A stretch of DNA of 64,000 nucleotides from Candidatus Nanopelagicales bacterium. GTDB taxonomy: Bacteria > Actinomycetota > Actinomycetes > S36-B12 > UBA5976. Position 1 is the first letter of the stretch; each line of letters begins with the position of its first letter. Of the stretch, positions 1 through 64,000 are shown piece after piece. The stretch is from contig JAOATY010000035.1 of assembly GCA_030157865.1 (NCBI GenBank), positions 13,356-77,355 on the forward strand, written 5' to 3'. A program made the translations under genes and the position numbers. The notes beneath the pieces were generated by a model that saw only the letters and a program-made list of their open reading frames with translations, had not been told where the DNA came from and searched no databases.

Positions 1-1457
1 CAGTTAAGTGGGCCGAAAAGGGTGAGCGAGTTGTTCTCGTGCGACGCGAGACTAACCCAGATGATCTTGAAGGCATGATTGCTGCAACCGGAATTCTGAC
101 CGCTCGTGGCGGCAAGACTTCACACGCAGCTGTTGTCGCACGCGGCATGGGTAAGACCTGTGTTTGTGGCGCAGATGCCGTAGATGTTTCGCATGCAGAA
201 CGCACTGCAACTATTGGAGAACTTGTAATCAATGAAGGCGACATGATCTCCATTGATGGTTCAACTGGCCATGTTTACTTGGGTGAATTAGCAGTAGTTC
301 CTTCTCCGGTATCCAATTACCTAGAAAATGGTTTGGCCTCGGCGATCGCAACTGAGAATGAAGAAATCGCAGCCCTTGTTACAGCTGTAGATCGAATTCT
401 GAAGCACGCAGATTCCGTACGTCGCCTAAAGGTTCGCACCAATGCAGATACTGCAGAGGATTCTAAGTGGGCCAGAAACTTAGGCGCTGAAGGTATTGGC
501 CTTTGCCGAACTGAGCACATGTTCCTTGGCGATCGTCGCGTTTTGATTGAGCGCGTTATCTTGGCTGACACTGCGGATGAAAGAAATGCAGCCCTCGAGG
601 CGCTTTTGCCAATGCAGCAAAAAGACTTTGAAGAAATCTTTGAAGAAATGGATTCGCTTCCAGTCACAGTTCGACTTCTTGATCCGCCACTTCATGAATT
701 CCTTCCGAACCGTACGGACTTAATGGTTGAAGTTGCACTTGGAAAAGAACGTAACGAAGACGTTTCGCGACAAGAGTTATTGCTAAGTGCCGTTGATCGT
801 CTACATGAATCCAATCCAATGCTTGGGCTTCGTGGCGTGCGACTTGGGTTAGTCGTTCCTGGCTTGTTCCCAATGCAGGTCCGAGCTATCGCTCAAGCCG
901 CAATCAAGCGTCTTCGTGCTGGTGGTAATCCAAAGGTTGAAATCATGATTCCTTTGGTTGGCTCTGTAATGGAACTTCACTTAATCCGAGATGAAATGGA
1001 TGTATTGCTTGCTCAGATTGCAAGCGAAGAAAACATTGAGTTGCCATTCTCGATTGGAACCATGATTGAGTTGCCACGAGCTGCACTTACCGCACAACGA
1101 ATTGCTGAAGCAGCTGAATTCTTTTCATTCGGTACCAATGACTTAACCCAAACTACTTGGGGCTTTAGTCGCGACGATGTTGAAGCTTCCTTCTTTGCCA
1201 CTTACCTAGATCGCGGCATCTTCACAGTTTCACCATTCGAATCACTTGATGTTGATGGTGTTGGCGCGTTGATCAAGATTGCAGTTGAGAAGGGACGCGC
1301 TACTCGTCCGGATATCAAGCTTGGTGTTTGTGGCGAACATGGTGGCGATCCTGAATCAATCAAGTTCTTCCATGAGGTCGGTCTTGACTACGTCTCATGC
1401 TCGCCGTTCCGAGTTCCGGTTGCCCGTCTTGAAGCAGGTCGAGTTAGCGTTTCTTAA
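1..1457 (+). CDS. ppdK: pyruvate, phosphate dikinase, C-terminal ~485 aa (5' end outside window)
   Basis: The frame is open from the window edge (VKWAEKGERVVLV precedes the listed M at 39). It has the phospho-His swivel motif GGKTSHAAVVARGMGK and C-terminal PEP-utilizer barrel motifs (GTNDLTQ, CGEHGGDP). Confidence 0.9.
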   Translation, partial: VKWAEKGERVVLVRRETNPDDLEGMIAATGILTARGGKTSHAAVVARGMGKTCVCGADAVDVSHAERTATIGELVINEGDMISIDGSTGHVYLGELAVVPSPVSNYLENGLASAIATENEEIAALVTAVDRILKHADSVRRLKVRTNADTAEDSKWARNLGAEGIGLCRTEHMFLGDRRVLIERVILADTADERNAALEALLPMQQKDFEEIFEEMDSLPVTVRLLDPPLHEFLPNRTDLMVEVALGKERNEDVSRQELLLSAVDRLHESNPMLGLRGVRLGLVVPGLFPMQVRAIAQAAIKRLRAGGNPKVEIMIPLVGSVMELHLIRDEMDVLLAQIASEENIELPFSIGTMIELPRAALTAQRIAEAAEFFSFGTNDLTQTTWGFSRDDVEASFFATYLDRGIFTVSPFESLDVDGVGALIKIAVEKGRATRPDIKLGVCGEHGGDPESIKFFHEVGLDYVSCSPFRVPVARLEAGRVSVS

Positions 1458-1482
1458 GACTCTTCTGCAACCAAGTTTCTAC

Positions 1483-3171
1483 TTAGTCGCAAACTGCGCC
1501 ATTGCTAGCTGAGCCGACAAGTTTCGAGTACTTTGCCAAAACTCCACGATCGTACTTATGTGGAACTGGCTTAAAGTTCTTACGTCGCTCAGCTAAAACT
1601 GATTCGTCTACCAGAAGATCTAAGGTGCGCTCACTGATGTTGATGCGAACTTTGTCGCCATGCTCAACGAAAGCAATTGGGCCACCATCCACAGCTTCAG
1701 GCGCTACGTGCCCAATACAAAGCCCAGTAGTTCCACCGCTGAATCGACCGTCGGTGATAAGCATTACTTCTTTACCAAGACCAGCGCCCTTGATCGCGCC
1801 GGTTATCATTAACATTTCGCGCATACCTGGACCACCCTTAGGTCCTTCGTATCGAATAATCACAACGTCACCAGCTTGGATGTCGCCACTCTCAAGTGCA
1901 TCCATAGCTCCGCGTTCACGTTCGTAAACCTTGGCTGGGCCTTCAAATACATCAACTGGGATTCCAGCGGTCTTACAGACTGCGCCTTCCGGTGCAAGCG
2001 AACCACCCAAAATTGAAATTCCGCCAGTGCCACCCATTGGATTATTCATCGCATGCACGATGTCACCATCAGGATCTGGAGAATCAAGATCAGCTAAGTT
2101 TTCTGCCATGGTCTTACCGGTAACTGTGAGGCAATCACCATGCATCAATCCAGCATCAAGCAAGGCGCGCATTACAACCGGCACGCCACCAACGCGATCC
2201 ACATCGCTCATTACATAGCGGCCGAATGGCTTAACATCGGCAAGCAATGGAACCTTGGATCCAATTCGATGGAAATCTTCTAGGTGTAGTTCAACATTGG
2301 CTTCGTGTGCAATCGCAAGAAGGTGCAGAACTGCGTTAGTTGAACCACCAAATGCCATAACAATTGCAATTGCATTTTCAAGTGACTGCTTTGTAATGAT
2401 GTCACGAGTTGTAATGCCTTGGGCAATTAAATTGACCACTGCCTCACCGGATGCGATAGCAAAACCATCGCGACGTCGGTCCACCGCTGGAGGTGCAGCT
2501 GAGCCAGGCAATGACATTCCCATTGCTTCAGCAGCAGATGCCATTGTGTTTGCGGTGTACATACCGCCACATGCGCCTTCGCCTGGGCAAATTGCACGTT
2601 CAATTCGATCAACATCTTCTTCGCTCATAAGTCCACGGGCGCAAGCACCAACGGCTTCGAAAGCATCGATGATAGTTACATCGCGATTACTGCCATCCGA
2701 AAGCGTGACATTGCCAGGAAGAATTGAGCCGGCGTAAACAAACACGCTTGCAACATCTAGGCGAGCGGCTGCCATCAACATGCCGGGTAGTGACTTATCG
2801 CAACCTGCGAAGTTGACCATTCCGTCAAGACGTTCTGCCTGCATGACAGCTTCAACTGAGTCGGCAATGATCTCGCGACTAACTAACGAAAAGTGCATAC
2901 CTTCGTGGCCCATGGAGATGCCATCAGAAACTGAGATTGTGCCGAACTGCATTGGAAAGCCACCGGCTTTGAACACACCTTCTTTGGATGCCTTTGCTAG
3001 GCGCTCAAGTGACAAGTTACAAGGAGTGATTTCATTCCAAGAGGAAGCGATACCGATTTGTGGCTTAGCCCAATCGTCGTCCCCCATTCCAACTGCGCGG
3101 AGCATTCCACGTGCTGGGGCACGTTCAATACCGTCGGTTACTTGTCCACTGCGAGGCTTCATATTTGGCAT
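1483..3171 (-). CDS. ilvD: dihydroxy-acid dehydratase
   Basis: 562 aa, full-length IlvD/Edd family pattern: [20 protein letters not shown] (Fe-S Cys), TDGRFSGGT. Confidence 0.95.
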
Positions 3172-3189
3172 GCAATAAATCTAACCCAC

Positions 3190-4158
3190 TTACGGTGTAA
3201 TCACGCACTCCAGTGGCTTGCCCGCAAGCCAAAGATCAAACTGGCTATGGATTCTGGTGCGCGCTCGCTCCCAAAACACATCGCCTTCTCCCCCATTGTG
3301 AGAAGTGATTATCACGTTTGGCATTGACCAAAGTGGGTGATCAGCTGGAAGTGGCTCTGGCTCAGTCACATCTAACGCTGCGGAAATGCGTCCAGTATTT
3401 AGTTCTGCCATCAAGGCATCGGTGTCAACGACAACTCCACGAGCCACGTTTACCAAGATTGAATCATCCTTCATGCTGGCAAGGAATTTGGCATCTACTA
3501 AATTCACAGTTCCTGGATTGTTTGGAACTATCAACATCACAACATCTGCAGAAGGAATTAAGTTCGGTAAATCTGAAATTGCATGAACATGGGCACGGGC
3601 CGTTCGAGCAACTGGAATTACTTTGCAGCCAAATCCAAGTAGACGCTTTTCTGCTGCTTTGCCGACATTTCCATATCCGATTAACAAGACGGTCTTATCC
3701 GCTAGTGACCGCGAGAAATAGGTTTCCCAGTGATGTTCCTGCTGAGCTTTGAAAGACCTTGGCATATCGCGTAACACACTTAGTGTTAACAGAACCGCAA
3801 GTTCAGAAGTTGCATCATCGTGCACGCCTGCAGCATTACAAAGAGTGACTTCTGCTGGCACAAAAGGCTGCACGTTATCAAAGCCAGCAGTTAAAGTCTG
3901 AATCACTTTGACATTAGTCATACGAGCGATTGCTTCTTCAATCGAAATTGTGGAACCTTCGTAAGGTAGAACAACAAATTCAACGCTAGCAATTACTTCC
4001 GTATCCAACTCACCCAAATCGTCACATTCAGTTACCTGGACATCTGCTGGAAATGCATAATCATTTGCGATCCAGTCCGGAGCAATTATGTGGCGAGTCA
4101 CGCTCCTATTCTTTCGGATATCTGGGCAGTGCCGTAGCAAACTTTCACAATTAGTCAT
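3190..4158 (-). CDS. D-isomer-specific 2-hydroxyacid dehydrogenase family protein
   Basis: NAD-binding GYGNVGKAAEKRL and a C-terminal catalytic region (ARG..VD, TSH). I take the ATG at 4158; the track start at 4161 is a TTG. It overlaps the upstream stop by 8 nt. Confidence 0.75.
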   Translation of the reverse strand: MTNCESLLRHCPDIRKNRSVTRHIIAPDWIANDYAFPADVQVTECDDLGELDTEVIASVEFVVLPYEGSTISIEEAIARMTNVKVIQTLTAGFDNVQPFVPAEVTLCNAAGVHDDATSELAVLLTLSVLRDMPRSFKAQQEHHWETYFSRSLADKTVLLIGYGNVGKAAEKRLLGFGCKVIPVARTARAHVHAISDLPNLIPSADVVMLIVPNNPGTVNLVDAKFLASMKDDSILVNVARGVVVDTDALMAELNTGRISAALDVTEPEPLPADHPLWSMPNVIITSHNGGEGDVFWERARTRIHSQFDLWLAGKPLECVITP

Positions 4159-4588
4159 CAACTAGCTTGGTCAACGCATAATGCGCCATGGCATCGCGTT
4201 GAAATGGTGCCAGCTTTGGATGAATTCCATTAAATCGCTCTAGAAAATCTGGGCTTTCGTTATACATATCTCCGAGGGCTACGTAAGCCTCGGCATTCGG
4301 ACTCCAAAATTGTGAAACCCAGCCAAAGTGATCTGCAATTACGTCTTGAGTGCGGGAATCTTCTGGTTCAACACCTGCATCAATTAACTCGACTAAGCGG
4401 GCATCAATCTCAGCAAGTTCTTTTTGGATTAGTGCGCCGTCTTCCTTCGACCAACCTGACATGCGCTGCTTCGACTCAGCAACATGGCTTGCAGATTCTG
4501 GATACTTTTCAATTAAGTCGCGTTCCCACTTTTCCTGTTGCGCATCGTCTGCGCCTTCAAAAACTTCGGAAGCCTTCATGGAAAACAA
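4151..4588 (-). CDS. stand-alone TipAS-like (antibiotic-recognition domain) protein
   Basis: 145 aa with the TipAS-type pattern (W..E......Y, SPDF..RF....P.LA.F..DA) and no MerR HTH. The family call is from memory of Pfam TipAS. Confidence 0.5.
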   Translation of the reverse strand: MFSMKASEVFEGADDAQQEKWERDLIEKYPESASHVAESKQRMSGWSKEDGALIQKELAEIDARLVELIDAGVEPEDSRTQDVIADHFGWVSQFWSPNAEAYVALGDMYNESPDFLERFNGIHPKLAPFQRDAMAHYALTKLVDD

Positions 4589-6103
4589 TTATTCGGAGAC
4601 GCCAAGTTTTTCGAAGAGCAATTCGCGGACGCGAGCTGCATCGGCTTGGCCACGAGTTGCCTTCATGACGGCGCCAACAACTGAACCAGCAGCTGCAAGC
4701 TTTCCGGACTTGATGGTTTCAGCAACCGCTGGATCTGCTGCTAAAGCTTCATCAATTGCAGCAAGCAGCGGACCGTCATCGGACACAACGGCCAGGCCGC
4801 GAGCCTTAACAATCTCATCAATATCGCCTTCGCCGACAATTACACCTTCGAGGGCTTGGCGTGCCAACTTATCATTGAGCGACCCAGCGGAGATTAATTC
4901 TTCAAGACGCTTTAGATGTGCTGGTGTAACTGGAAGTTCTTCCAATTCAATTCCGCGATCATTTGCAATTCGTGACAATTCACCCGTCCACCATTTGCGA
5001 GCCGCGGCTGGATCTACTCCAGCATCAACTGCTTCAACAATCAGATCAAGGGCACCTGAATTCACCACGGTGTTCATGTCGATCTCGCTCAAACCCCAGT
5101 CAGCGACAAGGCGGGCACGACGTACTGCAGGATTCTCCGGAAGAGCTGCGCGCAGTTCTTCAACCCATTCGCGAGATGGGGCGATAGGTAACAAGTCAGG
5201 TTCTGGGAAGTATCGGTAATCTTCGGCATCTGACTTTGCGCGACCAGATGTTGAAATACCAGTGTCTTCATGCCAGTGACGAGTTTCTTGCACAACGGTG
5301 TCGCCAGCCGCGAGTCTGGCAGCATGACGTGATACTTCATAACGCACTGCGCGTTCCACCGAGCGAAGTGAGTTCACGTTCTTGGTTTCTGAACGGGTAC
5401 CCAATTTTGATTCTGGAGTTTCGCGAAGTGACAAGTTCACGTCACAACGAAGTGAACCCTGTTCCATTTTTACGTCAGAAACACCAAGGCCACGAAGGAT
5501 GTCACGAAGCGCAGCAACGTAAGCCTTTGCAACTTCTGGGGCATACTTACCCGTTCCAGTTATTGGCTTAGTGACAATTTCAATCAGCGGAATTCCAGCT
5601 CGGTTGTAGTCAACAAGTGAATAGTCCGCGCCATGAATACGACCAGTTGCGCCACCAACATGTGAGTTCTTGCCGGTGTCTTCTTCCATGTGAGCGCGCT
5701 CAATAGGTACTCGGAAAGTCTTGCGACCTTCATCGGTATCGATCTCAACGTCTAGATAACCTTCGAACGCAATTGGTTCGTCGTATTGCGATGTCTGGAA
5801 GTTCTTTGGCATGTCTGGGTAGAAATAGTTCTTTCGGGCGAAGCGACACCACTCGGCGATTTCACAGTTAAGTGCAAGGCCAATACGAATTGCAGACTCA
5901 ACGCCAATTTTGTTTAGTGCTGGCAATGCGCCAGGTAATCCAAGGCAGACTGGGCAAACTTGGGTATTTGGTGGCGCACCGAAAACAGTCGAGCAGCCAC
6001 AGAACATCTTTGTGTTTGTGCCGAGTTCAACGTGAACTTCCAAACCCAATACTGGATCAAACTTGGAGATTGCTTCGTCGTAATTCATTGTTGCTTCAAC
6101 CAT
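4589..6103 (-). CDS. gatB: Asp/Glu-tRNA amidotransferase subunit B
   Basis: [20 protein letters not shown] and a C-terminal GatB/YqeY domain. I trimmed the start to the ATG at 6103, which forms a TAATG overlap with the gatA stop. Confidence 0.93.
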
Positions 6104-7605
6104 TACGCACCTGCCAACTCTGGAGCCATGCCCAGGATTGGGCCACCCCACTTGGCTAGCAATTCACGTTCAATTGCTGCGCCAACGTTGTAAAGGCGAT
6201 CATCAGCCATAGCTGGAGCGATGATCTGTAATCCAACTGGCAGATTGTCTTCCGGCGCAAGACCGATAGGAAGTGACATACCTGGCAAGCCAGCCATGTT
6301 TACCGGAATCGTGGCCACGTCATTTAGATACATAGCTAATGGATCATCTAGTTTCTCGCCGATCTTGAACGCAGTCGTCGGCGCAGTCGGTGAAATCAAT
6401 ACATCAACCTTGGCGAACGCCGCATCGAAATCTTGCTTGATTAAGGTGCGAACCTTTTGGGCCTGACCGTAATAAGCGTCGTAGTAACCAGCTGAAAGTG
6501 CGTAAGTTCCCAAGATGATTCGGCGGATTACTTCCGACCCAAATCCTGCAGCACGAGTTTCGCTCATTACTTGCTCGACTGACTTAGAGCCATCATCGCC
6601 AACACGATTTCCAAAGCGAATGCCGTCGAACTTGGCCAAGTTACTTGAAGCTTCACTTGGCAGAATTAAATAGTAAGCGGCCAGAGCAGCTGGGAAACTT
6701 GGGCAAGAAACTTCAACAACTTCTGCGCCCAAGCTTTCAATTAGGGCAACGCTTTCTTCAAATCGAGAGCGAACACCTGCTTGATAACCTTCACCGCCAA
6801 GTTCCTTAACGATGCCAACCTTCATACCCTTAATGTCTGCGCGCTTTGCTGCGGCAACAACGTCTGGAACTGGTGCATTGATTGAAGTTGCATCCATTGG
6901 ATCATGTCCAGCAATAACACTATGAAGTAGCGCAGTATCTAAAACGTTGCGAGCACAGGGGCCCGCTTGGTCTAGCGAAGAGGCAAGTGCGACGATTCCG
7001 TAACGGCTAACGCCGCCATAAGTTGGCTTCACACCAACCGAACCAGTTACAGCTGCTGGCTGACGAATTGAGCCGCCGGTATCTGTTCCGATTGCAAGTG
7101 GTGCTTCGAACGACGAAACACATGCCGAGGACCCGCCACCGGAACCACCAGGAATTCGTTCTAGGTCCCAAGGATTGTGTGTTGGTCCAAATGCTGAGTG
7201 CTCAGTTGATGAACCCATCGCGAATTCATCCATATTTGTTTTACCAAGAATTACGACGCCGGCTTCACGCAACTTTGTTACAACGGTTGCATCGTAAGGA
7301 GGAATCCAACCATCAAGGATTCTTGATCCGCAAGTTGTCGGTAGTCCGTTTGTAGCCAAGATATCCTTGAGGCCAAGTGGAACGCCCGCTAAAACAGAAA
7401 GCTTGTCGCCAGCCTTTACCTTTGCATCAACTGCAGCAGCACTTACTAGTGCGCCTTCAGTATCAACGTGTAGGAATGCATGTACTTCGCCATCGACCGC
7501 AGCAATTCGATCTAAGTGCGCTTGCGCAACTTCCACGGCGGAAACTTCACCAGACGAAACTAATCCAGCAAGTTCTGATGCATCTTTACGAATGAGGTCA
7601 GACAT
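6103..7605 (-). CDS. gatA: Asp/Glu-tRNA amidotransferase subunit A
   Basis: 500 aa with the amidase signature GGSGGGSSA and KDI..T.G..TT.GS. Confidence 0.95.
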
Positions 7606-7607
7606 TT

Positions 7608-7904
7608 TTACTCCTCATCCAAAATACGTGGCACTCTAAAGCGTTCATCTTCAACCGCAGGTGCGCCAGATAGTGCTTGTTCAGCAGTTAAGGAAACGCC
7701 AGGGATGTCTTCACGAAAAACATTGGTCATCGGAACTGGGTGGCTCATTGCAGCAACATTTGCGGTATCAAGACTTGATACTTCTGCCACCGCATTCAAA
7801 ATCGCGTCCAACTGCTTGGCGTAGTGCCCCAATTGGTCTGCAGGGATATCGATGTGTGCCAGACGGGCTAAATGCGCCACATCTTCTTGTGAAATTCCGG
7901 ACAT
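7608..7904 (-). CDS. gatC: Asp/Glu-tRNA amidotransferase subunit C
   Basis: 98 aa immediately upstream of gatA, with a typical GatC N-terminus (V.HLA.LA.I......L). Confidence 0.9.
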
Positions 7905-7944
7905 GACTCAATTCTATTGGGAACTGGGTTGGCCAGATTTCGCG

Positions 7945-11086
<3,142 letters not shown>

Positions 11087-11087
<1 letters not shown>

Positions 11088-12178
11088 TAAACAGATGCCG
11101 ATCGACGTGAGCGGGAAACAGTCGCGCTTCCGATCACGCGAGTTCCGTCATACATGACGGCCGCCTGACCAGCAGCTAGTCCGCGCAAGTAATCGTCGAG
11201 CTGAATTGTTACCTGATCGTCATTGCCAATGTGAAGTGTCGCTGGCAACGCTTCTCCATGAGCACGAATTTGAACATGAATCCGACTGCCACTTGCAGGA
11301 ACTGGTCCAGCCCAACGTGGCTTAATCGTTTCAATCAAGTCAATGTCAAGCAATACTGGTGGGCCGACCATGACAACGTTGTTCTTAACATCCACATCAA
11401 CTACGTAACGGCGTTCGCCATCCCCTGTTGTATTACCGAGTGCTAAGCCACGTCGTTGGCCCACAGTGAATGCATGTGCACCGGCATGGGTTCCAACTTT
11501 GTTGCCAGTTTCGGCATCGACAACTTCGCCGGGTACTGATTCAATTTGGCGAGAAAGCCATCCTGCAGTGTCACCGTCTGGGATGAAACAAATGTCATGG
11601 CTATCAGGCTTCGCGGCAACCAAGATTCCACGTCGATCTGCTTCAGCGCGCACTTCAACCTTGGTGCTATCTCCAAGCGGGAACATCGAGTGTGCAATTT
11701 GCTCTTCTGTTAATACGCCGAGTACGTAGGACTGATCCTTGAGTGGGTCAACCGCGCGATGAAGTTCCGGACCGTGTTCACCTTGGAAGATTTGGGCATA
11801 ATGGCCGGTAACAACAGCATCGAAACCAAGCGCCATGGCTCGCTCCAATACGGCTTCGAACTTAATGCTTTCATTGCAGCGCAAACACGGATTTGGAGTA
11901 CGACCTGCTGCGTATTCAGAAATAAAGTCTTCAATTACTTTTTCTTGAAATTCAGAGGATAGATCCCAGACATAAAAGGGTGCACCCAACATATCAGCGG
12001 CGCGGAAAGCGTCATTGGAATCTTCGATTGTGCAGCAACCTCGAGCGCCAGTTCGATGGGATTGTGGGTTTCTAGAAAGCGCCAGGTGCACTGCAGTTAC
12101 ATCGTGTCCAGCATCAACTGCGCGGGCAGCTGCAACAGCGGAATCCACGCCACCGGAAAGTGCGGCAAGTACTCGCAT
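11087..12178 (-). CDS. mnmA: tRNA-specific 2-thiouridylase
   Basis: PP-loop [10 protein letters not shown] and conserved Cys residues (C.RCN). 363 aa. Confidence 0.93.
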
Positions 12179-13368
12179 TAGGCACGCACCGGTGCAGTAG
12201 TTAACTTAGGAACACCTGCGCGCTTGGCTCTTTCAATCGCGCTAGGTAAAACTTCAATAAGTTTGTCGATGTCACTTTGAGTTGTTGTGCTACCAAGCGA
12301 AAAGCGCAATGTGCTGCGGGCAGCGTCATCATCGGCACCCATAGCTAGAAGAACGTGCGATGGTTGTGGGACTCCTGCGTTGCAGGCAGAACCAACTGAA
12401 CATTCCACGCCTTGAGCATCAAGCAACATCAACAAAGAATCGCCTAAACAACCTGGGAAAATAAAGTGCGCGTTATTGGCTAAGCGATCTGTTTTCGAGC
12501 CAGTGTAAATCGCATCTGGCGCAATCTGCATAACTCGAGTGACTAAGTCATCGCGTAGCGCTGTTACTCGAGCAACGGTTTCGGATCGTCGAGATGCTGT
12601 AATTTCAAGCGCAGTTGCAAAGCCAACAATTGCTGGTGCATCTAAAGTTCCAGATCGAACATCGCGCTCTTGTCCGCCACCGTGGATCAAAGGCGTGACA
12701 TGGCAATCGCGACTAATGATCAATGCACCAATTCCGTGAGGCCCACCCACTTTGTGTCCCGAGATGCTCATTGCGCAAACACCAAGTTCAGAAAAGTTAA
12801 GGTCTAGCCAAGCTGGTGCTTGAACAGCGTCTGTGTGAAAACGAATTCCGAATTCGCGAGTAACGGCCGTTAATGCAGCAATGTCGTTAACTGTTCCCAC
12901 TTCATTGTTGGCCAAGATTACGCTGACAACGCCGACATCAGTTGGGTCATCACCTAATGCTTCACGAAGCGCCGCCGGTGTAATTCTTCCCTCGGCGTCA
13001 GATTTGATCCAAGTGACTTCAAAGCCTTCAGAATCTCCGAGCCAACGGACTGGATCAAGAACCGCATGATGTTCGGTACTGCCAGCAACTACTCGAATTC
13101 GACGCGGGTCTTTATTGCGCTGGTCCCAGGCAATGCCTTTGACAGCAATGTTGTTCGCTTCTGTGCCACCGGCAGTGAATACAACTTCAGCTGATCCACA
13201 CCCAACAGCGCGAGCCACGCGCTCACGTGATTCTTCAACCGCTCTTCGCGCTTTTCTTCCCGAGGCATGCAGAGATGACGGATTACCCGGTTCACTGAGC
13301 AACTTCGTCATGGCCGCAACGGCCTCCGGAAGCATTGGGGTCGTTGCAGCGTTATCTAAATACGCCAC
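12178..13368 (-). CDS. cysteine desulfurase (NifS/IscS class V aminotransferase)
   Basis: PLP-Lys motif [14 protein letters not shown] and active-site loop GSACNAG. GTG start; its stop overlaps the mnmA ATG. Confidence 0.88.
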
Positions 13369-13437
13369 GTCCCCATTCTAGATGAGTTCGACAGACCATG
13401 GATTTTTCAGTTTTCAGAAAAACCCACTATTTAGTGA

Positions 13438-14391
13438 CTACTTGCGGGCTTTTACGCGAGCAGTTAAATCTGGAACTACTGAATGTAGGTCGCCAACAAC
13501 ACCGAAGTCAGCTAAATCAAAGATCGGTGCATCTGCATCTTTGTTTACAACAACAACAGTCTTTGAAGTCTGCATACCGGCACGGTGCTGGATTGCTCCG
13601 GAAATTCCGTTAGCTACATAAAGCTGTGGCGAAACGGTCTTGCCGGTTTGGCCAACCTGGAACTGGTGTGGATACCAACCAGCATCAGTTGCAGCGCGGG
13701 ATGCGCCAACAGCTGCACCTAGTGAATCAGCAAGCGGTTCAATGATGTTTGCAAAGCCTTCATCGCTTCCAACGCCACGTCCACCTGAAACAACAATTGC
13801 TGCTTCGGATAGATCTGGGCGACCGCTCTTTTGAACTGAAACGCGATTTACAACCTTGGTTGCACTTGCAGCGGCACTTACTTCTGCAGCTACATCAACA
13901 CGAGTTGCTGAACCACCCGATTGCACTGGAGCAATTGAGTTTGTGCGCACGGTAATGATTGGGGTTCCTTTGGATACCTTGGAGTGAACGATTGTTGCGC
14001 CACCGAAAACGTTCTGAGTTGCAACAACGTCAGATGAAACTGCAACTGCATCTGTAATCACGCCAGAGTCAATTGCAACTGCCAATCGGCCAGCAATTTC
14101 CTTGCCATCCGCTGAAGAAGGAATCAAAACGGCAGCAGGTGATTTTTCAGAAACTAACTTTGAAAGCACATCAACTGTTGGAACTACAACGTGATCTAGG
14201 AATGCTTGACCGTCAGCAACATAAACAGTCTTCGCGCCATGGTCACCAAGAGTTGCAAGTGCAGAGTCTGCTCCAGGTCCAACAAAAACTGCGCTTGGTT
14301 CGCCAATTCCAGCTGCCATTGCTAGCAGTTCTAGTGAAACCTTCTTGATGTTTCCTTCAGAGTGCTCAATTAGTACTAATACTTCAGACAT
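13438..14391 (-). CDS. etfA: electron transfer flavoprotein alpha subunit
   Basis: 317 aa with a C-terminal FAD-binding region: [30 protein letters not shown]. Confidence 0.9.
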
Positions 14392-14399
14392 GGATGCTC

Positions 14400-15179
14400 C
14401 TAGATGAACTTCTGGGTGACGAGGAATTCTTCAATTTTTTCTGCGCCGTTACCTTCATCGGTAATGACCGTGCCCTTTGCCTTAGCTGGGCGTTCTGCGA
14501 AATCTTTTACTTCGCTCCATGCGTTAGCTAGTCCTACTGTCGCTGCATCTAAACCAATGTCAGCAAGGCTCAAGGTTTCCATTGGGGCTTTCTTTGCAGC
14601 CATGATGTTCTTGAACGATGGGTAACGAGGTTCATTTGTTTTTTCAACCACTGAAACTACAGCCGGCAAGCTCGACTGAACTTCGTCATAACCGTAATCG
14701 GTGACACGGTGAATAGTTAGGTTCGAGCCACTAACTTCAACCTTGTTTGCAAATGTCATTTGTGGCAGACCAAGTCGCGCGGAAACCATTGCTGGAACAA
14801 CGCTCATGCGAGCATCTGTTGACTCTGAGCCGAACATGATCAAATCGAAACCGCGACCTTCAAGTGCCTTGGCAAGTACAAGTGATGTTGCCAATGCATC
14901 GGAGCCATGAAGCGCAGGATCGCTGATGTGAATTCCAGCGTGAGCACCCATCGAGATTGCTTTACGAACACTGTCAGCGGCTTCATCCGGACCCATGGAA
15001 AGGATTGTTACTTCGCCTTCTCCAGCTTCGACAATTCGAAGTGCTTCTTCAACTGCGTACTCATCAAGTTCGTTAACAACTCGATCCGCAGCTGCGCGAT
15101 CAAGAGTGCTGTCACCTGCAGTTAACTTCTTTTCGGCCCAACTATCTGGAACCTGCTTTACGCATACACAAATCTTCAT
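14400..15179 (-). CDS. etfB: electron transfer flavoprotein beta subunit
   Basis: N-terminus MKICVCVKQVPD; 259 aa; directly upstream of etfA. Confidence 0.9.
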   Translation of the reverse strand: MKICVCVKQVPDSWAEKKLTAGDSTLDRAAADRVVNELDEYAVEEALRIVEAGEGEVTILSMGPDEAADSVRKAISMGAHAGIHISDPALHGSDALATSLVLAKALEGRGFDLIMFGSESTDARMSVVPAMVSARLGLPQMTFANKVEVSGSNLTIHRVTDYGYDEVQSSLPAVVSVVEKTNEPRYPSFKNIMAAKKAPMETLSLADIGLDAATVGLANAWSEVKDFAERPAKAKGTVITDEGNGAEKIEEFLVTQKFI

Positions 15180-15333
15180 GCCAACTCCTTTAGCGCCTGA
15201 ATGAAGGTTTTAACCACATTCTTAAGCCGCCATTTAGGCGGTTCAAGATTGGATCCAATCCGTCACTTACAATCCTAATCGCATAGTTAAAAGGCGCTAG
15301 TTGGGGGCGGACTTGGCTGAAAAGCCGAAATTA

Positions 15334-16107
15334 CTAGGAGAAATCTGCCTTACCTGGGCCATTTTCAACGAAGGACTTCATACCGACCTTTTGATCATTG
15401 GTATCAAACTGACCGGCAAACAAACCTTGCTCCATGACCAAGCCGTTAGCAAGCAGCTGTTCGCCACCCTTATCGATGGCTCGCTTTGCAGCCTTCATCG
15501 CAGTTACTGGGCCGGTTGCATATAGGTTTGCCAATTCCATGGCGCGCTTAAGCACGTCGCTTGAATCAACAACTTCATTAACTAAGCCGAGCGTCAGTGC
15601 TTCATCCGCATTTACCCGACGGCCAGTGAAAATTAAGTCTTTGGCTCGTGATGGGCCAATAAGTCGAGCCAGGCGCTGGGTGCCACCGCCGCCAGGAATA
15701 ATTCCAAGCAAAATTTCTGGTTGACCCATTACTGCGTTTGAAGCAGCAATTCGGAAGTCACAACTTAGTGCCAATTCCAAACCGCCACCGAGTGCATAGC
15801 CTGTGATGGCAGCAATCGTTGGAACCGGAATATCACCAACTGCATTAAAGCAAGCTTGCAGACCTGGAGTTTCACGTCTGGCGATTTCGCCATCCCAATC
15901 AATCATTTCTTTAATGTCCGCGCCGGCTGCGAATGTTCGCTCACCACCATAGATAACTACGGCACGCACTTCGTCTGAACTTGAAACTTCTAGTGCAACG
16001 GCTTTGATCTCTTCTTGCATGGCGCGATTAAGCACGTTCATTTTTGGACGATCTAAATGAATAACTGCAATACGCTCTTGGCGTTCAACTCTGATGAATT
16101 CCGACAC
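15334..16107 (-). CDS. enoyl-CoA hydratase/isomerase (crotonase) family protein
   Basis: FAAGADIKEM and the oxyanion-hole region GYALGGGLELALSCDFRIA. Confidence 0.85.
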   Translation of the reverse strand: MSEFIRVERQERIAVIHLDRPKMNVLNRAMQEEIKAVALEVSSSDEVRAVVIYGGERTFAAGADIKEMIDWDGEIARRETPGLQACFNAVGDIPVPTIAAITGYALGGGLELALSCDFRIAASNAVMGQPEILLGIIPGGGGTQRLARLIGPSRAKDLIFTGRRVNADEALTLGLVNEVVDSSDVLKRAMELANLYATGPVTAMKAAKRAIDKGGEQLLANGLVMEQGLFAGQFDTNDQKVGMKSFVENGPGKADFS

Positions 16108-16156
16108 GTTATTAGCCTATCTATCGATCGTGGGTCAACGAAACTTTTAAGTACAA

Positions 16157-17128
16157 TTAGAACAATGCATTAGTTAATGCGATTCTTGCTTTAACAACCG
16201 CTGGATCTGTTGGGCCAGCAATTTCGAAAAGCTCCAACACTCGCTCACGCGTTTGATCGCGCTCAGCACCTGTCACATTTTTCAAGTGCTCAATCAATAA
16301 TGCAAAGGCATCTGCAAACTCGCCCATCATGAATGTGGAATCAGCTGCACGTAAAACAGATTCAGTTTCCAGTGTCATGTTTTCAATATCGGATGCTAAA
16401 TCACGACCATCAGTGCGCTGCAAAAGATTTACATTAAGTAAACCGATTTTTGCAATGGCATCACCTGGAGTAACAGACAAGATTTCTTTGTAGGCATCAA
16501 TTGCTTTGACCCAGTCCCCTGATTCCAGTGCAGCTTCGGCTGCATCAAATCTTGGATCACTTGGGGGCTGCTTAACTTCATTTTCTTGGTTGGCATCTGC
16601 TGCTGCACTGGAGTCAGTTCCCACTCGCCCTGTGATTCCTGCCTTCTCGGCTTCCGCCAATACCGCTTCTAAAACTTGACGTACTTGAGACTCAGGCATT
16701 GCACCCTGGAACATTGGTGCAACTTGACCACCTATAACTACATAAACGGTCGGGATCGACTGCACTTGAAATGCTGCAGCTATTTGTTGCTCTGCGTCAA
16801 CATCGACTTTGGCAAGGATCCAACGTCCATCGTATTCAAGAGCTAGTTTTTCCAGAATCGGTGAAAGTTGTTTGCATGGTTCGCACCAGGTAGCCCACAA
16901 GTCGACAACAACAGGTACGGTCATCGATTGATTGATGACATCTGCCTCGAAACTTGCGGTTGTGACATCAATGATCAAGTTGCTTGCAACTGGATCGGCT
17001 GCACGTTGCGCCGCAGCCTGCGCAGCTTTGGCTTGAGCCTCACGCGCTGCTGCAACTGCGCCAAGATCAATGGCGCCTTGCAAGTTCATATTTGATTGAT
17101 TCACGCCTCTATTCTGGCGCATTCTCAA
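16157..17128 (-). CDS. thioredoxin-domain protein with C-terminal TPR-like region (YbbN/CnoX-like)
   Basis: WATWCEPCK CxxC thioredoxin motif followed by a helical repeat C-terminus. The start is uncertain (TTG 17128, ATG 17122 or ATG 17089). Confidence 0.7.
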   Translation of the reverse strand: MRMRQNRGVNQSNMNLQGAIDLGAVAAAREAQAKAAQAAAQRAADPVASNLIIDVTTASFEADVINQSMTVPVVVDLWATWCEPCKQLSPILEKLALEYDGRWILAKVDVDAEQQIAAAFQVQSIPTVYVVIGGQVAPMFQGAMPESQVRQVLEAVLAEAEKAGITGRVGTDSSAAADANQENEVKQPPSDPRFDAAEAALESGDWVKAIDAYKEILSVTPGDAIAKIGLLNVNLLQRTDGRDLASDIENMTLETESVLRAADSTFMMGEFADAFALLIEHLKNVTGAERDQTRERVLELFEIAGPTDPAVVKARIALTNALF

Positions 17129-17130
17129 AC

Positions 17131-18066
17131 CTAGGAGTTACTCAAGTCTCGCAAAATCTGTTCGACCGCTAATTCTGTTGAGATTTCACCACTTGCGACT
17201 CGTGCGCTGAGTGAATCAAAAGCGCTCGCATTTAGATTCAATTGATCCGCAACTGAATCTAAAACTGCACGACGAAGATTTAACTTGGCCCGTTCGACGG
17301 AACGTAAGGCGCGATCTCCAGAAGCCACAGCCCAGTCATGATGTTTGGATATTGCAGCAACTAAATCGGAAAGTCCCTGTCCGGTAGTGGCAGTGGTTGT
17401 CACAATTTCAGGGGTCCATGAGGCATTAGCTTGAGAGCCGAGACCGATCATCGAGCGAAGTTCGCGAACTACGCCTTCTGCCCCATCACGATCTGCTTTA
17501 TTAACTACATAGATGTCAGCAATTTCTAGAATTCCAGCCTTTGCTGCCTGGACTCCATCGCCTGCGCCCGGAGCTAGAACTAAGACAACAGTGTCAACAG
17601 CATTCACAACATCAACTTCGGACTGACCAACACCAACAGTTTCGACAATGATTACGTCAAAGCCAACTGCATCCAAAACTTTCGCAGCTGCTTGGGTGGC
17701 ACTAGAGAGTCCGCCAAGTTGTCCGCGCGATGACATTGAGCGAATAAATACGCCTTCATCTAAGGCATGCTCTTGCATTCGGATTCGATCACCAAGCAAT
17801 GCGCCACCGGTTACCGGCGAAGATGGATCAACTGCGAGTACTGCAACGCGCAATCCTTGCTTTCGATATTCAGAAATCAAAGCGCCAGTTGTTGTCGACT
17901 TACCAACTCCAGGTGGACCAGTTACTCCGATAAGTAGCGCGTTACCTGAATTTGGCAGACCAGCGAGCAATTCATTTAACTCCGGAGTGCCATCTTCAAT
18001 AACGCTCAATGCCTTACCCAAGGCGCGCACGTCTCCTGCGACGGCTGCTTCAAGTAAGGAGTGCAT
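17131..18066 (-). CDS. meaB: methylmalonyl-CoA mutase-associated G3E GTPase (MeaB/ArgK)
   Basis: P-loop GPPGVGKST, VETVGVGQSE and the NKADR specificity motif. Confidence 0.85.
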   Translation of the reverse strand: MHSLLEAAVAGDVRALGKALSVIEDGTPELNELLAGLPNSGNALLIGVTGPPGVGKSTTTGALISEYRKQGLRVAVLAVDPSSPVTGGALLGDRIRMQEHALDEGVFIRSMSSRGQLGGLSSATQAAAKVLDAVGFDVIIVETVGVGQSEVDVVNAVDTVVLVLAPGAGDGVQAAKAGILEIADIYVVNKADRDGAEGVVRELRSMIGLGSQANASWTPEIVTTTATTGQGLSDLVAAISKHHDWAVASGDRALRSVERAKLNLRRAVLDSVADQLNLNASAFDSLSARVASGEISTELAVEQILRDLSNS

Positions 18067-18077
18067 AAGAAATCTGC

Positions 18078-19253
18078 TTACGGAACCCGAATAATTAGTG
18101 CGTCACCTTGACCGCCACCGCCGCAAAGTGCTGCAGCGCCAGTTCCACCACCACGTCGCTTCAATTCGTTTGCAAGATGCAAAACGATACGCGCACCTGA
18201 CATTCCAATTGGGTGACCAAGTGCGATCGCGCCGCCATTTACGTTGACCTTGGAATCATCGATTCCAAGTTGGTCCATGCTTACCAGTGCTACTGATGCG
18301 AAAGCTTCGTTCATTTCATAAAGATCTAATCCAGCTGGATCTAATCCAGCCTTCTCAGCGGCTTTCTTGATGGCACGCGCTGGCTGAGCAACAAGTGATG
18401 CATCTGGTCCGGCCACCATTCCATGGGAAAGGATTTCAGCAAGCACTGTGACGCCAAGTTCAGCAGCCTTCTTTTCGCTCATCACGATTACCGCTGCAGC
18501 GCCATCACTGATCTGCGAAGAAGAGCCGGCAGTGATTGTTCCGTTTGGATCAAAAGCTGGGCGCAACTTTCCAAGAGTCTCTGCCGTAGTTTCAGTGCGA
18601 ACACCTTCATCCGTTGCAAACAGAATCGGATCACCCTTGCGCTGTGGAATTGCGACAGGAACGATTTCGTCAGCAAATAGTCCTGCTGCGTGAGCAGCTG
18701 CAGCTCTTTGATGTGACTTGGCCGAAAACTCATCCTGACGTTCACGAGAAATCTTTTCAGCGGCCGTGTATTTATCAGTTGCTTCACCCATGCCAAGTTG
18801 ATCGATTGCACAGTAAAGGCCATCGAATGCCATGGTGTCTTTAAGTGTCCAGTCGCCGTACTTCATTCCTTCGCGACTTCCAACAAGTACGTGTGGAGCA
18901 TTTGTCATGCTTTCCATGCCGCCGGCAATAACTACATCTGCTTCACCTGAACGAATCAGTTGATCTGCCATTGCGATTGCATTAATGCCTGACAAGCAAA
19001 CTTTGTTAACGCTGATTGCTGGCACTTCTAATCCAATGCCTGCTTTAATCGCGGCTTGGCGAGCTGGCATCTGTCCAGCGCCGGCCTGCAAAACATGGCC
19101 CATGATTACGTAATCAACATCAGATGCTGAAACGCCTGATTTTTCTAAAGCTCCACGGATAGCTGTAGCACCAAGTTCAACTGCGGATATATCTTTTAAA
19201 GAGCCAAGCAATCGACCGATTCCAGTACGAGCTCCACCAACAATGACGGACAT
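18078..19253 (-). CDS. acetyl-CoA C-acetyltransferase (thiolase II)
   Basis: Active-site [16 protein letters not shown], and the C-terminal [11 protein letters not shown] ... CGGGGQG. Confidence 0.92.
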
Positions 19254-19327
19254 TAAAGGCCTTTCAGATCAGGAAAAGTAAGAAAAATTGCGCACAATGT
19301 GCAAAATCCCTTACTGTCACCTTAGCG

Positions 19328-19816
19328 ATGTTCCTGCCTACATCAGGAATCCGCCCAATGATTGCGAGGATTCCAATGGTCAACTTAAGCGCCGCACTAG
19401 GTGGAACGCTGTTGGGTATCGATCACGTTGGGCTTGCAGTTCGCGATCTCGATGAGGCTATCGCCCGCTGGTCCAAGACATTCGGACTCGAAGTTTCACA
19501 CCGTGAAATCAATGAATCACAAGGCATCGAAGAAGCCATGTTGGATTTGGCTGATGGTACTCGCCTGCAGTTACTAGCTCCACTAAACGCTGATTCAACT
19601 ATCGCTAAGTTTCTTGAGCGCAGTGGTGAAGGTATGCAGCAGCTTGCATTTCGAGTAACCAATATCGACGAGGCTATGGCAAATGTGCTAGCCGCTGGGA
19701 TGCGATTGATCTATCCCGAATCACGCATTGGCACAGCCGGTTCTTCAATTAACTTTGTACATCCAAAAGATGCTGGCGGAGTTTTGGTTGAACTTGTTCA
19801 ACCCGCAGATCACTAG
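19328..19816 (+). CDS. mce: methylmalonyl-CoA epimerase (VOC/glyoxalase fold)
   Basis: IDHVGLAV.DLD.A, QLLAP and FVHPKDAGGVLVELVQ. The true start may be the ATG at 19376 (MVNLS...). Confidence 0.8.
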   Translation: MFLPTSGIRPMIARIPMVNLSAALGGTLLGIDHVGLAVRDLDEAIARWSKTFGLEVSHREINESQGIEEAMLDLADGTRLQLLAPLNADSTIAKFLERSGEGMQQLAFRVTNIDEAMANVLAAGMRLIYPESRIGTAGSSINFVHPKDAGGVLVELVQPADH

Positions 19817-19825
19817 AACGAAGAG

Positions 19826-20578
19826 TTATTCCGACTTGTTCAACAAGTCGTTCCATCTGGTCATCTCGCCATCCCAGGTCCAATCAAGTTCTGGCATATC
19901 TGGTCGGATTCTCTGCAACGCTTGATTCCAAGCAATCCGCACGAACTTCTCGCCTACCCAAAGGTGTCTACATTCGGGAATTGCAACAACTTCACACTGG
20001 GGAACTACAGAAAACTTTTCTTTAGCTTCAGGTGGCTTCAAGTAATCATCAAGTTCTGGAACTAACGCAGTTAGCGGTCGTCGAGACTCTGCCCATGATT
20101 TCAAATGACCTTCATTACTCCACATCAGTGGCGGGCTAAATAGAACTGCGCCCTTTACTGGATCAACATTGCCGTGCATCAATGTGACGTCGGTTCCAAA
20201 GGACCAACCGACCAACCAAATATTTTCAAGTCCACGATCTTGCGCAAACTTGAGGGCAGCTTTTAAGTCCAAGCCCTCTGAAACGCCTTGGTCGTATTCA
20301 CCTTCACTAGTTCCAGCGGCACTGGTTGTTCCTCGGGTGTTCCAACGCAAGATTGCAACATCAGCTAATGCCGGCAGGCGCCAGGCTGCTTTCTTGAAAA
20401 GATGGCTGTCCATCATTCCGCCACCAGTTGGATTTGGGTGGAGTAACAAAATTGTGGCTTTAGGTTTTTCTGAAATTGGCAGCGCCAACTCTCCCACTAA
20501 CCGCAGATTGTCTTCGGTAACTAAAGTTATGGATTCTCGCGTTGCAGGTAGCACGCTGTTAGACACTATTTCGGCCAT
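19826..20578 (-). CDS. alpha/beta hydrolase fold protein
   Basis: Nucleophile elbow GWSFG. I trimmed the start to the ATG at 20578, which forms a TGATG overlap with the upstream small ORF. Confidence 0.65.
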   Translation of the reverse strand: MAEIVSNSVLPATRESITLVTEDNLRLVGELALPISEKPKATILLLHPNPTGGGMMDSHLFKKAAWRLPALADVAILRWNTRGTTSAAGTSEGEYDQGVSEGLDLKAALKFAQDRGLENIWLVGWSFGTDVTLMHGNVDPVKGAVLFSPPLMWSNEGHLKSWAESRRPLTALVPELDDYLKPPEAKEKFSVVPQCEVVAIPECRHLWVGEKFVRIAWNQALQRIRPDMPELDWTWDGEMTRWNDLLNKSE

Positions 20579-20850
20579 CAGTATTTCCTCGGTGTCCTTC
20601 GTTTCCAACAGGCAGTGTGCCAATGACGTCGCTCGTCTGCCGAGTAATCAGTACTCCAAGCAACAATGTGGGCTGTCCCTGGATGGATGTCGCCTTGGCA
20701 ACCTGGGCATCGGTAAACCTTTACGGAAGTCTCACCAGTTAGTGAAATCACTTGCCAATCGCCATCGGCGTGCTTTTCAGTGCGACCAAAACTGCCAAGT
20801 TTGAGCTCAGGTGGCTCTTGATTTGGCTCTCTTCGGTTTCGACGCCCCAT
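20578..20850 (-). CDS. small zinc-ribbon-like protein (conserved hypothetical)
   Basis: 90 aa with a basic N-terminus, then CPGC...H...H.TAC putative metal ligands. It is translationally coupled to the downstream hydrolase. Confidence 0.5.
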   Translation of the reverse strand: MGRRNRREPNQEPPELKLGSFGRTEKHADGDWQVISLTGETSVKVYRCPGCQGDIHPGTAHIVAWSTDYSADERRHWHTACWKRRTPRKY

Positions 20851-20880
20851 GCTGTAATTCTAGATTGAATTCTGAATTAC

Positions 20881-22002
20881 CTAGAGCGGCAATGGTTGGT
20901 ATGCGGATACACCGGATCGCTCTGCTAACTCGGCTTGCGCGGCGCGAACATTTTCAAGGCCAATGCTTTCGATGACTTCGAATGGGCCCTTTGGCAGACC
21001 GCACCCTAATTTCATGCCGAAATCGATATCGGCTTTTGTTGCGTAGCCAGTAGCTTCCATGGCAATGCAGTCGCCAAGGTAGGCAATCAATAAATCATTG
21101 TGAACTTGGTTTTTAACTTCATCATTTGAATCTGTTGGGACATCTAGTTTTTCAGAATAGTCATAGAAGCCTGAGCCAGATTTGCGACCCTTGTTTCCTG
21201 CCGAAACTAGTTGGACCATTCCCACAGCCGGTTCGTCGATTTCTAGCCTTGTATCGGCGTGGATGGTTTTCAAAATTTCGACACAGGTGTCAATGCCAAT
21301 TAGATCTAGTAGTTCGCAAGGTCCCATTGGATAGCCAGAAAGTTCGCGCATCGCTGCATCCATCTGTTCTTTTGTGGCTTGTCCTGAATCAAGGATTTGA
21401 ACTGCGTGATTTAAATAACGAAGCAAAAGTTTGTTAACGATAAATCCTGGCTGATCCGAAATCTGCGCCAGATGCTTGCCCAGCGAATTACCAAGGTCAA
21501 CAATCTGAGTCACTACAGCTGTGTCTGAGTGAGCGGTTGAAATAACTTCGACAAACTTTTGCACCGGTGCCGGATTAAAGAAATGCATACCGATGACTTT
21601 TTCTGGACGCTTAGTTGCATTGGCAATGTCCGTTACAGACAAACTTGATGTGTTTGTTGCAAGAATGCCTGTTGGCTTTACTGCTGAATCTAGTTTTGAA
21701 AAAATGTCTGTCTTAAGCGCAAGGATTTCTGGAGCCGCCTCAATCACCAAGTCGCTATTTGCTAGCAATCCGAAATCTTCCCCGAAAGAAACTCTTGCGG
21801 TAATCTCATTGCTTTGCTCTTGACTCAACTTGCCTTTGGCCATTGCTCGCGAAAGCGACTTTGCCAAATTAGCTTTGCCAGCTTCAACTGCTGGAGCAGA
21901 TTCTGCGACTCCAACAACTTGGTATCCAGCGCGGGCAAAGACTTCAACAATGCCTGCACCCATAATTCCAAGACCAACAACACCAATTTGCGAAAAACTC
22001 AT
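20881..22002 (-). CDS. 3-hydroxyacyl-CoA / 3-hydroxybutyryl-CoA dehydrogenase with duplicated C-terminal domain
   Basis: Rossmann motif IGVVGLGIMGAGI, HFFNPAP, and an extra ~90 aa C-terminal 3HCDH_C-like repeat. I trimmed the start to the ATG at 22002. Confidence 0.85.
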   Translation of the reverse strand: MSFSQIGVVGLGIMGAGIVEVFARAGYQVVGVAESAPAVEAGKANLAKSLSRAMAKGKLSQEQSNEITARVSFGEDFGLLANSDLVIEAAPEILALKTDIFSKLDSAVKPTGILATNTSSLSVTDIANATKRPEKVIGMHFFNPAPVQKFVEVISTAHSDTAVVTQIVDLGNSLGKHLAQISDQPGFIVNKLLLRYLNHAVQILDSGQATKEQMDAAMRELSGYPMGPCELLDLIGIDTCVEILKTIHADTRLEIDEPAVGMVQLVSAGNKGRKSGSGFYDYSEKLDVPTDSNDEVKNQVHNDLLIAYLGDCIAMEATGYATKADIDFGMKLGCGLPKGPFEVIESIGLENVRAAQAELAERSGVSAYQPLPL

Positions 22003-22089
22003 ATCGCTAGTCTGGCAGACCCCAGCAAATGCCACTAAATGGCCAGAGCTAACTGTGCAGATCCGAACAGATTGCGACAGACTTAAGGC

Positions 22090-22419
22090 GTGCCAGCCTG
22101 GAGCTCTTTTTCTTATTTCTTCGGTCCACTAGTTGCATTTGCCGGACTTGGAATCATGGTTTTGATTCTGCGTTGGGCATTTGCTCGCGGTGGATCGGTA
22201 GTTGAGCGCGCCGCCAAATCAGGAAATCCTGACGAATATGGAATGTTAGTTCCGATTGCCTCACCAAGTAATTACATCGAAGGCGAAGTCTTGAGAAGGT
22301 CTCTCGTTGATGCTGGATTGCGCGCGAGTCTGGCTCAAACTAACGATGGTCCAAGAATTATGGTCTGGCCTAAAGACGTAGACGCGGCAAAGCTAATTCT
22401 TAAGAAAGCTGCGGGCTAG
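22090..22419 (+). CDS. hypothetical membrane-anchored protein
   Basis: 109 aa with one N-terminal TM helix ([18 protein letters not shown]). It overlaps the murA 3' end convergently by 20 nt. No motif recognised. Confidence 0.4.
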
Positions 22420-23677
22420 TTTCACGAACTATGTTGGCGCCAAGTGCGCTTAGTTGTTTTTCAAAATCTACATAACCCCGGTCAATGTGTTCGATGGCAT
22501 GAACTGTTGTTTCACCTTCGGCGACAAGTCCGGCTAAAACTAATCCGGCACCAGCTCTGATGTCTGTTGCTTCAACTGGTGCACCAGATAATTGTGATCT
22601 ACCTCTGATCAATGCGTGATGGCCATCGGTTCGAACCTCAGCTCCAAGGCGAGACAATTCCTGAACAAATCTGAAGCGTGCTTCAAATAAGTTTTCGGTA
22701 ACCATTGCTGAACCTTCGGCAATTGAATTAAGTGCAATGAATTGGGGTTGAAGGTCAGTCGGAAAACCTGGATACGGAAGTGTTACAACATCAACCGCTG
22801 TGGGGCGCTTATGCATTTGCACTCGAAAGCCGTCGCTCGTTACTTCAACTTCAGCTCCAGCTGTAACAAGTTTTTCTAACGTAATTGAAAGATGCTCGCT
22901 GTTTGCATTTCGGACTGTGATATCTCCACCGGTGATAACGGCCGCAACCGCCCAAGTTCCTGCAACAATGCGATCTGCAACTGTGGTGTGCTCAACAGAA
23001 TGCAAACTTGAAACACCGGTAACCGTAAGTAGTGAAGTTCCTACCCCATCAATTTGTCCACCCATTGCAATCAACATGTTGCATATGTCGACAATCTCAG
23101 GCTCACGGGCAGCGTTATCGATAACTGTTACTCCGTTTGCAGTCACTGCAGCCATCAACAATGTTTCAGTTGCGCCCACGCTTGGAAAATCTAAATAGAC
23201 ATGAGTTCCCACCAGGCCACCATCAGGCGCGTGAACTACGAGATACCCATGTTCATTTGCAACTGTGGCGCCCATGCGCTCAAGCCCTGCAGTGTGCATA
23301 TCAAGTCCACGTGAACCAATTGCATCGCCGCCAGGCAAAGCAACATCTGCTGCACCTGTTCTTGCTACTAACGGGCCAAGCACCGCGATGGACGCGCGCA
23401 TCCGTCGAACTAAGTCATAGTCCGCACGATGTTCGATCGTTTCTGGTACATCAATTTCCACAGTCTCGGTTGCAGCGCTGTAGGTAACTGTGCAGCCAAG
23501 TCTGCGAAGTAGTTCAGCCATGATGGTTACGTCAAGGATGTTTGGAACGGCATGAATGATTGTTTTTCCCGGAGCAAGCAATGCAACTGCCATTAGTTTC
23601 AAGCTGCTGTTTTTGGCGCCAGTTATCTGCACCTCGCCAACCAGGCGGGCGCCTCCTTGAATCCGAAAAACATCCAC
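22400..23677 (-). CDS. murA: UDP-N-acetylglucosamine 1-carboxyvinyltransferase
   Basis: 425 aa with N-terminus F.I.GG..L.G.V.I.GAKNS.L and EPSP-synthase-fold repeats. Confidence 0.95.
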
Positions 23678-23762
23678 GATTAAGCAGAATAACGTGCTTT
23701 TGCTGATTTAATTTCTAACTCAAGAAAAGGCAGATAAACCCAATGCGCCCTAGGCTAAGGGC

Positions 23763-24335
23763 ATGGTCAATTTAACAAAGATTTATACCCGCACCGGCGA
23801 CGATGGCACTACCAATCTCGGCGACATGAGCCGAACTGGCAAGAACGATCCACGCCTTAAGGCATACGCCGATGTGGATGAAGCCAATAGCTCGATCGGT
23901 CTAGCCGTTGCAGCCGGCGAACTACGCACCGACATTGTCGAGCTACTGACCATGATTCAAAATGAATTGTTTGACGTCGGCGCAGATCTTTGCACTCCAG
24001 TAATCGACAATCCAGAACATGCACCGCTTCGCGTTTTGCCTGAATACATCGAGCGCCTGGAAGCAGCCTGCGATAAGTACAACGATGAATTAGAAGCCCT
24101 TCGATCCTTCATTTTGCCTGGAGGAACGGTTGGCGCAGCTCACCTACATGTTGCTCGCACAGTTACTCGTCGTGCTGAGCGCAGCACCTGGGCAGCGATT
24201 GACATGTATCACGGTGGCATGAATGTACTTGCTGCAAACTATTTGAATCGTCTTTCAGATTTACTGTTTATTCTTTCCCGCGTTGCCAACAAAGATGTCG
24301 GCGATGTGCTGTGGAAGCCAGGCAGTACTCGATAG
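23763..24335 (+). CDS. ATP:cob(I)alamin adenosyltransferase, PduO type
   Basis: Hallmark N-terminus KIYTRTGDDGTT plus FILPGG and R.V.RRAER. 190 aa. Confidence 0.9.
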   Translation: MVNLTKIYTRTGDDGTTNLGDMSRTGKNDPRLKAYADVDEANSSIGLAVAAGELRTDIVELLTMIQNELFDVGADLCTPVIDNPEHAPLRVLPEYIERLEAACDKYNDELEALRSFILPGGTVGAAHLHVARTVTRRAERSTWAAIDMYHGGMNVLAANYLNRLSDLLFILSRVANKDVGDVLWKPGSTR

Positions 24336-24345
24336 TTCAAGAATC

Positions 24346-24385
24346 AAAAAGAACGGCCCACCAATTATTGGTGGGCCGTTCTTTT
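24346..24385. terminator. bidirectional intrinsic terminator
   Basis: Perfect 14-bp stem GAACGGCCCACCAA (24351-24364) / TTGGTGGGCCGTTC (24368-24381) with a 3-nt loop. It is flanked by AAAAA and TTTT and lies between convergent genes. Confidence 0.8.
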
Positions 24386-24410
24386 ACCCGAGAGAAATGA
24401 TCAAGATTTC

Positions 24411-24968
24411 TTACTGAATTGAAGTAGAGCTCGATGCACTAGGAGTTGGAGTGGCTGTCATGCCACCCTTGCCGCGCATACCTGGTTGTGACCCATCGGC
24501 ACAAAGTCCGTCAGAGCCAACTTCAACATCAGCTCCAGTTGCATCGTGACAGTGTGGAGTGGTTGGAGGCAGATCTGTTCCACTTTGAGGTGCACCTGGC
24601 ATCATGCCCGGCTGACCTGGGCCTTGATGGAGACCTTTACCCTTATGGTCGCCATCCATTCCACGACCATGATCACCGTTCATGCCTTGACCATCTTGTC
24701 CCTGTCCACCTTGACCTGGTCCACCTTGTCCGGGTGCCATTTGCCCCATGGCTGCAGCCGGTTGGAAATCAGGACCGCTGTGATTGCCAATTGAGAAACC
24801 AATCAGTCCAGATAGAAGCGCGGCACTCGCCAACGCTGCACCAGGCATGATCCATTTTTTGCGCGAGGAAGTATTTGCTTGTGTAGTTGTTTCAGGTGCG
24901 AAGAATGAATCAGCCGCGTTGCTGTTTTCATTGGAATCTTCGGCTATCGGGGTATTGTCCTCAGTCAT
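24411..24968 (-). CDS. membrane-anchored Gly/Gln/Met/His-rich low-complexity protein (unknown function)
   Basis: 185 aa with an acidic N-terminus, one TM helix (WIMPGAALASAALLSGLIGFSIG), a GQGGPGQGGQGQDGQGMNGDHGRGMDGDHKGKGLH tract and two Cys. SD GAAAGG lies 7 nt upstream of the ATG. Confidence 0.55.
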   Translation of the reverse strand: MTEDNTPIAEDSNENSNAADSFFAPETTTQANTSSRKKWIMPGAALASAALLSGLIGFSIGNHSGPDFQPAAAMGQMAPGQGGPGQGGQGQDGQGMNGDHGRGMDGDHKGKGLHQGPGQPGMMPGAPQSGTDLPPTTPHCHDATGADVEVGSDGLCADGSQPGMRGKGGMTATPTPSASSSTSIQ

Positions 24969-25103
24969 GAGTTCAAACCTTTCAGTTGTGGGTAGTCCGT
25001 CCGACTATCCCGCTTAACAATCCCTAAGGTACGGATCCGATGTGAGCAGACCGATCGAGAAACATTTGGATTGTGTTAAGCCGAAAAACCAATAAGCTGG
25101 CCA

Positions 25104-26051
25104 CTACCCCACTAATTTCGCCATTTTGTCTAATGCCGCCATTAACTTTTTGTGGAAGTCATCGCCGTCGATCGTCCAAGCGACATATCCATTTGGTTTT
25201 ACGTCATTACGCAGACGGGTATCGGTAACGGTCATTCCGGTTGTTAGTTCACCCTTGCACTCAACATCGATGAAAGCTGGCTCTAGTTCCATGATGTTTG
25301 GCCAAATTGCTTCAGCCATAGCAAGTGCATCATGTTGATGCGTCATGCGTTCGCCGTAGAAAATCTCGTAGAAATTTGTGTAGGAAGTCAGAATGTGGTC
25401 AAAAACGTTTCCAAATTTGCTTCCATCTTTTAGCCAGCCCCATAAGGTTTCAAAAGTCTTTACGGAATGAGTGACATCTAGTCCGACCATCACAGTGTTA
25501 ATGCCACTTGCAAAAACGCGCTTGGCTGCTTCTGGGTCATGCCAGATATTGAATTCAGCTACTGGAGTTACGTTGCCAGTCCGTGCTGCTCCACCCATGA
25601 TCACAAATCGATCAATCATTGGAATTACGTCAGGATGCTGATCTACCAGATGCGCAATGTTAGTAAGCGGGCCAATTGCAATCAGTGTGACCGGGTCTGG
25701 AGAGTTTCTGATCTTGTCGGCAAGAAAACCTGGGGCATCTGTTGAAACAACCTTGGTTGTTGGTTCTGGAAGATCAACTCCGGCAAGTCCATCGTGACCA
25801 TGTACTGGTTCATAGCCGGTTTCCATTTTTGCTCGGGCGTAAGGCTCGTCGTAACCAGATGCAACTGGAATGTCAGTGCGCCCCATGAATTCCAAAAGTC
25901 TTAAAGCGTTACGTGTTGTTGCTTCAAGTCCCGAGTTACCGCCCACGGTAGTAATGCCGATTACATCAACTTCTGGCGATGCAAGTGCGAGCGCGATTGC
26001 GATTGCGTCATCAATTCCAGGATCAGTATCAATTAAAAGTGCGCGGGTCAT
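25104..26051 (-). CDS. nucleoside hydrolase (IU-NH family)
   Basis: N-terminal fingerprint LIDTDPGIDDAIAIALAL. 315 aa. Confidence 0.9.
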   Translation of the reverse strand: MTRALLIDTDPGIDDAIAIALALASPEVDVIGITTVGGNSGLEATTRNALRLLEFMGRTDIPVASGYDEPYARAKMETGYEPVHGHDGLAGVDLPEPTTKVVSTDAPGFLADKIRNSPDPVTLIAIGPLTNIAHLVDQHPDVIPMIDRFVIMGGAARTGNVTPVAEFNIWHDPEAAKRVFASGINTVMVGLDVTHSVKTFETLWGWLKDGSKFGNVFDHILTSYTNFYEIFYGERMTHQHDALAMAEAIWPNIMELEPAFIDVECKGELTTGMTVTDTRLRNDVKPNGYVAWTIDGDDFHKKLMAALDKMAKLVG

Positions 26052-26064
26052 GTTTCCTCTTTAC

Positions 26065-26913
26065 TTAGGTAGTTTTGCTTGTTAAGAATTCAGTTACTTC
26101 GCTTGCAGTCGGCATACCAGATTGAGCACCTAGCTTCAATGTCGATAGTGCAGACGCAGCACATGCCACATCTAGCGAATCCGAAACAGATTTACCGGAA
26201 GCATAAGCAACAACAAATGCGCCAACAAATGTGTCACCCGCACCAACAGTGTCGATGGCATCTACTTTTGGTGGCTGCGACTTCGCGACGACTTCGCCAT
26301 TTTCGTAGGCAACTACTTCAGCGGCTCCCGCAGTGACAATGACAAGTCCCGAACTTGGTTTACCAAGCTGCGCGAACTCGTGTTCATTCACGATAAGCAC
26401 ATCGATTAAGCCCGAAAGTTCATCTGAAATTTCACGAACTGGCGCTGCGTTAACGCAGAAAATTCCATTTGCAGTTTTTCCAACTTCAACAATTACAGAC
26501 TCTGGGATTTCAAACTGAACTATGACTGCATCTGCCGATGCGACTGCATCGGAATCAAACGATGCAAACTGGTTTGCGCCATCAGCAACCACAATTTGGT
26601 TTTCACCAGAGTGTTCAACCATAACTAGAGCAGTGCTAGTTGGTGAGGCAACCTTTTGAACTGAGTCCACTGCTACGCCACTTTGCGTCAATGCAGTTAA
26701 ACACATTTGGCCTGGTTCATCAGTTCCGACTGCACCAAACATTGAAACGTCTCCACCCATTCGGGCTGCTGCTACGGCTTGGTTAGCGCCTTTGCCGCCA
26801 GGAAACCAAGCTGGTTCGGCGCTACTTACGGTTTCACCACGACCAGGAAGCGTTGGCATTTGTACAACTAAGTCTGCGTTGATGCTGCCGACTACTGCGA
26901 TGCGAGGTGCCAT
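26065..26913 (-). CDS. rbsK: ribokinase (PfkB family)
   Basis: GGKGANQAVAAARMG and the C-terminal DTVGAGDTFVGA motif. It lies adjacent to the nucleoside hydrolase. Confidence 0.85.
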   Translation of the reverse strand: MAPRIAVVGSINADLVVQMPTLPGRGETVSSAEPAWFPGGKGANQAVAAARMGGDVSMFGAVGTDEPGQMCLTALTQSGVAVDSVQKVASPTSTALVMVEHSGENQIVVADGANQFASFDSDAVASADAVIVQFEIPESVIVEVGKTANGIFCVNAAPVREISDELSGLIDVLIVNEHEFAQLGKPSSGLVIVTAGAAEVVAYENGEVVAKSQPPKVDAIDTVGAGDTFVGAFVVAYASGKSVSDSLDVACAASALSTLKLGAQSGMPTASEVTEFLTSKTT

Positions 26914-27048
26914 ACCTTGAGCCTAGAGGTTGGGTTTTCGAGAGCAACAACCCGGTAAATCTTGGATGAACCTTGGCTTTCTCTATTCAATTGCAGGAAT
27001 CTGACTTGTCGGACTATCGGTAAACTTAAAGAACTAGGGAGTTTGCAG

Positions 27049-28704
27049 ATGAACGCTGAATTACAGGATCGCCAAGTGCGTCCTCGGCGATCAGTTTTCT
27101 TGGCCATCTTTACTTCAATTGCCTTTGTAGGCGCTAGCTTTACTGCCCCAGCAAAAGCCTTGGATTCCGTACCTGCTGATGAATCTTGGCAAGTCGCAGC
27201 CGAAGCAGCTTCCGCTACCCCAGCAGAACTAAAGGGTGAAGTTGCAGACGGCCAACTTCGAATGATCGTGGTTCGCGAAGAGCAAGGGCAGCCAGACGTT
27301 GCTGTTATCAACATGACCAACGAAAAACAGTTGGATCAAACACTAAAGGCTTTAAACAACGATCCAAGTGTGATTTCAGTCGAAGTTGACCAAAAAGTTA
27401 ACTTACTCGAATCGGTAATGTCCGCTGCGCCTGTCGCAACTGCAGCCGCGGCATACAACCAATGGAATTACACAGCGCTTCAATTGCATCCGATTCACGT
27501 TCACCATATTGGCTCGGGTACTCTCGTGGCTGTAATCGATTCTGGAGTTAATCGCACCGGTACAGATCTAAATGGCACACCACAAGTCCCACAAGTTCTT
27601 GATGGTTGTGACTGGGTTACAAGTCCAACCAATGTTTGCCGAGGCACTGGTGTGACTGATGAAAACGGACATGGAACGCATGTAGCGGGAATCATTGCCG
27701 CAAAAAATGACGGTGTCGGAATAACAGGAGTCGCACCCGGGTCTCAAATTCTGCCATTGCGAGTGCTTGATGCCAATGGATCTGGATACCTTTCGGATAT
27801 TGCAGCAGCAATCGATTATGCCGTGGCAAACAATGCTGATGTTATTAACTTGTCATTAGGTGGAACAACTAACTATTACTTAATCGAAGATGCAATTAAT
27901 CGAGCCGTCACTGCAGGGGTTGTTGTTGTCGCGGCTGCCGGTAATAGTGGGCCAAATAACACACTTCCAAGCTACCCAGCTGCCTATGCCAATGTAATCG
28001 CAGTTGCCGCAACTGATTCAAGTGGCGTCGTAGCAACCTATTCGAATCAGGGTTCTTACCTCGACATTGCAGCACCCGGTTCAGCGATTATCTCAACCTA
28101 TCCGACTGGATACGCCTCGCTTTCTGGCACATCTATGGCTTCACCTCATGTTGCTGGTATTGCCGCATTAATGCTTGGGGCAGGAACACCTGCCGGAGAA
28201 ATTAAGACAAGAATTCAATCAACTGCCGATAATTCCATCCCTCGCGATAACACGAATCGATACGGTGCAGGCATTGTCAACCCGTTCGCTGCGCTTGGGT
28301 GCGATGCCAACGCGTGTACTGCGCCTACCCCAGAGCCAACTCCTACGGCAACCATTGCCAGCACCGGGGTTATTAACCCTGGAATAGTGATTGCTCCAAC
28401 ATCAGAGCCTGAACCATCTGCGCCGACAGTTACCCCAGAAATATCCCCAGTAGTTGCAGTTCCAACTATAAGAGAATCTTTAAAAGTTAAGGCATCTAAA
28501 AAGCGTAATTTAACGGTTACTGTTTCGGCGCCGACTGGTTCAAAGACATGGGTGCAGCGCAAAGTTGGCAAGAAATGGAGAACAGTTTTAAAGGTGACAA
28601 CGACTTCTTCAGTTCAGGTTAAGTTGTCTCGATCTGGAACCTATCGAGTGCAGATCATTTCTCCAGCTGAGAAAGTTACTTCCAAGTCATTCCGAGTGAA
28701 ATAA
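27049..28704 (+). CDS. secreted subtilisin-like serine protease (peptidase S8)
   Basis: Catalytic triad contexts VAVIDSGV / HGTHVAG / GTSMASPHVAG. Signal peptide follows the ATG at 27049 (SD AGGGAG). A Pro-rich linker and a Lys-rich C-terminal beta domain follow the catalytic core. Confidence 0.9.
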   Translation: MNAELQDRQVRPRRSVFLAIFTSIAFVGASFTAPAKALDSVPADESWQVAAEAASATPAELKGEVADGQLRMIVVREEQGQPDVAVINMTNEKQLDQTLKALNNDPSVISVEVDQKVNLLESVMSAAPVATAAAAYNQWNYTALQLHPIHVHHIGSGTLVAVIDSGVNRTGTDLNGTPQVPQVLDGCDWVTSPTNVCRGTGVTDENGHGTHVAGIIAAKNDGVGITGVAPGSQILPLRVLDANGSGYLSDIAAAIDYAVANNADVINLSLGGTTNYYLIEDAINRAVTAGVVVVAAAGNSGPNNTLPSYPAAYANVIAVAATDSSGVVATYSNQGSYLDIAAPGSAIISTYPTGYASLSGTSMASPHVAGIAALMLGAGTPAGEIKTRIQSTADNSIPRDNTNRYGAGIVNPFAALGCDANACTAPTPEPTPTATIASTGVINPGIVIAPTSEPEPSAPTVTPEISPVVAVPTIRESLKVKASKKRNLTVTVSAPTGSKTWVQRKVGKKWRTVLKVTTTSSVQVKLSRSGTYRVQIISPAEKVTSKSFRVK

Positions 28705-28737
28705 AAAAGAGCCGAGAAAATCTCGGCTCTTTTTTTA
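28703..28737. terminator. bidirectional intrinsic terminator
   Basis: 10-bp stem AGAGCCGAGA (28708-28717) / TCTCGGCTCT (28721-28730), loop AAA, flanked by an A-run and a T-run. It lies between the convergent protease gene and atpC. Confidence 0.8.
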
Positions 28738-28747
28738 ATCTAACAAA

Positions 28748-29155
28748 CTAGCTATGTAGTCCTGATGCAGTAACTGCAGCTGCAGCCTTCATGCGAGTTT
28801 CCGCACGATGCGCTGCTGCCAAAGCCTCTGGTGAATCTTCACCAGCTGCAAGGGCACGATCTAGAGCCTTCTTTGCGCGATCAACATCAATGTCACTTGC
28901 AAGTTCTGCAGTTTCGGCCAAGATACGGACGTTGTCCGAATCCATTGCGGCAAAACCACCATGAACTGCAATGACCACTCGCTCGCCATCGACTGGTTCA
29001 ATGCGAACAAGTCCATCTACAAGAAGTGACAGCATTGGTTCGTGACCAGGCATGATGCCGATTTCGCCTTCTGTTGTTTTGGCAACAATCGACTTTGCAG
29101 GGCCAACCCAAACTGAGCGGTCTACTGCAACGACAGCAACTTGAAGTTCAGCCAC
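28748..29155 (-). CDS. atpC: F0F1 ATP synthase subunit epsilon
   Basis: 135 aa, last gene of the atp operon, with a typical epsilon beta-sandwich plus helical C-terminus. Confidence 0.9.
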   Translation of the reverse strand: MAELQVAVVAVDRSVWVGPAKSIVAKTTEGEIGIMPGHEPMLSLLVDGLVRIEPVDGERVVIAVHGGFAAMDSDNVRILAETAELASDIDVDRAKKALDRALAAGEDSPEALAAAHRAETRMKAAAAVTASGLHS

Positions 29156-29157
29156 GA

Positions 29158-30591
<1,434 letters not shown>

Positions 30592-30602
30592 TTACTCCCT
30601 GG

Positions 30603-31511
30603 TTATGCGGACGTCAGTGCGTCGGCGCCGCCGACGATTTCACTGATTTCCTGTGTGATTTCTGCCTGACGGGCCTGGTTGGCCTGACGAGCAAGTGTGC
30701 GGATTAGTTCTTCAGCGTTATCAGAAGCAGACTTCATGGCGCGACGACGTGCGGCGTGCTCACTTGCTGCTGCTAACAACAATGCGGTGTAGATCATGTT
30801 CTCGACGTACCTTGGCAACAAGGCTTCGAGAACAGCTTCTGGACTTGGTTCGAATTCGTAAAGCGGGAACACTTCAGTATCTAGCTTCTGTGAAGCTTCG
30901 GACTTTGACACTTCAACAACTTCAACCGGAAGAATTCGGCGAACGCGAACTTCCTGAACTGCCATGTTTACGAAGTGTGTGTAAACCAAGTGAATTTCGT
31001 CTACGCCACCTTCATTGGTGTCAGTGTTGAAAGCTTCAGTTACTGCTGCTGCAATTTCTTTTGCATTTTCGTAACTTGGCTGATCTGTAAAGCCCGTCCA
31101 TGAGTTTTCAATCTTGCGCTCACGGAACTTGTAGTAGCCAACTGATTTGCGACCAACTAAGAAGTGAACTGGTGTGACGCCCTCTTCTTTAAGGAGTGCG
31201 TTTAGGCCTTCGCCTTCTTTGATGATTGCTGAGGAATAGGCACCAGCAAGACCACGGTCAGATGTCACAAGAATTACGGCAGCACGCTTACGGTTTTCAA
31301 CTTCGGAAACCAACGCACCGTCGCTATTTCCATGCGAAACCGCTGCGGAAATAGCGCGAAGTAGTTCTTGGGTATACGGCAAGGAGGCTTCAACGCGCTG
31401 TTGCGCTTTAACGAAACGCGATGAAGCAATTAGCTCCATGGCCTTCGTAATTTTCTTGGTCGACTGAACGGATTTAATCCGTCGCCTGTAGACCCTGAGT
31501 TGAGCTCCCAC
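30603..31511 (-). CDS. atpG: F0F1 ATP synthase subunit gamma
   Basis: 302 aa with the N-terminal R.RI.SV.ST.KITKAMELIA motif. Confidence 0.95.
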   Translation of the reverse strand: MGAQLRVYRRRIKSVQSTKKITKAMELIASSRFVKAQQRVEASLPYTQELLRAISAAVSHGNSDGALVSEVENRKRAAVILVTSDRGLAGAYSSAIIKEGEGLNALLKEEGVTPVHFLVGRKSVGYYKFRERKIENSWTGFTDQPSYENAKEIAAAVTEAFNTDTNEGGVDEIHLVYTHFVNMAVQEVRVRRILPVEVVEVSKSEASQKLDTEVFPLYEFEPSPEAVLEALLPRYVENMIYTALLLAAASEHAARRRAMKSASDNAEELIRTLARQANQARQAEITQEISEIVGGADALTSA

Positions 31512-31512
31512 T

Positions 31513-33144
31513 TTAAGCCTTGACCTTCACGATCTGAGTGACGTCAATGTCAGCTTCGTCGATTGCTGCAACAGGTGCATCGTTAACTAGTGAGTGACCT
31601 GCAGAGGTACGGAACTGCTTCTTGAAAGCACCAATGGCAGCTTCTAGCTGGCCAATGCTGTCGTCAGAAAGATCAGTTGTGCTGCGAATGGTTTCGAAGA
31701 TCGCGCCGTGGTTACGGTCTACGTGATCTAGGAATTCAGTATCGAAGCGACGGATGTCTTCGACAGGAACATCATCAAGGTTGCCTGATGTACCGGCCCA
31801 AACAGAAACTGCTTCGCGTTCCATTGACTGTGGCTGGTACTGGCCCTGCTTTAGAAGTTCAACAAGACGGGAACCGCGCTCAAGCTGTGCCTTTGATGCA
31901 GCATCAAGATCGGAACCGAAAGCAGCGAATGCTTCAAGTTCGCGGTACTGAGCTAGGTCAAGACGTAGACGGCCAGCAACCTTCTTCATTGACTTAGGCT
32001 GCGCGGAACCACCAACGCGAGATACCGAAATACCTACGTTGATAGCTGGGCGAATGCCGGAGTTGAAGAGATCGGATTCCAAGAAGCATTGACCATCGGT
32101 AATGGAAATTACGTTTGTTGGAATGTAAGCCGACACGTCGTTTGCCTTAGTTTCGATGATTGGCAGACCAGTCATCGAACCAGCGCCTAGATCGTCTGAA
32201 AGCTTTGCACAACGCTCTAGCAAACGTGAGTGTAAGTAGAAAACGTCACCTGGGTAAGCCTCACGGCCTGGCGGACGGCGAAGCAAAAGTGATACCGCAC
32301 GGTATGCCTCTGCTTGCTTTGAAAGGTCATCAAAGATGATCAATACATGTTCGCCCTTGTACATCCAGTGCTGACCAATTGCAGAACCGGTGTAAGGAGC
32401 TAGGTACTTGAAACCTGCTGGGTCAGATGCTGGAGCAGCCACGATAGTGGTGTATTCCATTGCACCGAACTCTTCTAGTGCGCCCTTAACAGCAGCAATA
32501 GTTGAGCCCTTCTGGCCGATAGCAACATAGATGCACTTAACCTGCTTCTTCTTGTCGCCGGACTTCCAGTTTTCGCGCTGGTTCAAAATTGTGTCGATAG
32601 CAACTGCAGTCTTTCCAGTCTGGCGGTCACCAATGATCAGCTGGCGCTGTCCACGACCAATTGCAGTCATCGCGTCGATCGCCTTTAGGCCGGTCAACAT
32701 CGGTTCCTTAACTGGCTGACGCTGAACAACGGTCGGTGCCTGTGTTTCAAGAGCACGACGGCTTTCAGATGCAATCGGACCAAGGCCATCGATTGGGTTA
32801 CCTAGTGGGTCAACAACGCGACCTAGGAAACCGTCACCAACAGGAACCGAAAGAACTTCGCCTGTGCGCTTTACGCTCTGGCCTTCAGCAATCTTTGAAC
32901 CGTCACCAAGTAGCACGGCACCAATCTCGCGAACATCAAGGTTCAATGCCAAGCCCATTAGGCCGCCTTCGAACTCAAGCAGTTCGTTAGTCATTGCGGA
33001 ATGCAAGCCTTCAACTCGCGCAATTCCGTCACCAGTCTGGATTACGCGACCAACTTCTTCGCGTGCACTGGACGGTGCAAATGACTCAACGCTCTTTGAT
33101 ATGGCGTCACGAATCTCATCCGGGCGGATCGAGAGTTCCGTCAT
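31513..33144 (-). CDS. atpA: F0F1 ATP synthase subunit alpha
   Basis: Walker A GDRQTGKT. 543 aa. Confidence 0.97.
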
Positions 33145-33179
33145 GGTGTCCTGCTTTCTCTTTTGTTCTTAACTACTGC

Positions 33180-33977
33180 CTACGCCTGAAGTTGGCGAAG
33201 GGCTTGTTGGATACGGGTTGAAATTGTGCCGTCGATGACATCGTCACCGATTTGCACAGACACGCCACCGACAACTGAGTCATCGATGATTGTGTCGATT
33301 AGAACTTCTTGTCCGTAGATGCGGCTTAGTGCTGCATTGATACGAGACTTGTGGCTGTCTGAAAGCGCAATCGCAGAAGTGACAGTTGCCACTAAGCGAT
33401 TTTGGCGAGCAGCAGCCAATGCAGATAGTTCATCCAGTGCCTTACCAATTCGACGGCCGCGTGGGTGGCTGATGTATTGGCTAACCAAGGTGATGGTGTC
33501 CGCATGGGCACGACCCGAGAGGAGGGTAGCTACTAGCTTTACCTTTCCCTGGGGAGTACTGGATGGATCAGAAAGTGCCATTTGTAGATCTGCTTCGGAA
33601 TCAATTAGTCGAGCGAAGTAGAAAATTTCTTCTTCGACTCGAGTTTGATGTCCAGCCTTTTCAGTCTCTGCCAACAAAACAAGTGCGCCAGCACTTTCTA
33701 TTGCATCAACTAAGTCGGAATCGTTTGACCAACGAGCCGAAACGATTGCTTTCACTACTTTGACTGCGTCTGCAGAGACTTTGTCTGCAAGCAGTTCGCT
33801 AACCAGGCCTTGACGTGCTTCCTGGCTAAGTCCGGAGTCAGACAGATTGCGACGCAGTGCGTGCTCAGCTTCGAACAAGTTGGCAACTGTGAATAATTCA
33901 GCACCAACTGAAGATGAGCTAAGCCCAGCAATTGCTTGCTGTACCTGCTGGTTTGCTACCTGACTGACGGAAGACAT
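33180..33977 (-). CDS. atpH: F0F1 ATP synthase subunit delta
   Basis: 265 aa OSCP-like protein, positioned between atpF and atpA. Confidence 0.85.
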   Translation of the reverse strand: MSSVSQVANQQVQQAIAGLSSSSVGAELFTVANLFEAEHALRRNLSDSGLSQEARQGLVSELLADKVSADAVKVVKAIVSARWSNDSDLVDAIESAGALVLLAETEKAGHQTRVEEEIFYFARLIDSEADLQMALSDPSSTPQGKVKLVATLLSGRAHADTITLVSQYISHPRGRRIGKALDELSALAAARQNRLVATVTSAIALSDSHKSRINAALSRIYGQEVLIDTIIDDSVVGGVSVQIGDDVIDGTISTRIQQALRQLQA

Positions 33978-34525
33978 TATCGACCTGCTGACTTTTCAAG
34001 ATCTGCAACAAAGCGCTCTACAACTGCAGTAGCACGTGCGTCGTCGGTAAGTGACTCACCAACAATGCGCGAAGCTAAATCAGTTGCAGCAACACCTAAG
34101 TCGCGTCGAAGGTCTGTTGCAATGCGTGCTCGGTCTGATTCCAACGCAGATGTTGCCTGCGCGGTCACAGCAGCAGCGGCTGCAGCAGCGGCCTTCTTTG
34201 CTTCGTCAATGATGGCAAGTCGCTCGGCTTGAGCAGCTGCGCGAATGTCACTGGCTTCTTTGTTTGCAGAGTCAAGTGCCTCGCGATATTGCGCAAGTAA
34301 CTCTGAAGCTTCAGCCTGTGATTTTTCTGCGCGAGCAAGTCCGCCTTCGATCTTTTCGGTTCGCTCTGCGGTGATTTCGCGCATGCGTGGCATGACGAAC
34401 TTCGAGAACAAAACGAGAACGATGATGAATGACAGGCCACCCCAGATGATGTCGTAGATAGCTGGCAACAAAACACTTGGCTGCTCAGCCGACGACTCAG
34501 AGGCGAACTTAATCCATTGCGACAT
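33977..34525 (-). CDS. atpF: F0F1 ATP synthase subunit b
   Basis: N-terminal TM helix followed by a long charged/Ala-rich coiled coil; position in the operon supports the call. Confidence 0.88.
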   Translation of the reverse strand: MSQWIKFASESSAEQPSVLLPAIYDIIWGGLSFIIVLVLFSKFVMPRMREITAERTEKIEGGLARAEKSQAEASELLAQYREALDSANKEASDIRAAAQAERLAIIDEAKKAAAAAAAAVTAQATSALESDRARIATDLRRDLGVAATDLASRIVGESLTDDARATAVVERFVADLEKSAGR

Positions 34526-34569
34526 ATTTACTCCTGTTTACCTAATCTGATCGATTTTTGATGATCGAT

Positions 34570-35662
<1,093 letters not shown>

Positions 35663-35667
35663 GTCTT

Positions 35668-35919
35668 CTACTTCTCTTTCAGACTTGTTTCAGTCTCACG
35701 ACCGAAGCGAACATAAACAATGTAGAACGAAACAACAAACCCAAGAACGATTCCTAACGGGAGGAAGATCCGCGTAGTACCGACTAGTGAGTCGATCAGC
35801 ATTCCAATTCCGCCCCACACAAGTGGACCAGCAACTAGCGTGCTAACCATTCCCCAAGCCACATCTTCGCCAGGACCAGTATCTTTTGGAATCAGCTTTT
35901 GTGGCTTTTGGTTCGTCAT
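35668..35919 (-). CDS. small membrane protein, AtpI/AtpZ-like (upstream of atpB)
   Basis: 83 aa with two predicted TM helices. The call rests on its position immediately 5' of atpB. Confidence 0.5.
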   Translation of the reverse strand: MTNQKPQKLIPKDTGPGEDVAWGMVSTLVAGPLVWGGIGMLIDSLVGTTRIFLPLGIVLGFVVSFYIVYVRFGRETETSLKEK

Positions 35920-35955
35920 TGCCTAAAAAACTAACACACAATCACCAGGCGTGAG

Positions 35956-36369
35956 TCAGCGGTCTACCTCCACGTAGGGCACTGGGGCACGGGTGACCAA
36001 AACGGCCTCGAGCACCAGAAGTACGACCGTCTCGAGGAGCAAGGTTATGAAGAAAATTGGACGGTCATAAAAGTCCTGTCCCCTAAGCCAGAACAATGCG
36101 CCAAGCAGGACCACAATCTTGAGCAACCATGAGCCAAGTACGGCAAAACCTAGGTATTGCACGTCTAAATCCGCTGTTAGAGCAGCCACAGCGGCGGTTA
36201 CGGCAAAGAAACTACCGGCCAAAACGCTGGCAAGAAGCGCTCCCCAGAGTCCGGATTCACCAGATCGGAAGTAGCCGATTGCGGATAGCGCAACAGTCAA
36301 AACTAGCCAGGCAAGCAGCCCCTTACGAAGGGCGCTTCGACCAGCCTGAGCTGAAGTTTGAACAGACAT
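35956..36369 (-). CDS. hypothetical polytopic membrane protein upstream of atp operon
   Basis: About 4 TM helices. I trimmed the start to the ATG at 36369 (SD GGAG); the track's longer start would overlap wecA. Confidence 0.45.
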   Translation of the reverse strand: MSVQTSAQAGRSALRKGLLAWLVLTVALSAIGYFRSGESGLWGALLASVLAGSFFAVTAAVAALTADLDVQYLGFAVLGSWLLKIVVLLGALFWLRGQDFYDRPIFFITLLLETVVLLVLEAVLVTRAPVPYVEVDR

Positions 36370-36379
36370 TCTTTTACTC

Positions 36380-37477
36380 CTAGCTAAGCGTCTTAACTTG
36401 TTTCCGAGGCGGGTTAAGCACCCAGCTTGCAAGTGCAACCACACCTAAGCCTGCCCCTAATCCAGTTACCCAAACCGGAACGAAGGCAGTACTTACTGCG
36501 CCAAAGGCCAATAGCCCGGTGAACGCAGTCATAATCAAAACTGCACGTTCTTGTCCATGACCCAGCTTAAGCAAGCGGTGATGCAAGTGCTCTTTGTCTG
36601 GGGCAAACGGCGAACGACCCTTACGAGTACGTCGAACTACAGCTAGAAGTAAATCAAGAAGTGGCACGGCCAAAATTGAAAGTGGTAAAACAATTGGCAA
36701 AAATGCTGGAAGCAAAGTTCCGCCACTTAGACCACCAGGGTCAACCTGACCTGTAAGCATGATTGATGAAGCCGCCATCAAAAGACCAATCAACATTGAA
36801 CCGGTATCCCCCATAAAGACTCGGGCGCGGTACCAGTTGTGCGGCAAGAATCCAGCACACATTCCAATGAGTGACGCCGAGATCAATGTTGCAAGAGCAG
36901 CACGCTGATAGCCATTGGCAACCGAAAGAAAGTACGAGTAAGCAAAGAATGCACCGGCACCAACTAAAACAATGCTTGCGGCTAAACCATCTAATCCGTC
37001 AACCATGTTCACTGCGTTGATGCTTACTAGAACGACCAAAACAGTGAGCAGTACCGAAGTAGTTGGATCAAGAATGAAAGTTCCACGAATTGGCAACCAA
37101 ACTAAAGTCACACCTTGCATTGCCATAGTTCCGGCAGCCAAGATTTGGCCAACAAGTTTTGTCGGTGCATCTAATCCAAACTTGTCATCAAGTACGCCGA
37201 GCGCAACGATGATTAAGCAACCGATGATCAAGGCATAGATCTGTCGACGATCATTAAAGATTGTCGACATCAAAGGCAATTGGCTTGCCAAGATGATTGC
37301 GACCCCAAGTCCTGCCAACATCGCCAGTCCACCCCAACGTGGAGTTGGGAATATGTGAACGTCACGATCTCTAACATCAGCCATCGCGCCAAAGCGAATC
37401 GCTAAAGCGCGCGCAGATGGAGTTAGTAAGTATGTGACGGCAGCCGCAGCTGCCAGACACAATAAATACTCACGCAT
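36380..37477 (-). CDS. wecA: undecaprenyl-phosphate GlcNAc-1-phosphate transferase (glycosyltransferase family 4, WecA/Rfe-like)
   Basis: MraY/WecA motifs GVLDDKFG and NAVNMVDGLDGLA. About 10 TM helices. Confidence 0.85.
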   Translation of the reverse strand: MREYLLCLAAAAAVTYLLTPSARALAIRFGAMADVRDRDVHIFPTPRWGGLAMLAGLGVAIILASQLPLMSTIFNDRRQIYALIIGCLIIVALGVLDDKFGLDAPTKLVGQILAAGTMAMQGVTLVWLPIRGTFILDPTTSVLLTVLVVLVSINAVNMVDGLDGLAASIVLVGAGAFFAYSYFLSVANGYQRAALATLISASLIGMCAGFLPHNWYRARVFMGDTGSMLIGLLMAASSIMLTGQVDPGGLSGGTLLPAFLPIVLPLSILAVPLLDLLLAVVRRTRKGRSPFAPDKEHLHHRLLKLGHGQERAVLIMTAFTGLLAFGAVSTAFVPVWVTGLGAGLGVVALASWVLNPPRKQVKTLS

Positions 37478-37503
37478 AGAGCAAGGTTAGACCCCAGTTA
37501 TTG

Positions 37504-38769
37504 CTATGGACGCGGGTATGCCGGGAACTTAGCAGTTAGATCTAGGACTTCAGCCTTGATTTCTGCATGTACTGCAGGGTTATCTGACTTAACTGCGCGA
37601 CCAATCATGCTGGCAATAGTTGCCATTTCTGGAACGCCCATGCCCTGTGTTGTAAGTGAAGGAGTACCAACACGAACACCTGAAGTAACCGCAGCTGGCT
37701 TTGGATCGTAAGGAATTGAGTTCTTGTTTAAAACAATTCCGGAATCGCCTGCACGCTGTTCTGCATCCTTACCGGATACATCAATGCCTTGAAGATCTAG
37801 CAAAGCAAGATGAGTATCTGTGCCACCAGTAACCGGACGCATACCCTCGGCAGCAAGACCAGCAGTCAAAGCCTGGGCGTTAACAATTACGTCCTTTGCA
37901 TACTTCTGATATTCCGGAGTAGCGCATTCCTTCAACGCAACGGCCTTAGCTGCAATTACGTGCATCATTGGGCCACCCTGCATCATTGGGAAAACAGCCT
38001 TGTCGATCTTTGCGGCATGTTCTTCCTTGCAAAGGATCATTCCGGAACGTGGCCCACGCAAAACCTTATGAGTTGTGAATGAGACAACGTCTGCGTAAGG
38101 CACTGGCGATGGAATTGCTTTACCCGCAACAAGTCCGATGAAGTGCGCAGCATCAACGTGCATGATTGCGCCGACTTCGTCTGCAATTTCACGGATTGCC
38201 TTGAAATCAATTAAGCGAGGAATTGCTGAACCGCCAGCAATGATCATCTTTGGTTTGTGTTCGCGAGCTAACGCGCGAAGTTGATCGTAATCAATGTCTT
38301 CATTGCCTTCAGCAACGCCGTAGTGAACTGGATTGAACCACTTGCCTGAGTATGAAACGCCTGCGCCATGAGTTAAGTGACCGCCATGTGGCAAAGCCAT
38401 TGCAAGGTAAGTGTCACCTGGCTGAAGGAAAGCACCAAAGACTGCAATGTTTGCACTAGCACCTGAGTGTGGTTGCAAGTTTGCGTGATCAGCACCGAAT
38501 AGTGACTTTGCGCGCTCGATACCAATGGTTTCGGCTACGTCTACAACTTCGCAACCACCGTAGTAGCGCTTGCCTGGGTAACCTTCGGCGTACTTGTTGC
38601 TCAAAGTTGAACCAAGTGCGGTTAGCACTGCAGGTGAAGTGTAATTCTCAGATGCAATTAACTGAATGCCACTACGCAAACGAGTTAGTTCATCCAAAAG
38701 AACTTTCGCAATTTCAGGATCGGTTGCATTCAACTCATCAAAGTCAGATCCAAAGAATGTATTGCTCAT
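37504..38769 (-). CDS. glyA: serine hydroxymethyltransferase
   Basis: PLP-Lys motif TTHKVLRGPRSG and SENYTSPAV. I trimmed the start to the ATG at 38769 (SD AAAGGTGA). Confidence 0.95.
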   Translation of the reverse strand: MSNTFFGSDFDELNATDPEIAKVLLDELTRLRSGIQLIASENYTSPAVLTALGSTLSNKYAEGYPGKRYYGGCEVVDVAETIGIERAKSLFGADHANLQPHSGASANIAVFGAFLQPGDTYLAMALPHGGHLTHGAGVSYSGKWFNPVHYGVAEGNEDIDYDQLRALAREHKPKMIIAGGSAIPRLIDFKAIREIADEVGAIMHVDAAHFIGLVAGKAIPSPVPYADVVSFTTHKVLRGPRSGMILCKEEHAAKIDKAVFPMMQGGPMMHVIAAKAVALKECATPEYQKYAKDVIVNAQALTAGLAAEGMRPVTGGTDTHLALLDLQGIDVSGKDAEQRAGDSGIVLNKNSIPYDPKPAAVTSGVRVGTPSLTTQGMGVPEMATIASMIGRAVKSDNPAVHAEIKAEVLDLTAKFPAYPRP

Positions 38770-38831
38770 AATATTCACCTTTAGTGTTGTAACCGCTGGC
38801 CCGCGGTTTTCCAATTCTAGGGGCTGGCGAG

Positions 38832-39488
38832 TTAGGACGCAGTTGCGTCAATGACTGCTGGCATAACCTCGCGCAGTTGGGCTAACGAGATCTCGCCATT
38901 TCGAATCATGCGTACATGATCGGTTGTTGCATCAATAACTGTTGAAATTCGGGCACTTAGTGGCCCACCGTCTAGGTATACATCGACAGAATCAGAAAGT
39001 GCAGCTTGTGCTTGTTCCACATTCTGGACCGCTGGGTTACCAAAATGTTGAGCTCCGGTCATAACCGAGGGACCAATTCCAGAAAGAACTGCTTGCGCCA
39101 ATTCATGATGTGGAACCCGAACAGCGAGTGCCGATCCGTCCTGACCGATGTTCCACGAAAGCGAATCTTGCGCAACTGTTAACACAGTTAGCGGACCGGG
39201 CCAAAGGGCAGTTGCAATGTCGTTTGCAATTACCGAAAAGTTTGCAACGCCACGAATGGTTTCAATTGAGCCTGCGGCAACTGGAAGCGCAATATCTGAA
39301 TTGTGTTTCTTTGCCATTCTTAACTTTGTAATCGCACCAGAACTGAAAGCGTCACAAATTACGGCATACGAGGTATCCGTTGGAATAACTACTAATCCAC
39401 CATCTTTAACAGCAGCAACTGCAGCTTCAACTGCTATCGCAATGTCAGCCGCAGAAGCTTGTGCATCAACTTTGTAAACCTGTGACAT
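38832..39488 (-). CDS. tsaC: L-threonylcarbamoyladenylate synthase (Sua5/YrdC/TsaC family)
   Basis: YrdC-fold motif PTDTSYAV.CDA and PGPLTV. 218 aa. Confidence 0.85.
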   Translation of the reverse strand: MSQVYKVDAQASAADIAIAVEAAVAAVKDGGLVVIPTDTSYAVICDAFSSGAITKLRMAKKHNSDIALPVAAGSIETIRGVANFSVIANDIATALWPGPLTVLTVAQDSLSWNIGQDGSALAVRVPHHELAQAVLSGIGPSVMTGAQHFGNPAVQNVEQAQAALSDSVDVYLDGGPLSARISTVIDATTDHVRMIRNGEISLAQLREVMPAVIDATAS

Positions 39489-39492
39489 AAAA

Positions 39493-40392
39493 CTATCTTC
39501 CTACGCCATCGCCTACAGACCTAACGGCCGTAGTGAATCTAGGAAGTTTGTTGTAATCCAAATTGTCTTTTACATTCATCCAGGTATTTGGCATGGCGTC
39601 AAAAAGTGCAGGCATGCTCTCCCCTTGTACATCCGCATGTTCCATGCCAACGAAGCCACCAGGCTTCAACAGATCAGCAGCGACCACAACAACTTCGCGG
39701 GCAACGTCTAGACCATCCAAGCCGCTGAACAAAGCAATGGCAGGATCATGATCGCGAGCTTCGGGATCGCGCGGAATCATTTCGCTTGGAATGTAAGGCG
39801 GATTAGAAACCAATGCATCTACCTGATTGGAAAGTTCAATTAATAAAGACTGGTCACCAGCATTTCCATGGTGAACGATTACATGTGAGTCGACCGCTTC
39901 CAATTTTGCAGCGTGATCCACAACGTTATGGGTTAGCCACTTAAAGGCATCATCAGATAACTCAACTGCATGAACCGTTGTTCCAGGAACTTCAAGAGCC
40001 AAAGAAAGTGCAATTGCGCCGCTGCCAGCGCAAAGATCAACAGCGATCCGAGGTGACTCCACAGTTTTCAAATGCGTGATTGCTGCCTCAACAAGTAATT
40101 CAGTTTCTGGTCTTGGCACAAAAACTCCAGGTCCAACCGCAAGCTCAAGGTGTCTGAAATATGCGACACCAGTTAGATGTTGAAGCGGAACTCGATTAGC
40201 TCGTCGCGCGACCAAGTTTTCATAATCGAAAAGCTGTTCGTTAGAAATCTCTGTGATTGAAACTAATTGTGATCGCTCGACTCTAAGGATATGTGCAAGA
40301 AGCAACTCAGCATCCACTTGTGGGCTGGAGACTTTTGCCTCAGTAAGTAAAGTAACTGCATTACTAACTGCTGCTTTGGGATCGTTTTGCAC
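39493..40392 (-). CDS. prmC: peptide chain release factor N5-glutamine methyltransferase
   Basis: SAM motif DLCAGSGAIAL and catalytic SNPPYIP. Located downstream of prfA. Confidence 0.9.
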   Translation of the reverse strand: MQNDPKAAVSNAVTLLTEAKVSSPQVDAELLLAHILRVERSQLVSITEISNEQLFDYENLVARRANRVPLQHLTGVAYFRHLELAVGPGVFVPRPETELLVEAAITHLKTVESPRIAVDLCAGSGAIALSLALEVPGTTVHAVELSDDAFKWLTHNVVDHAAKLEAVDSHVIVHHGNAGDQSLLIELSNQVDALVSNPPYIPSEMIPRDPEARDHDPAIALFSGLDGLDVAREVVVVAADLLKPGGFVGMEHADVQGESMPALFDAMPNTWMNVKDNLDYNKLPRFTTAVRSVGDGVGR

Positions 40393-40395
40393 TAT

Positions 40396-40599
40396 TTACT
40401 TCAGGGTCTTGAAGTGAGCAACCAGGGCGTTGGCATGGCCGTGGCCCATTTCGTATTCAGACTTTAAGAAGGCAACCATTTCCATGTGCTTTTCGATTTT
40501 TGCCTTCTTTAGGATTTTCATCCACTCATCAATTTTCTTTCCATAATTCTTTTCAATTGATGGAAAGTAGGAAGCAGGACCTTTTACTGGCTCAGCCAT
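40396..40599 (-). CDS. DUF4287-like small protein
   Basis: 67 aa: SYFPSIEKNYGK.IDEW ... MGHGHANALVAHFK, matching my memory of the DUF4287 pattern. It sits 2-3 nt from both neighbours. Confidence 0.55.
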   Translation of the reverse strand: MAEPVKGPASYFPSIEKNYGKKIDEWMKILKKAKIEKHMEMVAFLKSEYEMGHGHANALVAHFKTLK

Positions 40600-40601
40600 G
40601 A

Positions 40602-41684
40602 TTAATCTCCTAAAGTTGCGAGGCGTTCTTTGGTGTCTGCTTCAATACAGGCACCAATTACTGGATCTAGATCGCCATTCATAACTGCATCAAGATTATT
40701 GCTCTTGAAGCCAACTCGGTGATCAGCCAAACGGTTTTCTGGGAAGTTGTAGGTTCTGATTCGCTCTGAACGATCTACAGTTCGAACCTGACTCTTGCGT
40801 GCATCAGATGCAGCAGCCATTGCAGCTTCTTGGGCGGCAGCCAACATTCTGGCGCGAAGAATACGCATTGCGGATTCTTTATTCTGAAGCTGAGATTTTT
40901 CGTTCTGGCACGAAACCACAATTCCAGTTGGAATGTGCGTGATTCGAACAGCTGAGTCGGTTGTGTTAACACTCTGTCCACCTGGTCCGGATGAACGGTA
41001 AACGTCGATTCGAAGATCATTCGGATCAATAGTTACATCTACTTCTTCAGCTTCTGGAAGTACCAGTACGCCAGCAGCAGATGTATGGATTCGTCCCTGT
41101 GATTCAGTAACTGGTACGCGCTGAACGCGATGTACGCCACCTTCAAATTTCAAGTTTGCAAACGGTGCATCTTCGGGTGGAACTACACCCTTGGACTTAA
41201 CAGCAATTGCAATATCTTTGTAGCCACCCATATCGGATTCTTCGGCTTCAAGAACTTGAGTTGCCCAACCGCGCTTTTCCGCAAACTTTAAATACATGCG
41301 CATCAAGTCGCCAGCGAACAATGCTGACTCTTCCCCGCCAGCGCCTGCCTTAATTTCAAGAATCACATCGTTGCCATCCATTGGATCGCGTGGAATCAAC
41401 ATCTCTTGCAACTTCTCGGCTGCGGCTTCGCGAGCTATCGCCATAGTTTCAGCTTCCGCTAAAAACGCTGCATCTTCTTCGCCCATTTCGCGGGCTGCAA
41501 TTTCATCATCACGAAGTTGAATCCATTCGCGGTATTTCGCGACAACAGGCTTTAGTTCAGCGTGGCGCTTACCAATGCGACGAGCTTCATTTGGATTGCT
41601 ATGGGTTGAAGGATCGCTGAGTTTGGCTTCGAGTTCATCGAGCTCGGTAACCATTGCTTCAACTTTGTTGAAGTCTTGTCCCAT
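40602..41684 (-). CDS. prfA: peptide chain release factor 1
   Basis: GGQ motif [11 protein letters not shown] and the RF1-type PVT tripeptide in [10 protein letters not shown] (RF1 PxT anticodon motif). Confidence 0.95.
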
Positions 41685-41726
41685 TAGGTGTCCTTACGTA
41701 AGTGGTACTGAAAGTTCTAGAGAGAT

Positions 41727-41775
41727 AAAAAATGAGGCGCTGTCATCGTCCGAAGACAACGACAACACCTCATTT
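41727..41775 (-). terminator. intrinsic terminator of rpmE (strand-specific hairpin)
   Basis: 21-bp stem starting 7 nt after the rpmE stop. Four positions are C-A/A-C mismatches on the plus strand but G-U wobbles in the minus-strand RNA. Loop UUCG, followed by a U-run. Confidence 0.7.
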
Positions 41776-41781
41776 AGAAAG

Positions 41782-41991
41782 CTAGGACTGCTTACCGAAG
41801 CGCTTCTCGAACTTGGCAACGCGGCCACCGGTATCAAGAATCTTTTGCTTGCCGGTGTAGAACGGGTGGCAAGCGCTGCAAACGTCAGCGTGGATAACAC
41901 CATTCTTTTGGGTGCTACGTGTTGTGAATGTATTTCCGCAACCACAGGTAACTGTGGTGTCTACGTACTCTGGGTGAATGCCAGTCTGCAC
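41782..41991 (-). CDS. rpmE: 50S ribosomal protein L31 (Cys-containing, Zn-ribbon type)
   Basis: GIHPEY, CGC ... [13 protein letters not shown] trimmed the start to the GTG at 41991, preceded by SD AAGGAG. Confidence 0.9.
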
Positions 41992-42100
41992 GGATTTCTC
42001 CTTATTTATACTGTGATCGGGTCGTAGGCTCGGATGCCTACGTGAACCGACCAACCCCTTGATTCTGCCAGTTTTCGGGGATTCCCACAAAACGCCCGAT

Positions 42101-44251
42101 TTAAAGAGGGTAATCGTTCACAAATGAAGGCGTTGCGCCCAATACATCCTCAAAATAGGTGGGAGTTCCCATGTGGAATGGCGCACCTCTAGGGACATAA
42201 TTCAGAGAATTAACTCCATCACTCGTTTGAAGTTGAATCAATTTATAGGTGCCTGACTTAGCATGACTAGGCAACCGAATCGGGATTCGGAATGTGTAGT
42301 CATCACCTGATCGACTCAATAAACACCCTTGCGATCCGATCGGATCATATCCAGGTCCACCTTGAATCGTGGCAAGTTGTGTGCAAGTCATTATTGCGTT
42401 GTTGAAGTAACTAACCCCACCCCAAAAAGAATTGGTAAAGTTCATTATTCCGTCCACCGAGAACTGCAAATTCACCGGCGGCATGTTTCCAGAAAATCCA
42501 CCTGAATCCCTGACTGTAACAATTGCGATTGCAGATGCTGGTCCACCTGCAGTGTTAATTCTCGAAGTTTCCATAGTCATTGAGATCAAAACAGGTGCTG
42601 CGCTGTCCCCTCGCGAAACGTACCCTGATTTCATCAACGGGATATATCCTGGTATCGCAGAGATGTCTAAGAAGCCCGGTCCAGGTTGGCAGCCAGTGCA
42701 ATAATGTGCATTCGTTTGATTGCCGACACCGTCGGAAACCGAGATATTTGTCAGTCGGTACTCACCATCAGTTGCACCTTGAGGAACTCTGACTTTAACG
42801 ACAAAAACTCCAGGTGCAGACTGGCAACCCATTTGATTGTTCGCCATGTAGCTCGGAATTGAATCACACATTGCACCCATGGCACTTCCGTGCAGAGAAC
42901 CTGAAGGTGACGATGACATTTGCTGATTGAGGGTGTTTACATTTGTAAAATTCACGTTTACGGCGCTACTCCATAGGCCGGTGCCGAAACCTATGTCATC
43001 AGATGCTCTTACAACTAAATCAATTACTGCATCTCCGGATGTTGTGTCGACGCTACCTTGATAGGAAATGCTGTTAATTGAAGGTCCTGCAATGTCGCCA
43101 GGCCCAACTTGCTTCACTGTCATTCGCCCGATGTCGAATTTTTCATTTATCCAATTTGGAATTACTCCCGGCGGTCCATACGTACAACTCGTGCAATTGT
43201 TAGTTGGTTTGTACTGGTAAGAAGTGCTGTTTCTTGCGGCATCCCAAACTGTCAAATTCGTAACGAGATAATTCCCTGGGCGGGAGTACTGAGGCATTGT
43301 GTAATCAAATTTCAACAACGGATTAAGTCGGCCACCAGCGACTCGACAACCCATTACTTGAGGCATTATTGAACCTGCTGGCATGCTTGCTCTCCATCGA
43401 GCTACTTTGCCGCATGAGGCAGTAGTTGCCATGCCAGATAAATTCAGGCCTGGGAGCATCTGCTCGTTGCCCATCTCGTCAGTTTGTACTCTGCTTAGAC
43501 TCAAATTAATAGGTGAATTTCCCCAAATTGAATAGATAGGAAAACCACCAGTTAGATCTTGTAGCTGGACATACACGGAAAAATTCTGTGGTCCTGTACT
43601 TGTATCGATAGCAGAAGTAGAAACCCAAACATCTGAAACCGTTGGATCCGAATTATCAAAGAAGCAACCGTACACTCCGCGGTCCATTGTGTCTTTTGTG
43701 CAAGTATTCGAGCCGTTTCCACCCGTCATGGTGTCTCGACCTGCGCCACCATTGAGTTCGTCATCACCTTCATCACCTGAAAGTGAATCCTTGCCGGCGT
43801 CACCAGCTAAGAAATCATCGCTCGTTCCACCGCCAACTTTGTCGTTTCCTCCACCGCCGAGAACTTCATCAATTCCATCAGATCCCGTAAGTGTGTCGTT
43901 TCCGTCGCCACCAACCACAATGTCATCGCCAGCACCACCAGATATCGAATCTTTGCCCATGCCGCCATCGATGATGTCGTTACCGCCGCCGCCGTCAATT
44001 TTGTCGTTCCCACCGAGGCCACAAATAACATCGTCTCCAGCAGTGCCCTTTAGTTTGTTTTTGCCAGAAGTTCCAACGATTGTGCAGGCAGCGCGAATTC
44101 CATCTTGTGAATACGCATATTGAACAGCCGTCTTTTTCTTTTTGGCTTTAGTTCCAATGGCACTACCGGTCGAAGCGTGCGCTAATGGAGAAGCAAGCAA
44201 AGTAACTGCTAGTGCCATAACAAAGGCTGAATAAAAACGGCGAGTTTTCAC
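42101..44251 (-). CDS. secreted protein with RTX-type Ca2+-binding nonapeptide repeats and three C-terminal repeat modules of unknown function
   Basis: Sec signal peptide ([26 protein letters not shown]), then 12 consecutive GGxGxDxUx nonapeptides. Three ~135-150 aa modules follow, each with a conserved Cys pair and ending G.Y.L.N(L/I).(V/T).D..(G/R)N. Confidence 0.75.
43706..44047 (-). repeat. coding tandem array of 27-nt RTX nonapeptide repeats
   Basis: [114 protein letters not shown], with exact 9-aa periodicity. Confidence 0.8.
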
Positions 44252-44374
44252 GATAACAGTTTAGAGAGAAATTGAACCTTATAAGCAACGAAATCAAAAA
44301 GTCGCTAGTTAATGGGTTTTTGGAATCTTGGCCTGGCCCATTTGGCAAAAACTCTCTGGATTAGCCTAGGGACT

Positions 44375-45658
44375 ATGTTTACTCGCCAAGATGCCCTCGA
44401 TCTAGACGCCAAGGATCCGTTGGCAAAGTACCGCGATCTATTCGTTTTCACGGATCCCAACGTTTGTTATTTGGACGGAAATTCACTTGGCCGATTACCT
44501 AAGGCAACTGTAGAAACAATCAATAAGTTCTTGATCGAAGGCTGGGGAACCAAGATCGTAGACGGTTGGGGCGAGTGGATCGATAAAGCAGAAACCACGG
44601 GCGATCTAATTGGCCGAGCCACACTTGGTGCAGCTGCTGGGCAAACTCTTGCGATGGATACTACGAGCGTTAACTTTTATCGTTTGGTTCGAGCAGCAAT
44701 TTCAGCGCGACCTGGACGTAAAACAATTATTACTGATGAAGCAAACTTCCCTACTGACCGCTACATCATGCAAGGCATTGCCGAAGAGCTTGGCCTAAAT
44801 CTTGTCGTAATACCAAATGACTTACAGGAACATTCCACTGGTGAATCTTTCAGTGATGAATTAGTAACTCCAGAAATTCTCAAGCCCTATCTAAATGACG
44901 ACGTGGCACTTGTCACGCTTTCCGTTGTCGCATATCGATCGGGTGCACTTCATAACATCAAAGAACTTACTGATCTGGTTCGCGCCAGCGGCGCTCTTAT
45001 GGTTTGGGATGCCAGCCATGCCGTTGGCGCAGTCGACATGCAGTTTGATCGTGACGGCGTAGACCTAGCTGTTGGTTGCACATATAAATATGGCAACTCG
45101 GGACCTGGCTCCCCTGCTTGGTTGTACGTGAACAAGCGAATTCAAGCTGAGTTACGTATGCCAATTCAAGGTTGGTTTGCGCAACGCAACCAGTTCTTAA
45201 TGGGTTCTGCGTTTGATCAAATTGAAGGAATGCGCGGATTCCAAATTGCCTCACCATCGATCATTGGATTGCTTTGTATCGATGAAGGTTTTGGCATGAT
45301 CGAAGACGCAACAATTGCGCAGATAAATGCCAAAGCCTCAAAGGGCACTGACATGATGATTGAACTTTTTGATCAGTGGCTGGCTCCGCTTGGATATGAG
45401 CTAGTTACGCCTCGGGATTCAAAACTACGCGGCGGACACATCAGCATCTATCACCCAGATGCTGCTCAAATTGCACGCGGCTTACGCGATGACATGAATG
45501 TGATTCCGGATTATCGGGCGCCAAACAGTATTCGCCTTGCCATCTCACCGCTTCCAACTTCATATGTTGAAGTTTTTGATGGCTTTGAGCGGATTAGGGA
45601 TTACACCCAGTCTGGAAAATACAAAGATTTAGATCTCAGCAACGTCAAAGTTTCCTGA
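44375..45658 (+). CDS. kynU: kynureninase (class V aminotransferase fold)
   Basis: YLDGNSLG, WDASHAVG, and PLP-Lys in GCTYKYGNSGPGSPAW. I trimmed the start to the ATG at 44375 (MFTRQDAL...). Confidence 0.8.
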   Translation: MFTRQDALDLDAKDPLAKYRDLFVFTDPNVCYLDGNSLGRLPKATVETINKFLIEGWGTKIVDGWGEWIDKAETTGDLIGRATLGAAAGQTLAMDTTSVNFYRLVRAAISARPGRKTIITDEANFPTDRYIMQGIAEELGLNLVVIPNDLQEHSTGESFSDELVTPEILKPYLNDDVALVTLSVVAYRSGALHNIKELTDLVRASGALMVWDASHAVGAVDMQFDRDGVDLAVGCTYKYGNSGPGSPAWLYVNKRIQAELRMPIQGWFAQRNQFLMGSAFDQIEGMRGFQIASPSIIGLLCIDEGFGMIEDATIAQINAKASKGTDMMIELFDQWLAPLGYELVTPRDSKLRGGHISIYHPDAAQIARGLRDDMNVIPDYRAPNSIRLAISPLPTSYVEVFDGFERIRDYTQSGKYKDLDLSNVKVS

Positions 45659-45680
45659 TTCTTGGGTCTACTCTGTAATT

Positions 45681-46277
45681 ATGAGTAACCAAATTGAAAC
45701 TTTTGTAACTGTCCAGCTTGAAAATCGCGATCGTAAGTCTGTTTTGCTACGCATTTTCTTAGTCGTGCCTATGGCGATATTTATTTCTGCCTTTACTGCC
45801 TGGTCGGGTTCTACCGAAGCGTCAACATTCTTGTCTGGTTTATTGTTCTTGCCAGTATTACTTGCACTCGTATTCCGCGGTATCTATCCGTCTTACGTAT
45901 TGGACTTCAATCGCTCACTTCTAGCTTTGTCTACTCGCGTTACCGCATACATTCTTTTGCTAAACGATAAGTACCCATCAATCGAGGAAAGTGAAGATGT
46001 AAAAATCACTTTTCCAGATGTTGAAGGTGGCGCCAAGCTGAACCGCTATCTACCACTTGTTAAGTGGCTACTTGCCTTGCCGCTTTACTTAGTTGGCGTT
46101 GTTTACACGTTTTATGGATTAGCAGTTTTGATCTTTACTTGGTTCACTATTTTGTTCACTGGAAAAATGCCTGCATTCAGCGGTGAAGTTCTTTTGGGCG
46201 TAACGAAATTCTGGAACCGGGTTTATGGCTACGCATTCTTACTAGTTACAGATGAGTACCCGAGCTTTAGTCTTTAA
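45681..46277 (+). CDS. DUF4389-like membrane protein
   Basis: 198 aa with 4 TM segments; R..V.LRI.L..P and a C-terminal TDEYPSF pattern, as I recall for DUF4389. Confidence 0.5.
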   Translation: MSNQIETFVTVQLENRDRKSVLLRIFLVVPMAIFISAFTAWSGSTEASTFLSGLLFLPVLLALVFRGIYPSYVLDFNRSLLALSTRVTAYILLLNDKYPSIEESEDVKITFPDVEGGAKLNRYLPLVKWLLALPLYLVGVVYTFYGLAVLIFTWFTILFTGKMPAFSGEVLLGVTKFWNRVYGYAFLLVTDEYPSFSL

Positions 46278-46280
46278 TCA

Positions 46281-47075
46281 CTAACTACTTGGATCTGCCG
46301 CCAAAACCTTTAGTGCTTTGGCAATTGTTTCGAACTTGGCTTGCATCGTTGTTAAGCCAAGTTCGAAAGTTACAGCTGTCGTTTCCGGGAATGTTGAGTT
46401 AACCCAGATCGTAAATGTTCCAGTGTAGGAATTTGTTGGAGAACCTGACTTTCCCCCTGGAATGCATTCGGATTTATATCCGGTTAATTGCGAAAGTCGA
46501 TCACTAATTGTTGTTGGTCGCTCCGGCGGACAATCAATTTGTGCATATGGCTGATGAAAGACCACAATCCGGGTTGGCTTTATGGTCTCAACGGCATTCA
46601 TCAATGCCAAGGTTTCTGGCTCACTTGCTGGACTTGGTCCGCTATAAGTTCGCGCAGTTGGATCAGAGGCCACCCACTTGATTGGGAAGTTTCGATTGAT
46701 GTCTACTCCATTGGCATTTCTTCGGGTAACTAGATTTGCACCATCAGGATTTCCATCGCGAATCAGCCAGATGTTGGTATTCGCTGGCGCGCCGGTTGCG
46801 GCCACTTCATCGATTACTTGCTTGCCATCAGGTTCGTCACCATGAATAGTTCCAATCACCAAAAGAGTGTTTTCCGCTTCAGGATTTGAACCATTTAGTT
46901 GGCAGGCTTCAATCGAAATGCCTTCGACGGATTTACCGATCACCAATGTCTGTTGGCAGCCGCCCTTTGATTGCTCAGTAGAGTCTTGCCAGATGTTTAC
47001 TGCCGCAACTATTCCAGCAACTGCAATAAGCAATAGCGCACCTTCGATAAGGATTATCCAAAACTTCAGGCGCAT
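46281..47075 (-). CDS. membrane-anchored zinc carboxypeptidase (peptidase M14 family, MpaA-like)
   Basis: N-terminal TM anchor; Zn ligand motif HGDEPDG (HxxE), NPDG, RRNANGVDINRNF, SEPET and a later His (VVFHQ). Confidence 0.75.
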   Translation of the reverse strand: MRLKFWIILIEGALLLIAVAGIVAAVNIWQDSTEQSKGGCQQTLVIGKSVEGISIEACQLNGSNPEAENTLLVIGTIHGDEPDGKQVIDEVAATGAPANTNIWLIRDGNPDGANLVTRRNANGVDINRNFPIKWVASDPTARTYSGPSPASEPETLALMNAVETIKPTRIVVFHQPYAQIDCPPERPTTISDRLSQLTGYKSECIPGGKSGSPTNSYTGTFTIWVNSTFPETTAVTFELGLTTMQAKFETIAKALKVLAADPSS

Positions 47076-47112
47076 GGATTGAATCTACCCGTGGAGTATT
47101 ACCCAATTACAT

Positions 47113-47150
47113 AAAACGACCCGACACTCTGATGAGTGCCGGGTCGTTTT
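47113..47150 (-). terminator. intrinsic terminator of rho
   Basis: 17-bp stem AAAACGACCCGACACTC / GAGTGCCGGGTCGTTTT, loop TGAT. The single mismatch is a G-U wobble on the minus-strand RNA. It begins 19 nt after the rho stop. Confidence 0.75.
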
Positions 47151-47168
47151 GAATCTTGCTGGATTTGA

Positions 47169-48794
47169 TTAGTCCACATTGTCCATGGAGTCAGATCCCA
47201 TGCCGCCTGGTGCTTCTGGTGTGGTCTTTTGAACCTGCATCAAGAAGTCAAGGTTGCTCTTGGTCTCGCGAAGCTTGGTTAGCAATAGTTCAAGAGCCTG
47301 CTGGGAATCAAGTGCATGTAGTACGCGACGAAGTTTCCAGATGACCTTAAGTTCATCAGCAGCAAGAAGGATTTCTTCGCGACGAGTTCCGGATGCTTCA
47401 ACATCAACTGCTGGGAAGATACGACGATCTGCCAGACGACGATCCAGCTTAAGTTCCATGTTGCCGGTTCCCTTGAATTCTTCGAAGATAACTTCGTCCA
47501 TTCGAGATCCAGTATCAACAAGAGCTGTTGCCAAGATTGTTAGTGAGCCGCCCTCTTCGATGTTGCGAGCAGCACCGAAGAACTTCTTTGGTGGATACAG
47601 CGCAGCTGAGTCAACACCACCGGAAAGAATGCGGCCAGATGCCGGCGCGGAAAGGTTGTAAGCACGACCAAGACGAGTCATCGAGTCCAAAAGAACTACA
47701 ACGTCATGTCCCATTTCGACCAAACGCTTTGCGCGCTCAATTGCTAGTTCAGCGATTGTGGTGTGGTCTTCAGCTGGACGATCGAAAGTTGAAGCAATAA
47801 CTTCACCCTTGACTGAGCGCTGCATGTCAGTAACTTCTTCAGGTCGCTCATCGACTAGGACAACCATCAAGTGAACTTCAGGATTATTTTCAGCGATTGC
47901 ATTTGCAATGTTCTGCAAAATCATGGTCTTGCCAGCCTTTGGAGGCGAAACAATCAGACCGCGCTGCCCCTTACCAATTGGTGCAACCAAATCGATTACA
48001 CGAGTAACCAAGTTGTTTGGCACAGTTTCAAGACGCAAGCGATCCTGTGGGTAAAGCGGGGTTAACTTGCCAAAATCAACACGCTTGGTGGCTTCATCTG
48101 GTTCAAGACCATTGATTGATTCAATGCGCACAAGTGGATTGAATTTCTGTGGGCGATCGCCTTCGCGTGGCTGCTTAACCTGACCGGTTACTGCATCACC
48201 CTTTCGAAGTGAGAAGCGCTTAACTAATCCCATTGATACATAAACGTCGTTTGGACCTGGCAAGTAGCCGGACGTGCGAACGAATGCGTAGTTGTCGAGA
48301 ATGTCGATAATTCCAGCCACTGGCAAAAGGACATCATCTTCGGAAACTTCTAAGTCATAGTCGCGGTCGCCACCACGGCCACCACGGTTGTTGCGACCAT
48401 TGCTGTTGCGATCATTACGGTCACGTCCGCGACGGTTGCGGCCATTGCGGTCATTGCGATCGCCACGATCATTGCGGTCACCGCGATCGTTGCGGTCGCC
48501 ACCTTCGGATTCGCCATCGTTATTACGAGGCGCACGTTCTTCGCGCTCTTCGCGAGGAGCACGTTCTTGACGTGGTGCTCGCTCTTCGGTTGCAGCTTCT
48601 TTCTTTGCAGCTCCGGCTGGGCGGGATGCAGATCGACTGCCTCTACCGCCACCTTGCTTGGCGCCAATGGCCTTAACAAGTTCGGCTTTACGCATACCTG
48701 ATGCGCCATCAATTCCCAGTCCGGCAGCCATGGCCTTTAGTTCTGGAAGAAGTTTTGAGTTCAGCCCTTTGTCTTGGGCAGTTGTCTCGGTCAC
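47169..48794 (-). CDS. rho: transcription termination factor Rho with R/N/D/G-rich N-terminal insertion
   Basis: Walker A PPKAGKT, RNA-binding OB region, C-terminal RecA fold. GTG start with SD AAAGGA. A ~100-aa low-complexity insert spans residues ~46-147. Confidence 0.95.
48447..48500 (-). repeat. three tandem 18-nt coding repeats (GDRNDR x3) inside rho
   Basis: The minus strand reads ggtggcgaccgcaacgatcgc ggtgaccgcaatgatcgt ggcgatcgcaatgac. The units differ only at synonymous positions. Confidence 0.8.
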
Positions 48795-48954
48795 GTATGT
48801 GTCCTTTATGTTTTGAGTGGTTTTCGATCCAGCAGTAATGCACGGAAATTTCGCGAGAATTTTTGCGGGATTTTCGGTGAAAGAGATTCAACCGATGTAT
48901 TAAGACTAGCAGGTCCGGCAGATTGATGCGAAATTGCCTTGAATACTTGAGGTT

Positions 48955-49869
48955 TTAATCTGCTTCGACTTCGTCGTCTTCGCCATCAGGCATTGCGCCT
49001 TGATCTGCGACTTCCACAGGGGCAGCGGTAAACCCTGACTTTGCAATGATTTCGGCTGCCTGAGCCACCTGTTCCCGAGTGCTTAACGCAATTACGGTTG
49101 GGCCAGCACCACTTATGCAGGCAGCGATTTCAGCCTCACGAAGCTGGGCAACGAGTTCCATGGATTCGGCGTAAGCCTGGGCGCGAAATGGTTGATGCAA
49201 CTTGTCTTCGGTTGCTTCAAGCAAGAAATCTGGATCACCAATCATGGCGGCAATTAGCAGCGCTGATCTGCCGGCATTAAAGGCAGCGTCAACATGAAGA
49301 ATAGATTCTGGAATTAGGCCACGTGCTTTATGAGTATCCAATTCAGTCTGTGGAATACCAAGCACTGGGGAAATGTCAGGATGAACATTCATCGAAACTG
49401 AGTTTGCTTTGCCGTCATCTTCAAGCCAGGCAATTGTCATGGCGCCAAGTAGGCAAGCTGCAACATTGTCAGGATGACCCTCGATGGCGTTCGCCATTTG
49501 AAGTAACTCATCTTCGCTGGCGCGGGCGTAAGTTAACTTGCTCGCAAGAACAAGGCCAGCAACAATCGCGGCTGCACTTGAACCAAGGCCTCTGCCCTGT
49601 GGAATTGCATTCTTGCACTCAACATGCAGCCCAGTTACTTCAGTCCCGAATGCTTTGCAAGCATCAATTATTGTTTTAGCAATTAAGTGAGTTTCATCAG
49701 TTGGAAGTTTTCCAGCACCTTGGCCAGTAACTTCGACAGTTACTTTGTTGTCTTCGGTGAATTGCGCAGTTACAAAGTCGCGAATTTCAAGCGCTAAGCC
49801 AAGTGCGTCATAACCAGGACCAAGGTTTGCGCTTGTGGCTGGAACTGAAACTGAAACAATGCGTGACAT
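48955..49869 (-). CDS. thrB: homoserine kinase
   Basis: GHMP kinase motif GRGLGSSAAAIVAG. Its start overlaps the thrC stop. Confidence 0.9.
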   Translation of the reverse strand: MSRIVSVSVPATSANLGPGYDALGLALEIRDFVTAQFTEDNKVTVEVTGQGAGKLPTDETHLIAKTIIDACKAFGTEVTGLHVECKNAIPQGRGLGSSAAAIVAGLVLASKLTYARASEDELLQMANAIEGHPDNVAACLLGAMTIAWLEDDGKANSVSMNVHPDISPVLGIPQTELDTHKARGLIPESILHVDAAFNAGRSALLIAAMIGDPDFLLEATEDKLHQPFRAQAYAESMELVAQLREAEIAACISGAGPTVIALSTREQVAQAAEIIAKSGFTAAPVEVADQGAMPDGEDDEVEAD

Positions 49870-50927
49870 TAGGCAAGACCTAATGCAGCAGCTGCTGCTT
49901 TAACATCAACTGGAACAACGACTGGATCTTTTGCGCTTTCCAAAGCCCACTGAGTGTCTTTCAAACCATTACCAGTTACGGTACAAACGATTGTTGAACC
50001 AGCATCAACTAATCCACGCTTGGCTTGCTGCAGAAGTCCGGCAACTGAAGCGGCGCTTGATGGCTCTACGAAGAATCCTTCTTTATCTGCCAAAACTCGA
50101 TACGCTTCCAAAATCTGATCATCTGTTACGGCATCAATCAAGCCACCAGAATCATCGCGAGCTGCAACTGCTAAATCCCAAGATGCTGGTTTACCAATTC
50201 GAATTGCAGTTGCAATTGTCTCTGGCTTTTCAATTGGATGACCTGCAACAAATGGAGCTGCGCCCGCGGCTTGGAATCCCCACATTTGTGGACGCTGAGT
50301 TGAAACCTTGTCGTGGTAATACTCGGTAAAGCCCATCCAGTAAGCAGAAATGTTTCCAGCATTTCCAACTGGCAAGCAGTGGATGTCTGGCGCATCGCCC
50401 AATGCATCAACAATTTCAAATGCCGCAGTTTTTTGGCCCTGAAGGCGGGTTGGGTTAACGGAGTTAACCAATGCAATCGGATAGTTCTCAGCCAAATCAC
50501 GGGCAATGTCTAAGCAATCATCAAAGTTTCCATCAACCTGCAAAATTGTTGCGCCGTGAATTACCGCTTGAGCTAGTTTTCCCATTGCAATCTTTCCTTG
50601 CGGCACTAGAACTGCGCTCTTCATTCCAGCCTTGGTTGCATAGGCAGCCGCTGATGCACTTGTGTTTCCAGTAGATGCACAAACCACAGCCTTTGCGCCA
50701 TTTCGCGCAGCGTCCGTAATGGCCATGGTCATACCGCGATCTTTAAATGATCCGGTTGGGTTCATGCCTTCAACTTTTAAGTAAACCTTTGCGCCAGTTA
50801 ATTCAGACAATGTGCAGGCGTAAACAAGTGGAGTTCCACCTTCGCCTAGCGAAACGACAACATCGTTAGGTGCGATTGGCAATCTGTCGCGATATTCCTC
50901 GATGACGCCGCGCCAAATATGAGCCAT
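49869..50927 (-). CDS. thrC: threonine synthase
   Basis: PLP-Lys motif [10 protein letters not shown]. 352 aa. Confidence 0.93.
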
Positions 50928-50929
50928 GA

Positions 50930-52219
50930 CTACGCGCCTGCGCCTTCAACGCGCATAACACCAAGGACTTCACGAACTGCAGTCATGTTTTCAAGCGCTT
51001 CAACAGTGGCGCGCAAACGGCTTTCCGGTGCCTCGTGTGTTCTGATGATCAAACTTGCTGCATCGCCTTCCCCATCTTGGCGAACGGCTTGAATGGAAAC
51101 ATCATGCTTTGCGAATTCATTCGAGATCGCAGCAAGAACGCCTGATTCATCTGAAACTTTTAGATTTAGGTAGTAAGAAGTCTTGGCTTCACCAATTGGG
51201 CGAACTTCAAGATCAGCGTAGATACTTTGCGCCGGACCAACGGAACCGGTGATTCGGTGGCGAGCGGCAGCAACTACGTCGCCGACTACGGAACTTGCAG
51301 TTGGAGCACCACCAGCACCACGGCCATAGAACATAACTTGGCCAGCAGCATCTGCTTCGACGAATACTGCGTTAAATGCATCGCGCACGCTTGCCAATGG
51401 ATGTGTCACCGGAATCATTGCTGGATGAACGCGAACAATCACGCCCTTGTCATCGTCAGTTAGTTCGGCGATCGCAAGCAACTTGATTACATAGCCAAGT
51501 GACTTTGCGGCGGCAATGTCATCCGCAGTTACCTTTGTCATACCTTCGCGGTAAACGTCATCTGACGTTACGTTGGTGTGGAATGCCAAGCCGGCAAGAA
51601 TTGCAGCTTTTGCTGCGCTGTCGAATCCTTCAACATCCGCAGTTGGATCTGCCTCGGCATAACCTAAGTCTTGAGCTTCTTTGAGCACAACGGAATAGTC
51701 AGCACCGTCGTTATACATTTTCGACAAAATGAAGTTTGTAGTTCCATTTACGATGCCAAGAATCTTGGTAACTTTGTCACCCGCAAGTGATTCACGCAAT
51801 GGGCGAAGTAATGGAATTGCGCCAGCAACAGCAGCTTCGTAGTAAAGATCTACGCCAGCTTCTTCTGCCAACTTGTGTAGGTGTGCTCCGTGAGCTGCAA
51901 GTAGCGCTTTGTTAGCGGTAACAATGGAAGAGCCATTTGCAATCGCGGATTCAATGAGCGTCTTGGCTGGTTCAATTCCGCCAATAACCTCAATCACAAT
52001 GTCTGCACCTGATGCGGCAAGTCCGGCAGCATCTTCGGTGAGAAGTTTGGAGTCAACGCCTGGTCGTGGCTTTGATGCATCACGAACTGCGATGCCCGTT
52101 AACTTAAGTTCTCGACCAATTCGGGCAGTTAAGTCATCCGCGCTTTCAGAAATAAGTTGGGCAACAGATGCGCCCACGGTTCCGCCACCAAGGAGTGCAA
52201 CTGTTAGCGGGGAACTCAT
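50930..52219 (-). CDS. hom: homoserine dehydrogenase
   Basis: NAD site LLGGGTVG, a catalytic domain and a C-terminal ACT domain. I trimmed the start to the ATG at 52219 (SD AAGGAG). Confidence 0.92.
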
Positions 52220-52388
52220 TTTTTTCTCCTTATTAATAGCGCGTATTAATACTGTGTAAGTGCTGAGCAAAAACCCGGCGCTTGTGTGCTCTAAGTCTGG
52301 CAGAAACCCTTGAAACAAGCCAAAAGAAGAGGTTTTGGGCACCCAATCAAATAGGCTTTAGACAAGTTTTCTAACAACGGGGTAATAA

Positions 52389-53435
52389 ATGCGAAATTCA
52401 AAGTCTTTTCGAGTGCTGTCTAAAGTCCTAATAATTCTGGGAACTTTTGCCCTGACACTTGGTGCTTTTGCCGGAATCGTTAATAACAATCTCTTAAATG
52501 GCCCTAAGTTAGCTGACCACATTGAGAGCATTCGTCATGATCCAGCAGTTATAGCCAAGATGAGCGTTCAGCTGACTGATGTAGTTATTGAGAAGGCACC
52601 AAACGCTGCCCCGTTTCGCCCAGTCATTGAAAATGCTGCCTCAAAGATTTTGGCAAGTGATGCACTATCTGAACCTATTCGTGGCGCCGCAGTTCAACTT
52701 CGCGATGCATTCGTAAATGGTCAGGCACTAAAACTTGAGTTCACTGAAACTGCAAATGTTGCGATCGAAAAAGTTAACATGTTCGCACCACAGCTTGGAA
52801 TTGAACCAATTGCAGAGCTTAGTCTCGAGCCGCCAGCAGGCAGCATCTTGGCAACTATCAATACCCTTCAAACGGTATTGAAGATTTCTGACACCCTAGC
52901 TCTTGTGTTACCGATTGCAGCTGCGGTTTTATTTGTAATTGTTATCTTGCTTGCGCCGTATCGTCGCCAAGGTGCGCAACGCGTTGCAAAATCCGTGATG
53001 ATTTCAGGTGGCATCATCGCTGGTATCAGTGGCGCAATTTGGGTAGCAACAAATATCTTTGGTCGCGATCCTGAAATTGGCATTTATCTAATCGCTTCCT
53101 GGAATCAATTCGATGCTGCCTTCTGGATCCCGGCTGCAATTTTGATTGTTGCTGGCGGAATGGCTTACACCTTGCTTGGTGGAGTATTACCTGATGTTGA
53201 TGTGCCAAATGAAGTTGCAAAAACTTGGAAGAAGATTTGGGCTCGTCCAGTAAATGTTTGGGTTTCATTTGCTCGAGCCATCATCTTTGTCGCCCTTGGT
53301 GCGTTCATCGTTATGAATACCCAAGTGGCGTTACGTGGCTTGCTGTTTATTGGCTCGGCTTTAATGATCGCAACAGCAATTTTCGAATTCAATCGCCTGC
53401 TAGTTCGGTCGATTGAAAAAGAAAAAGTTAGTTAA
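52389..53435 (+). CDS. hypothetical integral membrane protein
   Basis: 348 aa with an N-terminal TM helix, a ~140-aa extracytoplasmic segment, then about 5 TM helices. No motif recognised. Its 3' end overlaps lysA convergently by 8 nt. Confidence 0.5.
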   Translation: MRNSKSFRVLSKVLIILGTFALTLGAFAGIVNNNLLNGPKLADHIESIRHDPAVIAKMSVQLTDVVIEKAPNAAPFRPVIENAASKILASDALSEPIRGAAVQLRDAFVNGQALKLEFTETANVAIEKVNMFAPQLGIEPIAELSLEPPAGSILATINTLQTVLKISDTLALVLPIAAAVLFVIVILLAPYRRQGAQRVAKSVMISGGIIAGISGAIWVATNIFGRDPEIGIYLIASWNQFDAAFWIPAAILIVAGGMAYTLLGGVLPDVDVPNEVAKTWKKIWARPVNVWVSFARAIIFVALGAFIVMNTQVALRGLLFIGSALMIATAIFEFNRLLVRSIEKEKVS

Positions 53436-54768
53436 CTCCAGCGTCATAAGCTAACAAGTCTTCAACTGTTTCTCGGCGTAGCAAGACTTGCGATGATCCA
53501 GCAGCAACACTTACGGCTGCTGGGCGTGGAATGTGGTTGTAGTTGCTTGCCATTGATCGGCAATATGCACCAGTAGCGGCAACTGCGATCAAATCCCCTG
53601 GACGAGTGTCTGCTGGAAGCTCAATATCCCGGACAACTATGTCGCCGCTTTCACAATGCTTTCCAACAACTCGAGAAAGCACTTTCTTTGCATCCGATAG
53701 CCGGTTTGCAATAACTGCTGTGTATTCAGCGTCATAAAGTGCGGTTCGGATGTTGTCACTCATTCCACCATCTACAGAGATGTAATGACGAGTAATTCCG
53801 CTATCCAGCTCAACTGGCTTAACAGTGCCAACTTCATAAAGCGTGATTCCAGGATTTCCAATGATTGCTCGTCCTGGTTCGACACTGATTTTTGGAACGG
53901 AGATGTTAACTCGAGCGCATTCCGTACGAACGATGTCCAAAATTGACTTGGCCATTGCGTTTACATCAAGCGGGTCATCGCCTTCAACGTATGCGATGCC
54001 CATGCCGCCACCAACATCTAGTTCGCTCACGGAAATTCCATGGCGTTCTTTGATTTGAACTGCGAAATCAACTACTCGATGAGTGGCTAATTCAAAACCA
54101 GTCGCATCGAAAATCTGTGAGCCAATGTGGGAGTGGAGTCCGGCAAGTGACAATGCGTTGCATTCCAAAACATTGTCTACTGCAGCCATTGCCATGCCGG
54201 AAGCTGTAGAAAGGCCAAACTTTTGATCTTCGTGTGCCGTTGAAATTGCTTCGTGAGTATGTGCTTCAACACCCACAGTTAGGCGTAGCAATACCTGCTG
54301 AACAATTCCCGCAGATGCTGCAACTGCATTCAATCTTTCAATTTCAATCAGACTGTCAATAACAATGCGGCCAACGCCAACTTCAACTGCACGTTCTAGA
54401 TCCTGAACGCTCTTATTATTTCCGTGCATCACAATCTGGCTTGGATTTAAGCCAGCGCGTAAGGCAACTTCTAGCTCACCAACGCTTGCAACATCGATTC
54501 CAAGCCCTTCTTGATTAACCCATTGCGCCACTTTTGTAGTTATGAAGGCTTTACCTGCGTAATGAACACTGGTTTCAATATCTGACGATGTAAAGGCAAC
54601 TACGTAATCACGAGCACGTTTGCGAACATCGGCTTCATCAAATACATAAAGTGGTGTTCCGTATTGCTTTGCAAGATCAGAAACGGAAACTTCGCCAATG
54701 GCGATTTCTCCTTGACCATTGCGAGTTGCAGAGGCTGGCCAAATTAATGGATTTAAGTCGGAAGCCAT
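53428..54768 (-). CDS. lysA: diaminopimelate decarboxylase
   Basis: Group IV decarboxylase: YAGKAF (PLP Lys), HIGSQI, GKHCESGD. Confidence 0.93.
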   Translation of the reverse strand: MASDLNPLIWPASATRNGQGEIAIGEVSVSDLAKQYGTPLYVFDEADVRKRARDYVVAFTSSDIETSVHYAGKAFITTKVAQWVNQEGLGIDVASVGELEVALRAGLNPSQIVMHGNNKSVQDLERAVEVGVGRIVIDSLIEIERLNAVAASAGIVQQVLLRLTVGVEAHTHEAISTAHEDQKFGLSTASGMAMAAVDNVLECNALSLAGLHSHIGSQIFDATGFELATHRVVDFAVQIKERHGISVSELDVGGGMGIAYVEGDDPLDVNAMAKSILDIVRTECARVNISVPKISVEPGRAIIGNPGITLYEVGTVKPVELDSGITRHYISVDGGMSDNIRTALYDAEYTAVIANRLSDAKKVLSRVVGKHCESGDIVVRDIELPADTRPGDLIAVAATGAYCRSMASNYNHIPRPAAVSVAAGSSQVLLRRETVEDLLAYDAGVN

Positions 54769-54770
54769 GA

Positions 54771-56456
54771 CTACATCCTGTCGGGTGCGCTAACACCCAG
54801 CAATTCAAGACCATTGAAAATGACTTGACGCGTTGCAGCACATAGCCAAAGTCGGGCAATGTTTAGTTCAGTAACTGGCTCATCACCTTGCGGCAAAACT
54901 CGGCACGCAGCATAGAACGAGTGGTAACTAGTGGCTACTTCCTCGATGTATCGCGCAATTCGATGCGGCTCACGAAGCTCGGCTGCTGAAGCAACTACCC
55001 GTGGGTAGTCAGCAAGTAGTCCAAGCAGAGCGCCTTCGCGATCATCAGTTAATTGCGATGGATCGAAGGTTGCTGGATCCCAATCGGATGTGTTCGCTGG
55101 AATTAATCCAAGTTCAGCCGCATTTCTTACAACCGAGGCAATTCGAGCGTGTGCGTACTGCACGTAATAAACCGGATTGTCGTTTGTGCTGGAAACCAAA
55201 AGATCAAGATCAAGAACTAGTGGTGAATCGACTGGGTAGCGAATCAATGAATAGCGAGCAGCATCAACGCCTACTTCATCAACAAGGTCTTCAAGTGTGA
55301 TGATGTTTCCAGCTCGCTTTGATAGACGAACTTCTTCGCCATTCTTGAGCATCTTTACCATCTGCCCAATCAGGATCTGAATGTTTTCATCTGGGTTATC
55401 GCCAGCACATGCAGCAACTGCGCGAAGTCGATTTACGTATCCATGATGATCAGCGCCGAGTAAGTAAATGCATAGGTCGTAACCGCGATTACGTTTGTCA
55501 ACGTAGTAAGCAGTGTCCGAAGCAAAATAAGTTAATGCGCCATCAGCTTTAATTAGCACGCGATCTTTGTCATCATCAAAATCACTGGTTCGCAGCCAAG
55601 TTGCGCCTTCTTCAACAAACATATGGCCCTGAGACTTTAACTTTTCAAAACCACGATCAACTGCACCTGAGGTGTGAAGCGATTTCTCGGAATACCAAAC
55701 ATCAAAGTGCGTATTGAAGTTATCTAGCACTCGCTTTTGGTCAGCGAGCTGCAATGCATAAGCGGCATCGCGAAATGCCTCGCCTCGTTGCGGTTCAGGC
55801 AGATCAGAAATTCCTGGATTTTCGGCAACTACTTGTTTGGCAAGTTCTGGAATGTACGCGCCGTGATAACCATCTTCAGGAATTGGTTCACCTAACGCAG
55901 CAGCCTTTACCGAATTTCCAAACTTATCCATCTGGACACCAAGATCGTTGATATAAAACTCACGCGCAGATTCAGCGCCTTCTGCTTCAAGGACTCGAGC
56001 AATTGCATCACCAACTGCTGCCCAACGCGTGTGACCTAGATGCAAGGGGCCAGTTGGGTTTGCTGAAATAAACTCAACGTTTATTTTTTTGCCAGCTAAT
56101 TGAGTACCACGACCAAATTCTTTTCCTTTGGCAATAATATCTCTGGCTAACTCGCCTTGGCTGGCTGCATCCAAACGAAGGTTTATGAAACCTGGGCCGG
56201 CAATTTCTACTGCTTCTACACCCGGAAGTGCAGCAAGAAGTGGCTGCAATATTTCGGCAGCAGCGCGAGGATTTAGTCCGGCTTTCTTACCTACCTGCAT
56301 GGCGACATTTGTGGCCCAATCGCCATGATCTAGGTTCTTTGGACGTTCAACCACAATTTCAGTTGGGACATCTTCGGTAGCTAAATTCAATTGACCACTG
56401 GAAATTGCGCCAAGCAATGCAGCCTTAATGTGGCCAGCTAATTCCTGAGGGGTCAT
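54771..56456 (-). CDS. argS: arginine--tRNA ligase
   Basis: HIGH-type ANPTGPLHLGHTR, an RLSKRAGN (KMSK-like) motif and a C-terminal DALR anticodon-binding domain. Confidence 0.95.
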   Translation of the reverse strand: MTPQELAGHIKAALLGAISSGQLNLATEDVPTEIVVERPKNLDHGDWATNVAMQVGKKAGLNPRAAAEILQPLLAALPGVEAVEIAGPGFINLRLDAASQGELARDIIAKGKEFGRGTQLAGKKINVEFISANPTGPLHLGHTRWAAVGDAIARVLEAEGAESAREFYINDLGVQMDKFGNSVKAAALGEPIPEDGYHGAYIPELAKQVVAENPGISDLPEPQRGEAFRDAAYALQLADQKRVLDNFNTHFDVWYSEKSLHTSGAVDRGFEKLKSQGHMFVEEGATWLRTSDFDDDKDRVLIKADGALTYFASDTAYYVDKRNRGYDLCIYLLGADHHGYVNRLRAVAACAGDNPDENIQILIGQMVKMLKNGEEVRLSKRAGNIITLEDLVDEVGVDAARYSLIRYPVDSPLVLDLDLLVSSTNDNPVYYVQYAHARIASVVRNAAELGLIPANTSDWDPATFDPSQLTDDREGALLGLLADYPRVVASAAELREPHRIARYIEEVATSYHSFYAACRVLPQGDEPVTELNIARLWLCAATRQVIFNGLELLGVSAPDRM

Positions 56457-56513
56457 ACAAAGTAAGACTAGCGAAAGCCTTGCAAATTAAGGAAATCCCC
56501 CACCATGGAATGG

Positions 56514-57161
56514 CTAAGGTTTCTTGATTACCTGACTTACAACGGATACCGAGTTTTCGCGGTGGGCAGCCTGGAGCGCAACCGATTTCTCGACATCCCT
56601 TGCCCTTAGCGCTGCAACCATGGTTCGGTGCTCTTGATTCATGTGAGCAAGGTTGGTTGGGGCCGCAAAGTAAACACCTCTATATGCATCAGTTGCATCC
56701 CACTGGTTCTTGATGAGGCGAACAAGTCGAGGCATGTTGCTTGCCTCAAATAAAGCGAAGTGGAATCTGCGGTTTGCAGCTGTCACTGCCGATACATCCT
56801 GAGATTTGGCAGCAGCTTCCACGTCATTCAATATGTCTTCGAGATACTCAACGTCTTCGTCAGTGAGCAATGGCACTCCGACGCGAATTGCTTCGTCTTC
56901 AAGAAGTGAGCGAATTCGATAGACCTCAACTAAATCGTCAATGCTTAGATCTGCAACGAAATAGCCGCGATGTGGATGATAAGTAACTTGGCCTTCGCCT
57001 TCAAGGACCTTAAGAGCTTCGCGCAATGGCACCCGACTTACGCCAAGGCTTGCAGCCAATGAATCTTGAACGACTTGCTGACCAGGTTCAAGTTGACCGG
57101 ATGCAATTAAAATTCGAAGTTCGCGAAGCACGCCTTCTTGCGCAGTTACGTTTTCGCTCAT
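56514..57161 (-). CDS. GntR family transcriptional regulator, FadR/FCD subfamily
   Basis: N-terminal wHTH (LAASLGVSRVPLREALKVLEGEG) and an all-helical FCD C-terminal domain. Its start overlaps the upstream CoA-transferase stop by 4 nt. Confidence 0.8.
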   Translation of the reverse strand: MSENVTAQEGVLRELRILIASGQLEPGQQVVQDSLAASLGVSRVPLREALKVLEGEGQVTYHPHRGYFVADLSIDDLVEVYRIRSLLEDEAIRVGVPLLTDEDVEYLEDILNDVEAAAKSQDVSAVTAANRRFHFALFEASNMPRLVRLIKNQWDATDAYRGVYFAAPTNLAHMNQEHRTMVAALRARDVEKSVALQAAHRENSVSVVSQVIKKP

Positions 57162-58267
57162 TCTTCATCCAAACTTGGTGGCGCTACGGCATAGCGAACT
57201 GGCGTTTGTGAAAACGTAATTGGGTTTGCAACCTGTTTACGCGCTTCGCCTTCTTGATTGATTGTGATGATCGGATTTAACTCCAAAGATTCAGCCAGAG
57301 CGAACGCTTCAGATATTGAATTGATTGGACCGCATGGAACTCCAGCACTTGAAAGTAGCTTCCACCAATGGTCAGCGCCATTACCTAGGAACTGCTTTAC
57401 CAATAACTCATTGAGCTCAACTCGATTAGCTACTCGATCAGGATTTGTTACGAACTTCGGATTGGATGAAACTTCCGGAATTCCAAGTTCTTGGCAAAGT
57501 TTTGCAAACTGACCATCGTTACCAACTGCCACAACAATTGGTCGATCTGATGTTTGGTAAACCTCGTAAGGACTAATTGATGGATGCGCATTTCCTAAAA
57601 TTCCAGGAACAACATCACCAGAAACAAATGAGCTTGCTTGATTCACCATGGCAGAAAGCAACGAAGACAAAAGGTTGACTTCGATTTGCTGACCTTCACC
57701 CGTAACGTTTCGGTGATTTAAGGCTGCTAACAATCCGATAGTGGCATGCATTCCAGTAATTACATCTACTAATGCAACGCCAACTTTTGTTGGTTCACCG
57801 GGCGCTGGACCGGTCACGCTCATCAAGCCACCCATGGCTTGAACTAACAAGTCATAGCCTGGCATTGCAGCCCCAACGCCTGATCCAAATCCAGTAATCG
57901 AACAATAGATAACGTCAGACTTCAAATTCTTTACGGACTCATAATTCAAACCAAACTTCTCACTGTTGCTTGGTGGGAAATTGTGAATGACGATGTCTGC
58001 CCGCTTAATAAGTTCATGGGCTTCTGCCAAACCAGCTGGGTTAGTCATGTCTATTGCAACGGATGTCTTGTTTCGATTTACCGACTCAAAGTAGGTAGCT
58101 CTGCCGGCAGCGTCATAAGGCGGACCCCAGTGGCGAGTATCGTCCCCAACTTCTGGGCGCTCCACCTTTATTACTGTGGCGCCCATATCGCCGAGCAACA
58201 TAGTTGCGTATGGGCCAGCCAAAACTCGAGTGAAATCGGCAACGACTATTCCGTCTAATGGACCCAT
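57158..58267 (-). CDS. family III CoA-transferase (CaiB/BaiF/Frc-like)
   Basis: N-terminus GPLDGIVVADFTRVLAGPYATMLLGDMGATVIKVE.P and a catalytic Asp region (GVALVDVITG). Confidence 0.85.
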   Translation of the reverse strand: MGPLDGIVVADFTRVLAGPYATMLLGDMGATVIKVERPEVGDDTRHWGPPYDAAGRATYFESVNRNKTSVAIDMTNPAGLAEAHELIKRADIVIHNFPPSNSEKFGLNYESVKNLKSDVIYCSITGFGSGVGAAMPGYDLLVQAMGGLMSVTGPAPGEPTKVGVALVDVITGMHATIGLLAALNHRNVTGEGQQIEVNLLSSLLSAMVNQASSFVSGDVVPGILGNAHPSISPYEVYQTSDRPIVVAVGNDGQFAKLCQELGIPEVSSNPKFVTNPDRVANRVELNELLVKQFLGNGADHWWKLLSSAGVPCGPINSISEAFALAESLELNPIITINQEGEARKQVANPITFSQTPVRYAVAPPSLDEE

Positions 58268-58318
58268 GTGAAGATTGTATCCAATCCTTGGAGCCTGATT
58301 GGAATGGCTTACCAGCCC

Positions 58319-59107
58319 TTAAATCTCTTTCAGCTCAACAGTTCTGCCGCGTTCACCAGGTTGGTCTGGCGTTGCAGGACGTCCTTTTGTGCGAACCGTG
58401 ATTCGAGTTCGATCACCACGAAATAGATCATGCGAAAACTCAATCTTTCGACCCTTGGTATCCATTGTGGTTCGAGTAACAGCGAGCAGCGGGGCACCTA
58501 ATTGAACCTCCAGAATTCTGGCTTCGTCCAAAGTGGCATTAACTAAGTCAATTTGCTCAACTGCTTCATCAGGAGTTGTCTCGTAGTGCTTGCTAAGCAA
58601 TTCATATAAAGAGTTACCAAGTGGTCGTTCTAACAGCCCTGGGAACATTTCTGCTGGAAATCTTGCATGCTCTAGAGAAATTGGAACGCTGTCAGCTAAG
58701 CGAATTCGAACTACGTCAAAAATATGTTCACCTTCGGCCAGTCCGAGGGCTTGCTGGGTCTTTGCATCGGCAGGCATAACGGACGCGCTTATCAATCTTG
58801 TCCCCGCAGTAAATCCTTGACCCCTAAGCAGCGACGGAACGCCGACAATCTGCGATAAATCGCGATCGATTTTTTCAGGTGACACGAAAGTGCCGCCGCC
58901 GCGACCAGGCAAGCGACGAACAACACCCGTCTCTTCAAGTGCCGTTAAGGCAATTCGCAAAGTAGAACGACTTACTTGATATTCACTTGCTAAGTCTCGT
59001 TCCGCACCAAGCTTTTGTCCGGCTCGCAATTGACCCGAACTAATCTGAGCCAAAATTCGCTGTCTAACTTCCTCAGCGGTGCGACCTAAGTCTTCGTTTG
59101 CGCTCAC
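58319..59107 (-). CDS. GntR family transcriptional regulator, HutC/UTRA subfamily
   Basis: wHTH (RDLASEYQVSRSTLRIALTALEETG) and a UTRA-like effector domain. It is the last gene of the microcompartment cluster. Confidence 0.8.
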   Translation of the reverse strand: MSANEDLGRTAEEVRQRILAQISSGQLRAGQKLGAERDLASEYQVSRSTLRIALTALEETGVVRRLPGRGGGTFVSPEKIDRDLSQIVGVPSLLRGQGFTAGTRLISASVMPADAKTQQALGLAEGEHIFDVVRIRLADSVPISLEHARFPAEMFPGLLERPLGNSLYELLSKHYETTPDEAVEQIDLVNATLDEARILEVQLGAPLLAVTRTTMDTKGRKIEFSHDLFRGDRTRITVRTKGRPATPDQPGERGRTVELKEI

Positions 59108-59131
59108 AACTCAACAGTAACTAGATAGCAG

Positions 59132-59914
59132 TTACATTGCTTCCAACGCAGCAAGTGATTCGGGAAGAATCTGGCCACCATCAATAACTAGGGCTTGCCC
59201 GGTAACGTATGCGGCTTCCTTTGTTGCAAAAAACAACGCTGCATTGCCAATGTCATCCACTTCACCCAAGCGCCCTTGTGGAACTGAAGCTTCCATGGCT
59301 TTGCGATATTCAGGACCCATATCCGCAAGTCCCTCAGTTGCAATGTTTCCCGGCAATACGGCGTTTACCGTAATTCCCTTAGGAGCTAATTCGATAGCAG
59401 CGGTGCGCATAAATCCAAGTTGCGCAGCTTTGCTGGCACCGTAATGGGACCATCCTGGAAAACCGGTTACTGGTCCAGTGATTGACGACGTCAAAACAAT
59501 TCGTCCATGACCTGATTTCTCTAACGCAGGTAAGCAAGCCTGAACAGAAAGCATGGTTCCTTTTACATTGGTTCCAAAAACCAAGTCCATGTCTGCTTCT
59601 GACATTGTCGCTAACTTGGAATCCGGGAAGATACCCGCATTGGCGCATAGAACATCGATACCACCATTACGTTCAATTGCTGTTTTGGCGACCATGTCAC
59701 AGTCAGACTTACTGCTTACTTCAGCGAGCACATAAGTGACGGTTCCACCACCAAGTGCAGTCAACTCAGCACAGGCCGATTGAGCGCTGGCCTCATCGCG
59801 ACCCGTGATCAACACATTTGCTCCAGCTCTTGCAAAGACTCTGGCGATACCTTTGCCGATGCCTTTAGTTCCGCCCGTAACAACAACGGAATATCCATTA
59901 ACTGAAGTAAACAT
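59132..59914 (-). CDS. short-chain dehydrogenase/reductase (candidate amino-alcohol / aminoacetone oxidoreductase)
   Basis: [12 protein letters not shown] (TGxxxGxG), NAG, catalytic YGASKAA. The substrate is inferred only from the BMC context. Confidence 0.8.
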
Positions 59915-59957
59915 TTTCTCTCCTAGTTTCCTAATGAGGTATTTCAGGTTCTTCTAA

Positions 59958-60947
59958 TTATGCAAACTTTGACAGATAGTTTTCGGCCAATTCGCAACTT
60001 ACTTTGGTGAAGTTAGCGCCCATTTCTTTACCGGTGTCAGTGTCCTGATGCGACCCAACCCACGCCACCAACAGCAAACGTCTAAACATTATGAATGTTG
60101 GAAGTTCTGCTTCTTCTTCCTTGCTTAAATCGGCAACACTTCGATAGCCCTCGACCCATGAAGCAGTCATATCTGGAATCAATGGGTGATCTTCGATGAA
60201 GGAAACAGATGAACCTAAGTCATACATGAACCAACTAAACCCACAGTCATCAAAATCGATAACGGTTACGTCTTTTTCAGAAACTAAGAGATTTGCAAGT
60301 CTCATGTCGGCATGAACTAAACCAAAACGATCTTTTGATTTTCCAAAATTCTCTAATCGAACACTTAAAGTATCGGAAAGCCGACCTAGGATCTCTAATT
60401 CACTTGGACCCATCGCAAGACCATCACGCCAAGAGCCCCAGTGGCCATTTGGACCAAGTGCAGTTTCAAAGTCCCAAGTGAATCTTGAGAAGTTTTTTGG
60501 ACGTTCCCATTGTTTGGCGTGATCATGCAAGCGACCAGTTATCGCGCCAAGTGTTTTAAAGTCGTCCACTAATCGATCCTCGGTCGGCTCGACTCCTGGC
60601 ATGAATTCGAACATGACAGCATGGCGTTCTTCACCAGTGGCATCTTGCGCCAGAATCACTTGCTCGCCTGAGCCTGCTGGCAGGATTGCCGGAGTTCTAA
60701 CAAGCTGAACTTCCCGCAATGCCTGCACCCAATCCAACTCACTCTGAATTGCTTGTGCTGTGTGATAAAACGGTCGATGAATTCGCAGAATAGTGTCAGT
60801 ACCGGTACTGCTATCCGTGACTTTGAATGTCGCATTCTCCGAAATATTCAAAAGCGAAATTTTCGAGTCAGGCGAGTAACCAAATTTTGCGACTGCATCT
60901 TGAGCAAACTCATGCAGCTTCGCAGGTTCGTTCGAATACCCACTCAT
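59958..60947 (-). CDS. APH/choline-kinase-fold phosphotransferase (candidate 1-amino-2-propanol kinase)
   Basis: Brenner motif HADMRLANLL and the Mg-binding IDFDD. The function is inferred from synteny with RMM-type microcompartment loci. Confidence 0.78.
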   Translation of the reverse strand: MSGYSNEPAKLHEFAQDAVAKFGYSPDSKISLLNISENATFKVTDSSTGTDTILRIHRPFYHTAQAIQSELDWVQALREVQLVRTPAILPAGSGEQVILAQDATGEERHAVMFEFMPGVEPTEDRLVDDFKTLGAITGRLHDHAKQWERPKNFSRFTWDFETALGPNGHWGSWRDGLAMGPSELEILGRLSDTLSVRLENFGKSKDRFGLVHADMRLANLLVSEKDVTVIDFDDCGFSWFMYDLGSSVSFIEDHPLIPDMTASWVEGYRSVADLSKEEEAELPTFIMFRRLLLVAWVGSHQDTDTGKEMGANFTKVSCELAENYLSKFA

Positions 60948-61021
60948 TTAACTCTCCTACCGACATCCTTATTTTGGCTTAGTTGCCAATATCTTTTGCC
61001 ACTTTTGGGGAAGAAAAATGC

Positions 61022-61678
61022 TTATCCTTGGTCTCGCCCAACCACAGCTTCAAGTGCCTGCGTAATTGCATCGCGTGCCTTTGTGACACTTTCAGTTGAT
61101 CCGCTCATGTAAACGCGACCAGCTGCGCCAATCATTTGCACATCTACAAGAGTTACGTCAGGAGCAACTTTTTCAGCTTCGTTCGCCGCAACTGTGGCAA
61201 AAAGTGCTGGGGTCATTTCATAAACCAACAGAGACTCGCCTGGCATAACCATCGACGCTTGACGATTTCGATTAAGAATGATCGCGTGCTGATCGGTTAT
61301 GTTCTCGATGATGTCGCTGTAAAGAATGCGAGGACGCAATTGATCGGATGCAGAGGCATTTATTCCGTCAAGAATCGCCTGACCAGCTCGTTTGACTAAT
61401 TCGATATCGGAAGCGTGAACTTCCAAGACCCCGAATTGGCGTTCTACGAACAAAATGCCAGGTTCAACTTCAGGTACCGACTTAAGCGCCAAGTCAATTA
61501 CTCGCTCGATCGCAAGCCCGGGTGCCACCTCAATGATCAACGAGTGCTGACCACCGTAAGGAGGGTAACCACGGGCTCGCGTCGGCGTGCTCATGTAAGC
61601 AGCGAATTGCTGCTGGAGCTCTTCAACAAGCAAGTAGACGCGTAGTTCGGGCCCTGCTACGAGCGGGCCCGTACTCAC
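61022..61678 (-). CDS. tandem-BMC-domain shell protein (BMC-T-like), paralog 1
   Basis: 218 aa with two BMC-like halves (IIEVAPGLAIERVIDLALKS... and VYEMTPALFATVAANEAEKVA...). It is a paralog of 62799-63398. GTG start in a GTGA overlap with the BMC-H stop. Confidence 0.8.
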   Translation of the reverse strand: MSTGPLVAGPELRVYLLVEELQQQFAAYMSTPTRARGYPPYGGQHSLIIEVAPGLAIERVIDLALKSVPEVEPGILFVERQFGVLEVHASDIELVKRAGQAILDGINASASDQLRPRILYSDIIENITDQHAIILNRNRQASMVMPGESLLVYEMTPALFATVAANEAEKVAPDVTLVDVQMIGAAGRVYMSGSTESVTKARDAITQALEAVVGRDQG

Positions 61679-61959
61679 GCGGACTCGCCTACTTTAAAGA
61701 ACTTGTTTAGTTCTGCGTGCGGACGTGGAATTACGTGCTGTGAAACTAGTTCGCCAACCTGGTTAACTGCTTCAGCGCCTGCATCAGTAGCAGCCTTAAC
61801 TGCGCCGACATCGCCCACGATGACTACAGCTACAAGGCCGTCGCCAACTTCTTCACGCGCAACAATAGTTACATTGGCTGCCTTAACCATGGCATCTGCA
61901 GCAGCAACAGCAGCTACATATCCCTTAGTCTCGATCAAGCCCAGTGCGTTGCTTGACAT
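61675..61959 (-). CDS. BMC-H hexameric shell protein (PF00936 type, PduA/EutM-like)
   Basis: ALGLIETKGYVAAVAAADAMVKAANV ... GDVGAVKAATDAG ... GELVSQHVIPRPH, a canonical BMC domain. Strong SD AGGAGA. Confidence 0.92.
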   Translation of the reverse strand: MSSNALGLIETKGYVAAVAAADAMVKAANVTIVAREEVGDGLVAVVIVGDVGAVKAATDAGAEAVNQVGELVSQHVIPRPHAELNKFFKVGESA

Positions 61960-62041
61960 AACTTTCTCCTACTTTGTGATTGCGAACGGTTGTCCGCTTT
62001 CGGGTATTGCATTTTCATAACCTGATCTCTCAGGCTCTGTA

Positions 62042-62311
62042 CTAGGAAGCGCTGTGCTTCCCAGAACTCTTAGTGTTCTCATCGATTGATCCAATGATGA
62101 GAGCGTCAATTGGTGGTGTAACATCTGGGAACCAAGAGGCTGCGACCGAGCCAGTTGAAACCAAAACGCTTTCGCCAATTCCGGAACCTAGAACGTCAAA
62201 GGCAACTAAATGTGCGCCACCTTCAACTTCGACTTCGAGAAAAGCCCCATTGGGAATCTCGGTTAGACGACGGGTCGCCCATACATTGCCGATGACTCGC
62301 GCTTTTAACAT
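62042..62311 (-). CDS. BMC-P pentameric vertex protein (EutN/CcmL family)
   Basis: 89 aa: MLKARVIGNVWATRR ... LVAFDVLGSGIGESVLVSTGS.A, a typical EutN/CcmL pattern. Confidence 0.88.
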   Translation of the reverse strand: MLKARVIGNVWATRRLTEIPNGAFLEVEVEGGAHLVAFDVLGSGIGESVLVSTGSVAASWFPDVTPPIDALIIGSIDENTKSSGKHSAS

Positions 62312-62799
62312 CAGCGCATCACCGATCCCTTCTGATTGTCTTGTTGACCTTCTCTAATAATCGTTACCCCTAGATCGCGAGCTTTATCGCGCGCTAATGA
62401 TGTAACGACTACCTTTCGAGCCACGATCAAAGTTGATCCTGACTCGGCAGCTTTTCTGATTGTTGATTCGGTTACGGCACCTTTATCAATACGTGTTGTT
62501 CCTGAATCTTGCTTCGAGTTTGCAACGGATCCATTGCCTAACTGAAAAACAAGTTCTCCTTGGCGCATAGCATTTAGCGTTTTTGCGTCTGTCGCCAAAT
62601 CAAGAATGCGATTTACAAAGTTAGTGACATCTAAATTGCTTCCTAGAGATACAACTTCAATTACCTGAGCCGGCTTTGATGATTGTTGAGTTTGACTAGA
62701 AAGCGCTTGTGCAGCACCGCGGATGCCATCGGGACCACCAAGGGCATCGCGTAATGCTTCGCGCACTAGCGATCTCAACATTTCATTATCAGTTGACAT
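62311..62799 (-). CDS. microcompartment-associated protein of unknown function with N-terminal encapsulation-peptide-like helix
   Basis: 162 aa with an amphipathic NEMLRSLVREALRDAL, a Q/S-rich linker and then a ~110-aa domain. It shares 1-nt overlaps with both flanking shell genes. Confidence 0.6.
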   Translation of the reverse strand: MSTDNEMLRSLVREALRDALGGPDGIRGAAQALSSQTQQSSKPAQVIEVVSLGSNLDVTNFVNRILDLATDAKTLNAMRQGELVFQLGNGSVANSKQDSGTTRIDKGAVTESTIRKAAESGSTLIVARKVVVTSLARDKARDLGVTIIREGQQDNQKGSVMR

Positions 62800-63398
62800 T
62801 AACGTTCACTCAAAACCTTTTCAGCAACTTCTGCTGCAGCGCGAACGTTGGCTTCTTTGCCCGACAGATAAACGCGGCCAGTGGCGCCGATCATTCGGTA
62901 GTCAACAACCTTTACATCAGTTGCCTTCTCCGCTTCATTGGTTGCCAAGATTGCGTATGACGCAGGCTGAACTTCCAAAATGTATAGGGACTCGCCAGGC
63001 AAAATCATGGATCCAACTTTGTTCCTATTGATAAGGAATGCGTGCTGCTGATCGACAGACGGCACAACTCGAGATGCCAAGATTTTGGGTTTTGTTGCTT
63101 CGGCTTCGGTAGCACCTAAAGCAGCTAGAACGGCTTGTCCGGCAGCGCGAACTTCTTCAGTTGGTCCATGAATTTCTAAATAACCAAAAGTTCTTTCAAC
63201 AAAAAGAATTCCGGCTTGGACGTTTGCATGCTTTAGCGCGACGTCAGTAAGCGCCTCAATGTCAAGACCAGGGGCAACTTCAATAACTTGCGCTGCCATA
63301 TTTGCGCGCGGCAAAGCTCCCTTAACCCATGAACCTAGGTAGCACATGGTTTGTGGTTGCATTTGGTCGATGTAGATGAACGACCGTAGCTCTGCCAT
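62799..63398 (-). CDS. tandem-BMC-domain shell protein (BMC-T-like), paralog 2
   Basis: 199 aa: VIEVAPGLDIEALTDVALKHANV..., and a second half ILEVQPASYAILATNEAEKATDV... Confidence 0.8.
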   Translation of the reverse strand: MAELRSFIYIDQMQPQTMCYLGSWVKGALPRANMAAQVIEVAPGLDIEALTDVALKHANVQAGILFVERTFGYLEIHGPTEEVRAAGQAVLAALGATEAEATKPKILASRVVPSVDQQHAFLINRNKVGSMILPGESLYILEVQPASYAILATNEAEKATDVKVVDYRMIGATGRVYLSGKEANVRAAAEVAEKVLSER

Positions 63399-63415
63399 TT
63401 GTATCTCTTCTCTAG

Positions 63416-64000
63416 TTAGTTCTTGATCAATGCGTGAAGTTCTTCAACAATTAACTTGCGTATTTCGTCTCTTAGTTCAGCTACATCTTGCGTAATTGGT
63501 TCGCGACGAATACTTGTGCTTCCAAAGCCATAGTTTTCTTCGTTAGAAGCAACTGGATAAGAAGGTACTGGTCCGGTTGGACTTGACCACGGATTTAGTC
63601 CCGCATACGACGGCATAACTTCTCGTGCATCAGCGTTATATGCCAAGCGGGTGTAGTTGATCAAATGCTTAGGCTGCAAATTCTCGCCAACCGAAGAGCG
63701 ACCAGCAAAACCGGTTCCGATAGTCATAGTTGGAGCCAGGTTCGTTTGAATTCCAGAAGCGCCAAGGCTGTTGCCAACATTTACAGAAACTCGAAGAACT
63801 GGAACTGCTGCACTGAACATCATTATCAATTCAGGATTAGCGCTGTGGATTGCAGCTGAGTGACCAGCACCAGTTATGCGCAATACCGCACGGGCAATAT
63901 CAATTCCTCGTGTTGCAGTTGGCACTCGAACGAAACCTAATACCGGACATAGCTTTTCGTGAGCTAAAGGTTCTTCAGGTACAACTAAATCAAATGGCGC
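63416..64000 (-). CDS. aldehyde dehydrogenase (EutE/PduP-like, probably CoA-acylating), C-terminal part; 5' end outside window
   Basis: The frame stays open to the window edge (APFDLVVPEEPLAHEKLCPVLGFVRVP precedes the listed GTG). It has an ALDH C-terminal region plus a linker and a terminal amphipathic helix DVAELRDEIRKLIVEELHALIKN. Confidence 0.82.
   Translation of the reverse strand, partial: APFDLVVPEEPLAHEKLCPVLGFVRVPTATRGIDIARAVLRITGAGHSAAIHSANPELIMMFSAAVPVLRVSVNVGNSLGASGIQTNLAPTMTIGTGFAGRSSVGENLQPKHLINYTRLAYNADAREVMPSYAGLNPWSSPTGPVPSYPVASNEENYGFGSTSIRREPITQDVAELRDEIRKLIVEELHALIKN

Follow-up and report, generated by a model that had tools for sequence, protein, structure and literature searches.

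A strain-variable gene upstream of rpmE in a Nanopelagicales-like actinobacterium encodes a putative Sec-exported protein with an N-terminal RTX array and three Ig-like modules

The 64,000-nucleotide stretch of DNA analysed here (the window) carries a gene for a 716-residue protein. The gene varies between strains, diverges fast and is inserted at one fixed position on the chromosome, a property missed in the preliminary description of this DNA. The protein combines a putative Sec-type signal peptide, an RTX array right behind it and three homologous modules which, on profile comparison, belong to catalogued Ig-like families. On balance it is probably an exposed, non-catalytic binding protein that is exported by Sec, stabilised by Ca2+ and disulfides and subject to diversifying selection at the population level, a function that we infer from its architecture and its variation.

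Results

The gene and its chromosomal site

42101..44251, minus strand: complete gene, 716 aa plus stop, GTG start (ORF list, orthologues)
42097..44357, unstranded: presence/absence segment of 2.26 kb, gene plus upstream spacer (BLASTN, junction sequences)

The gene forms an islet between a kynureninase-like gene and rpmE, lying directly upstream of the latter. In BLASTN comparisons with L002–L006 the alignment reaches position 42096 and resumes at 44358, with about 36 unaligned base pairs in between. Eighteen related contigs have an empty site, among them all 13 metagenome loci that matched the flank, and the site is occupied and collinear with the window in L008 and L009; since these numbers were gathered from several collections and with one exact-match pattern, they are not to be taken as frequencies. 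Where the site upstream of rpmE is occupied, at least four allele types are found, 44–55% identical to the window protein, while the flanking proteins remain 74–99% identical. The dN is 0.44 for the gene, against 0.006–0.18 across ten flanking genes. Within an allele type, selection is purifying (dN/dS 0.057 for the gene against L008). A pseudogene reading was rejected. The closest orthologue, P0001, is 93% identical over the non-RTX part of the protein, and P0002 and P0152 are 50–51% identical over the same part and about 55% over the full length.

Since the same slot upstream of rpmE is held by 44–55% orthologues in several lineages, residence at the site appears to be old. The empty sites keep a short stretch resembling the last codons of the gene, which hints at deletion, and the borders of the 2.26-kb segment carry a weak, imperfect repeat of about 9 bp. 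The gene had been thought AT-richer than its neighbours, which is wrong: its GC content is 0.470, compared with 0.485 ± 0.014 in windows of equal size, and its GC3 of 0.400 falls inside the 0.34–0.49 spanned by the neighbours.

The local gene order, argS-lysA-hom-thrC-thrB-rho ... rpmE-prfA-prmC-sua5-...-atp, matches that of Mycobacterium tuberculosis Rv1292–Rv1311, and the housekeeping proteins of the locus cluster with proteins from metagenome-assembled genomes (MAGs) labelled ‘Candidatus Nanopelagicales bacterium’ or ‘Actinomycetota bacterium’. Both observations bear out the actinobacterial context proposed earlier. Judged from these sequences, the host is a Nanopelagicales-like freshwater actinobacterium and hence monoderm; Gram-positive cell walls have been mentioned for Nanopelagicales (PMC12817590).

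Signal peptide and termini

44174..44251, minus strand: signal peptide, residues 1–26, followed by S (manual n/h/c analysis)
44120..44173, minus strand: linker with conserved Lys-rich patch KAKKKK at residues 35–40 (alignment)
42104..42181, minus strand: C-terminal tail, residues 691–716, without LPXTG or hydrophobic anchor (sequence)

The N-terminal Sec-type signal peptide claimed in the preliminary description is supported by manual analysis, which gives an n-region charge of +3, an h-region from residue 9 with a mean Kyte-Doolittle value of 2.58 and A-H-A at 24–26 (AHA|S), and by equivalent tripartite N-termini in all full-length family members. The true start of P0003 is a GTG-initiated signal peptide. 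Residues 1–40 have a pLDDT below 50 in the AF2 model. The NCBI copy of the protein, P0190, has 705 residues, beginning at M12 and thereby losing the charged n-region.

The N-terminus includes T-R-R-F-Y-S, and the twin arginines R4 and R5 are invariant among close homologues, which leaves a small chance that the protein is a Tat substrate; however, the Tat motif is matched imperfectly, in a short peptide whose h-region is strongly hydrophobic, and the arginine pair is missing in other family members. Export in the folded state of a fold that would depend on Ca2+ and disulfides seems implausible.

Residues K35–K40 are invariant in the alignment of close homologues, and Lys-rich patches are also present in P0003, P0004 and P0005 and missing from distant members. 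At the other end of the protein, the tail is kept in close orthologues only. A regular-expression search found no LPXTG-like motif in the final 60 residues of any of 151 matches, and there is no Cys in or beside the signal peptide, the first being C56; a sortase substrate and a lipoprotein were rejected.

The RTX array

44075..44119, minus strand: N-terminal beta-roll cap, residues 45–59, including C56 (AF2 strands 45–47 and 53–55)
43697..44074, minus strand: RTX array, 14 in-register nonapeptides, residues 60–185, including C77 and C184 (PF00353, register, AF2)
43664..43696, minus strand: C-terminal beta-roll cap, residues 186–196, including C196 (alignment)

The array matches PF00353 in seven stretches, with an E-value of 4.6e-25 and 87.6 bits against a gathering threshold of 23. 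The twelve units at residues 69–176 that had been taken as the whole array are its canonical core, and the full array consists of 14 uninterrupted units over residues 60–185, the end units starting at 60 and 177 being degenerate. Sequence matches in the PDB are to the RTX blocks of CyaA, lipase, serralysin and AlgE. In the AF2 model a three-residue strand recurs every nine residues from 66 to 176 with pLDDT 86–91; the array is predicted to fold as a parallel beta-roll and to bind Ca2+. C56 is invariant across 12 sequences, as are C184 and C196 across 12 family members, all of which show the motif C..D...C[FY][FY]D.

Of 36 RTX-bearing relatives, 33 have the RTX block immediately behind the signal peptide, and just three (for example P0060 and P0134) show the layout of LapA/MpIBP/SiiE-type adhesins. 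The setting of the array had been called unexpected. It is unusual, but not unprecedented, both because most relatives share it and because RTX proteins in Actinobacteria without type I secretion system (T1SS) homologues have already been reported, as a surprise (Linhartova et al., 2010; PMC3034196).

Three Ig-like modules with Cys-closed insertions

43196..43663, minus strand: module 1, residues 197–352, DUF7035/DUF7743-type Ig-like beta-sandwich (Smith-Waterman, AF2, hhalign)
43346..43414, minus strand: module 1 Cys-closed loop C280–C302 (Cys invariant in 33 modules)
43112..43195, minus strand: linker 1 with CTSC (CxxC), residues 353–380 (C353 and C356 invariant in close homologues)
42701..43111, minus strand: module 2, residues 381–517 (Smith-Waterman, AF2, hhalign)
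42824..42868, minus strand: module 2 Cys-closed loop C462–C476 (30% identity between allele types)
42620..42700, minus strand: linker 2 with CTGC (CxxC), residues 518–544 (C518 and C521 invariant in close homologues)
42182..42619, minus strand: module 3, residues 545–690 (Smith-Waterman, AF2, hhalign)
42323..42385, minus strand: module 3 Cys-closed loop C623–C643 (26% identity between allele types)

A BLASTP self-comparison returned no repeats, and Smith-Waterman alignment with shuffling was needed to detect the modules. By that method the three-module homology described earlier is well supported (z = 14.4, 8.1 and 10.9, with none of 300 shuffles scoring as high as observed). The module boundaries, 197–352, 381–517 and 545–690, define units of about 140–155 residues and lie near the limits first given. 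The Cys pairs C280/C302, C462/C476 and C623/C643 and the CTxC connectors C353/C356 and C518/C521 are all present as described, while the C-terminal motif that had been assigned to every module needs qualification, as module 3 deviates from it with SDGVNS in place of D..GN.

The preliminary description did not recognise the module family, which is in fact catalogued. Alignment of the window-family modules with Pfam-defined instances of DUF7035 and DUF7743 by hhalign gave a probability of 99.8% and an E-value of 6.3e-28 over 110 aligned columns. The window protein itself scores 15.9 bits on DUF7035, compared with a gathering cut-off of 27, and its single modules have E-values of 0.01–0.07; P0009, P0013, P0028 and P0034, which align with it over the full length, reach 40–58 bits on DUF7035/7743, past the Pfam thresholds. 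On this profile evidence the modules are divergent DUF7035/DUF7743 Ig-like domains and not a new fold. Module 1 modelled on its own has a pLDDT of 87 and a pTM of 0.80, and the full-length model (pLDDT 76.5, pTM 0.73) shows a regular beta-roll and three beta-sandwiches. The modelled sandwich has two sheets and 7–9 strands, as in solved Ig/FnIII-type domains, and its fold matches are exclusively sandwiches of Ig-like type and adhesin or biofilm proteins built of tandem Ig domains, for example RbmA, FdeC, Bap, integrin legs and TEP MG domains.

The window modules share the D..xP start and the G.Y.L...D..GN end of the repeat proteins in Pfam DUF7035 (PF23034), DUF7743 (PF24893) and DUF7034 (PF23033). 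In contrast to the Pfam-defined instances, which have no insertion, they carry a central insertion of about 15–45 residues with an invariant Cys pair. Ten of the 11 segments extracted for these Pfam-defined instances lack cysteines, and most of the 1,580 matches in a profile search cover just profile positions ~2–45 and ~105–149. The mark of the window-family modules is thus a variable central insertion shut by a Cys pair. This pair is invariant in all 33 modules from 12 family members, and all 14 cysteines of the window protein are invariant in its two closest homologues. In the model of module 1 a helix begins at the first Cys of the pair and the second Cys lies within strand 105–109; from this placement and the conservation, we infer that the module pairs form disulfides. 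The CxxC of linker 1, where pLDDT is below 50 at residues 353–362, is found as CxxC or CxxxC in P0003–P0005 and is missing from distant members.

Variation between allele types follows these structural elements. Identity is 58–67% in the roll and its caps, the N-terminal cap being the most conserved region at 67%, against 20–32% in the module centres and Cys loops (31% in that of module 1) and 19–25% in the linkers (25% in linker 2).

Distribution of the family

Word-indexed homologue searches returned two and six proteins, and it was an exhaustive profile search that opened up the family. The organism labels found on family members are all of Actinomycetes MAGs. A scan of genome contigs with a single peptide pattern, LPAHA..., which the window protein (LPSHA) does not itself match, returned one distant relative. 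A separate scan of viral contigs found no near-identical copies, and neither it nor a BFVD fold search pointed to any meaningful connection with phages. In the literature library searched, neither the names DUF7035 and DUF7743 nor the combination of RTX with Nanopelagicales was found.

Discussion

The architecture suggests the following scheme. In a monoderm Nanopelagicales-like actinobacterium the protein would be exported unfolded via Sec, N-terminus first, and signal peptidase I would cut after Ala26. The RTX block would be the first part to emerge and would form a beta-roll upon contact with extracellular Ca2+, after which seven disulfides (56–77, 184–196, 280–302, 353–356, 462–476, 518–521 and 623–643) may lock the roll caps, the module loops and the linkers. 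The mature protein would then be a rigid, Ca2+-dependent, non-enzymatic exposed scaffold, with the variable module centres and their Cys-closed loops as the interaction surface, which may bind a ligand or be targeted by phages or grazers. Negative frequency-dependent selection acting on this surface would account for lineages that have strongly differing alleles or lack the gene, and variation of this kind may be expected when a surface protein is exposed to phages or grazers. Relaxed constraint on the loops together with recombination could be another source of the fast divergence. As no catalytic family was found for the protein in Pfam, NCBIfam or PDB sequence searches, a surface or adhesin-like role stays the best guess, and to that extent the earlier suggestion of a Ca2+-stabilised surface or adhesin-like protein is retained.

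A more ambitious proposal links two ideas, and we regard it as speculative and unlikely. In this family the RTX block would have come to lie at the N-terminus so as to leave the translocon first, mirroring the first-out position of the C-terminal array in T1SS substrates, and its folding into a beta-roll, driven by extracellular Ca2+, would serve a monoderm cell as an ATP-independent export ratchet and as a folding nucleus. The three hypervariable insertions, each closed by a disulfide and carried by a conserved Ig scaffold, would form a CDR-like recognition or decoy surface, and phage-driven negative frequency-dependent selection would maintain its alleles, the null among them, in Nanopelagicales populations.

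Two other roles for an exported, non-enzymatic protein deserve consideration. It could be a structural envelope component, a Ca2+-stabilised lattice of S-layer-like or wall-associated type that binds no ligand. RTX-containing S-layer proteins such as Caulobacter RsaA are known, the full model weakly matches the S-layer protein EA1 and the matrix proteins RbmA and Bap, the Lys-rich patch, being conserved, could attach to anionic polymers of the wall and the pTM of 0.73 suggests a defined arrangement of the domains. However, the fold matches are low in TM-score, no SLH, LysM or other wall-binding domain was detected in the Pfam and NCBIfam searches, and an essential layer would not be missing from most close relatives, as the 18 empty sites imply, so that we consider this role unlikely. 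A soluble protein released from the cell, for substrate capture or Ca2+-dependent binding, was the other suggestion of the preliminary description, and it would fit a sequence devoid of LPXTG, lipobox and transmembrane anchor. It too is doubtful: releasing such a public good would be costly to a planktonic cell that lives at low density with a streamlined genome, the Lys-rich N-terminal patch may provide non-covalent retention, and presence/absence combined with allelic hypervariability would better suit a cell-associated target.

The clean 2.26-kb indel relative to close relatives and the weak border repeat might be read as signs of recent horizontal acquisition, in which case the gene would have arrived on a mobile element, perhaps out of a Gram-negative bacterium, and would serve no adapted role in its present host. 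This is highly improbable given the host-typical GC and GC3, the lack of any transposase, integrase or tRNA gene at the site, the orthologues in the same slot in several lineages, the stretches resembling the gene's end in empty sites, the purifying selection, the confinement of organism labels to Actinomycetes and the outcome of the viral contig scan. We give equally little credence to a secreted protease, lipase, epimerase or glycanase with the RTX and Ig parts as accessories. RTX proteins are often enzymes, and the module model weakly matches Ig-like domains of GH2 and GH3 glycosidases, but these are non-catalytic beta-sandwich domains matched with TM-scores of just 0.3–0.4, no catalytic family was found, and the signal peptide, the roll, the three modules and the short linkers fill the entire length of the protein. 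Least credible, and largely refuted, is a classical RTX exoprotein or toxin leaving by type I secretion through a C-terminal signal: the array is strong and resembles the RTX blocks of CyaA, HlyA, serralysin and lipase, but it is N-terminal (60–185 of 716) behind a cleavable-type signal peptide, the C-terminus consists of module 3 and a 26-residue tail, there is no pore-forming or hydrophobic domain, NCBIfam toxin models reach 71 bits against a cut-off of 1000, the ten annotated flanking genes are all housekeeping or metabolic with no ABC, MFP or OMF gene among them or in the syntenic contigs (at this locus), the host is monoderm and not Gram-negative (diderm), and a search of RTX-bearing Actinobacteria found no T1SS homologues (Linhartova et al., 2010; PMC3034196).

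Comparison with known systems places the preferred exposed binding protein more exactly. With T1SS RTX substrates (CyaA, HlyA, serralysin/alkaline proteases, Pseudomonas lipase and AlgE R-modules) it shares the GGxGxDxUx array and the predicted parallel beta-roll. In those proteins the array is C-terminal, before an uncleaved T1SS signal, whereas here it follows a Sec-type signal, its roll is flanked by the invariant cysteines 56/77 and 184/196, and there is neither a toxin or enzyme domain nor a T1SS gene nearby. Gram-negative RTX adhesins such as LapA, MpIBP, SiiE and FrhA are non-catalytic extracellular proteins that combine Ca2+-binding RTX with tandem Ig-like domains. They are giant proteins, thousands of residues long, in which an N-terminal retention module precedes BIg repeats by the tens and the RTX block and T1SS signal are C-terminal. 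The window protein resembles them in its combination of RTX with tandem Ig-like domains and its non-catalytic nature, and its fold matches are to adhesin and biofilm Ig proteins; it differs in having 716 residues, exactly three modules of another Ig family (DUF7035/7743), RTX in first place and predicted Sec export. The six RTX proteins of Actinobacteria in Linhartova et al. (2010; PMC3034196) are like it in having RTX without T1SS, but were merely listed, with nothing on architecture, export route or population behaviour.

Flexible genomic islands that encode surface structures are found in Nanopelagicales and in other streamlined plankton, and those of Nanopelagicales have been interpreted under the constant-diversity model (PMC12817590). 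The islet described here is similar, being a strain-variable determinant of a putatively exposed structure at a conserved site, for which phage or grazer pressure has likewise been proposed. In contrast to those islands, which hold glycosylation, cell-wall or pilus genes, it is a single gene of 2.26 kb with a protein determinant, and a term search did not find it among the islands described (PMC12817590).

These findings add no new principle. They do define a recurrent family of monoderm Actinomycetes in which RTX is tied to predicted Sec export and the domains stand in reverse order. The family lends itself to testing whether beta-roll folding driven by Ca2+ serves generally as an extracellular folding device, and it places three Pfam DUFs in a structural and evolutionary setting for the first time. 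The findings also reveal a small hypervariable locus, with a null allele among its variants, beside the universally conserved rpmE in Nanopelagicales-like freshwater plankton, which can be tracked in metagenomes as a readout of strain-level selection by phages or grazers. Were the joint proposal of ratchet and CDR-like surface to be true, the single-gene islet would offer a practical marker with which to follow constant-diversity dynamics among the most abundant bacteria of fresh water.

Transcription signals

44258..44263, minus strand: possible -10 box TAAACT, 6 nt 5′ of the GTG (read from sequence)

A promoter and terminator scan found no sigma-70 consensus promoter in the spacer upstream of the gene and was uninformative about the gene's own signals. 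Rfam had no match in the window, and the fold of the rpmE leader was not significant (z = -1.64). The arrangement of TAnnnT, six nucleotides and start codon is repeated in L008 and L010/L011, and from the placement of the putative -10 box it is possible that the transcript of the 716-residue gene is leaderless.

A variable gene at a fixed site

The RTX gene is a hypervariable single-gene islet at a fixed site, a finding that is new here. The gene order, ...lysA-hom-thrC-thrB-rho-M14 peptidase-DUF4389-kynureninase-like, RTX gene, rpmE-prfA-(DUF4287)-prmC-sua5-glyA-GT4-atp operon, is the actinobacterial arrangement of M. tuberculosis Rv1292–Rv1311. NCBI labels are 'Candidatus Nanopelagicales bacterium', 'Actinomycetota bacterium' and 'Actinomycetes bacterium' in the AtpD 90% cluster, and 'Actinobacteria' or 'Actinomycetota bacterium' in the window's PrfA cluster. 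The RTX gene had seemed slightly AT-richer than its neighbours, but its GC (0.470) and GC3 (0.400) are typical of this stretch (window GC, 48.5%). The features discussed are:

40396–40599 (−), 67-aa ORF between prfA and prmC
41731–41774 (−), strong intrinsic-terminator-like hairpin after rpmE, 20 pairs then a T-run
41992–42096 (−), rpmE upstream leader
42101–44251 (−), RTX gene, 716-aa ORF with a GTG start
44132–44149 (−), Lys-rich patch KAKKKK, residues 35–40
44219–44251 (−), stretch affected by the start chosen in the NCBI copy
44312–45658 (+), kynureninase-like ORF, from its mechanical start

Five related contigs (L002–L006) encode a PrfA 100% identical to that of the window in flanking DNA that is 84–95% identical, and lack the RTX gene, with about 36 unaligned base pairs in place of window 42097–44357. 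When metagenomes were scanned with the conserved sequence upstream of rpmE, a probe built to match occupied and empty states alike, 13 loci were returned, all of them empty. Occupied sites are found in L008 and L009, which align collinearly with the window (87% nucleotide identity) and encode P0001, with 93% amino acid identity to the window protein over its non-RTX part. The same slot holds a P0002-type protein in L010–L012 (131-kb contig; 55% amino acid identity at full length), and P0003 (L015, 44%) and P0004 (L013, 45%) are likewise encoded directly upstream of rpmE; the more distant P0009 is sited elsewhere.

The borders of the 2.26-kb segment have neither mobile-element nor tRNA genes and no clear repeats, and a scan of viral contigs found no relatives. 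The borders (window 42097–42125 and 44300–44330) do carry a weak, imperfect repeat of about 9 bp, CCATTAACT / CGATTACCC, present as a single copy, CCATTACCT, in empty sites (for example L003 7985–7997). The right-hand copy overlaps the last codons of the RTX gene, and a short stretch resembling those codons is present in empty sites. The repeat is too short to be conclusive, yet would be compatible with deletion between short repeats, and these border sequences hint that the gene was lost by deletion, not recently inserted.

Ten flanking genes compared between the window and L011 show dN values of 0.006–0.18 and 74–99% amino acid identity; for the RTX gene dN is 0.44 and synonymous sites are saturated. 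Compared with L008, dN/dS is 0.057 and the gene is under purifying selection. Between allele types the roll and its caps are 58–67% identical, the module centres and Cys-closed loops 20–32%, and the linkers 19–25%. By analogy with Nanopelagicales surface-structure islands, for which it has been proposed (PMC12817590), population-level diversifying selection may act on the RTX gene, whose population behaviour is its most interesting aspect.

Signal peptide and RTX array

The Sec signal peptide noted in the preliminary description is borne out by manual analysis: the N-terminus is textbook type-I, with K2, R4 and R5, a hydrophobic core that starts at residue 9, and A-H-A at 24–26, from which we infer Sec export. 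In P0190, the NCBI/Logan copy of the protein (705 aa; 129,258-bp contig), the annotated start is M12 and the charged n-region is therefore missing; homologues retain it in their longer N-terminal form. The start was probably mis-called by automated annotation, and prediction programs could overlook the signal peptide as a result.

The suspected RTX repeats match Pfam PF00353 (E=4.6e-25). NCBIfam and PDB sequence searches matched only the RTX blocks of CyaA, HlyA-type toxins, lipases, serralysins and AlgE modules, with no match outside residues ~45–190. The 12 units first counted are the canonical core (69–176); read in register, the full array is 14 unbroken nonapeptides over residues 60–185. 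The actinobacterial setting, thought unexpected for RTX, is confirmed but not novel: Linhartova et al. 2010 (PMC3034196) recorded RTX genes in six genomes of Actinobacteria that lack T1SS homologues, and called this surprising.

The protein's architecture recurs among its relatives. Of the top 150 representatives at 50% identity, 16 have a signal peptide together with an RTX block and two or more full modules (all three in 14), and almost all full modules contain exactly two Cys. The RTX block directly follows the signal peptide, usually with a Cys before it, in 33 of 36 RTX-bearing representatives, counting P0001 and P0003, where a stray motif further downstream led to the automatic tag 'mid'; only 3 of the 36 have the classical look of a C-terminal-RTX giant. 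All family members are annotated 'hypothetical' or 'calcium-binding protein' and the only organism labels found are Actinomycetes MAGs. In one member, from L001 (9226–11050; high-GC 'uncultured Actinomycetes bacterium' MAG MFD02832), a frameshift divides the gene between two overlapping frames (9226–10866 and 9965–11050), through either misassembly or pseudogene formation.

Modules and predicted structure

BLASTP self-comparison of the protein did not detect the module repeats. The three homologous modules described earlier are nevertheless supported by Smith-Waterman comparison (z = 14.4, 8.1 and 10.9, above all 300 shuffles), and a nine-sequence alignment has 13 invariant columns, both Cys among them. 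An exhaustive hmmsearch with this profile returned 1,580 proteins at E<=1e-3, the majority covering only positions ~2–45 and ~105–149; these are multi-repeat DUF7035 / DUF7743 / DUF7034 proteins. The window protein's own modules fall below the Pfam cut-off (15.9 bits vs 27), and more distant proteins of the same architecture (P0009, P0013, P0028 and P0034) pass the Pfam thresholds for these DUFs. Profile-profile comparison of 33 family modules with Pfam-delimited DUF7035/7743 instances from unrelated proteins (10 of 11 extracted segments) gave 99.8% probability and E=6e-28. The modules, whose family had not been recognised, are real members of a catalogued family, DUF7035/DUF7743, that is itself uncharacterised; no paper in the library searched mentions DUF7035, DUF7743 or DUF7034. 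Window-type modules differ in having a Cys pair and a central insertion beginning around the first Cys, whereas 10 of the 11 extracted segments have no cysteine.

All 14 Cys of the protein are invariant in close homologues, C56, C184, C196 and the module pairs vary little or not at all across 12 family members, and the conserved module pair noted earlier is kept in 33/33 modules. These positions suggest seven putative disulfides: 56–77 and 184–196 would lie one at either end of the roll, one per module would close a loop of 14–22 residues, and two would be CxxC disulfides in the inter-module linkers. Linkers with CxxC are limited to the rpmE-linked subfamily.

An AF2 model of the whole protein (12-sequence alignment; pLDDT 76.5, pTM 0.73) has residues 1–40 disordered, a beta-roll with one strand per nine residues over 66–176 (pLDDT ~86–91) and three beta-sandwiches. 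Module 1 alone (33 module sequences; pLDDT 87, pTM 0.80) has eight strands and one helix starting at the first Cys. Foldseek matched the full model to tandem-Ig proteins in the PDB (integrin legs, TEP/CD109 MG domains, RbmA, FdeC, Bap, EA1 S-layer protein) with E-values as low as 4e-7 and low TM-scores. For the single module, no solved structure is closely related: the best E-value is 4e-3, TM-scores are 0.3–0.4 and all matches are Ig/FnIII-type sandwiches; a viral structure library gave nothing specific.

The preliminary observation holds with minor corrections, and its interpretation is supported in part. Extracellular proteins with RTX beta-rolls and Ig repeats are kinds already known, not categorically new. 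Ca2+ would trigger folding of the beta-roll, which would be the first part to emerge, and the variable module centres may act as a non-catalytic surface, exposed for binding or as a target. Neither an LPXTG motif nor a lipobox or anchor was found in the window protein. The Lys-rich patch just past the predicted cleavage site, common to all rpmE-linked allele types and missing in distant family members, is the sole candidate feature for retention on the cell, possibly by electrostatic attachment to the wall.

Neighbouring features

No terminator comparable to the hairpin after rpmE was found between the RTX gene and rpmE, so that in genomes with the gene transcripts may read through into rpmE. 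Relatives share a highly conserved rpmE leader, which served as a near-exact probe of 50 nt; Rfam has no match to it, and the fold predicted for it is no better than those of shuffles (z = −1.64). For the kynureninase-like gene, relatives start at an ATG matching 44375 (MFTRQDALD...), where homology to the empty-site contigs begins; this is probably the true start, giving a divergent spacer of 123 nt to the RTX gene. The 67-aa ORF (DUF4287 in syntenic L002 and L011) is missing in L003–L007, where the prfA-prmC gap is 5 nt, which makes it another small case of presence/absence polymorphism in this conserved block. The P0002-type lineage has an extra 582-aa gene with a weak B12-binding match (4225–5973 in both L011 and L012) between the M14 peptidase and DUF4389 genes; it is absent in the window, which makes the rho-rpmE gap a small hotspot of gene-content variation.

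Follow-up and report, generated by a model that had tools for sequence, protein, structure and literature searches.

A candidate core-to-shell adaptor encoded between the shell genes of an RMM/AAUM microcompartment locus, with a C-terminal domain related to segments of PduM and EutQ

How the core of a microcompartment becomes attached to its shell is a central open question of microcompartment assembly, and re-engineering compartments into nanoreactors requires an answer to it. For the RMM/AAUM (amino-alcohol/aminoacetone) microcompartment, crystal structures are available for all four shell proteins, and studies of the pathway enzymes exist. To our knowledge, no linker has so far been proposed for this compartment type.

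The closest described systems come from other metabolosomes. Residues 1-23 of PduM work as a signal sequence that targets the core (PMC12108088), and in ΔpduM and ΔssPduM strains core and shell partly separate and the compartments are enlarged (PMC12108088; PMC9132943), core-shell separation being the dominant ΔpduM phenotype (PMC9132943). Once core and shell are uncoupled, a PduM(1-23)-GFP fusion goes with the core and not with the shells (PMC12108088). In Salmonella without PduB(1-37), PduM goes with the cargo and its association with shell assemblies is not significant (PMC9132943), so that the partner of the PduM body may be the N-terminal extension of PduB rather than shell tiles. PduM has been said to lack homologues outside Pdu (PMC12108088). 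In EutQ, the H1/H2 segment (residues 9-41) is the shell-binding part, and H3/H4 attaches to the encapsulation peptides (EPs) of the cargo; deletions part shell from cargo, and EutQ minus residues 9-41 remains with the cargo while the shell is lost (PMC12487888). EutQ binds EutM/EutL, not EutN (PMC4827028; PMC12487888), and its N-terminus was characterised in 2025 without family context. CcmN, CsoS2 and PduB(1-37) are further cargo-shell bridges, in which a short helical or peptide element is combined with a second binding module (PMC12487888).

Here, we describe a gene for a 162-aa protein in a window of 64,000 nucleotides from a Candidatus Nanopelagicales bacterium (the window being the whole stretch of DNA that was analysed). 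The gene and its surroundings are as follows.

62311..62799, minus strand: whole gene, 162 aa, with ATG start; homologue in RMM loci, MSMEG_0274 slot
62797..62801, minus strand: TAATG, formed by the TAA of the upstream 199-aa BMC-T and the ATG of the gene, 1 nt in common
62309..62313, minus strand: TGATG, formed by the TGA of the gene and the ATG of the 89-aa BMC-P, 1 nt in common; translational coupling
62799..63398, minus strand: upstream neighbour, double-stacking, CcmP-like BMC-T, 199 aa (PF00936, NF053796, PF27545 CsoS1D_N)
62042..62311, minus strand: downstream neighbour, BMC-P (EutN/CcmL pentamer), 89 aa (PF03319, E 2e-17)
61675..61959, minus strand: BMC-H hexamer, 94 aa (PF00936, E 7e-27)
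61022..61678, minus strand: second BMC-T, CcmP-like, 218 aa (NF053796, E 1.4e-59)
63416..64000, minus strand: 3' part of an acylating aldehyde dehydrogenase (AldDh), which continues beyond the window
63419-63487, minus strand: C-terminal encapsulation peptide of AldDh, DVAELRDEIRKLIVEELHALIKN, its last ~23 aa, with a motif in common with the 162-aa protein

The open reading frame at 62311..62799 is real, its sequence is exactly that quoted in an earlier sequence-only reading of this DNA, and the 1-nt overlaps with a shell gene that this reading had seen at both start and stop were confirmed. The full RMM/AAUM operon is visible in two homologous loci (L084 and L083), in the order Aminotran_3 > AldDh > BMC-T > X > BMC-P > BMC-H > BMC-T > APH kinase > SDR > GntR, where X is the 162-aa gene; AldDh is complete in L084, with 523 aa. 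The gene corresponds, by gene numbering (msmeg_0271-0277, taken from the BMC catalog table), to M. smegmatis MSMEG_0274, and no mention of MSMEG_0274 or MSM0274 was found in the literature searched.

The sequence-only reading had made its case depend on conservation across RMM loci, and the gene proved to be conserved. Both the genes in the window and the mapped loci identify it as a component of the RMM/AAUM locus, the slot AldDh > BMC-T > gene > BMC-P > BMC-H > BMC-T being kept in 80/80 mapped loci from Actinomycetota, Alphaproteobacteria, Verrucomicrobiia, Acidobacteriota and Gemmatimonadota. An overlap of 1 nt between its stop and the start of BMC-P was present in 63/79 homologous loci, and in the remaining ones the spacing between the two genes was -7 to +8 nt, with L065 as the sole exception. 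Close homologues of the protein numbered 133, and an exhaustive profile search at E<=1e-3 returned 999 representatives of clusters at 50% identity; the family is spread over 221 species genomes from at least five phyla. Annotation is absent: a cluster look-up for names of the family returned 'hypothetical protein' only, as all sources say, and the MSMEG_0274-type gene is missing from the family table of the BMC catalog. A search of plasmids with tblastn gave no match to the gene. The silence of the annotation would suit a spurious or fast-evolving filler ORF, lying functionless between shell genes, but the number of clusters, the breadth of genomes and phyla, the invariant residues and the kept synteny leave this reading with next to no chance of being right, and we consider it already refuted by conservation.

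The protein itself is made up of the following parts.

62740..62790, minus strand: N-terminal amphipathic helix, a predicted RMM-type EP (…EMLRSLVREALRDAL), residues 4-20 (AlphaFold2 (AF2), hydrophobic moment, conservation)
62671..62739, minus strand: flexible low-complexity linker, residues 21-43 (pLDDT, variation among homologues)
62530..62670, minus strand: orphan middle module, residues 44-90, predicted β-α-α-β (AF2)
62350..62502, minus strand: C-terminal β-α-β-α-β domain (KGAVTE…VVTSLARDKARDLGVTIIRE), residues 100-150 (pLDDT 69-79)
62311..62349, minus strand: disordered tail (GQQDNQKGSVMR), residues 151-162 plus stop (pLDDT <50)

An amphipathic helix at residues 5-20 (nt 62740-62787), acting as an encapsulation peptide, had been proposed from the letters of the DNA; the helix was confirmed and the EP interpretation gained support. 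AF2 predicted a helix at residues 4-19 (block pLDDT 74-78), and the 14-mer of residues 6-19 has a hydrophobic moment of 0.71, which is the maximum of the protein and was equalled in 1.4% of 20,000 shuffles. Conservation reaches 92-100% in the a/d-type hydrophobic pattern at positions 8, 11, 12, 15, 16, 19 and 20 and at R9, R13 and R17. The nine-residue motif h-R-x-x-h-R-x-h-h, whose background is ~0.003 per 32-aa window, was present in 76/80 N-regions of the target family and in 67/73 AldDh C-terminal tails. The segment has the features of the EP class, namely a terminal amphipathic α-helix of ~15-20 residues, a flexible and poorly conserved linker to the protein body and a likeness to the EPs of a cargo enzyme of the same compartment type, here AldDh. 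The idea that the EPs of the target and of AldDh complement each other in charge was considered as well and is unsupported, both being near neutral to slightly acidic.

A low-complexity linker had also been noted after the helix, and it was found at residues ~21-43, with pLDDT <50 at residues 37-44. Among homologues, its length runs from about 10 to >100 residues, with PT/PS-rich insertions and a highly variable composition. The ~110-aa domain said to follow is there as a domain region but not as a single domain: it resolves into two modules (44-90 and 100-150), with a low-confidence stretch between them at residues 90-99 in the AF2 prediction, and a tail (151-162) that ends in a nearly invariant Arg, R162 (at least 90% conserved in alignment A1). 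A second AF2 run with 77 sequences gave no better confidence. The middle module (consensus V.V.L..D..L..FV.R.L.LA.DP..R..L..GRL.F.L) is present in 247/267 family sequences and is missing from natural short forms, which come from a canonical RMM1 locus and consist only of two EP copies, a linker and a ~50-aa C-domain. No relatives of the module were detected in the PDB, in PduM or in the C-domain; the possibilities that it is a second C-domain copy or the counterpart of the PduM middle were both rejected, the first on comparison with the C-domain and the second on finding the middle regions unrelated.

The C-terminal part had been likened in the sequence-only reading to small eut/pdu-associated hypothetical proteins, a comparison that turned out to be correct. 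All 21 of the 21 family members scanned matched the C-terminus of TIGR02536 (eut_hyp; best E 3e-5), at profile positions 161-205 of 207, the first ~160 positions being unmatched, and some of these 21 also matched PduM and EutQ models. In the PduM models, residues 124-153 of one family member fell on profile positions 132-161 of 162. With hhalign, A3 compared with a 22-sequence PduM alignment (A4) gave a probability of 89.4% and an E of 2e-6, target residues 117-150 corresponding to PduM 129-162, while A2 compared with E. coli EutQ 2-47 gave a probability of 83.9% and an E of 7.8e-6, the EutQ side of this profile comparison being a single sequence. The homology extends over only 34-45 residues, and the hhalign probabilities lie at 84-89%, not >95%. 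Shuffle controls reached neither the PduM nor the EutQ match (0/20,000 each), the EutQ HMM score was 18.3 bits vs a shuffled maximum of 11.6, and when 1.38 Mb were scanned in six frames PduM and EutQ were the only non-family matches below E 0.1. Judged by these sequence comparisons, the C-domain is homologous to the PduM C-terminus, to the N-terminal H1/H2 of EutQ and to the TIGR02536 C-terminus, and we propose it as a docking domain.

PduM and EutQ compared directly gave no match (E 0.15); the link between them rests on the RMM family as intermediate, which on these alignments forms a sequence bridge between both. A metagenome scan with EutQ returned EutQ at 95-100% identity only, and hence no diverse EutQ N-terminal profile was obtained. 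Similarity to the EutT N-terminus is genuine yet weak (hhalign E 0.0066): its score was reached by 4/20,000 shuffles, and HMMER found no EutT match in the ORF scan. When the C-domain profile was run against an index of 5.8 billion proteins, the 120 matches listed were family members only, and were unnamed or carried generic or inconsistent source names.

We compared the protein with PduM. The two have 162 and 163 aa, respectively, and neither is a shell tile or an enzyme; both carry an EP-like N-terminal helix, which in PduM is an amphipathic signal sequence of demonstrated function, and in hhalign the N-termini are colinear, not confidently so. Over ~35-48 residues, the PduM C-terminal …VTALAREAA..RNIQLIKQE is, by alignment, homologous to …VTSLARDKARDLGVTIIRE of the RMM protein, and hhalign placed the RMM family on the …VTALAR[ED]AA…IQLIKQE segment characteristic of PduM. 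Whole-protein PduM profiles, on the other hand, do not take in the protein: there was no match to PF15953 (PDU_like) at E<=0.1, and the scores for NF011957 and TIGR04493 were 16 bits vs a cut-off of 179 and 12.3 bits vs a cut-off of 50. The RMM gene also differs in lying between BMC-T and BMC-P, in a locus without PduL or diol dehydratase, and while PduM is reported to work with the N-terminal extension of PduB (PMC9132943), RMM shells have no PduB-type protein.

In E. coli E24377A the order is pduL > pduM > pduN, so that pduM adjoins the pentamer gene on its upstream side, as the RMM gene does. C. difficile shows the order eutD > CD1921 (of 'unknown function') > eutN (PMC3483176), and we infer that CD1921, in this PTAC > X > EutN slot, is a member of TIGR02536. 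Such placement directly upstream of a pentamer gene, the stop/start overlap with BMC-P in most RMM loci and the enlarged or elongated compartments of ΔpduM are what one would expect of a vertex or closure assembly factor that acts on BMC-P, as a chaperone, recruiter or limiter, and thereby governs shell closure and size instead of gluing core to facets. We regard this as unlikely: eutQ, with its homologous domain, lies apart from eutN in E. coli and its product binds EutM/EutL rather than EutN, the loss of PduM mainly separates core from shell, and gene adjacency may set dosage only.

The likeness to EutQ lies in its shell-binding part. EutQ 2-47, which holds the H1/H2 segment, aligns with the RMM C-domain; in both proteins the domain is joined by a flexible linker to EP-like amphipathic helices, and in both it is outside Pfam coverage. 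The order of modules is reversed, EutQ being arranged as dock, linker and helices and the RMM protein as helix, linker, middle module and dock. In this reversed order, the short forms mirror EutQ(1-99), which consists of the dock domain, a linker and two amphipathic helices. At its C-terminus, EutQ has a cupin/acetate-kinase domain (PF06249); the RMM protein does not, no cupin/EutQ Pfam match being found in it, and the EutQ model NF012001 was touched by only 2/21 family members (E 0.02). TIGR02536, from Firmicute-type (EUT2) ethanolamine operons, is likewise an uncharacterised protein of microcompartment operons; its profile is longer (207), and as a whole protein the RMM protein scored 20 bits vs a cut-off of 152.6. 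For CcmN, CsoS2 and PduB(1-37) the proposed role is alike, and no sequence relationship was detected or is claimed; CcmN and CsoS2 belong to carboxysomes and are far larger than the RMM protein, and PduB(1-37) extends a shell tile.

The statement of the sequence-only reading that the protein bears no catalytic motif was upheld. A Pfam scan of the 162-aa protein gave nothing at E<=0.1, and neither a BMC nor a EutN/CcmL domain (PF00936 / PF03319) was found in it; the protein is no shell tile. When the PDB was searched by sequence, with the protein or with profiles of its C-domain and middle domain, only chance or designed-repeat matches came back. These results bear on the possibility that the protein is accessory cargo, enclosed in the compartment for a biochemical role, for instance the binding of a small molecule, cofactor or nucleotide that makes up for missing PTAC/AlcDH recycling enzymes, its EP being an entry ticket only. 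RMM loci are without recognised enzymes for CoA/NAD+ recycling (PMC4207490), the middle module is an orphan, and cargo enzymes also have a helix-linker-domain layout. We nevertheless find an accessory cargo quite unlikely, given that Pfam, NCBIfam and the PDB gave no enzyme or cofactor-binding match, that the short forms retain only EPs and the ~50-aa C-domain, and that the only detectable relatives of the C-domain are non-catalytic PduM/EutQ segments, outside the EutQ cupin. The sequence-only reading had offered two roles, a scaffold or nucleation factor and a missing cofactor-handling component; the former is the better option, PduM and the EutQ N-terminus being experimental linkers, whereas the latter gained no support, no catalytic or cofactor-binding family matching and the natural short forms being reduced to EPs and C-domain.

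A core-shell tether is most likely since the protein unites a helix of the cargo-targeting type used in its own operon with a domain of ~45 residues common to the linkers PduM and EutQ. We thus consider it fairly probable that the gene encodes a structural adaptor of the RMM/AAUM microcompartment that ties core to shell, and not an enzyme. The N-terminal EP, of the same type as that of AldDh, would draw the protein into the EP-mediated cargo core, as suggested by its sequence and by the behaviour of PduM(1-23); the variable linker would provide reach; and the C-domain, by homology with EutQ H1/H2 and the PduM C-terminus, would dock on the shell's inner face or an extension of a shell protein, so that core and shell would be bound together during assembly. 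Coupling to the upstream BMC-T and the downstream BMC-P may set a low, shell-linked dosage. The middle module (44-90) possibly serves self-association, and the natural short forms dispense with it and have a second EP copy instead.

The protein would still be a linker if its polarity were reversed, with the N-helix binding the shell in the manner of the classical PduP-PduA model and the C-domain binding cargo or oligomerising. Contacts of EPs with shell-protein helices have been reported (cited in PMC4827028), and the strict conservation of R9/R13/R17 suggests one fixed partner surface. That PduM(1-23)-GFP tracks the core and not the shells after uncoupling, that EutQ lacking 9-41 stays on the cargo and off the shell, and that the target EP motif is the EP motif of the cargo enzyme AldDh make this arrangement improbable. 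In the core-to-shell adaptor that we favour, with the helix in the core and the C-domain on the shell, the family would be a variant of a known linker type, its binding partners and assembly role being deduced from its relatives.

A broader prediction concerns the domain itself. The β-α-β-α-β module of ~45 residues could be an unrecognised and widely shared shell-docking domain of metabolosomes, a proposal to which we give somewhat less than an even chance. It would then lie at the C-terminus of PduM (PDU), TIGR02536 (EUT2) and the RMM family and at the N-terminus of EutQ and probably EutT (EUT1), paired with EP-like helices in every case.

The assignment as a PduM/EutQ-like adaptor provides a direct, testable linker candidate for RMM/AAUM. 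A shared docking domain would connect the findings on PduM and EutQ, would explain how TIGR02536 might substitute for the EutQ helices that Gram-positive Eut systems lack, and would supply, besides EPs, a portable shell-targeting tag of ~45 residues. If true, one modular linker principle, consisting of an EP helix, a flexible linker and a dock in either order, would operate in at least four compartment types, and it is through the RMM family, as the sequence bridge, that this principle would come to light.

The unannotated gene between the shell genes (hereafter the target) is a real open reading frame, with the sequence and the 1-nt overlaps at both ends that the sequence-only reading had described. 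The overlap upstream reads TAATG, one base serving both the TAA of a 199-aa gene and the ATG of the target; the overlap downstream reads TGATG, one base serving both the target's TGA and the ATG of an 89-aa gene. The neighbouring genes encode a CcmP-like double-stacking BMC-T, a BMC-P (EutN/CcmL), a BMC-H and a second BMC-T. The features of the locus in the window are:

62311..62799, minus strand: target open reading frame, ATG start, 162 aa
upstream of the target: 3' end of the acylating aldehyde dehydrogenase (AldDh) gene, which runs off the window and closes with a C-terminal encapsulation peptide (EP)
63419-63487, minus strand: AldDh C-terminal EP, DVAELRDEIRKLIVEELHALIKN, preceded by a long P/S-rich linker
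downstream of the shell genes: APH-family kinase, SDR and GntR/UTRA regulator
57158-58267, minus strand: family III CoA-transferase
53428-56456, minus strand: argS and lysA, adjoining the locus

On contigs with the identical protein, an AA-permease gene stands next to Aminotran_3 > AldDh > BMC-T > target > BMC-P > BMC-H > BMC-T > kinase. This is an RMM1/AAUM amino-alcohol microcompartment locus (PMC4207490; PMC8217296 supplement).

In a scan that took a single genome from each species, the genomes closest to the target's were Candidatus Nanopelagicales MAGs. A complete microcompartment operon in this freshwater acI-type lineage is noteworthy. The family III CoA-transferase gene comes after the GntR/UTRA regulator in Nanopelagicales-type RMM loci (L003-L022) and is missing from high-GC RMM loci; it may be this lineage's own means of handling CoA in a compartment type without phosphotransacylase. 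An FmdA/AmdA-type amidase gene, possibly a conserved accessory to the RMM pathway, flanks the RMM locus on a Nanopelagicales-type contig (L084, 128-1171) and on a distant high-GC contig (L083, 12269-13291).

An indexed search returned 133 target homologues, none of them with an informative functional name. When 1.84 billion representatives were searched exhaustively with a profile, 999 passed E<=1e-3 and 142 passed E<=1e-30; the one-genome-per-species scan placed relatives in 221 stretches. When the window's proteins were mapped onto the 80 loci returned, the target proved conserved across RMM loci: every mapped locus with flanking sequence had the order AldDh > BMC-T > target > BMC-P > BMC-H > BMC-T. 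Many of these loci belong to Actinomycetota (e.g. Pseudonocardia, Nocardioides and Janibacter), others to Alphaproteobacteria and to Verrucomicrobiia, Acidoferrum and Gemmatimonadota MAGs. The 1-nt overlap of target stop and BMC-P start is kept in 63/79 loci; elsewhere the spacing is -7 to +8 nt, with one locus (L065) the sole exception. The BMC catalog family table (PMC8217296 supplement) assigns the M. smegmatis genes as follows:

msmeg_0271 and msmeg_0275: BMC-T
msmeg_0272: BMC-H
msmeg_0273: BMC-P
msmeg_0274: no entry
msmeg_0276: AldDh
msmeg_0277: aminotransferase

Because the synteny is invariant, we infer from gene order that the target family fills the MSMEG_0274 slot; no mention of this locus tag was found in the literature searched.

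The N-terminal helix had been read as EP-like, and both its amphipathicity and its motif bear this out. The highest hydrophobic moment in the target, 0.71, falls on residues 6-19 and is reached by 1.4% of shuffles. Among 77 sequences, positions 8, 11, 12, 15, 16, 19 and 20 are hydrophobic in 86-100%, and Arg is found at R9, R13 and R17 in 95-100%. The motif h-R-x-x-h-R-x-h-h occurs in the N-region of 76/80 target homologues and in the last 32 residues of 67/73 AldDhs from the same loci, against a background of ~0.003 per 32-residue window (17,133 six-frame ORFs). As the motif is common to both, the target would bear the targeting element of the EP-bearing cargo enzyme; judged by sequence, its helix is a predicted EP of the compartment's own type.

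AlphaFold2, run on alignments of 21 and of 77 sequences, gave the same secondary structure both times, with moderate confidence (pLDDT 65-66, pTM 0.3). Both runs predict a helix at 4-19, a weak helix at 22-37 and a disordered stretch, followed by a middle module (residues 44-90; β45-51, α55-68, α72-79, β83-88), disorder at 90-99 and a C-terminal domain (C-domain, residues ~100-150; β101-104, α111-120, β123-126, α134-143, β147-149) with a disordered tail. Conserved positions cluster in three blocks, in the N-terminal helix (L8, R9, V12, R13, L16, R17, L20), the middle module (V50, L52, V62, L66, G81, F85, L87) and the C-domain (K106, G107, T110, E111, A117, G121, T133, A136, D138, A140, V145). 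At residue 162 (62311-62316, minus strand), no fewer than 90% of the aligned homologues have Arg (…VMR or …EKER), despite the predicted disorder of the tail.

The linker behind the N-terminal helix varies from ~10 to >100 residues among homologues. The middle module, present in 247/267 family sequences, had no detectable relatives in the searches run. In a short-form subfamily (~100-116 aa; P0101-P0120), the helix motif occurs twice in tandem and is followed only by a linker and the C-domain; one member (P0111, L083 8001-8324) lies in a canonical high-GC RMM1 locus. With short forms so minimal and no enzyme or cofactor match found, the target is quite unlikely to be an accessory protein encapsulated for a biochemical role, and the proposed cofactor-handling function is unsupported.

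The suspected eut/pdu relatives were recovered through the C-domain. Residues 96-148 weakly match TIGR02536 'eut_hyp' (NCBIfam) over its final 45 positions; this C-terminal match recurs in 21/21 members of the first alignment (best E 3e-5), of which 4/21 also hit the PduM model (one of them with residues 124-153 on profile positions 132-161 of 162) and 2/21 the EutQ model. Comparisons used EutQ and EutT from E. coli K-12 and PduM from E. coli E24377A, whose genes run pduL > pduM > pduN. By hhalign, a C-domain profile (30 sequences) matched EutQ residues 2-47 (probability 84%, E 7.8e-6) and the family profile (77 sequences) matched the last 34 residues of a PduM alignment (22 sequences; probability 89%, E 2e-6), the segments being short and the probabilities <95%. 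HMM scores were 18.3 bits on EutQ(1-60) and 16.8 bits on the PduM C-terminus, against maxima of 11.6 and 14.6 in 20,000 shuffles. Scanned in six frames, 1.38 Mb of sequence made up of all loci, the window and the eut and pdu regions of E. coli gave no non-family matches with E<0.1 other than PduM (0.012) and EutQ (0.016). Compared directly, PduM and EutQ gave no match (E 0.15); since both match the RMM family, the latter forms a bridge between them. All target scores against the curated PduM, EutQ and TIGR02536 profiles fell far under the cut-offs; the target thus belongs to none of these families, and has one domain in common with all three.

The N-terminal ~48 residues of EutT (E. coli K-12 eutT, L081 23503-24306, minus strand) align to the C-domain with hhalign E 0.0066, and their HMM score is reached by 4/20,000 shuffles, weakly suggesting a further candidate relative, behind PduM and EutQ. 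Such an N-terminus could be how EutT associates with the compartment. The segments concerned in EutQ and EutT fall outside Pfam coverage, that of EutT lying outside the adenosyltransferase domain.

Salmonella EutQ(1-99) is required for encapsulation: H1/H2 (residues 9-41) mediate shell association, a flexible region (42-61) follows, and H3/H4 (62-99) have micromolar affinity for the EutC and EutE EPs; when these regions are deleted, shells lie apart from a polar cargo aggregate (PMC12487888). An earlier pull-down had placed the EutM interaction within the first 100 residues of EutQ (PMC4827028). The target short forms share their modules with EutQ(1-99), in reversed order. Gram-positive EutQ proteins lack the first three helices (PMC12487888). 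In C. difficile, CD1921, of 'unknown function', lies between EutD (PTAC) and EutN (PMC3483176), a slot equivalent to that of pduM between pduL and pduN and to that of the target upstream of BMC-P; CD1921 is plausibly a TIGR02536 protein.

Deletion of pduM causes partial core/shell separation and enlarged or aberrant compartments (PMC9132943). This size phenotype, like the conserved coupling to BMC-P, would fit a pentamer-specific assembly or size factor, a role that we consider unlikely for the target. The first 23 residues of PduM are a functional signal sequence that goes with the core, and their loss phenocopies the full deletion; the authors state that no PduM homologues are known outside Pdu (PMC12108088). 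An EP-plus-body architecture is common to PduM and, by prediction, the target. In Salmonella without PduB(1-37), PduM stays with the cargo, and no significant association between it and shell assemblies is seen (PMC9132943), so the partner of the C-domain counterpart in PduM may be a shell-protein extension absent from RMM.

Within the literature searched, the assignment of this unannotated family, the identity of its EP motif with that of AldDh, and the sequence bridge from the PduM C-terminus to the shell-binding EutQ N-terminus appear to be new. The target is built from the parts of the PduM/EutQ linkers, with a flexible linker between an EP-like helix and the shared ~45-residue domain, and we therefore propose a tether with its EP in the core and its domain on the shell, in keeping with the scaffold role first suggested. 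A linker of the opposite polarity is very unlikely. The N-terminal EP would set the target into the EP-mediated cargo core beside AldDh, the C-domain would dock on the shell, and translational coupling to BMC-T and BMC-P would keep the dosage low and in proportion to the shell; self-association or a second contact may fall to the middle module. The target is thus rather likely to be the RMM/AAUM version of the metabolosome shell-cargo linker, tying core to shell.
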